Shown: in pieces, positions 1 through 22,186 of the stretch
How positions within the stretch are numbered: position 1 is the stretch's first letter
How the letters are laid out: each line of letters starts with the position of its first letter
Source: Piromyces finnis finn
Lineage: Eukaryota > Fungi > Neocallimastigomycota
Assembly (NCBI GenBank): GCA_002104945.1
Contig: MCFH01000166.1
Location: 1-22,186 of the forward strand
Reading direction: 5' to 3'
Length of the DNA: 22,186 nucleotides
Notes under the pieces: generated by a model
Told to the model about the DNA's origin: nothing
Seen by the model: the letters and a program-made list of their open reading frames with translations, nothing else
Database searches by the model: none
Position numbers and translations under genes: made by a program

Positions 1-797
1 GGATTATTTGATATGTTTCTTAATTTATAAATTTAAGTTAATACATGTAATTATTAATTTAAAAATGATAAAATATATATTAATAGATTAATAGTATAGT
101 TTATTTACAATTTTATTTCCATTTTTTTAATTTTTTTGGAATTGAACCACTTAAGTTATTTTCTGCTAAATTTCTATAAATTATACAAAGTAAAAAAAGT
201 TATATGTACTTATAACATTTTATTTCATATTATTTTAATTAAAAAAAAATTTAATTACAAAGATTTTAAATTTGATAAATTCCCAAGTTCAGGTGGAATA
301 GATCCTGATAATTCATTATGAGCCAAGAATCTTTCAATTATAAAAACAAATATTAAATATAGAAATTATTATTATTATTATTATTATTATTTTAACTACA
401 GTTTTTCTAATTTAGATAGTTTTCCTAGTTCTGGTGGAATAGAATCTACTAAATAATTACTACTTAAATCCCTAAAAGTTAAAATTTAATAATAAAGAAA
501 TTATTAATAATTATAATTATTTTAAAAATTATAGAAATATATGACAATTAAATTACAAGGTTTTTAAATTAGATAGGTTTCCAAGTTCAGGAGTATAGGA
601 CCAATTAAATCATTTAAATCAAGATCTCTGTTTTAAATAAAAATTAAAATTTGCATGAAATAATATTAAAAAGAATTATTATATAAATAATGTTATTTTA
701 ATTTATTCTTTTTTTTAATACTTACAAATTTTTTAATTTAGATAATTTTCCTAGTTCTGGTGGTATTTGACCAGATAACGTATTATTGGAAAAGTCT
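1..797 (-). pseudogene. Mirror (inverted) copy of the partial LRR-TM gene; probably an assembly fold-back rather than a second locus
   Basis: Minus-strand AG/GT-bounded exons at 797-726 (72 nt), 627-557 (71), 471-400 (72), 330-259 (72), 173-109 (65) and 18-<1. Apart from 1-nt indels they are identical to the plus-strand exons at 925-1730. Confidence 0.7.
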
Positions 798-1730
798 CTA
801 TTTTACATGTCATTTAAATATTAATAAAAGTAAAAGATTTAAATATTATAGTAATTATTAATAATATGTTAATTATTAATAAATTTTTTACTTTTATTAA
901 TATTTCAAATGACATGTAAAATAGAGACTTTTCCAATAATACGTTATCTGGTCAAATACCACCCAGAACTAGGAAAATTATCTAAATTAAAAAATTTGTA
1001 AGTATTAAAAAAAAGAATAAATTAAAATAACATTATTTATATAATAATTCTTATTTTAATATATTTCATGCAAATTTTAATTTTATTTAAAACAGAGATC
1101 TTGATTTAAATGATTTAATTGGTCCTATACCTCCTGAACTTGGAAAACCTATCTAATTTAAAAACCTTGTAATTTTAATTGTCATATATTTCTATAATTT
1201 TTTAAAATAATTATAATTATTAATAATTTCTTTATTATTAAATTTTAACTTTTAGGGATTTAAGTAGTAATTATTTAGTAGATTCTATTCCACCAGAACT
1301 AGGAAAACTATCTAAATTAGAAAAACTGTAGTTAAAATAATAATAATAATAATAATAATAATTTCTATATTTAATAATTTGTTTTTATAATTGAAAGATT
1401 CTTGGCTCATAATGAATTATCAGGATCTATTCCACCTGAACTTGGGAATTTATCAAATTTAAAATCTTTGTAATTAAATTTTTTTTAATTAAAATAATAT
1501 GAAATAAAATGTTATAAGTAACATATAACTTTTTTTTACTTTGTATAATTTATAGAAATTTAGCAGAAAATAACTTAAGTGGTTCAATTCCAAAAAAATT
1601 AAAAAAAATGGAAATAAAATTGTAAATAAACTATACTATTAATCTATTAATATATATTTTATCATTTTTTAAATTAATAATTACATGTATTAACTTAAAT
1701 TTATAAATTAAGAAACATATCAAATAATCC
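1..1730. repeat. Near-perfect long inverted repeat: arms ~1-840 and ~882-1730, spacer ~40 nt
   Basis: The reverse complement of 1-60 equals 1671-1730 exactly. I followed the match line by line to ~840/882. About 15 differences, nearly all 1-nt indels in homopolymers, and no substitutions inside the LRR exons. Confidence 0.95.
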
Positions 1731-1902
1731 GTTATTAGAAACTGAAGATAATGATTCATCAATTTCATATATAATTATTGCAATTATATGTATTTTAGTT
1801 CTTGCTATAGTAATATTATTAATATATCTAAAAACTAAAAGGAAAATCTATGATAATGGAAATAAAACTAGTACAATTGGCAATACTCTAAAAAAATGTT
1901 AA
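925..1902 (+). CDS. 5'-truncated extracellular LRR receptor-like protein (24-aa plant-type LRRs, single TM helix, short tail)
   Basis: Exons 925-997, 1096-1168, 1256-1327, 1398-1469, 1556-1621 and 1713-1902, all AG/GT-bounded and phase 2. Repeats include LDLSSNYLVDSIPPELGKLSKLEK and LFLAHNELSGSIPPELGNLSNLKS. The last exon reads NISNNPLLETEDNDSSISY-IIIAIICILVLAIVILLIYL-KTKRK...KKC*, with TAA at 1900-1902. The first two exons each carry one extra base (73 nt) that is absent in the mirror arm. No start or signal-peptide exon is present. Confidence 0.88.
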
Positions 1903-4900
1903 AGTATCTAATTGTTCATGAAAGCAAATAGATCTACAAATATACATCTTTTTTAAATATGTTATCAATTATTATTAATAATTTAAATGAATAAAATATA
2001 AATAAAATAATTTTTATTTATTTTATTTTAAAATAGAAACTTTCAATAAACTATAAATTAAAGTAAATATTATATATTAAATAAATAAAATAAATCAAAT
2101 CAATAAATTTAAAATTAACACTCCTTTCTTTCTTTCTTTATATTGGAGTATTTATTAAATTTTGAGAATACTTACTTTTTCTTAATTAGTATATAATATA
2201 TGATTCAACAAGAAAACTATTAATATTAATATATTTTCTATAATAAATATAAACTTATAATTTGAAATAAAAAAAAATAAAAATTGAATAAATTAGTATT
2301 ATTATTAAAGAAATAATAAATTGATTCCCACTTTTATTAAATACCAATTATATCATTAATATATTAATTAATTTGAATTCCACACAAGTTAATTTCATAA
2401 AAAAAAAAAAAGGGAAATTTAATAACATCTTCCACAAAAAAATGTAATAATTCCAACAACAAAAAAAATAAAATAAAAATTTTATACTCTTATTAACTTT
2501 AATTGGATTAAAAATGTAGGAAATTATATTTTATTGAAAATTTATTAATAAATTAAGATATAAACTTAACATGATGTATATATCATATATATTATATATA
2601 ATTTAGAGGAAAAAATAATATTAATAATATAAGATATAAATTATTTTTTAGGACTGACTAGAATCCATATTTGAATTGTTTATTTATTGTTAGTATGAAT
2701 AAACCAACATATAAACAATTTTAATTTTTTTTTATGTACTAGAACAATGATATAACATTCAAGACTCAAGAAACTATTATATCTTAAATAAAGTTTACAA
2801 CTTAGTCATTTAAATTTTAAATCTTTAATATACGATAACTTTCAGGTTCTAATATATTCTTTCCAAAATCTTAATTGAAATATACAAAAAAATAACTAAT
2901 CAAAAATTTAAAATCTAAAGCATTTAAATAAGTTAATATCTTTAATTAATAATTTCTAATTCTCTACTTATATACTTATATAAAAACAAGTTTATTAAAT
3001 ATATTGTTTATATCTAATAATTCGTATTTTTAAATTATGTCAATATGTAGATATAATATAATTTAAAAAATATCACAGTCAATAATAAATAAAATTTTAT
3101 TTAAATACTTTAAATACTATTACTTACAATGTTTATTTCTTTATCTCTATTATTTATTTTTTTTAAAAATTAATATATAATTTCTTTGTTAAAAATAAAA
3201 TTTAATAATGAAATGTTGAGGTTTTTTTTTTTTTTTAATTTTTATAAACTGTTTATATTACATATTTAATTGAAGCCATGTCATTATTTCAGCTTTCTAT
3301 TAATAATAGTTGTTTATTAAGTAAAAGCAAATACAAATAAATATTATAAAAAATATTATTATTTTAGAAAATATTAAAAGTTCTTTGTTAAGAAAGTAAT
3401 TTTCTTTTTTCTTCTATTCTAAAAATTTATTTGTTTTTGTATATGAAAGTTTAATTATGAAAGTATTAAACATTTCACCCAGATAAAAATATAATTTAAT
3501 CTCCAATGTAAACTAAATTAATGTCTAAATCATGATAAAAACTAATTTACCATGTTTTATTTTCTGGTTTTACACTTGAGATTTTCTCCTATAAATTAGG
3601 ATTAGGATATGTTACTTTGGTAAATACGAATAAATAATAATTCTTTTTCAAATACACCTCCTATTTTTTAATCACTTGAAAGGGCTAATATCGTTTCAAA
3701 TATTTACACAATCGAAAAAACCTCATTCAAACATAAAAGAAATATATTTAAAAAGAATTTAATAATAATAATAATAATATAATAATATTGTTATTTTAAT
3801 GATAATTTAATAATATAATAAAATATTATTTTATAAGGGTACTTCAATATCAAAAGTTGACAAAATAACAAATCATAATTTTTTTTTTTTAAAAATAAAA
3901 AAAAAATAATAAATTCAAATAATTCATTTTATTTTCAATTTAGTGTATAAAAATATTAACTAAAATTGTCATACTGTTTAATTTTATTTGATATATATAT
4001 ATATATAATATAATAAGATAAACAAAAATTATTTCATGTAATAATTGTATATTTATAAAAATTAATGGAAATATAAATAAAACACAACAAGATTACCAAT
4101 TTTAATACATTTCACCCTATCTATACATTATATAATCTCTATGAGTGCATGCCATTATCTGACATTCTAATTAACACAACGAACGAAAACATTATTTTTA
4201 ATAAATTGTTTCTGTAATAGTCCAATTCTAATAGAAAAGCTCAATAAAATAAATAACAATAATTATGTAAAGCTTAAATAAAGAGAGAATATATTTTAAA
4301 TAACTAATTTTTATAGCAATATTTAAGATGAATTATTTGTTTTTTTTTTAAATGATACTTGAGAAAAAAAGGATATATTAAAATTATAATTTAAAATAGC
4401 ATAGAAAATTAGTATAAAACTTTTATTAAAACATAATTAAATATGTCAATTTACATATTATGTAAAGGAACTGAACCTTTTAATCTATGCTGATTAAAAA
4501 CAATAAATATAATATATTTATTCTTATTTAATGGGCTTTAATTATTAAATTGAGTCATTCTAATAATTAGTAGATATGAAATATAAAATAATAAAAATTA
4601 TAGTTCATTATATAAGTAATTATTGTATTAAAATATTAAATAATGTATATAAATGTAGGAAACATCAAAAATAGCTAATAATTAAATGTTATATTTTTTA
4701 TAATAGTCCATATAGAATTATGTATCTTTAATTATTAGAAATAGGAAAATTATTCATTAATTCTTATTAATTCTATATAGAGCGTATTTCTATAGTATTT
4801 TGTATTGTTAGCCATATGCTATCGGGAGAAATGATAATTTCAAATAGTTTAAATAATAGAAAAATAGTACAATTAAACAGAGCTAACATAATTCAAAATA

Positions 4901-5140
4901 AAATTAAATAATTTAAAGTTCATTAAAAAGAAAATTAATACTTTTCTTAAAAACATAAATAATTACAATTTATCATTGAACCTTATTCCATACACGGATG
5001 GAAAATTTTATTTTTAATTTTTATTAATAGTCCTATAAAAGTTATTAAAGTATTTTTAAAAAATAATAGATTTAGTAGGATTTTTTTTTATTATACCTTT
5101 CATTTTATTATTTTTAAATAGTATAAAAATATTTTTGATA

Positions 5141-7607
5141 ATGAATATATTTATTTTATTGATTAATTTCATTTTTATAATAAAATTTATACTTGCTGAA
5201 AAAGATATTAATAAAGAATGTGAAATAGTAAATAAATTATTAAATATAGATCTATCATTTGATTGTTGTATACACAAGAATATTATATGTTCAGATGATG
5301 GTCATATAATTAGAATGTAATGAATTAATATTAAAATATTTATTTCATTATTAGATATTTATAATTGTAAATATTTTTTATTAGTAGTATTAATAACAAT
5401 TTTTATTAAATAAAAGAAATTTTAATTTTGGTTATTCAAATTCTGATGAAGTTGAAGATATTACAAATGAAAAGTAATACGTTTTTTTTTTTTTTTTTTT
5501 AATATTACTAATATTACTTTTTATATAAATGATCATTATATATTCAAGATTTTATAATATTTATTAATAAAATATTCAAATATATTTTTACTGTTTAAAT
5601 AGATCCATACCACCTGAATTTGGAAATTTAACATATCTAACATATTTGTAATGCTTTATAATACATAATAAATATTATATCTATTAAAAAATGATTTTTA
5701 TATTTATATATATTTTTATTTGGAAACAGGAGTATAAGTGGAAAAAATTTAAAAGGTTCTATACCATCTGAGCTCGGAAACTTAACAAATCTAGAATATT
5801 TGTAAATGCTTTTTTACCTAATTATATTATTTTATTAATCATCAAATATGTTTTTATATTTATAATAACATATTTTGTACATTTCAATAGATATATATAT
5901 GGAGATAAATTATCTAGTACCATACCACCTGAACTTGGAAACTTATCAAAATTAGAATATATGTACTGTATTTATTAAAATTTCTTATATTAATTATTAT
6001 TGTTATGTTTATTAAATTTTGAATTTACTTTTAATTCATTAAAGATATTTGCATGGAAAAAGTATAAATGGTACTTTGCCATCTGAACTTGGAAATTTAA
6101 CAAATTTGAAAGAAATGTAACTATTTAGATATCATTTTATGTTACATGTTTATGAAAAAGGCATTAATTTATTATATACTTTATACGAAAAAAAAAAAGG
6201 TATATTACTAGAAATAATATAACAGGTTCAATTCCTTCTTCACTTGGAAAATTATCAAATTTAAAAAACATTGTAATTAATTAAAAATAATAATTAAATA
6301 TCAATCAATTAAATACTATTAAATAATAATTTATTATTTCCCATAACTTTCATTTGAAAAGAGTTATAGATCAAAATTTAATAGATGGTAAAATACCATC
6401 CGAACTTGGAAATTTATCAAATCTGGAAAGAATGTAATAATAAATGGGTTTAATATTTATATTTATAGTTGATGTAATATATTAATTAGTATATTAAATA
6501 CTATACATTTATTGATTGATACTTAATATTTTATTAAATATAAAAAAGTGATTTTTCATATAACTATTTATCTGGACATATACCTCGGGAATTTGGAAAA
6601 TTATCAAAATTAAAGAATTTGTATATATTTAAAAAATTTTAAAACATTATTATTTAAAATTAAATATTTACTTATTATGTAATATACATAATTATTATTT
6701 TATTTAAAATAGAGAACTTAATATAAATGATTTAATTGGTTCTATACCTTCTGAACTCGGAAATTTGTCTAATTTAAAAACATTGTAATTGCTGAATGTT
6801 AACATACTTTATTTTAATAAATGAATATTATTACATATTTACTATTATATTTAATATTAAATGTATAATTTAATATGATAGAGATTTATCCGATAACTTT
6901 CTGGTAGATTCTATTCCTCCTGAACTTGGAAAGCTAACTAATATGGAAAAATTGTAATTAAAATAAAAATAACAACAACAACAATAATAATGATAATTAA
7001 TAATAAAAAATATAACATATTTTTTTGCATAATATCTTATTTTTGTATAATATAGAGATTTATCTTTTAATAAATTATCAGGATCTATTCCATCTGAGCT
7101 AGGAAATTTATCTAATTTAAAATCTTTGTAATTAAAAGTTTTTATTATTTATTGAACAAGTTAACAAAATATAATATAATATATTTACAATTTTTATTTT
7201 ATTGTTAATATTATTTTAATATGAAAAACAAAATAGACTCTTAAATGATAATAATTTAAGTGGTTCCATTCCAAAAGAATTAAAAAAAAAGGATATAAAA
7301 TTGTAAATAAGTTTTACTCTATCAAAATATAAATTTAAATATACTTTAATATAAATTTCTTTTTATTATGATGTTAAATTATTAATTATATTATTTTACG
7401 TTTTTAATTCAAATATTAAGAAATGTATCAAATAATCCGTTATTAGAAACTGAAGAGGATAAAAGGTCACCTCTTTTAACGATTATTATTATTTCAGTAT
7501 GTATTCTATTATTTATTACAGTGGTGGTGTTAATATATCTAAAAGCAAAAAACAGAAACTTTACCATAGAAGAAAGTAGAAATAATTCTTCAAATGATGA
7601 AAATTAA
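5141..7607 (+). CDS. Complete type-I membrane LRR receptor-like protein (signal peptide, Cys N-cap, ~11 LRRs of 24 aa, TM, short tail), ~392 aa; one 1-nt insertion in exon 7
   Basis: 14 exons: 5141-5316, 5417-5473, 5603-5647, 5730-5801, 5891-5962, 6045-6116, 6200-6272, 6362-6433, 6549-6620, 6713-6784, 6882-6953, 7056-7127, 7237-7302 and 7421-7607. All introns are GT-AG, phase 2. Signal-peptide-like start MNIFILLINFIFIIKFILA; N-cap EC..N.LL....DCC....I.C..GHI; repeats LxxLxLxxNxLxGxIPxELGxLxx; TM LLTIIIISVCILLFITVVVLIYL followed by KAKNR; TAA at 7605-7607. Exon 7 is 73 nt (A6 where the related exon 10 has A5). Confidence 0.92.
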
Positions 7608-8152
7608 GAAATCAATAAATATCTAATATTTAAATTTCTTTAATTTGAAATCTTTATTATAACTTTATATTTCTATCATTCTTTTAATTAATAAATATTT
7701 CAAAATTTTATATAAATATAAATTCTTAAAAATTACTCAAAACATAAACTTTTTAATTTTTGTTAGACTATAAAGAAATGTTATTATTTTAACATATATG
7801 TTCCTTTTTATTTATTTTACAAATCTATAAATATGTTTAAATTTACATCGGCGAAAGAATTACATTTATCATAATTTTAACTTTTTCAATATTAATTAAA
7901 CTGAAAATTTATATAAAAAATTTGTTGTATACGTTATTTTAATACATTATGTTACAAATTATACTTTGGAATAAAAAAAAACTTTATAATTTGTTTGTTT
8001 TTAATATTAAAAAAAAGTAATGTTTTTAGTAGTAACTAAATATAATATTTTATAATATTATTATAAATAAAAAGATTATAGTATGGTTTTTAAAAATAAT
8101 AATAAATCCTTTGACCTTTTTATTAATTATTTTTAAAGTAACAACACAAATA

Positions 8153-8186
<34 letters not shown>

Positions 8187-10047
8187 GATTTACCAAAAAT
8201 TTCACCAAAATAAAAAAAGTTTTTTTAGCTATGTAAACATGTAAAGTATTAAAATTTTTATTTTCAAATTAATAATTAAATTATGATAAGATGTTAATAT
8301 TCAAAGATTGTATAAATTATAAATATATATATTATTTCGACATGCTATAAAAGAATATTAAATAATTTATAATGAAAGATAAGTATCTTAATACAGGAAT
8401 AAACTTATTTTATCCTAAAATTATTAAATAATTAAATAAAATGTCCAATGTTTAAATAATATAGTATTAATAAAAATGGATAATATCTATTTTTTAAAAG
8501 CGATAAGATTTAAATAGTTTAATTATATATATAAAGGAATTTTATAATAATAAAAATGGTTTAATTTCAATTAAAGTTTATAATAAATATTCCATATCTT
8601 TACCAGGTTAATTTTAATAACTTTTTTGGTTACTTTATTTATTTTGAAAAATTAAAAAAGAATAGCTATTTATTATTTATTATTCTTTATAGTGTTTTTT
8701 TTTCTTTTTAAAATTAACATGTATTTAAATGTATTTTTTTAAAGTTAATCTTAAATTATTGAAAATAATAACTTTTATTTAGAATTTATTTATTTTTATA
8801 TTTATATATATATATATACTACTTTTGTTTAATATAAAAAAGATGCTTTAGTAATATGGAAATGCTGATTTGATATTATTTGAAATATTTATATTTATAT
8901 ATATAAATATTCAATTACTTTACAACTAATAAATAAATTTATTTCGAATATATGGAAAAAAATTAAAGGTATTTAATATTTTTAAAATAAAATAAAAATA
9001 AAAAAATAAAATGTTTACTATATATCAGGCGGACAAATTAATTATGTGGTTAAGTTCCTTCTTAGTACCTTTAGATATGTAATTTAAATTGGAAATATTC
9101 AGAAAATGGTATTTAATACAAAATATATTTTCATAAAACAAAAAAATTTTAAAATTATTCATAATGGTATATAATGAAACTATTTTAATGCTTTAATACA
9201 TTAATAACTGTATCTCATCTATTTTAAAATGGTAATAAAAAATATATTTTTTAATAATGATTTCTAATTCTCTATCCAAATATAAACCAAGTTATTGAAT
9301 ATGAAATATTTATGTAATAATTTTAACAAAATAAATTATCCAGATCATCTAAATAAGGAAAATATATCTTCAATAAAGTTGACAAAATTTTCTAGTTTTT
9401 ATATAATTAATAAATATTAAATAGTTTAGTTTTTGAGAAATCATTTTTATACTTCATCAAATAACAATTAATATTTATTATTTTATGGTTTTAAATAAAA
9501 AAAATATTTAAAAATATTCTAGATACTTTAAAACTTTTTTATATGCCTTTTGTTAATAATAAATACCTATATATTTTCAACTTATATATATAACTGATTA
9601 TATATTTTTTAGTCAAATTCATTTGTGGCTTTTTTTAATTTGAAAAATATTATAATTGAATATATATTATAGAAAATTAAATAATAATCAATTATTTGGT
9701 GAAATTCCTCAAATATTTAAAGATCTCTCAGATAAAATAGAATTGTAAATATATATTTACATTAAAAAATAAAAATTATTTTTTTTATAGTTATATTAAT
9801 ATCTTAAAATATCTATTTATATATTGATTATATAAAATAGAAATTTAAGGAATAATCCATTCATTAATACAGAGACTAATGTTGAATGCAAATTTATTAA
9901 TAATTTAATTGGTAAAGAATAATCCTTTATTTATTTTAAAAAGTAATTTCAGTAATTATGAATTATCTTTGACTTTTCCTGAAGGTATTTAAAATTTACA
10001 ATATTTAGAAAGTTTGTAGTTAATATATTACCATAGATAATTATTAA

Positions 10048-10080
<33 letters not shown>

Positions 10081-10508
10081 GGAACCTACAATTTATATTA
10101 AATATTAAAAATATATGATAGTACATTTACAAAAGAAAAAGTCAAAAATACTGTATTCCCTGATTCATTTGGATCCATGCCATATGTGGAATTAATGTAT
10201 AAATATTATATATATTATATTTGATTTGATATTCAATAGGAATTCTAAATTTTTATTAATTAACTGACTCGATCCCATCGGATATAAAAAATATTAAATA
10301 TTTAGAAGCTTTGTAAAAATGAATTAATGAATTACTTTAAATTATTAATACATAGAAAGAAGAAGACAGTAAACAAGCTTTTTATATATTTTTTAATTTT
10401 AATTATTAATAATATAGAGATTTAAGTAATAACAAATTAGCAGATTCAATTCCTTCGGAAACTGAAGACCTAAAATATTTAGAATTCTTTTAAAATAAGT
10501 TTATACTA

Positions 10509-10716
<208 letters not shown>

Positions 10717-11105
10717 GAAATTTTATTTTCATGTTATAATATTTTTTAAAAGATTAAAAATAAATGACTGTAACAGATATGTCAAGGTTAATTCTGGTTT
10801 AACTGGTGAAATACCTGATTTAAATATTTATGATAATATGGAATTGAATCCTGCAAATAAAACTTGTCAATTACAACTGGATTATGTTATACAATTATTA
10901 GTAGAAGATGCAATTATTACGGTCTTAAAAAGTGTATAAATCTATTATTATTTATGTTTATTTATCTTTTAATGAAATTAAAATATAAATAGAAATCTAA
11001 CATTATAATATAATAATCATAGGTCCAAAAGAAGATCCAATTGAAGATGATAGTATATAAAAATAAAAATTATAAAGATTTCTCTTTTTTTTTTTAATTA
11101 ATGCT

Positions 11106-11275
11106 ATATTATATTATATTATATTATATTATATTATATTATATTATATTATATTATATTATATTATATTATATTATATTATATTATATTATATTATATT
11201 ATATTATATTATATTATATTATATTATATTATATTATATTATATTATATTATATTATATTATATTATATTATATT
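11106..11275. repeat. (ATATT)n microsatellite, 34 units, intronic
   Basis: Perfect pentamer run ending just upstream of the AG at 11283-11284. Confidence 0.97.
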
Positions 11276-11284
11276 ATTTTAAAG

Positions 11285-11896
11285 TGTAATGAAGATAAGG
11301 ATGTAAATTGTGAAGAAAAAACTTATAACTTGGTCGTTGATGAAGATAAACATTTACTTCAAGAAGACAAATCTATACCAGGTTTACTTTATTATTGTGA
11401 AACTAATAATGATATTTTTGAATGTAATAAAAAAGGGGATTTAGGTTATTATATTAATAGTAAGAATGGCATTTATACCTGTACTCAAAAAGGATGTTCT
11501 GGTTATAAATTCGGTAAAAGTTCAAATGGAAAGATTGAAGTTATTGATGATAATCAATTTAATATTTATTTAATCTACAAAATTACAGCAGATGTTACAA
11601 TGCCAGCTAAAAACTATCTTGTTGGACATGAATGTGTAGGTAGTATTTTTGGAACAAGTAAGAATGGAGATTATATCATTATAACTATTGATGAAAACTC
11701 TGTCACTTCAAATTCTTCCTTTGATCACTCTGTCCCTAAATTTGTTTATACAAATTCATTAACAAACGAAATATTAAATAGAGAAAGTTGTTCAATTGAT
11801 ATTACAGAATTTGAATATAACGAATCAGACGATGTTTATAACAAACATCGTGAATCTTTTAACCAAAAAATACTGTATTTTGTAAATAATATGTAA
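11285..11896 (+). other. Terminal exon encoding a Cys/Tyr-rich module resembling anaerobic-fungal scaffoldin-family repeats
   Basis: Open frame CNEDKDVNCEEKTYNLVV...GLLYYCETNNDIFECNKKGDLGYYINSKNGIYTCTQKGC...SIFGTSKNGDYIIITIDENSV. From memory, the G.LY.C...C....GYYIN....Y.C....C pattern matches Neocallimastigomycota scaffoldin-like repeats; not verified by search. Confidence 0.55.
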
Positions 11897-13606
11897 AATA
11901 TTTAACAATTTTTATCTCATTTTTAATTACAACTTATTTAATGTATTATGTATTAGTGAGTCTATAAAGGACAAATAAAATAAATATAAATATTAATAAT
12001 TAAAAATTATTGAAATAAAATTATTAAGGATTAAAGGTTTTTTTATATTAGATATTATTTTTTTTTATCTATTTATATAATGCATGACACTAACATTTAT
12101 AAAATTATATTATTAATTAAAATGATGTTAAAATAGATTATTGGATTTTTAGTTAATATATATATTAAATTTTATATATAATATAATTCAGTTTTATATT
12201 AAATCCATTTATGAATTTTTCCAATATTAGGTGTGTACTATTCATTATATTATATCATTCCTATAAATGATATAAATCAAGTTATATAATTATTATTAAT
12301 ATTGTGAATTTTTCTATTATATACTTTTTTGAGTATTACTATTTCTAGACTATATAATCATAATTTTTATATATGAAACTTTTATATTTATATGATATAT
12401 AAATAGATTAATGTTATTATATTATTAGAAGAATATTAAATTTAATAACAAAAGTATAAGCCTTAGATGTTTTATGAGTATGTACTCTCATCTAATAATA
12501 ATAAATTTTATAATAATAAGTATTATATATATCTAATTTATAAAATAGCATAAATTGTATATAATATAAAAATTTTCTTTACTATGTTAGTTTCTATATT
12601 GTTAATTTGTTTTTTCTTCTTTCCAATTCTTTTTTCCAGGCTTACCTTCTTTGTATTATCACTATAATCATTTGTTATAATTCATTTTATTATTACATTA
12701 TATCAATAATAAAAATATCTTTGTTATCAAAGTAACCATAATCCTATATAGTATCTTTGATATACCTCTTTCTTAATTATTAGTTATTCTTTTCATTAAA
12801 AATTATTTATTATTAAATAATCATAGAAAATATTTAATATTCAATATTCAAAAATATATATATACAAAAAATTATAATGTAAAATAGTCAAGTATAATAA
12901 TTAAAGTCTAATTATTATACATGCATATAATTAATTAATAAATATCATATATTATAGTATAAAGTAATATATATTACAATATAATTAATTAATTATAATT
13001 TTTTAATTAAAAAAAATTTCCGAATTAAGAATTTCTTTTAAAAGAATTTTTTTTGGGGAAATAAATGATAAATCTGCCTTTCTTTCATCAGCATTTTCAA
13101 TTTATTATTTTTAAAATAATTATTTATAAAAAAAACCTTTAAAAATAGAGGATTCCTAATAATGTATAGCAATATTTATAATATTTATATATAACAATAT
13201 AACAATATATATTTTATTAAAATCTTTTTTTACAAATATTATTATTTTTACAAAAAATATTAGTTATTTAAAAATAATATTATTTGTTAAAGATAATAAT
13301 ATTAAATTTAATTATATATTAGAGTATATTGTAATATATTAGATATTTTAATTTATTTTTTTTATATTTAAATAAATTTTTTTAATTAGAATTAAAAATT
13401 TAATTAAAAAATTTAATTATATATTACAATATATTTCAATATATTCAATTTATTTAAATTAATTTTTTTAAAAGAAATTCTTTAAATCACCTCCGAATTT
13501 AAAAGGTATAAAAGAAGAATTTTTCTTTTTCTTTTTCTTCTTCTTTCTTCCTTCCTTTTTTTTTTTTTAATCTTTTGCCAAAAGGTGTAAAGAATAATTA
13601 ATAAAA

Positions 13607-16600
13607 ATGATATTAAAATTTATTATGAATTTATTGCTATTGATTACAATAGCATTTGGATATTCATGCGAAGAAATTTGTGAACAACTAAAAGTAGAAA
13701 ATTATAATAACTGTAAAGAGGATAGTAATGGAGATGCCATTGAATTGTATGTATTGATATTATTAATAATGAAATAAATATATTATTCTTATCTACTTGG
13801 TAGTTTATCAAAAGTACTAAAAAAATAAAAAAAATATTAAGATTAATGTCTAGAAAGGACTTATTAGAGATTCCTGAATTTATTTTTAATGTAACAACCT
13901 TAAAAAAATTGTAAGTAAATAAAGTTAAAATAAGTTAAAGAGAATCACCCTAAATTATCCACCTGTATATATTTTATATTTTATTCATTTATTTAAATAA
14001 ATTTATATAGAGATCTTTCTATAAATAAATTGACTGAAATTCCAGTTGAAATAGGAAATCTTAAAAATCTTGAACATTTGTTTGTATATTTTTTTTTAAT
14101 TATAAAATAAAAGTATTTATAAATCAATTTTAGTAAATAAATATTCATTTTAATAAAAAAATTAAAAAAAGACTTTTATACAAAAATGATATAAACAATA
14201 TTCCAAATGAAATAGGAAAACTCACTAATCTAAGATATTTGTTAGTAATTATTTTTTAAATATTTAAATATAAAATTAAATAAAAACATTAATAATAATA
14301 GTTAAATTATATATAAAAAATATAATAGAGATTTAGGCTATAACAATATAAAAAATATCCCTAATGAAATTGGTGAATTAAGAGGTTTATGGAATTTGTA
14401 AGTGCATTTTTATCACATGATTATTATCATAATTATTATATTTTATTAATTTTCTTATTTTAAAATAAAAATACAAAATAGACATTTAAATAGTAATGAA
14501 ATTTCTTCCATCCCAGATTCATTTGGAAATTTGACTGAACTTTGGAGTTTGTATGTATTATTATTATTTATAGTAAAAATATAAGAAATAATAGTAATAA
14601 ATTATTTTATTGTATAATAATTCTATTTTTAAAAAATTAAAGAGATATACAAAATAATAAATTAGAATTGGTTCCGTGTTTTTTTGGAAATTTTACCAAT
14701 CTTGAAAAATTGTATGATAATGCATATATAATAAAATTAATAAGAGAAAAAAAAATTTCATTGTAAAGTTTTAATAATTTTTAAAAATTAAAAAATAAAT
14801 TAAAAAGAAATTTAGGAGGTAATGATTTTTCTAAAATTACCTCTGAAATTGGAAATCTTGTTAATCTAAAAGAGTTGTATGTGTTCCAAAAAAAAAAAAA
14901 AAAAAAAAAAAAAGATATTAAATATTAATTATTTTAACATTTATATTGATTTTTAATTATTAATATAATTATATAAATTTATAGAATTTTGTACGGAAAT
15001 AATTTAAAAACTCTTCCTGATACCATTGGAAAACTTACAAATCTTGAACAACTGTAAGTGCTAAATTTTTAAAATACAATTAAATTATGATTTATTTTTT
15101 TTTTAAAAAAAAAAAGAGAATATAAAAAATTTATATTATTATTGAATAGAATTGAAATTTCATTCTTTTTAAAAAATTCTAAAATATTTATTTATTCATT
15201 TTTTTTTTGAAAATTGTTTTATAGGAGTTTAAATAGTAATAGTTTGGAAACACTTCCAGATTCAATTGGAAACCTTAGTAATCTCACTTTACTGTATGTT
15301 TTTTTATTTAGAAAATAATTAAAATAATAATAGTTTTTTAATATTGATGCTTTTCTTTAAAATACTTTTATAGGTATTTAAATTATAATAATTTAAAAAC
15401 TCTTCCTGATACCATTGGAAAGCTTACAAAACTTGAACAACTGTAAGTGATAAATTTTTAAAATACAATTAAATTATGATTTATTTTTTTTTAAAAAAAA
15501 AGAGAATATAAAATTTTATGTTATTATTGAATAGAATTGGAATTGTATTAATTTATTCTTTTTTTTTTTTTTGATAATTGTTTTATAGGTATTTAAATTA
15601 TAATAATTTGGAAACACTTCCAGATTCCATTGGAAATTTTTCTAATCTTTCATCTCTGTATAAATTTTGTTTTATATAATTTGATGAATACTTTATAAAA
15701 TAAATAAATATTTTTATAATCAATTATTAATATTTAATATTTAATATTTGTAAATATTAGAGAGATGATAGAAAATAATTTATCAACTCTTCCCGATTCC
15801 ATTGGAAATCTTACAAAACTTGAAAGAATGTATGTTTTTCTTGATTTAGAAAATAATTAAAATAAATATTAAAGTTTTTATTTAAAATAATCTTATAGAG
15901 ATTTATTCGGAAATAATTTAACAACTCTTCCTGATACCATTGGAAAGCTTACTCAACTTCATTGTTTGTAAGTTTTCATTACATTTTAAAATAATATAAT
16001 ATAATATAATATAATATAATATAATATAATATAATATAATATAATATAATATAATATAATATAATATAATATAATATAATATAATATAATATAATACATA
16101 AAAATACTTTATTAAATATTTATATATTTTTCATATTATTTAATTTACTAAGATATTTGTCAAACAATAATTTAACTGTCCTTCCTGATTCTATCGAAGG
16201 AATGATTAATCTTACTTATTTGTATGAATTTAAATAATTGAAAAGTAAAAATAATACTTAATTATTAATATATATAATTGTATTTATTGTATTTTATAGA
16301 TATATAAGTAATAATAGTTTATCTGAGATTTTTGATAAAATAGTAAATCTTCCAATTGAGTATTTGTATGTTTTTCCTCTTTTTCTATGTTAACAATATT
16401 ATGCTTTATCTTATGAAAAATAATATTAAAAAATATTTATAAAATATTAACTTAAATAGAAATTTAAATTATAATAATTTTACCGAAATTCCTGATTCAG
16501 CTGGAAAGCTTTCTAATATTAGAGTTTTGTATATTATTCTTTATATTATTTATATAATCAAAGAATTTATAATAATAGTGGAGATAATTTAATGATAATA

Positions 16601-19071
16601 TTTTAAATATTTTCATAGAGAATTGTCTAATAACAAGATATCTAAAGTTTCAAAGGAAATTGTAAATTGCAATGAAAGCTTTTCATTGTAAGTATTTATC
16701 ATAAAATCATTATATATAATAATTATAATTTAAAATATTTTATTAATTATATATTTATTTATATAAATTTAAATAATCCATTAATATTTTTAAAGATATT
16801 TAAATAATAATAGTTTAACTGAGATTCCTGCTGAACTTGGAAATGTTTGGAGATTGTATAGATTTATATTATTTATAATAAAAGTATTATATACAATGAT
16901 TTAAAATTTAAAATATTCTATTAATTATATTTTTTTAAAAATGTAAATAATAATTTAATTAATATAGAGAATTAAGCGATAATAAAATTACCGAGTTTCC
17001 TTTTAAAACAGGAAGAATTGAACATTTGTATGTATTTATATTATTTATTATAAAAATATTATATGTATAATTAATTATAGTTGATATTTATATAAATTTA
17101 ATTAATCATCATTTAATTAATGTAGAGAATTAAACAATAATAAAATAACCAAGATTCCTCCTGAGATTGAAAATCTCACTAAACTTTATTCACTGTATAT
17201 ATTTATTATTTATCTTTAATTATATATTGAAATATTTGATTAATTAATTTAAATAATAATTTAATTAATATAGAGAACTCAATGATAATAGAATTAGTGA
17301 GATTCCTCCTGAGATTGGAAATCTCACTAAACTTTATTCACTGTATATATTTATTATTTATCTTTAATTATATATTGAAATATTTGATTAATTAATTTAA
17401 ATAATAATTTAATTAATATAGAGAACTCAATGATAATAGAATTAGTGAGATTCCTGCTAAGTTTGGGGGTATTAAATATTTGTAAGCATTTATATTACTT
17501 ATTATTAAAGTATTATTATAAATAATTAATTATTAATTAAAATATTTTATTAATTATATATTTATTTATATATATTTAATTAATGTAGAGAATTAAACAA
17601 TAATAAAATAACCAAGATTCCAGCTGAAATTATATATAATTATATTCAACATTTGTATTTAATCAAAAACAGATTATATAATAAAAATATAGTCTAAATA
17701 AAATGAAAATATAAATAATTTATTAATTATATATTTATTTAATTATTAATTGAATTAATATAGATATTTAAATGATAATTACATAACTAAGCTTCCCTGG
17801 AAGGAGATAAAAATACATTTTAATTTGTATTATCATTTTTTATAAAAGTATTATATATAAAAATTGAAGTATTTAATTAATTGAAATAAATTTATTATAT
17901 AGATGTTTAGATAATAATTACATTACTGAGCTTCCCACTATTAAAAGTGAATATATTTTTATTAGGTAATTATTTAATTAAATCATTATAAAATTATTTT
18001 ATGTATCTATTAAAATTTAACAATTTTATTATTTTGCTTTTTTTTTTAACAAAAATTTTATATTTTAAAAATAAATTAATAGTTTAATTAATAATTGTAT
18101 TACTTCATCACCAGTAATGACAGGAGACGAAAAATATTCTCTGTATTGTATACTATTTTTTAAATATAAATTTGTTTAATTAACTTGAAAGAAAAAAATT
18201 GATAATAATATAAAATAATTTTATTTTCGCTATTTATATAAATTTAATTAGTTATTTAGAAGAAAATAATGACGAAAAATGTAAAAATTTAAGAAAATGT
18301 GGTGATCAGTATGAAGAATGTCCTCTTGATCAGTTCTGTACTAATAATGGATTTTGTGTAGAAGATAAGTTTAATATATCTAATAATAGTGAAGAAACAG
18401 TGACAACAACTTTCACTTCAAGTGAGGAATTAGCAACTACAACTTTTGAATCAATGACAGATAAAGAATTAACAACTACAACAACTCATCCAAAAGTTAC
18501 TACTGAAGAAACAAGCATAATTGAAAAATTAACAACAACAACAATTCAACCAACAACTTCTGAATCAATTACAAGTAAAATTACAAATATTAAATCTAGT
18601 ACAACCTCAATGGTCAAAACTATGATAACTTCTTCAACAACAACAACTACTAGAACTACTACAATAATCAAAGCATCTACTACTAGAACTACTACAAAAA
18701 CAAAGACTACAACTAGCACTACCACTATTAAACCATCCTCAACTTTTCATCCATGGCAATGTGGAAAAGGTATTAGATCCTGTCAAAAAGGATATTGCTG
18801 TAGTAGATATGGTTGGTGTGGAAAAAGTAAGGATTATTGTGATCTTGCTCAAGGTTGTCAATCTGAATTTGGTCATTGCAAGAAATACACTCCAGAAAAA
18901 AAGCATCATCACGAAAATGCAAACTCTAAAATTCATCCATGGAAATGTGGTAAAGATATTGGTTCCTGTAAGAAAGGATACTGTTGTAGTAAATATGGAT
19001 GGTGTGGTAAGAGCGAAGCATACTGTAGTAAAGAACAAGGATGCCAATCTGAATTTGGAAAATGTTGGTAA
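13607..19071 (+). CDS. Secreted LRR / Thr-rich stalk / tandem CBM18 chitin-binding protein, 28 exons, ~899 aa, apparently intact
   Basis: Exon 1 is 13607-13746 (MILKFIMNLLLLITIAFG-YSCEEIC...). LRR exons: 13842-13910, 14011-14079, 14172-14240, 14329-14397, 14482-14550, 14643-14711, 14808-14876, 14985-15053, 15225-15293, 15374-15442, 15589-15657, 15761-15829, 15899-15967, 16153-16221, 16300-16365, 16460-16528, 16619-16687, 16796-16855, 16968-17027, 17126-17194, 17274-17342, 17422-17481, 17589-17654, 17764-17826, 17903-17965 and 18083-18142 (60-69 nt, all multiples of 3, GT-AG, phase 2). The last exon, 18252-19071, is in frame with ORF 18400-19071. The spliced sum is 2700 nt with no internal stop. 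Consensus LxxLxLxxNxLxxLPxxIGxLxx. Confidence 0.94.
15001..15640 (+). repeat. Older tandem duplication of a two-exon LRR unit (exons 9-10 vs 11-12)
   Basis: 15001-~15150 and ~15390-15540 share the exon 3' part (aatttaaaaactcttcctgataccattggaaa...gaacaact) and the following intron (gtaagtg.taaatttttaaaatacaattaaattatgatttattttt...). Confidence 0.85.
15991..16095. repeat. (ATAAT)n microsatellite, 21 units, in intron 14 of the LRR-CBM18 gene
   Basis: Perfect pentamer run between exons 15899-15967 and 16153-16221. Confidence 0.97.
17152..17455 (+). repeat. 148-bp tandem duplication of one exon+intron unit
   Basis: 17152-17299 and 17300-17447 differ at one base (ttgAaaat vs ttgGaaat). A third AGATTCCT begins at 17448. 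Confidence 0.93.
18397..18750 (+). other. Thr/Ser-rich low-complexity linker (mucin-like stalk) within the last exon
   Basis: Translation VTTTFTSSEELATTT...TTTTTRTTTIIKASTTRTTTKTKTTTSTTTIKPSST. Confidence 0.9.
18754..18879 (+). other. CBM18 / hevein-type chitin-binding domain 1
   Basis: WQCGKGIRSCQKGYCCSRYGWCGKSKDYCDLAQGCQSEFGHC: 8 Cys, with the CCS-x-Y-G-W-C motif. Confidence 0.93.
18940..19068 (+). other. CBM18 / hevein-type chitin-binding domain 2 (C-terminal)
   Basis: WKCGKDIGSCKKGYCCSKYGWCGKSEAYCSKEQGCQSEFGKCW*. Confidence 0.93.
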
Positions 19072-22000
19072 AACCCTAACTATTTTTTAAGTAAATCTTT
19101 AAATAAGAAATTTATATACAATATGTTTAAAATATAATCTTTATAAAAATTCAATTAAATCTATTATTCCTTAAATTTTAATAAAAGTAGTTTATTATTA
19201 ACATTTTAATTTTATTATTATTTTAAATAAGTGATTTTTTTTTATAAAATATTTTATTTTCAACTCTATTTTTTATTTTAAAATACTTTTAAAAAAAAAT
19301 TGAAAGAGTATTTTTTCTTTCAATAACAAAAAAAAAATTACCTATAAAAAATAAAGTTTAAAGTAAATCAAAAAAAAAAAAAAAAAGCTTTATAAATTTA
19401 AAAAGATTGTAGATGATATATTCCTTGTCTGAAGTTTTGATGGTTTTATTTCGAAACAGACGTATTATTTATATATAAAATTAAATTATTTTTTTTTTAT
19501 TTTAAATTTTTCTAATGAAACAATATAAATTTTTAGTATAAAAGATTTAAAATTTTTTCTATTTTTTATAGTTAAATGACCATTACATGTAAAGTTATTA
19601 GGATATATTATAATACCATTTATAAATTATAATTAATACATTAATTTTACGACTTTACAAATGATACAATTAGATAAAAAAATATGAATTTACTATTAAA
19701 TTATTATTTATTCATTATGATATAATCTAAATATAATTTTTTACATGGTTTTATATTTTGTTTAATAAGACTATTTAATTTCATAATTTATAGTTTTATT
19801 ACTATTTATTTAAATCAGTTTTATTCCAATAGAGTAGTAGTATCCTAAAATTTTAAAGAAATATAAAGTAAAAAATAACAAATTCGAAGAGACTATAAAT
19901 TGGTTGAGTCAAAAAGTTCAAGAATATAATGAATCAGACGCTGTTTAAAAACTTTTAAATAATTATAAATTATGAATGATGAACGCAATCAAAAAACTTT
20001 TATAGTTTCGAAAATAACATAAAACGTAATATAATATATAATATATATATATATTGTAATTATTATAATCTTGTAAATAATATAGTATAAATATTCATAG
20101 TTATAGTTTAATCAATTATTAATTATATAAAAATAAAAATAATATTATATATGGTAGATGGAGTAGATACAGTAGATATTATTTATAATATATAAAAATA
20201 AAAAAAAAAAAAAGATATATTTTTTATATTTATAATTAAACCCTTTCTAATATGTATAAAGTAATACACAATAAGGCATAGTATAAATTACTATTATTCA
20301 TTTATAATTAAATAATAAAATTCATATTTTATTACTAGTCAATATATCTAAATGGAAATTAGAGACAAATGATTATAATTTTTTTTAATTTAATATTTAT
20401 TATTTTTCTTTCTTATTTTTTAGTATTATTTTTTTTTTATTTATTATTATTATAAAATATATAAACTAAAAATTAAAGCAGCAAATGATATCAAAAAGTA
20501 TTAAGAACTATGATTTTTTTTGACTTTTTTTTTTTTTTTTTGTTATTTTAGTTTAAATAAATTCAACCTTTTTTACTTGAGATATTAAAGAAAGAATATC
20601 CGACAGGCTAATGTGCATAATTTAAATATTATTATATATGTTTTCTATTATTTTTATTTTTTTCATTTAAATAATTATTTTAAATATAAAATATAATATT
20701 TTTTTTATTTAGGAAATAATAAAATAATAATACATAATATATATTCATAAATGAAAGTTAATAAATAAATAAAATTATATCAAAATGGTCTCTAATATAC
20801 ACCAACAATAAATCTTTTATAAACCATTATTTTGTATATATAAATCGTTTATTTTTATTCTTTTTATTATTAACTTCATTTTTGATCTTTTTTTTTTTTT
20901 TTTTCTAATTTAATTTTTATAAAATTATCATTCGTTATTCCTTATTCCTTATACCTAGGGCAATTTAAAATAATTGAGGCAATTTAATATAATTATGAAA
21001 TATTTATTGTAATACTAATAATGGATTTCTATTTAATTATTGTTTTCTGTATCACAATATATATAATGACATGAGAGGCCGAGTGAAGGGAAAATATATT
21101 GTCAGATGTTTTTAAGATTAGTTTCTATTTTATATATTATCATTGATACAGTTTATACTTTTATTAATGTAATTTAAAAAAAGTATTTTATATACAATTA
21201 CAGTATATAATTATCCTTATATAATTAAAATGATTGAAAATATTTTAATAATTAAATAAAATATAAAATATATAATTAATACCAGATTGACTATTACCTT
21301 TCTACTCGGAGCTATATAAAAGAATTCCTCAATACTGTAAATTCTGAAAATTCTCAAAAAAACTCTTGTAGACAGAGTGAAAATAGTTTATAAACAATTT
21401 TACTAGTGATATAAAATTTAGATATGGCTTTAAATAATGGTACTTGTCGAAAATAATTAGAAAAAGTGTAGTCATCATAAAAGGTTATTATTATTTAATA
21501 ACTTTTAGAAATAAAACAAATAAAGAACAAAGATTTCCAATTATATAAATTATAATTATTTATTATTAAATAATGAATCGTCCATTATTATGCTTTTATA
21601 AATTAATTGTTTTTTTTTTTTTTAAAAAAAAAAAATATAGATTTTATATTCTTTGTAAGTATTGTATTTTTATTATTATTACTGTTATTAAAATTAATTT
21701 TATTTCTATGTTACTATATAAAAAAAAATATCTAAATAAATATTGAATGATGGCGGTAAGTGGTGACGATAAAATAAACTTAATAAATGTAATATTTATT
21801 AAAATACTTTTTTTATATATCTATTTATTTATATATTGGTGATAATTTTTTTTTATTAAAAGTAATAAATAAATTTATGAATTGTTGAATGTTGTTTATT
21901 ATTTTGTTAAAGTAGTATTATTTGGAATTTTATACTATTCTATTATTATAGTCCATTTTCATATTTTCTATTAGAATCAGAATTATCAATAGATTCAATA

Positions 22001-22186
22001 AGCTTATTGACATAATGACGAGTAGTAAAATAATAATCAACCTATTAAAATATATATATATATTACATTTAAAATAATTAAATTAAAAATCATTTTATAT
22101 TTTATTTTCTATTTTAAATTATTTTTTTTTTAATAAACATTAAATTAAAAAAAAATTAGTCATATTTTAAATAGTAATTATTTTAA

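Follow-up and report, generated by a model that had tools for sequence, protein, structure and literature searches.

A Piromyces finnis contig with probable members of two separate families of secreted leucine-rich-repeat surface proteins and one relic gene

Genes that encode one leucine-rich repeat (LRR) per exon are known from brown algae, whose ROCO/LRR-GTPases have phase-2 single-repeat exons and duplicate exon and intron as a unit (PMC11378527), and from Tetrahymena, where 90-bp phase-2 exons with one LRR each have expanded via exon-plus-intron duplication (PMC6564038). In intron position, intron phase and exon size (72 nt), the LRR-kinases of rice agree with the membrane-anchored genes described below (PMC3050792). 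Extracellular LRR receptor-type proteins have been reported absent from the fungi surveyed (PMC2939053), as the first-pass annotation of the DNA studied here had stated for Dikarya.

The 22,186-nt window (the whole stretch of DNA that we analyzed) is one entire contig, MCFH01000166.1, of the anaerobic gut fungus Piromyces finnis, whose genome has a GC content of 15%. The public annotation already lists all of its LRR genes, here numbered 1 to 4, as hypothetical proteins, and our literature search found no paper describing them. The first-pass annotation had seen in them one modular design with interchangeable C-terminal anchors and had proposed a diversifying recognition system. Its view that this fungus makes secreted or surface LRR proteins is supported by signal peptides, transmembrane (TM) helices and CBM18 domains. 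For the locus as a whole, we think it fairly probable that two separate families of secreted LRR surface proteins, each expanded in this lineage, have members here (family A, genes 1 and 2; family B, gene 4), next to one relic (gene 3). Ordinary duplicated gene families and assembly errors, rather than a shuffling immune-receptor repertoire, would then account for the cluster.

The window is a redundant duplicate of scaffold 49, from which it differs by indels only, with 0 substitutions. Several of its features bear on the assembly:

1-835, minus strand: fold-back (palindromic) copy of 885-1730, an artefact at the contig start and no gene copy
10511-10716, no strand: microsatellite (TAA)68, between the defective end of gene 3 exon f and exon g
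11105-11281: microsatellite (TATAT)35
15987-16096: microsatellite (TAATA)22

Outside the centre of the fold-back (860-885), its arms differ by single-base indels only, nearly all in homopolymers and with 0 substitutions, and contig MCFH01000182.1 continues upstream of window position 840 with more gene 1 exons instead of the palindrome; 1-835 is therefore an assembly artefact. The truncation of gene 1 and every frameshift in genes 1 and 2 are also assembly errors. Gene 1 is frameshifted by three extra, contig-specific bases (962, 1144 and 1890) and extends upstream on two other contigs; a public model of 609 aa on scaffold 49 includes the upstream part. The gene 2 frameshift lies at 6263, an extra A in the window that is missing from all X1 DNA contigs, and a third contig carries a 392-aa public model matching this gene. 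Microsatellite lengths, too, vary between the redundant contigs. Of the birth-and-death dynamics suggested at first pass, the decay of gene 1 thus falls away as an artefact, and gene 3 stands as the sole real relic in the cluster.

The LRR micro-exons lie where the first-pass annotation had placed them, and the string of single-repeat phase-2 exons that it described is borne out: in genes 1, 2 and 4, all introns (45/45) are GT..AG and in phase 2. One LRR is encoded per exon, and most internal exons measure 72 nt in genes 1 and 2 and 69 nt in gene 4; GC content is 25.6% in exons versus 10.1% in introns. In both families, the introns interrupt the first Leu codon of xxLxLxx. This common micro-exon and phase structure is the part of the proposed single design that holds; the repeats themselves are of two subtypes. 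Genes 1-3 have 24-aa plant-type repeats (xLSxNxLxGSIPSELGNLSNLxx), and 60 of the 60 listed PDB matches to their profile are plant LRR ectodomains (best 1e-52), a result biased by the fact that PDB examples of this subtype come almost all from plants. Gene 4 has 23-aa repeats of the Leptospira/SHOC2 type (LPxxIGxL), whose profile finds its matches in Leptospira LIC proteins, SHOC2 and RSU1. Across the window and the relatives compared, a TM helix accompanies plant-type LRRs and CBM18 accompanies SHOC2-type LRRs. Because anchor type follows LRR subtype, we recognize two families without swappable anchors on one design; furthermore, LRRs are absent from all true relatives of the scaffoldin-type module in gene 3.

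Family A is represented by two genes:

925-1902, plus strand: gene 1, last six exons (truncated at the contig end): five plant-type LRRs followed by C-cap, TM helix and short tail
925-997, 1096-1168, 1256-1327, 1398-1469, 1556-1621 and 1713-1902, plus strand: exons of gene 1
5141-7607, plus strand: gene 2, 14 exons and 392 aa, with signal peptide, Cys N-cap, LRRs, C-cap, TM helix and tail

A signal-type N-terminus is found in genes 2 and 4, in agreement with the signal peptide noted earlier for genes whose 5′ end is present. In gene 2 it is followed by a Cys N-cap with CC-x6-C spacing and by about 12 plant-type LRRs, the first one irregular and spread over 57 + 45 nt, nine on 72-nt exons and the last on 66 nt, the exon size of the last gene 1 LRR as well. 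Genes 1 and 2 each end, as had been proposed, in a single TM helix with a short tail behind it (residues 351-369 and 23 aa, respectively, in gene 2). The N-cap exon gave no Pfam match to LRRNT_2; the nearest atlas neighbours of the family A N-cap are plant LRRNT_2 fragments (scores of about 0.8, a lead only), and the TM exon found no match in two metagenome scans. Splicing of gene 2 is seen in RNA, with GT..AG joints at 6784>6882 and 7127>7237 (runs X2 and X3) and multi-exon RNA contigs.

Genes 1 and 2 arose by tandem duplication and have stayed collinear: the upstream exons of gene 1 line up with gene 2, and exon order is identical across at least 11 exons. They are also under purifying selection, with a dN/dS of 0.25 overall, 0.44 on the concave face and below 1 in every class (161 codons at a high dS of 0.54, in a 15%-GC genome). 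An entropy table shows variable residues clustering at the x positions of the beta-face. The paralog divergence on exposed residues claimed at first pass is nevertheless a weak trend between these two genes, with 17/42 positions changed on the concave face versus 14/49 at other non-scaffold positions (p=0.27).

Judging from these features, family A proteins are probably type-I membrane proteins in which a signal peptide and plant-like Cys N-cap precede about 12 24-residue LRRs, which should form a curved extracellular solenoid, followed by a single TM helix and a tail of about 23 residues that has no catalytic domain. We infer that they could bind a ligand, or adhere, via the variable concave face and would signal only through a partner, like plant receptor-like proteins.

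Gene 3 combines decayed LRR exons with a module of another kind:

9673-10489, plus strand: decayed plant-type LRR exons (a-f)
9673-9744, plus strand: exon a, intact
9841-9922, plus strand: exon b, cap-like
9944-10015, plus strand: exon c, with an in-frame TAA
10122-10196, plus strand: exon d, 75 nt
10240-10312, plus strand: exon e, 73 nt, frameshifted
10418-10489, plus strand: exon f, GT donor missing
10753-10933, plus strand: exon g, last LRR-like repeat and cap (GLTGEIPDL...NPANKTC), whose phase-0 donor joins exon h
11285-11896, plus strand: exon h, all-beta module of 203 aa, rich in Cys and Tyr, of the C-terminal type in the gut-fungal scaffoldin family

X1 DNA contigs over 9016-10035 and 10088-10436, which cover the defects of exons c and e, show 0 differences from the window, and scaffold 49 carries identical defects in exons c, e and f. 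No long RNA contig lies over LRR exons a-f, and the RNA word share excludes a transcript with these exons. Exon h is found in RNA run X2, and only the last exon(s) of gene 3 are transcribed. Public models use only exons g+h or a+g+h (P0121, P0137); one of 235 aa starts at an internal ATG (10838) and spans window positions 10838-11896. The scaffoldin-like module described at first pass is confirmed by homology and by fold: exon h matches 16 representatives, is homologous to the C-terminus of ORX48692.1, a P. finnis protein named 'Scaffoldin' in UniRef (44% identity, E=2.6e-41), and has a predicted structure (pLDDT 83) that resembles AFDB 'Scaffoldin' models (TM-score up to 0.71), with no match in the PDB. 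It lacks the last conserved Cys pair of the family.

The products of gene 3 have neither signal peptide nor TM helix, and no hydrophobic segment. Together with an LRR array that is dead and absent from RNA, this leaves the suggested display on the cellulosome scaffold unsupported; surface display is retained for the membrane class and, most likely, for the chitin-wall class. Gene 3 would thus be a dead plant-type LRR array; a short transcript joins its last exon to a scaffoldin-type module, and the product, having no export signal, is probably non-functional at the surface.

Family B is represented by gene 4:

13607-19071, plus strand: gene 4, 28 exons and 908 aa, with LRR array, stalk and two CBM18 domains
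13607-13746, plus strand: signal peptide and Cys N-cap
13815-18142, plus strand: LRR array, about 26 LRRs on 60-96-nt exons, seventeen of them 69 nt
17104-17520, plus strand: recent in-register tandem duplication of a 148-nt exon+intron unit, about 2.8 copies, 92% matches
18252-19071, plus strand: last exon, with Cys-rich linker, Thr/Ser stalk and two CBM18 domains
18385-18750, plus strand: Thr/Ser-rich stalk (T+S = 46% over model residues 661-810)
18760-18879, plus strand: CBM18 (hevein-type chitin-binding) domain 1, 8 Cys, PS00026 signature CQKGYCCSRYGWCGKSKDYC
18946-19065, plus strand: CBM18 domain 2, 8 Cys, PS00026 signature CKKGYCCSKYGWCGKSEAYC

The Thr stalk and paired CBM18 domains reported at first pass are recovered here, with a Pfam match of the tail to PF00187 (E=4e-16) and two PS00026 signatures. 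Public models of this gene are 856 and 893 aa long. Like gene 2, it is expressed: four RNA runs contain 0.29-0.32 of its words, where 0.35 would be expected if the mRNA were fully spliced. The recent exon duplication is also real. Exon 17274-17342 is a chimera of the adjacent exons with breakpoints at conserved 'IP' codons, and introns 17195-17273 and 17343-17421 show no difference in the 60 nt compared at either end. Because the breakpoints lie within exons, this points to unequal crossing-over and not to intron-mediated exon shuffling.

Family B proteins would be secreted, with the two C-terminal CBM18 domains predicted to bind chitin, most likely that of the fungus's own wall, though foreign chitin could be the target instead. 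The Thr-rich, probably O-glycosylated stalk would hold the solenoid of about 26 LRRs off the wall, a layout that would fit wall-associated LRR adhesins. For both families, architecture makes surface binding or adhesion the likely, if putative, role, and both probably evolve through ordinary tandem gene duplication plus in-register unequal crossing-over.

We consider it quite unlikely that these genes form a diversifying repertoire for recognition of non-self or of ligands, in which repeats are duplicated, shuffled or skipped to diversify binding and the products are shown on membrane, wall and cellulosome. Since every exon is of phase 2-2, repeats could be joined in any combination without loss of frame; gene 4 has gained repeats very recently, variable residues concentrate at the beta-face x positions, and there are precedents in brown algae and Tetrahymena (PMC11378527, PMC6564038). 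Yet genes 1 and 2 have kept their exon order over the 11 or more exons compared, under purifying selection and with a concave face that is not significantly more variable than the other non-scaffold positions. The duplication breakpoints fall in exons rather than introns, RNA contigs consist of consecutive exons with no GT..AG exon-skipping joint among those listed, and anchors follow LRR subtype. Furthermore, the member meant to be displayed on the scaffold is a relic that lacks a signal peptide, and both the supposed pseudogene and the frameshifts of genes 1 and 2 arose in the assembly.

Gene 4 and its relatives might instead be structural or protective wall proteins, in which CBM18 coats or cross-links the fungus's own chitin and the LRRs organize wall or cellulosome proteins. 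This is unlikely on balance, as it leaves membrane-anchored family A unexplained, and a long Thr-rich stalk with a 26-repeat solenoid would be more typical of outward-facing adhesins. In its favour, the LRRs of gene 4 are of the SHOC2/RSU1 kind, which in SHOC2 and RSU1 themselves scaffolds protein complexes, its CBM18 domains are intact with their chitin-binding signature, and related gut-fungal proteins join CBM18 to chitin deacetylase-type domains (PF01522). Gut fungi live on plant biomass, a habitat that would suit an origin of family A from a transferred plant LRR receptor-like gene, introns included, followed by expansion; its plant-like features would then be inherited from plants and would not stem from an old common design. 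The shared repeat subtype with its uniformly plant PDB matches, the 72-nt exon, intron phase and position shared with rice LRR-kinases (PMC3050792) and the plant-like N-cap with its plant atlas neighbours all speak for such a transfer, which we regard as very unlikely. The non-plant LRR subtype of gene 4 has the same intron position and phase, and brown algae and ciliates likewise have phase-2 exons of one repeat each, so the design is not plant-specific. LRRNT_2 is undetected in the N-cap exon, the profile result is biased by a plant-dominated PDB, and LRR-RLKs have been reported in chytrids (PMC13618815), which allows vertical descent.

Two families and a relic, our preferred reading, can be set against known systems part by part. 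Family A shares the 24-residue repeat of plant RLP/RLK ectodomains (MIK2, FLS2, ERL1 and GSO1, its best PDB matches) and their layout of signal peptide, Cys N-cap, LRRs, acidic juxtamembrane stretch, TM helix and tail. Unlike them, it is fungal, from a 15%-GC genome, and has no kinase domain, no detected Pfam LRRNT_2 and no visible Cys-pair C-cap. Exon h matches the C-terminal module of ORX48692.1, a ScaA-family fungal cellulosome scaffoldin, in sequence and in predicted all-beta fold; gene 3, however, lacks the long Cys/Tyr repeat array of P0122, a signal peptide and the last Cys pair, and its module is preceded by LRR-derived exons that no other true member shows. The symmetric phase-2 single-repeat exons and exon-plus-intron duplication recall the brown-algal and Tetrahymena families, but in P. 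finnis exon order is kept between paralogues, duplication breakpoints lie within exons and no alternative splicing is seen; its proteins are extracellular, whereas the ROCO proteins are cytosolic.

Gene 4 resembles the Listeria internalins (GW/LPXTG anchors) and Leptospira LIC proteins in joining a surface N-terminal LRR solenoid to C-terminal wall-binding modules, and LIC11098, LIC10831 and LIC12759 give the best scores for its repeat profile. This likeness is one of design and does not imply ancestry: gene 4 is eukaryotic, intron-rich and ER-secreted, with CBM18 and a Thr-rich stalk in place of GW/LPXTG. Its architecture is found in Anaeromyces, Neocallimastix and many rumen-metagenome proteins, among them the 'RNI-like' or 'L domain-like' LRR+CBM18 proteins of Anaeromyces robustus (P0069, P0078) and Neocallimastix lanati (P0079), in which LRR_8, LRR_4 and LRR_14 are followed by 2-4 Chitin_bind_1 domains. 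These relatives share 25-39% identity with gene 4 in the LRRs and about 50% in the CBM18 tail. They are about half the length of gene 4, which has about 26 repeats to their roughly 6-10, along with a 120-aa Thr stalk and just two CBM18 domains.

All four LRR genes of this locus are already in the public annotation as hypothetical proteins. Using a phase-2 exon chainer with manual checks, we modelled their exons as follows:

925-1902, plus strand: gene 1, plant-type LRRs and TM helix
5141-7607, plus strand: gene 2, plant-type LRRs and TM helix, 14 exons, 392 aa
9673-11896, plus strand: gene 3 region, with LRR exons a-f (9673-10489), exon g (10753-10933) and exon h (11285-11896)
13607-19071, plus strand: gene 4, LRRs, Thr stalk and two CBM18 domains, 28 exons, 908 aa

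The window (GC ~15%) is the complete contig MCFH01000166.1 (22,186 nt), and is a redundant, error-bearing copy of the scaffold 49 locus rather than an independent locus. Positions 840-21875 align to MCFH01000049.1:31084-52148 (scaffold 49; 421,779 nt) without a substitution; the 51 indel events fall almost entirely in homopolymers or microsatellites. A third contig, MCFH01000182.1, also spans the locus and shows 3 mismatches and 79 indels in 17.4 kb. In the P. finnis assembly, this ~20-kb locus is present in three copies that differ by 0-3 substitutions, and public models vary from copy to copy (398, 422 and 392 aa for gene 2; 235, 235 and 310 aa for gene 3; 856 and 893 aa for gene 4, with 430 aa where the third contig ends), so that paralogue counts taken from the assembly are inflated.

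Positions 1-835 are the reverse complement of 885-1730, and outside a 25-nt centre the two arms differ by single-base indels only, nearly all in homopolymer runs, a pattern typical of a long-read assembly artefact. On the third contig, the sequence upstream of window position 840 consists of further gene 1 exons and forms no palindrome; together with the near-identical arms, this identifies the contig start as a fold-back artefact, which yields phantom minus-strand LRR exons at 259-471. Given 0 substitutions and a fold-back missing from the other contig, the minus-strand exons at 234-835 were rejected as a real inverted paralogue. The four exon indels of genes 1 and 2 (962, 1144, 1890 and 6263) are extra bases unique to the window contig; base 6263 is also missing from every contig of the DNA run X1, and its exon is present in mRNA. 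Because the window is an error-bearing copy, the 'pseudogene' features seen in genes 1 and 2 are artefactual. The pseudogene proposed in the first-pass annotation is real only for gene 3, the sole true relic in the locus. Pure microsatellites lie inside or beside introns at 10511-10716 (TAA)68, 11105-11281 (TATAT)35 and 15987-16096 (TAATA)22, and the first two vary in length among the redundant contigs.

The LRRs of this locus fall into two subtypes. The single-repeat profile of genes 1 and 2 (consensus xLSxNxLxGSIPSELGNLSNLEx) gave 60 listed PDB matches, every one a plant LRR receptor ectodomain (MIK2 best, 1.3e-52; GSO1, FLS2, ERL1), and these repeats follow the 24-residue plant-specific (PS) pattern LxxLxLxxNxL(S/T)GxIPxxLGxLxx. 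The profile of gene 4 (consensus xLxxNNLxxxPDxIGNLTNLxx) placed Leptospira LIC proteins first among its PDB matches (LIC11098, 2.8e-50), with SHOC-2 (1e-26) and RSU1, and its repeats follow the 23-residue SHOC2/RSU1/Leptospira-type pattern xLxxNxLxxLPxxIGxLxxLxx. What had been described as one shared LRR design is thus two. Common to both is a cutting rule, with the intron cutting the codon of the first Leu in xxLxLxx after its second base; all 45 introns of genes 1, 2 and 4 are in phase 2, which bears out the one-repeat, phase-2 micro-exons described in the first-pass annotation.

In the available data, the TM helix accompanies plant-type repeats and CBM18 the other type, so that the earlier claim of interchangeable anchors is not supported. 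LRR proteins with CBM18 tails are common in Anaeromyces robustus, Neocallimastix lanati, N. 'constans' and rumen metagenomes, where they bear generic names; the gene 4 relatives carry PF23598 (LRR_14), and those LRR+CBM18 relatives examined have the gene 4 repeat type, without the plant type. Two candidates for plant-type LRRs with CBM18 tails, the proteins P0063 and P0052, were rejected, as both bear the other repeat type.

Read on the clean copy, gene 2 matches the public model on the third contig. It comprises a hydrophobic signal-type N-terminus (residues 1-19), a Cys N-cap, ~12 repeats and a C-cap, followed by a TM helix (residues 351-369 of 392) and a 23-aa tail. Nine of the repeats lie on 72-nt exons, and every junction of these exons is TT/G or AT/A within the L4 codon (slash, junction). 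RNA contigs from two runs contain the GT..AG joints 6784>6882 and 7127>7237, as well as the consecutive exons 5891-5962, 6045-6116, a 72-nt stretch, 6362-6433 and 6549-6620; a second series joins 5127-5316 to a 57-nt stretch and then continues from 5603. These joints and consecutive-exon contigs indicate that gene 2 is expressed and spliced as modelled. Exon 7 is not a skipped pseudo-exon, since it is found in mRNA and its extra base is missing from the DNA contigs and scaffold 49. The first repeat, which carries the acidic insert GYSNSDEVEDITNE, is divided over two short exons, 5417-5473 (57 nt) and 5603-5647 (45 nt). Some retention of the intron, or use of an alternative donor, is suggested by an RNA contig that reads from 5603 past the 5647 donor as far as 5687.

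Gene 1 is the 3′ end of a paralogue collinear with gene 2. All six of its exons are open on scaffold 49, where the public model has 609 aa, and its upstream exons on the third contig correspond in order to gene 2 exons 3, 4, 6, 7 and 8. The two genes are collinear exon by exon, without the different exon orders or mosaic exon sharing that would mark an exon-shuffling repertoire. We found no exon skipping in the RNA contigs, in which only consecutive exons are joined; contigs drop rare isoforms, so that some skipping may still occur. The cytoplasmic tails (~23 aa in gene 2, ~22-25 aa in gene 1) hold no kinase domain of the LRR-RLK kind. The 58-aa first exon, which encodes the N-cap, has a CC-x6-C spacing by eye and no Pfam match at E<=1 (LRRNT_2, PF08263, was sought); its atlas neighbours are plant LRRNT_2 fragments with scores of ~0.8, a lead only. 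The N-cap exons, exon g and the TM exon were likewise without a Pfam match, and two metagenome scans, one with the TM exon by itself and one with an alignment of it, returned no relatives, a weak null for a 61-aa query.

Gene 4 combines a signal-type N-terminus and ~26 repeats, seventeen of which occupy 69-nt exons, with a linker rich in Cys, a stalk that is 46% Thr+Ser and two CBM18 domains; all its introns are GT..AG. PF00187 matches two stretches (E=4e-16), and both copies carry the PS00026 signature and 8 Cys. These domains agree with hevein-type criteria (~40 residues, 8 Cys, C-x(4,5)-C-C-S-x(2)-G-x-C-G-x(3,4)-[FYW]-C), and chitin binding is predicted. All of gene 4, like the g-to-h splice of gene 3, was assessed by RNA word shares, the read contigs having been placed beside the (TAA)68 repeat. 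In four RNA runs from three studies, 0.29-0.32 of the gene 4 words sampled were present, compared with 0.35 expected for fully spliced mRNA and 0.15 for the last exon alone, indicating that most LRR exons are in transcripts. The last LRR is separated from the Thr stalk by a short 5-Cys segment, CKNLRKCGDQYEECPLDQFCTNNGFC (window 18330-18385, residues ~645-672), perhaps a C-terminal cap or a small knot domain.

The upstream LRR exons of gene 3 are plant-type relics: an in-frame TAA interrupts exon c, exon e, at 73 nt, is frameshifted, and exon f lacks a GT donor. All three defects are identical on scaffold 49, and X1 DNA contigs match the window without difference over 9016-10035 and 10088-10436, which include exons c and e. 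The decayed exons are left out of the public models: in P0121 (235 aa), the start codon is an ATG within exon g, with a phase-0 splice to exon h, and P0137 (310 aa) consists of a short first exon followed by exons a, g and h. In the RNA run X2, 0.29 of the words of 9600-11900 were found. This fits exon h with or without g (0.26-0.32 expected), and is inconsistent with a transcript of all LRR exons (0.44) or an unspliced one (0.49).

Exon h (203 aa) has 16 representatives among 1.84 billion proteins. Its closest full-length relative, ORX48692.1 (1313 aa; 'Scaffoldin' in UniRef), is 44% identical at its C-terminus (E=2.6e-41). Pfam domains and LRRs are missing from all true relatives of exon h. 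The predicted fold is all-beta and confident (pLDDT 83, pTM 0.81); no solved relative of this structure was found, and it matches AlphaFold models of gut-fungal 'Scaffoldin' proteins at TM 0.5-0.71. Homology and fold together uphold the earlier label 'scaffoldin-like', for the C-terminal module of gene 3 only. The last conserved Cys pair is lost, and of a scaffoldin the 235- and 310-aa products contain the terminal module only, without the long Cys/Tyr-rich repeat array seen in the relative P0122. In scaffoldins this array is the putative dockerin-binding part. We found no hydrophobic segment in the public gene 3 products. Given the dead LRR exons, the RNA share and this lack of a hydrophobic segment, the suggested display of LRRs on the cellulosome scaffold is unsupported. 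One candidate for an LRR+scaffoldin combination, P0134, proved to be a weak match to a BspA-type bacterial protein. The module shared by exon h and its relatives P0122-P0129 (~190 aa, all-beta, disulfide-rich) has no Pfam family and may be an anchoring or terminal module of ScaA-type proteins.

The recent exon duplication noted in the first-pass annotation is real and very recent, consisting of 148-nt units at 17104-17520 in gene 4. Exon 17274-17342 is chimeric, its 5′ half and upstream intron equalling unit 17422 and its 3′ half and downstream intron unit 17126; read from the sequence, the array is one in-register unequal crossing-over with breakpoints at conserved 'IP' codons in exons, not via introns. 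Near-identical exons occur as adjacent tandem copies only, with breakpoints within exons. An older two-repeat duplication in gene 4 (window 14985-15501; 14973-15112 versus 15362-15501) is 89% identical, with 95% identity in the downstream intron and 84% in the exon.

Divergence between genes 1 and 2 over seven collinear exon pairs
Concave face: 17/42 amino-acid differences; dN/dS 0.44
Other non-scaffold positions: 14/49 amino-acid differences; dN/dS 0.35
Scaffold positions: 5/70 amino-acid differences; dN/dS 0.07
All positions: dN/dS 0.25

Paralogue divergence had been described as focused on exposed residues. Differences do avoid the scaffold, as in any LRR, but the concave face does not stand out from other non-scaffold positions (Fisher's test, p=0.27); dN/dS stays below 1, and there is no sign of positive selection.

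Secretion signals, a TM helix or CBM18 domains, and expression are established for this locus; the placement of the proteins given next is inferred. Genes 1 and 2 would sit in the plasma membrane, with the plant-type solenoid outside and a tail too short for signalling alone. Gene 4 would be held on chitin, probably that of the fungus's own wall, and project a long solenoid on a glycosylated stalk; in all three genes, the variable concave face may bind ligands. Of the roles considered, adhesion or the binding of partners at the surface has the best support, and we regard it as probable. That the locus forms part of a diversifying recognition repertoire, as fresh tandem copies and a variable concave face might suggest, seems quite unlikely beside the collinear exon order and the selection values of genes 1 and 2. 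A structural role of gene 4 in the wall is also unlikely, if less markedly.

Transfer from plants to fungi, as the origin of genes 1 and 2, would account for the plant-only PDB matches among those listed; the cutting rule that they share with gene 4 extends to the other repeat type, and we regard such a transfer as very improbable. A broader proposal is that anaerobic gut fungi possess a large expressed family of plant-type, receptor-like LRR membrane proteins, which would have in common with plant LRR receptor genes the repeat subtype, N-cap spacing, 72-nt exon size, intron position and phase. It would derive from an intron-bearing plant gene or from a very old eukaryotic design, and its members and the chitin-anchored LRR proteins would serve in the gut as genuine sensors of plant-wall or microbial ligands, or as adhesins for them. 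We consider this doubtful as a whole. Adhesion or partner binding remains our preferred reading; if plant-wall or microbial ligands are bound, these proteins would offer a handle on gut-fungal attachment to plant particles or on partner sensing.

Full-text literature searches returned no publication about LRR proteins in anaerobic gut fungi. Extracellular LRR pattern-recognition receptors were reported absent from the fungi surveyed in 2010 (PMC2939053); LRR-RKs have been reported in oomycetes and others (PMC3268121), and LRR-RLK groups have been mentioned in chytrids (PMC13618815, 2026). The fungus studied here expresses membrane-anchored proteins with the ectodomain and exon-intron design of plant LRR receptor genes, and a second class that combines a long LRR solenoid with chitin-binding modules. 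Gene 2 resembles plant RLPs in its signal peptide, LRR ectodomain, single TM helix and kinase-less short tail, a match of layout only. As described in PMC3050792, rice LRR-kinase genes have 72-nt exons of one repeat each, with a phase-2 intron in the first Leu of xxLxLxx; gene 2 shares this plant LRR-RLK/RLP structure in exon size, intron position and phase, and gene 4 shares the intron position and phase. This common design bears on the age of the one-repeat-per-exon LRR cassette. Phase-2 one-repeat exons are also known from brown-algal ROCO genes (PMC11378527) and from Tetrahymena (PMC6564038), whose 90-bp exon genes, like the ROCO genes, are built of symmetric, same-phase single-repeat exons, as are genes 1, 2 and 4.

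Follow-up and report, generated by a model that had tools for sequence, protein, structure and literature searches.

Plant LRR-extensins (LRX) are secreted proteins with an N-terminal leucine-rich repeat (LRR) domain, a Cys-rich hinge, and a heavily O-glycosylated C-terminal region that is fixed in the cell wall, with no membrane anchor. Anchoring occurs through covalently cross-linked Ser-Pro extensin repeats. In Listeria, InlB combines LRRs with GW modules and is attached to the wall non-covalently. The repeats of plant PGIPs are 24-aa plant-type LSGxIP units. A structural action in the wall is known for the LRR cyst-wall proteins of Giardia and for the Entamoeba chitin lectins Jacob and Jessie, which contain Ser/Thr spacers. 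Among the early-diverging chytrids, lineage-specific expansions of CBM18 have been described, and a function at the cell wall was proposed for the CBM18 proteins; those of Batrachochytrium dendrobatidis fall into lectin-like, deacetylase-like, and tyrosinase-like classes (PMC3569864). An LRR class is missing from this scheme, and "leucine" does not appear anywhere in the paper (PMC3569864). In methanogen co-cultures of gut fungi, CBM18 genes were the most strongly induced CAZy class, and the authors proposed partner association or wall remodelling as their role (PMC8665504). The supplements of that paper list CAZy labels only, without LRR information on the induced CBM18 genes.

The means by which gut fungi attach to plant fibre or methanogens, and by which their chitin wall is protected amid chitinolytic gut microbes, are poorly understood. 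Few genetic tools are available for anaerobic gut fungi, and candidate surface molecules are therefore useful as starting points. Here we describe an LRR-CBM18 gene of Piromyces finnis. On balance, we favor the view that it encodes a secreted, non-enzymatic surface protein that is tethered to the wall by its CBM18 domains and displays a ligand-binding LRR solenoid.

Gene Structure and Domain Organization

Within the window (the whole stretch of DNA analyzed, 22,186 nucleotides), the gene is intact and occupies positions 13607-19071 of the forward strand. Its 28 exons form a single frame of 899 amino acids plus stop, ending in EFGKCW. The original prediction of a secreted protein of about 899 residues with this C terminus thus agreed exactly with the 28-exon model, and its outline of about 26 LRRs, a Thr stalk, and a pair of CBM18 domains was recovered from the exon chain, the composition, and the Pfam matches (Table 1). 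All 27 introns were of the GT-AG type and all 27 were in phase 2, with lengths of 69-185 nt; each interrupts the first Leu codon of a repeat. The GC content was 27.1% in the exons versus 9.5% in the introns, a contrast that would not be expected by chance. Every exon from 2 to 27 carries a single LRR of 20-23 aa (60-69 nt). Position 13842 was taken as the acceptor of exon 2 because it results in the 23-aa repeat of the family. An acceptor at 13815 is possible in its place and would add 9 residues.

Table 1. Features of the Piromyces finnis LRR-CBM18 gene (positions in the window)
Feature	Position	Strand	Basis
Start codon and signal peptide, residues 1-18 (MILKF...IAFG)	13607-13660	+	Sole hydrophobic segment (KD19 peak of 2.0 at residue 1)
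N-terminal Cys cap (C21, C25, C36), remainder of exon 1	13661-13746	+	Cys positions read from translation
LRR array, 26 repeats, exons 2-27 (18 of 69 nt, others 60-66 nt)	13842-18142	+	Exon chain, repeat consensus
Tandem duplication of an exon-plus-intron unit, exons 21-23	17104-17466	+	Tandem Repeats Finder: 2.5 copies of a 148-nt period with 92% matches
Cys-rich C-terminal LRR cap (C637-C662), opening the last exon	18252-18399	+	Same open frame as stalk and CBM18
Thr/Ser-rich stalk, 115 aa (residues 677-791)	18400-18744	+	Composition; internal 60-nt and 33-nt tandem repeats
CBM18 domain 1, hevein-type, eight Cys	18757-18876	+	PF00187 37.7 bits; aligns with pokeweed lectin-C and lectin-D
Short Lys/His-rich linker joining CBM18 domains 1 and 2	18877-18942	+	Read from translation
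CBM18 domain 2, eight Cys	18943-19065	+	PF00187 37.1 bits; aligns with pokeweed lectins, hevein, and WGA

In Kyte-Doolittle analysis, the highest windows all lay at residues 1-10, and the hydrophobic stretch was limited to the signal peptide, where A-x-G precedes the likely cleavage site. A similar N terminus is present in a paralogue on C35 of the same genome and in the family alignment consensus. Two Cys near the N terminus are conserved in this consensus, and C26 of the metagenomic homologue P0095 is almost invariant. The hydropathy heuristic detected no transmembrane segment or GPI-type tail; the final 30 residues have a hydrophilic Kyte-Doolittle mean of -0.8. With neither a hydrophobic C terminus nor an internal transmembrane helix by this measure, the protein was not assigned to the GPI-anchored or transmembrane class. 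Pfam searches with the exon pieces gave no match to a catalytic family in any piece of the gene, and no GW or LPXTG anchor modules were found in the domain search of the pieces. Both absences claimed in the original prediction, that of a membrane or GPI signal and that of a catalytic domain, were therefore confirmed at this level. For the Cys-rich C-terminal cap, no convincing match to a Pfam family was obtained (EGF at E 0.07); the alignment of P0095 to the last exon begins at residue 17 of the exon.

Organization and Turnover of the LRR Array

The 26 LRR units are consecutive, and the 18 full-length units gave the 23-aa consensus LxLxxNxLxxIPDxIGNLTNLxx. The scaffold positions are fixed (L1 in 17 of the 18 units, L3 in 15, N6 in 17, P12 in 16, and L21 in 16), and variation occurs at positions 2, 4, 5, 7, 9, and 10. 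The concave face of the LRRs is strongly variable, both between repeats and between paralogues. Single 22-aa exons matched the Pfam families LRR_4, LRR_8, and LRR_1 at E 0.0009-0.03, under the cut-off as expected for one repeat; the homologues described below exceed it strongly. An HMM made from the gene's own repeats gave 29 matches within the gene. Between introns 21 and 22 there is no difference in 79 of 79 bases, and the exon-plus-intron duplication in exons 21-23 is very recent. Together with the layout of one LRR per exon and phase-2 introns throughout, this very recent duplication indicates that the array changes in length by unequal exchange.

CBM18 Domains

The whole last exon matched Chitin_bind_1 (PF00187) with 59.4 bits (E 4e-16; best stretch 231-271), and each CBM18 domain, scored alone, exceeded the cut-off of 27.8 bits. 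Both domains (residues 797-836 and 859-898) contain eight Cys with a CC doublet, and both read CCS-x-Y-G-W-CG-x-S-x-x-Y-C when aligned with chitin-binding lectins of known structure. The sugar contacts of hevein are numbered S19, W21, W23, and Y30; the corresponding positions are Ser, Tyr, Trp, and Tyr in both domains. The conserved Cys and sugar-contact residues fit chitin binding, which is predicted for both domains. The second domain is followed by one further residue and the stop codon (19069-19071).

The Same Architecture in Other Gut Fungi

The diverged paralogue on C35 follows the same plan, with 25 single-exon LRRs and three CBM18 domains. On C162 and C79, also in the same genome, signal peptide, LRR, cap, and CBM18 all lie within single uninterrupted ORFs, and the fusion is therefore independent of splicing. 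An uninterrupted ORF of 797 aa on contig L017 comprises a signal peptide, LRRs, a cap, and four CBM18 domains; its lack of introns does not mark it as cDNA because long unbroken ORFs are common among the LRR genes of this genome. At least 8 of the 22 CBM18 loci examined carry LRRs, and the paralogues contain three to five CBM18 copies.

An architecture search for LRR plus Chitin_bind_1 without a catalytic domain had been suggested with the original prediction. Both Pfam domains were present in all 10 homologues tested, which included deposited proteins of the gut-fungal genera Anaeromyces and Neocallimastix. GenBank entries with LRR and CBM18 include ORX80363.1 and ORX88191.1 (Anaeromyces robustus, "L domain-like protein"), ORY44592.1 (Neocallimastix californiae), and, under the name "RNI-like protein," ORY26122.1, KAL6628661.1, and KAG4087234.1. 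In local BLASTP, the gene model was collinear with P0095 (28.7% identity over about 572-574 aa, E 5e-41) and matched P0021 with 25.6% over 684 aa (E 6e-39). The order in this gene and in the members is signal peptide, N-terminal cap, LRRs, Cys-rich C-terminal cap, linker, and C-terminal CBM18, with no other domain. The deposited Neocallimastigomycota proteins likewise start with their LRR array and carry Chitin_bind_1 at the C-terminal end; they share 25-37% identity over the LRR part and differ in LRR number, linker length, and CBM18 count (1-7). What sets the Piromyces gene apart from them is the unusual regularity of its 23-aa repeat, the coding of every repeat by its own exon, and the long Thr stalk. 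The gene is thus one member of a family that recurs in anaerobic gut fungi, not a one-off. The architecture had been considered unusual, which does not hold given its recurrence at several loci and in two further genera; common as the family is, it is not a characterized one, and our literature search found no paper on it.

In the structure model of P0095, the solenoid (residues about 60-425) had pLDDT values of 75-98, the linker corresponding to the Thr stalk was disordered (pLDDT around 30), and the CBM18 folds were arranged as beads. Foldseek matched this model to LRRC8, LIC, and InlA at E 1e-13, and the nearest solved folds include the surface adhesins internalin A and Leptospira LIC proteins. 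For another homologue, P0118, plant LRR-RK ectodomains (GSO1, FLS2) gave the best sequence matches in the PDB. The P0095 model fits a curved solenoid for the LRRs of the present gene, which is predicted by homology.

Comparison with Described LRR Proteins

The closest functional analogy to the Piromyces protein is provided by LRX. It is an analogy only: the C terminus lacks extensin Ser-Pro(n) repeats, and the stalk consists of 42.6% Thr and 13.9% Ser with only 2.6% Pro. The anchoring is covalent in LRX, whereas in the Piromyces protein it would be a non-covalent lectin-chitin contact, and homology is limited to the generic LRR fold. Like the ectodomains of plant LRR receptors and like PGIPs, the protein is predicted to have an extracellular, capped LRR solenoid. 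It differs from the receptors in having neither a kinase nor a transmembrane segment and from PGIPs in its 26 repeats compared with about 10. A PGIP-like nature, one of the options first considered, is not favored, the repeats being of the 23-aa IPxxIGNLxxL form and not the 24-aa LSGxIP form. In a motif search, the plant-type motif appeared in the window only in upstream neighboring genes, at about 1100-7300. With the Listeria internalins, the protein would share the display of an LRR solenoid on the wall through C-terminal repeated wall-binding modules. The internalins, however, are bacterial, bind lipoteichoic acid or peptidoglycan, and use GW or LPXTG anchors, where the Piromyces protein has CBM18.

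Proposed Function and Alternatives

In the favored reading, once the protein is secreted, its hevein-type CBM18 pair would attach to chitin in the wall of the producing fungus, holding the protein there bivalently and non-covalently. The 115-aa stalk, probably O-glycosylated, would serve as an extended spacer, so placed that the 26-repeat solenoid with its Cys-rich caps at both ends could be displayed at the wall surface. The variable concave face may then bind an external ligand; candidates are proteins and glycans carried by a microbial partner, by an attacker, or by plant fibre. A role in adhesion or recognition rather than catalysis is likely. The original prediction had put forward the same logic of CBM18 anchor, Thr spacer, and displayed LRRs; it gained from the retained sugar contacts and the concordant homologue model, and it still has the standing of a prediction. 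Foreign chitin or free chito-oligomers would be equally plausible targets of the CBM18 domains.

A role in shielding chitin or inhibiting enzymes is a possible, though unlikely, alternative. The protein would coat wall chitin or bind chito-oligomers, and its LRRs would capture or inhibit chitinases and lysozymes of rumen bacteria, protozoa, or the host; an Avr4/CBM18-type shield would thereby be joined with a PGIP-like inhibitor. Secretion, the lack of catalytic domains, and the variable concave-face positions are consistent with such a function. Protection of the wall against chitinases has been proposed for CBM18-only proteins (Abramyan and Stajich 2012, PMC3569864) and also in a Verticillium CBM18 preprint. 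However, the repeats lack the plant-type units of PGIPs, a solenoid of 26 repeats on a 115-aa stalk far exceeds known LRR enzyme inhibitors in size, and our analysis found no link between the protein and any chitinase.

We consider it rather improbable that the protein is a structural wall component whose bivalent CBM18 tail cross-links chitin fibrils while the LRRs self-associate, building up or stiffening the sporangial or zoospore-cyst wall. The multiple CBM18 domains (two here, three to five in paralogues), the Ser/Thr-rich spacer, and the large family in the Piromyces finnis genome would suit this function, and wall remodelling was also suggested for CBM18 genes (PMC8665504). On the other hand, concave-face variability and recent duplication in the array suit diversifying recognition better than a conserved lattice, and no sign of self-association was seen.

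Release as a lectin onto foreign chitin, such as that of other fungi or chitinous gut debris, for attachment or antagonism with the fungus's own wall left undecorated, appears very unlikely. Without a covalent anchor the protein is free to diffuse, and binding of non-self chitin was suggested for chytrid CBM18 proteins (PMC3569864), but the own wall is the closest and most abundant chitin, and nothing found indicates non-self targets. That an artefact of the model joins two separate genes, one with the chain of LRR exons and the other with the CBM18 exon, is scarcely credible, since frame and phase are unbroken over all 27 introns, the last exon (18252-19071) starts with the LRR C-terminal cap and has no in-frame Met ahead of the stalk and no signal peptide of its own before the disulfide-rich secreted domains, the C35 paralogue is laid out alike, single-ORF LRR-CBM18 genes occur in the same genome, and LRR+CBM18 proteins are deposited from other genera.

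Returning to the proposed wall-tethered display protein, its family, with the LRR as a generic protein-binding scaffold on a putative chitin-wall tether, offers a concrete, testable candidate for attachment and protection functions, and it could be a natural display scaffold for engineering gut fungi. It may also supply part of the CBM18 induction in co-culture (PMC8665504). A broader conjecture, which we hold only tentatively and consider unlikely as a whole, is that the LRR-CBM18 genes and their relatives with LRR-TM and LRR-Thr/Lys-tail architectures together make up a repertoire for surface recognition in gut fungi that diversifies rapidly. Symmetric phase-2 exons with one LRR each would let the arrays grow, shrink, and swap repeats, of which the 148-nt exon-plus-intron duplication is an example, interchangeable anchors would direct them to wall or membrane, and the wall members would attach partners such as methanogens or recognize competitors. 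If true, gut fungi would have in this repertoire their own equivalent of bacterial internalins or plant receptor-like proteins. The gene is also a clean case of a one-repeat-per-exon layout with ongoing exon duplication; as a suggestion only, such micro-exon genes may be prone to truncation in automatic annotation.

Gene Structure and Domain Organization

Listing of open reading frames (ORFs) in the bacterial style returned only fragments of the locus, whereas the DNA itself can be read as short exons in series. The exon model was obtained with scripts that chain GT...AG introns under a kept reading frame. It comprises 28 exons with a coding sequence of 2700 nt, corresponding to 899 aa plus stop, and confirms the 899-aa LRR-stalk-CBM18 protein of the original prediction. 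All 27 introns are in phase 2, each interrupting the codon for a repeat's first Leu, and the GC content is 27.1% in exons versus 9.5% in introns. The acceptor of exon 2 is the boundary with the most uncertainty; it was placed at 13842, with 13815 as a possible position. Intron 14 contains a (TAATA)22 microsatellite.

Positions of the exons and of other features in the window and at other LRR-CBM18 loci of P. finnis
Feature	Source	Position	Strand
Exons 1-7	window	13607-13746, 13842-13910, 14011-14079, 14172-14240, 14329-14397, 14482-14550, 14643-14711	+
Exons 8-14	window	14808-14876, 14985-15053, 15225-15293, 15374-15442, 15589-15657, 15761-15829, 15899-15967	+
Exons 15-21	window	16153-16221, 16300-16365, 16460-16528, 16619-16687, 16796-16855, 16968-17027, 17126-17194	+
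Exons 22-28	window	17274-17342, 17422-17481, 17589-17654, 17764-17826, 17903-17965, 18083-18142, 18252-19071	+
(TAATA)22 microsatellite	window	15987-16096	
Tandem 148-nt exon-plus-intron unit	window	17104-17466	
Inverted repeat at contig start	window	234-528 and 1199-1494	
LRR peptides in inverted repeat region	window	302-787	-
LRR peptides in inverted repeat region	window	1257-1426	+
Upstream LRR genes	window	~1100-7300	+
LRR-like exons	window	10150-10480	+
Long simple repeat	window	10490-10732	
188-aa ORF	window	11330-11896	+
Single-ORF locus, second C-cap type	L020 (C162)	1108-2487	
Single-ORF locus, second C-cap type	L018 (C79)	1138-2505	
Other loci with second C-cap type	L029 (C40), L033 (C188), L028 (C211), L036 (C146), L037 (C1)		

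Family searches were run exon by exon, and the joined 899-aa sequence was used for local hydropathy, composition and repeat statistics as well as for BLASTP against retrieved proteins. Because residues 1-18 are the sole hydrophobic stretch of the model, they were read as a signal peptide. Next comes a short three-Cys cap, and exons 2-27 then contribute one LRR each. The 18 full-length units yielded the consensus LxLxxNxLxxIPDxIGNLTNLxx, with almost invariant residues at positions 1, 3, 6, 12, 15, and 21 and variable ones at 2, 4, 5, 7, 9, 10, 22, and 23; the final eight repeats include some units of only 20-22 aa. Matches of single LRR exons to LRR_4, LRR_8, and LRR_1 were weak, as expected of one repeat. 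The last exon opens with a five-Cys cap, whose best family match, EGF with an E value of 0.07, is unconvincing. A degenerate half-hevein domain was considered for this cap and rejected, as Pfam on 18253-18408 returned the EGF match only and no Chitin_bind_1. The stalk of 115 aa consists of 42.6% Thr and 13.9% Ser, with internal tandem repeats of 60 nt and 33 nt. It is followed by two C-terminal Chitin_bind_1 (CBM18) domains, each of which alone exceeds the Pfam cut-off. Both carry the motif CCS-x-Y-G-W-CG...Y-C, and among solved structures they are closest in sequence to pokeweed lectins C and D, hevein, and wheat-germ agglutinin. In line with the predicted lack of a transmembrane or GPI signal and of a catalytic domain, the hydropathy heuristic on the model revealed no transmembrane helix or hydrophobic C-terminal tail, and searches of the separate exons matched no catalytic family. 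The encoded protein is of secreted type and non-catalytic: its LRR array is linked through a Thr-rich spacer to a pair of intact hevein-type modules, and it has no membrane or GPI anchor.

Structure of Homologues and Possible Function

The metagenomic LRR-CBM18 homologue P0095 was modeled as a proxy with AlphaFold2, using a 21-sequence family alignment. The solenoid was predicted with confidence (residues about 60-425, pLDDT 75-98), the linker was disordered (428-554, pLDDT about 30), and the C-terminus formed three small CBM18 folds (pLDDT about 75-90). Foldseek neighbours of the solenoid were LRRC8 LRR domains, Leptospira LIC proteins, Listeria internalins, and SHOC2; for a further homologue, P0118, plant LRR-kinase ectodomains, SHOC2, and LIC proteins were nearest by sequence. 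These neighbours are generic LRR proteins and do not point to a ligand. A search of the ESM Atlas with P0095 likewise gave generic LRR clusters only, with scores <0.9. The best feature-based cluster (0.88, a lead only) was a Chlorophyta LRR family auto-named "Carbohydrate-binding module family 1 protein," and the other matches were mostly Bacteroidota LRR proteins. The Atlas matches may hint at LRR-plus-CBM fusions elsewhere or at the origin of the repeats.

Anchoring to and display from the cell wall is a plausible, unproven interpretation of this architecture. The CBM18 pair would be bound non-covalently to chitin of the fungus's own wall, the stalk, putatively O-glycosylated, would reach outward from it, and the concave face of the LRRs could bind an external ligand, with a role in adhesion or recognition. 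As working analogies, plant LRR-extensins and Listeria InlB come closest; neither is related to the LRR-CBM18 protein. In a fungus-methanogen co-culture, CBM18 was the most strongly induced CAZy class, and the authors suggested partner association or wall remodelling as roles for the CBM18 genes; the supplements of that study give CAZy labels only and nothing on LRRs of the induced genes (PMC8665504).

Alternatively, the protein might act as a shield against chitinase or as a chitinase inhibitor, which we consider unlikely. The PGIP-like variant put forward originally is weakened because the repeats are of the 23-aa IPxxIGNL type and lack the plant-type LSGxIP that the upstream genes carry. 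A structural function, in which the protein would cross-link chitin, appears somewhat less probable again. Binding of foreign chitin, as a lectin, instead of chitin of the fungus's own wall is decidedly improbable.

Evidence for a Single Gene

That the LRR-CBM18 combination is an artefact of the gene model is barely conceivable, and strong indirect evidence from sequence argues that the LRR exons and the CBM18 exon belong to one gene. Reading frame and phase are continuous across all introns. An in-frame Met ahead of the stalk and a separate signal peptide are both lacking from the last exon, which begins with the cap that closes the LRR array and codes for disulfide-rich extracellular domains. 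The diverged paralogue on contig C35 follows the same plan: its signal peptide resembles that of the window gene, its 25 LRRs occupy one exon each (69 nt in 24 of them, 72 nt in the remaining one; phase 2 throughout), and a short cap and linker precede three CBM18 domains. Its CBM18 part is 66% identical, and its C-terminus reads ...EFGQCW-stop.

The fusion exists without any splicing assumption, since single ORFs on contigs C162 and C79 encode the whole plan. These uninterrupted ORFs of 459 and 455 aa, respectively, each comprise a signal peptide, LRRs, cap, and CBM18 (Pfam-confirmed). A scan of metagenome contigs with P0095 as query gave no match, and the same scan with homologue P0060 returned a single intronless contig, L017 (Ga0138314_1372576, 2834 nt), with one ORF of 797 aa that comprises a signal peptide, LRRs, cap, and four CBM18 domains. 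L017 was not accepted as proof of a cDNA because long unbroken ORFs are common among the LRR genes of the P. finnis genome.

Recurrence and Taxonomic Range

A HMMER search with the last exon and no length restriction yielded 819 proteins at E ≤ 0.001. With a local HMM of the gene's own repeats, LRR units were detected in 32 of the best 150 matches, about 20 of which have at least three units. The model is collinear with P0095 (574 aa, E 5e-41) and with homologue P0021 in BLASTP. Named LRR-CBM18 proteins, labeled "L domain-like" or "RNI-like" protein in the databases, include ORX80363.1 and ORX88191.1 from Anaeromyces robustus, ORY44592.1 and ORY26122.1 from Neocallimastix californiae, and KAL6628661.1 and KAG4087234.1 from Neocallimastix spp.; every named match originates from Neocallimastigomycota.

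The architecture had been called unusual, which was overstated: Pfam found LRR plus Chitin_bind_1 in all 10 homologues tested, and among 22 distinct CBM18 loci retrieved from the P. finnis genome, at least 8 have LRRs or an LRR cap directly upstream. This count is a sample, as the census took in the first 20 of about 70 CBM18 loci and the narrow repeat HMM under-detects divergent LRRs. As to a common characterised family, recurrence holds and characterisation does not, as literature searches found no paper combining LRR with CBM18 or chitin-binding in anaerobic gut fungi. A classification of chytrid CBM18 proteins is without an LRR class (PMC3569864). The gene adds a member to a family that is deposited but unstudied and, as far as tested, restricted to anaerobic gut fungi.

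A second C-cap type, ...N-x-N-[IV]-KGKTLTN...C...LC...C..., was observed at other P. finnis LRR-CBM18 loci, some of them single-exon, so several kinds of LRR and cap occur together with the CBM18 tail. A deposited P. finnis model of the gene was absent from the best 150 representatives. P0031 (ORX61250.1) was rejected as such a model, as it maps elsewhere, to contig C1 near 2.50 Mb (L022/L004). This "hypothetical protein" of P. finnis is a miniature of the LRR-CBM18 plan: in 317 aa it has a signal peptide, an LRR-like region that is short and irregular, and three CBM18 domains.

Contig Redundancy, Array Evolution, and Neighbouring Sequence

The window has a GC content of 16% and constitutes the entire contig C75 of the assembly (56.46 Mb, 232 contigs). 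It matches part of contig C177 (~30.8-52.1 kb; stretches L013, L015, and L016) in reverse orientation with 99.6% identity over 21.4 kb. Because the two copies of the gene differ by three single-base indels only, all intronic, and have identical coding sequence, C75 was taken as a redundant or allelic contig and not as a second locus. The C177 copy was accordingly rejected as a paralogue, and the same applies to "second copies" of other window features.

The LRR array includes a 148-nt exon-plus-intron unit repeated in tandem (2.5 copies, 92% matches). All 79 bases agree between introns 21 and 22, and the first 12 residues are the same in exons 22 and 23. The duplication is recent, and from the tandem unit and the identical introns we conclude that the LRR array is still changing length.

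Immediately upstream of the gene lies a Cys-containing ORF of 188 aa, for which Pfam gave no convincing family (best match Pacifastin_I, E 0.05). Further upstream are more LRR-like exons, e.g. ...NNKLADSIPSETEDLKYLE, and after them a long simple repeat whose minus strand reads as a poly-Leu ORF. The genes upstream of these carry another LRR type with plant-like 24-aa units, e.g. ...LSGSIPSELGNLSNL..., and also have short exons. At the contig start, an inverted repeat has arms of 187 and 118 nt with 97-98% complementarity, and minus-strand LRR peptides mirror plus-strand ones. Either a fold-back artefact of assembly at the contig end or a genuine inverted duplication might account for it.
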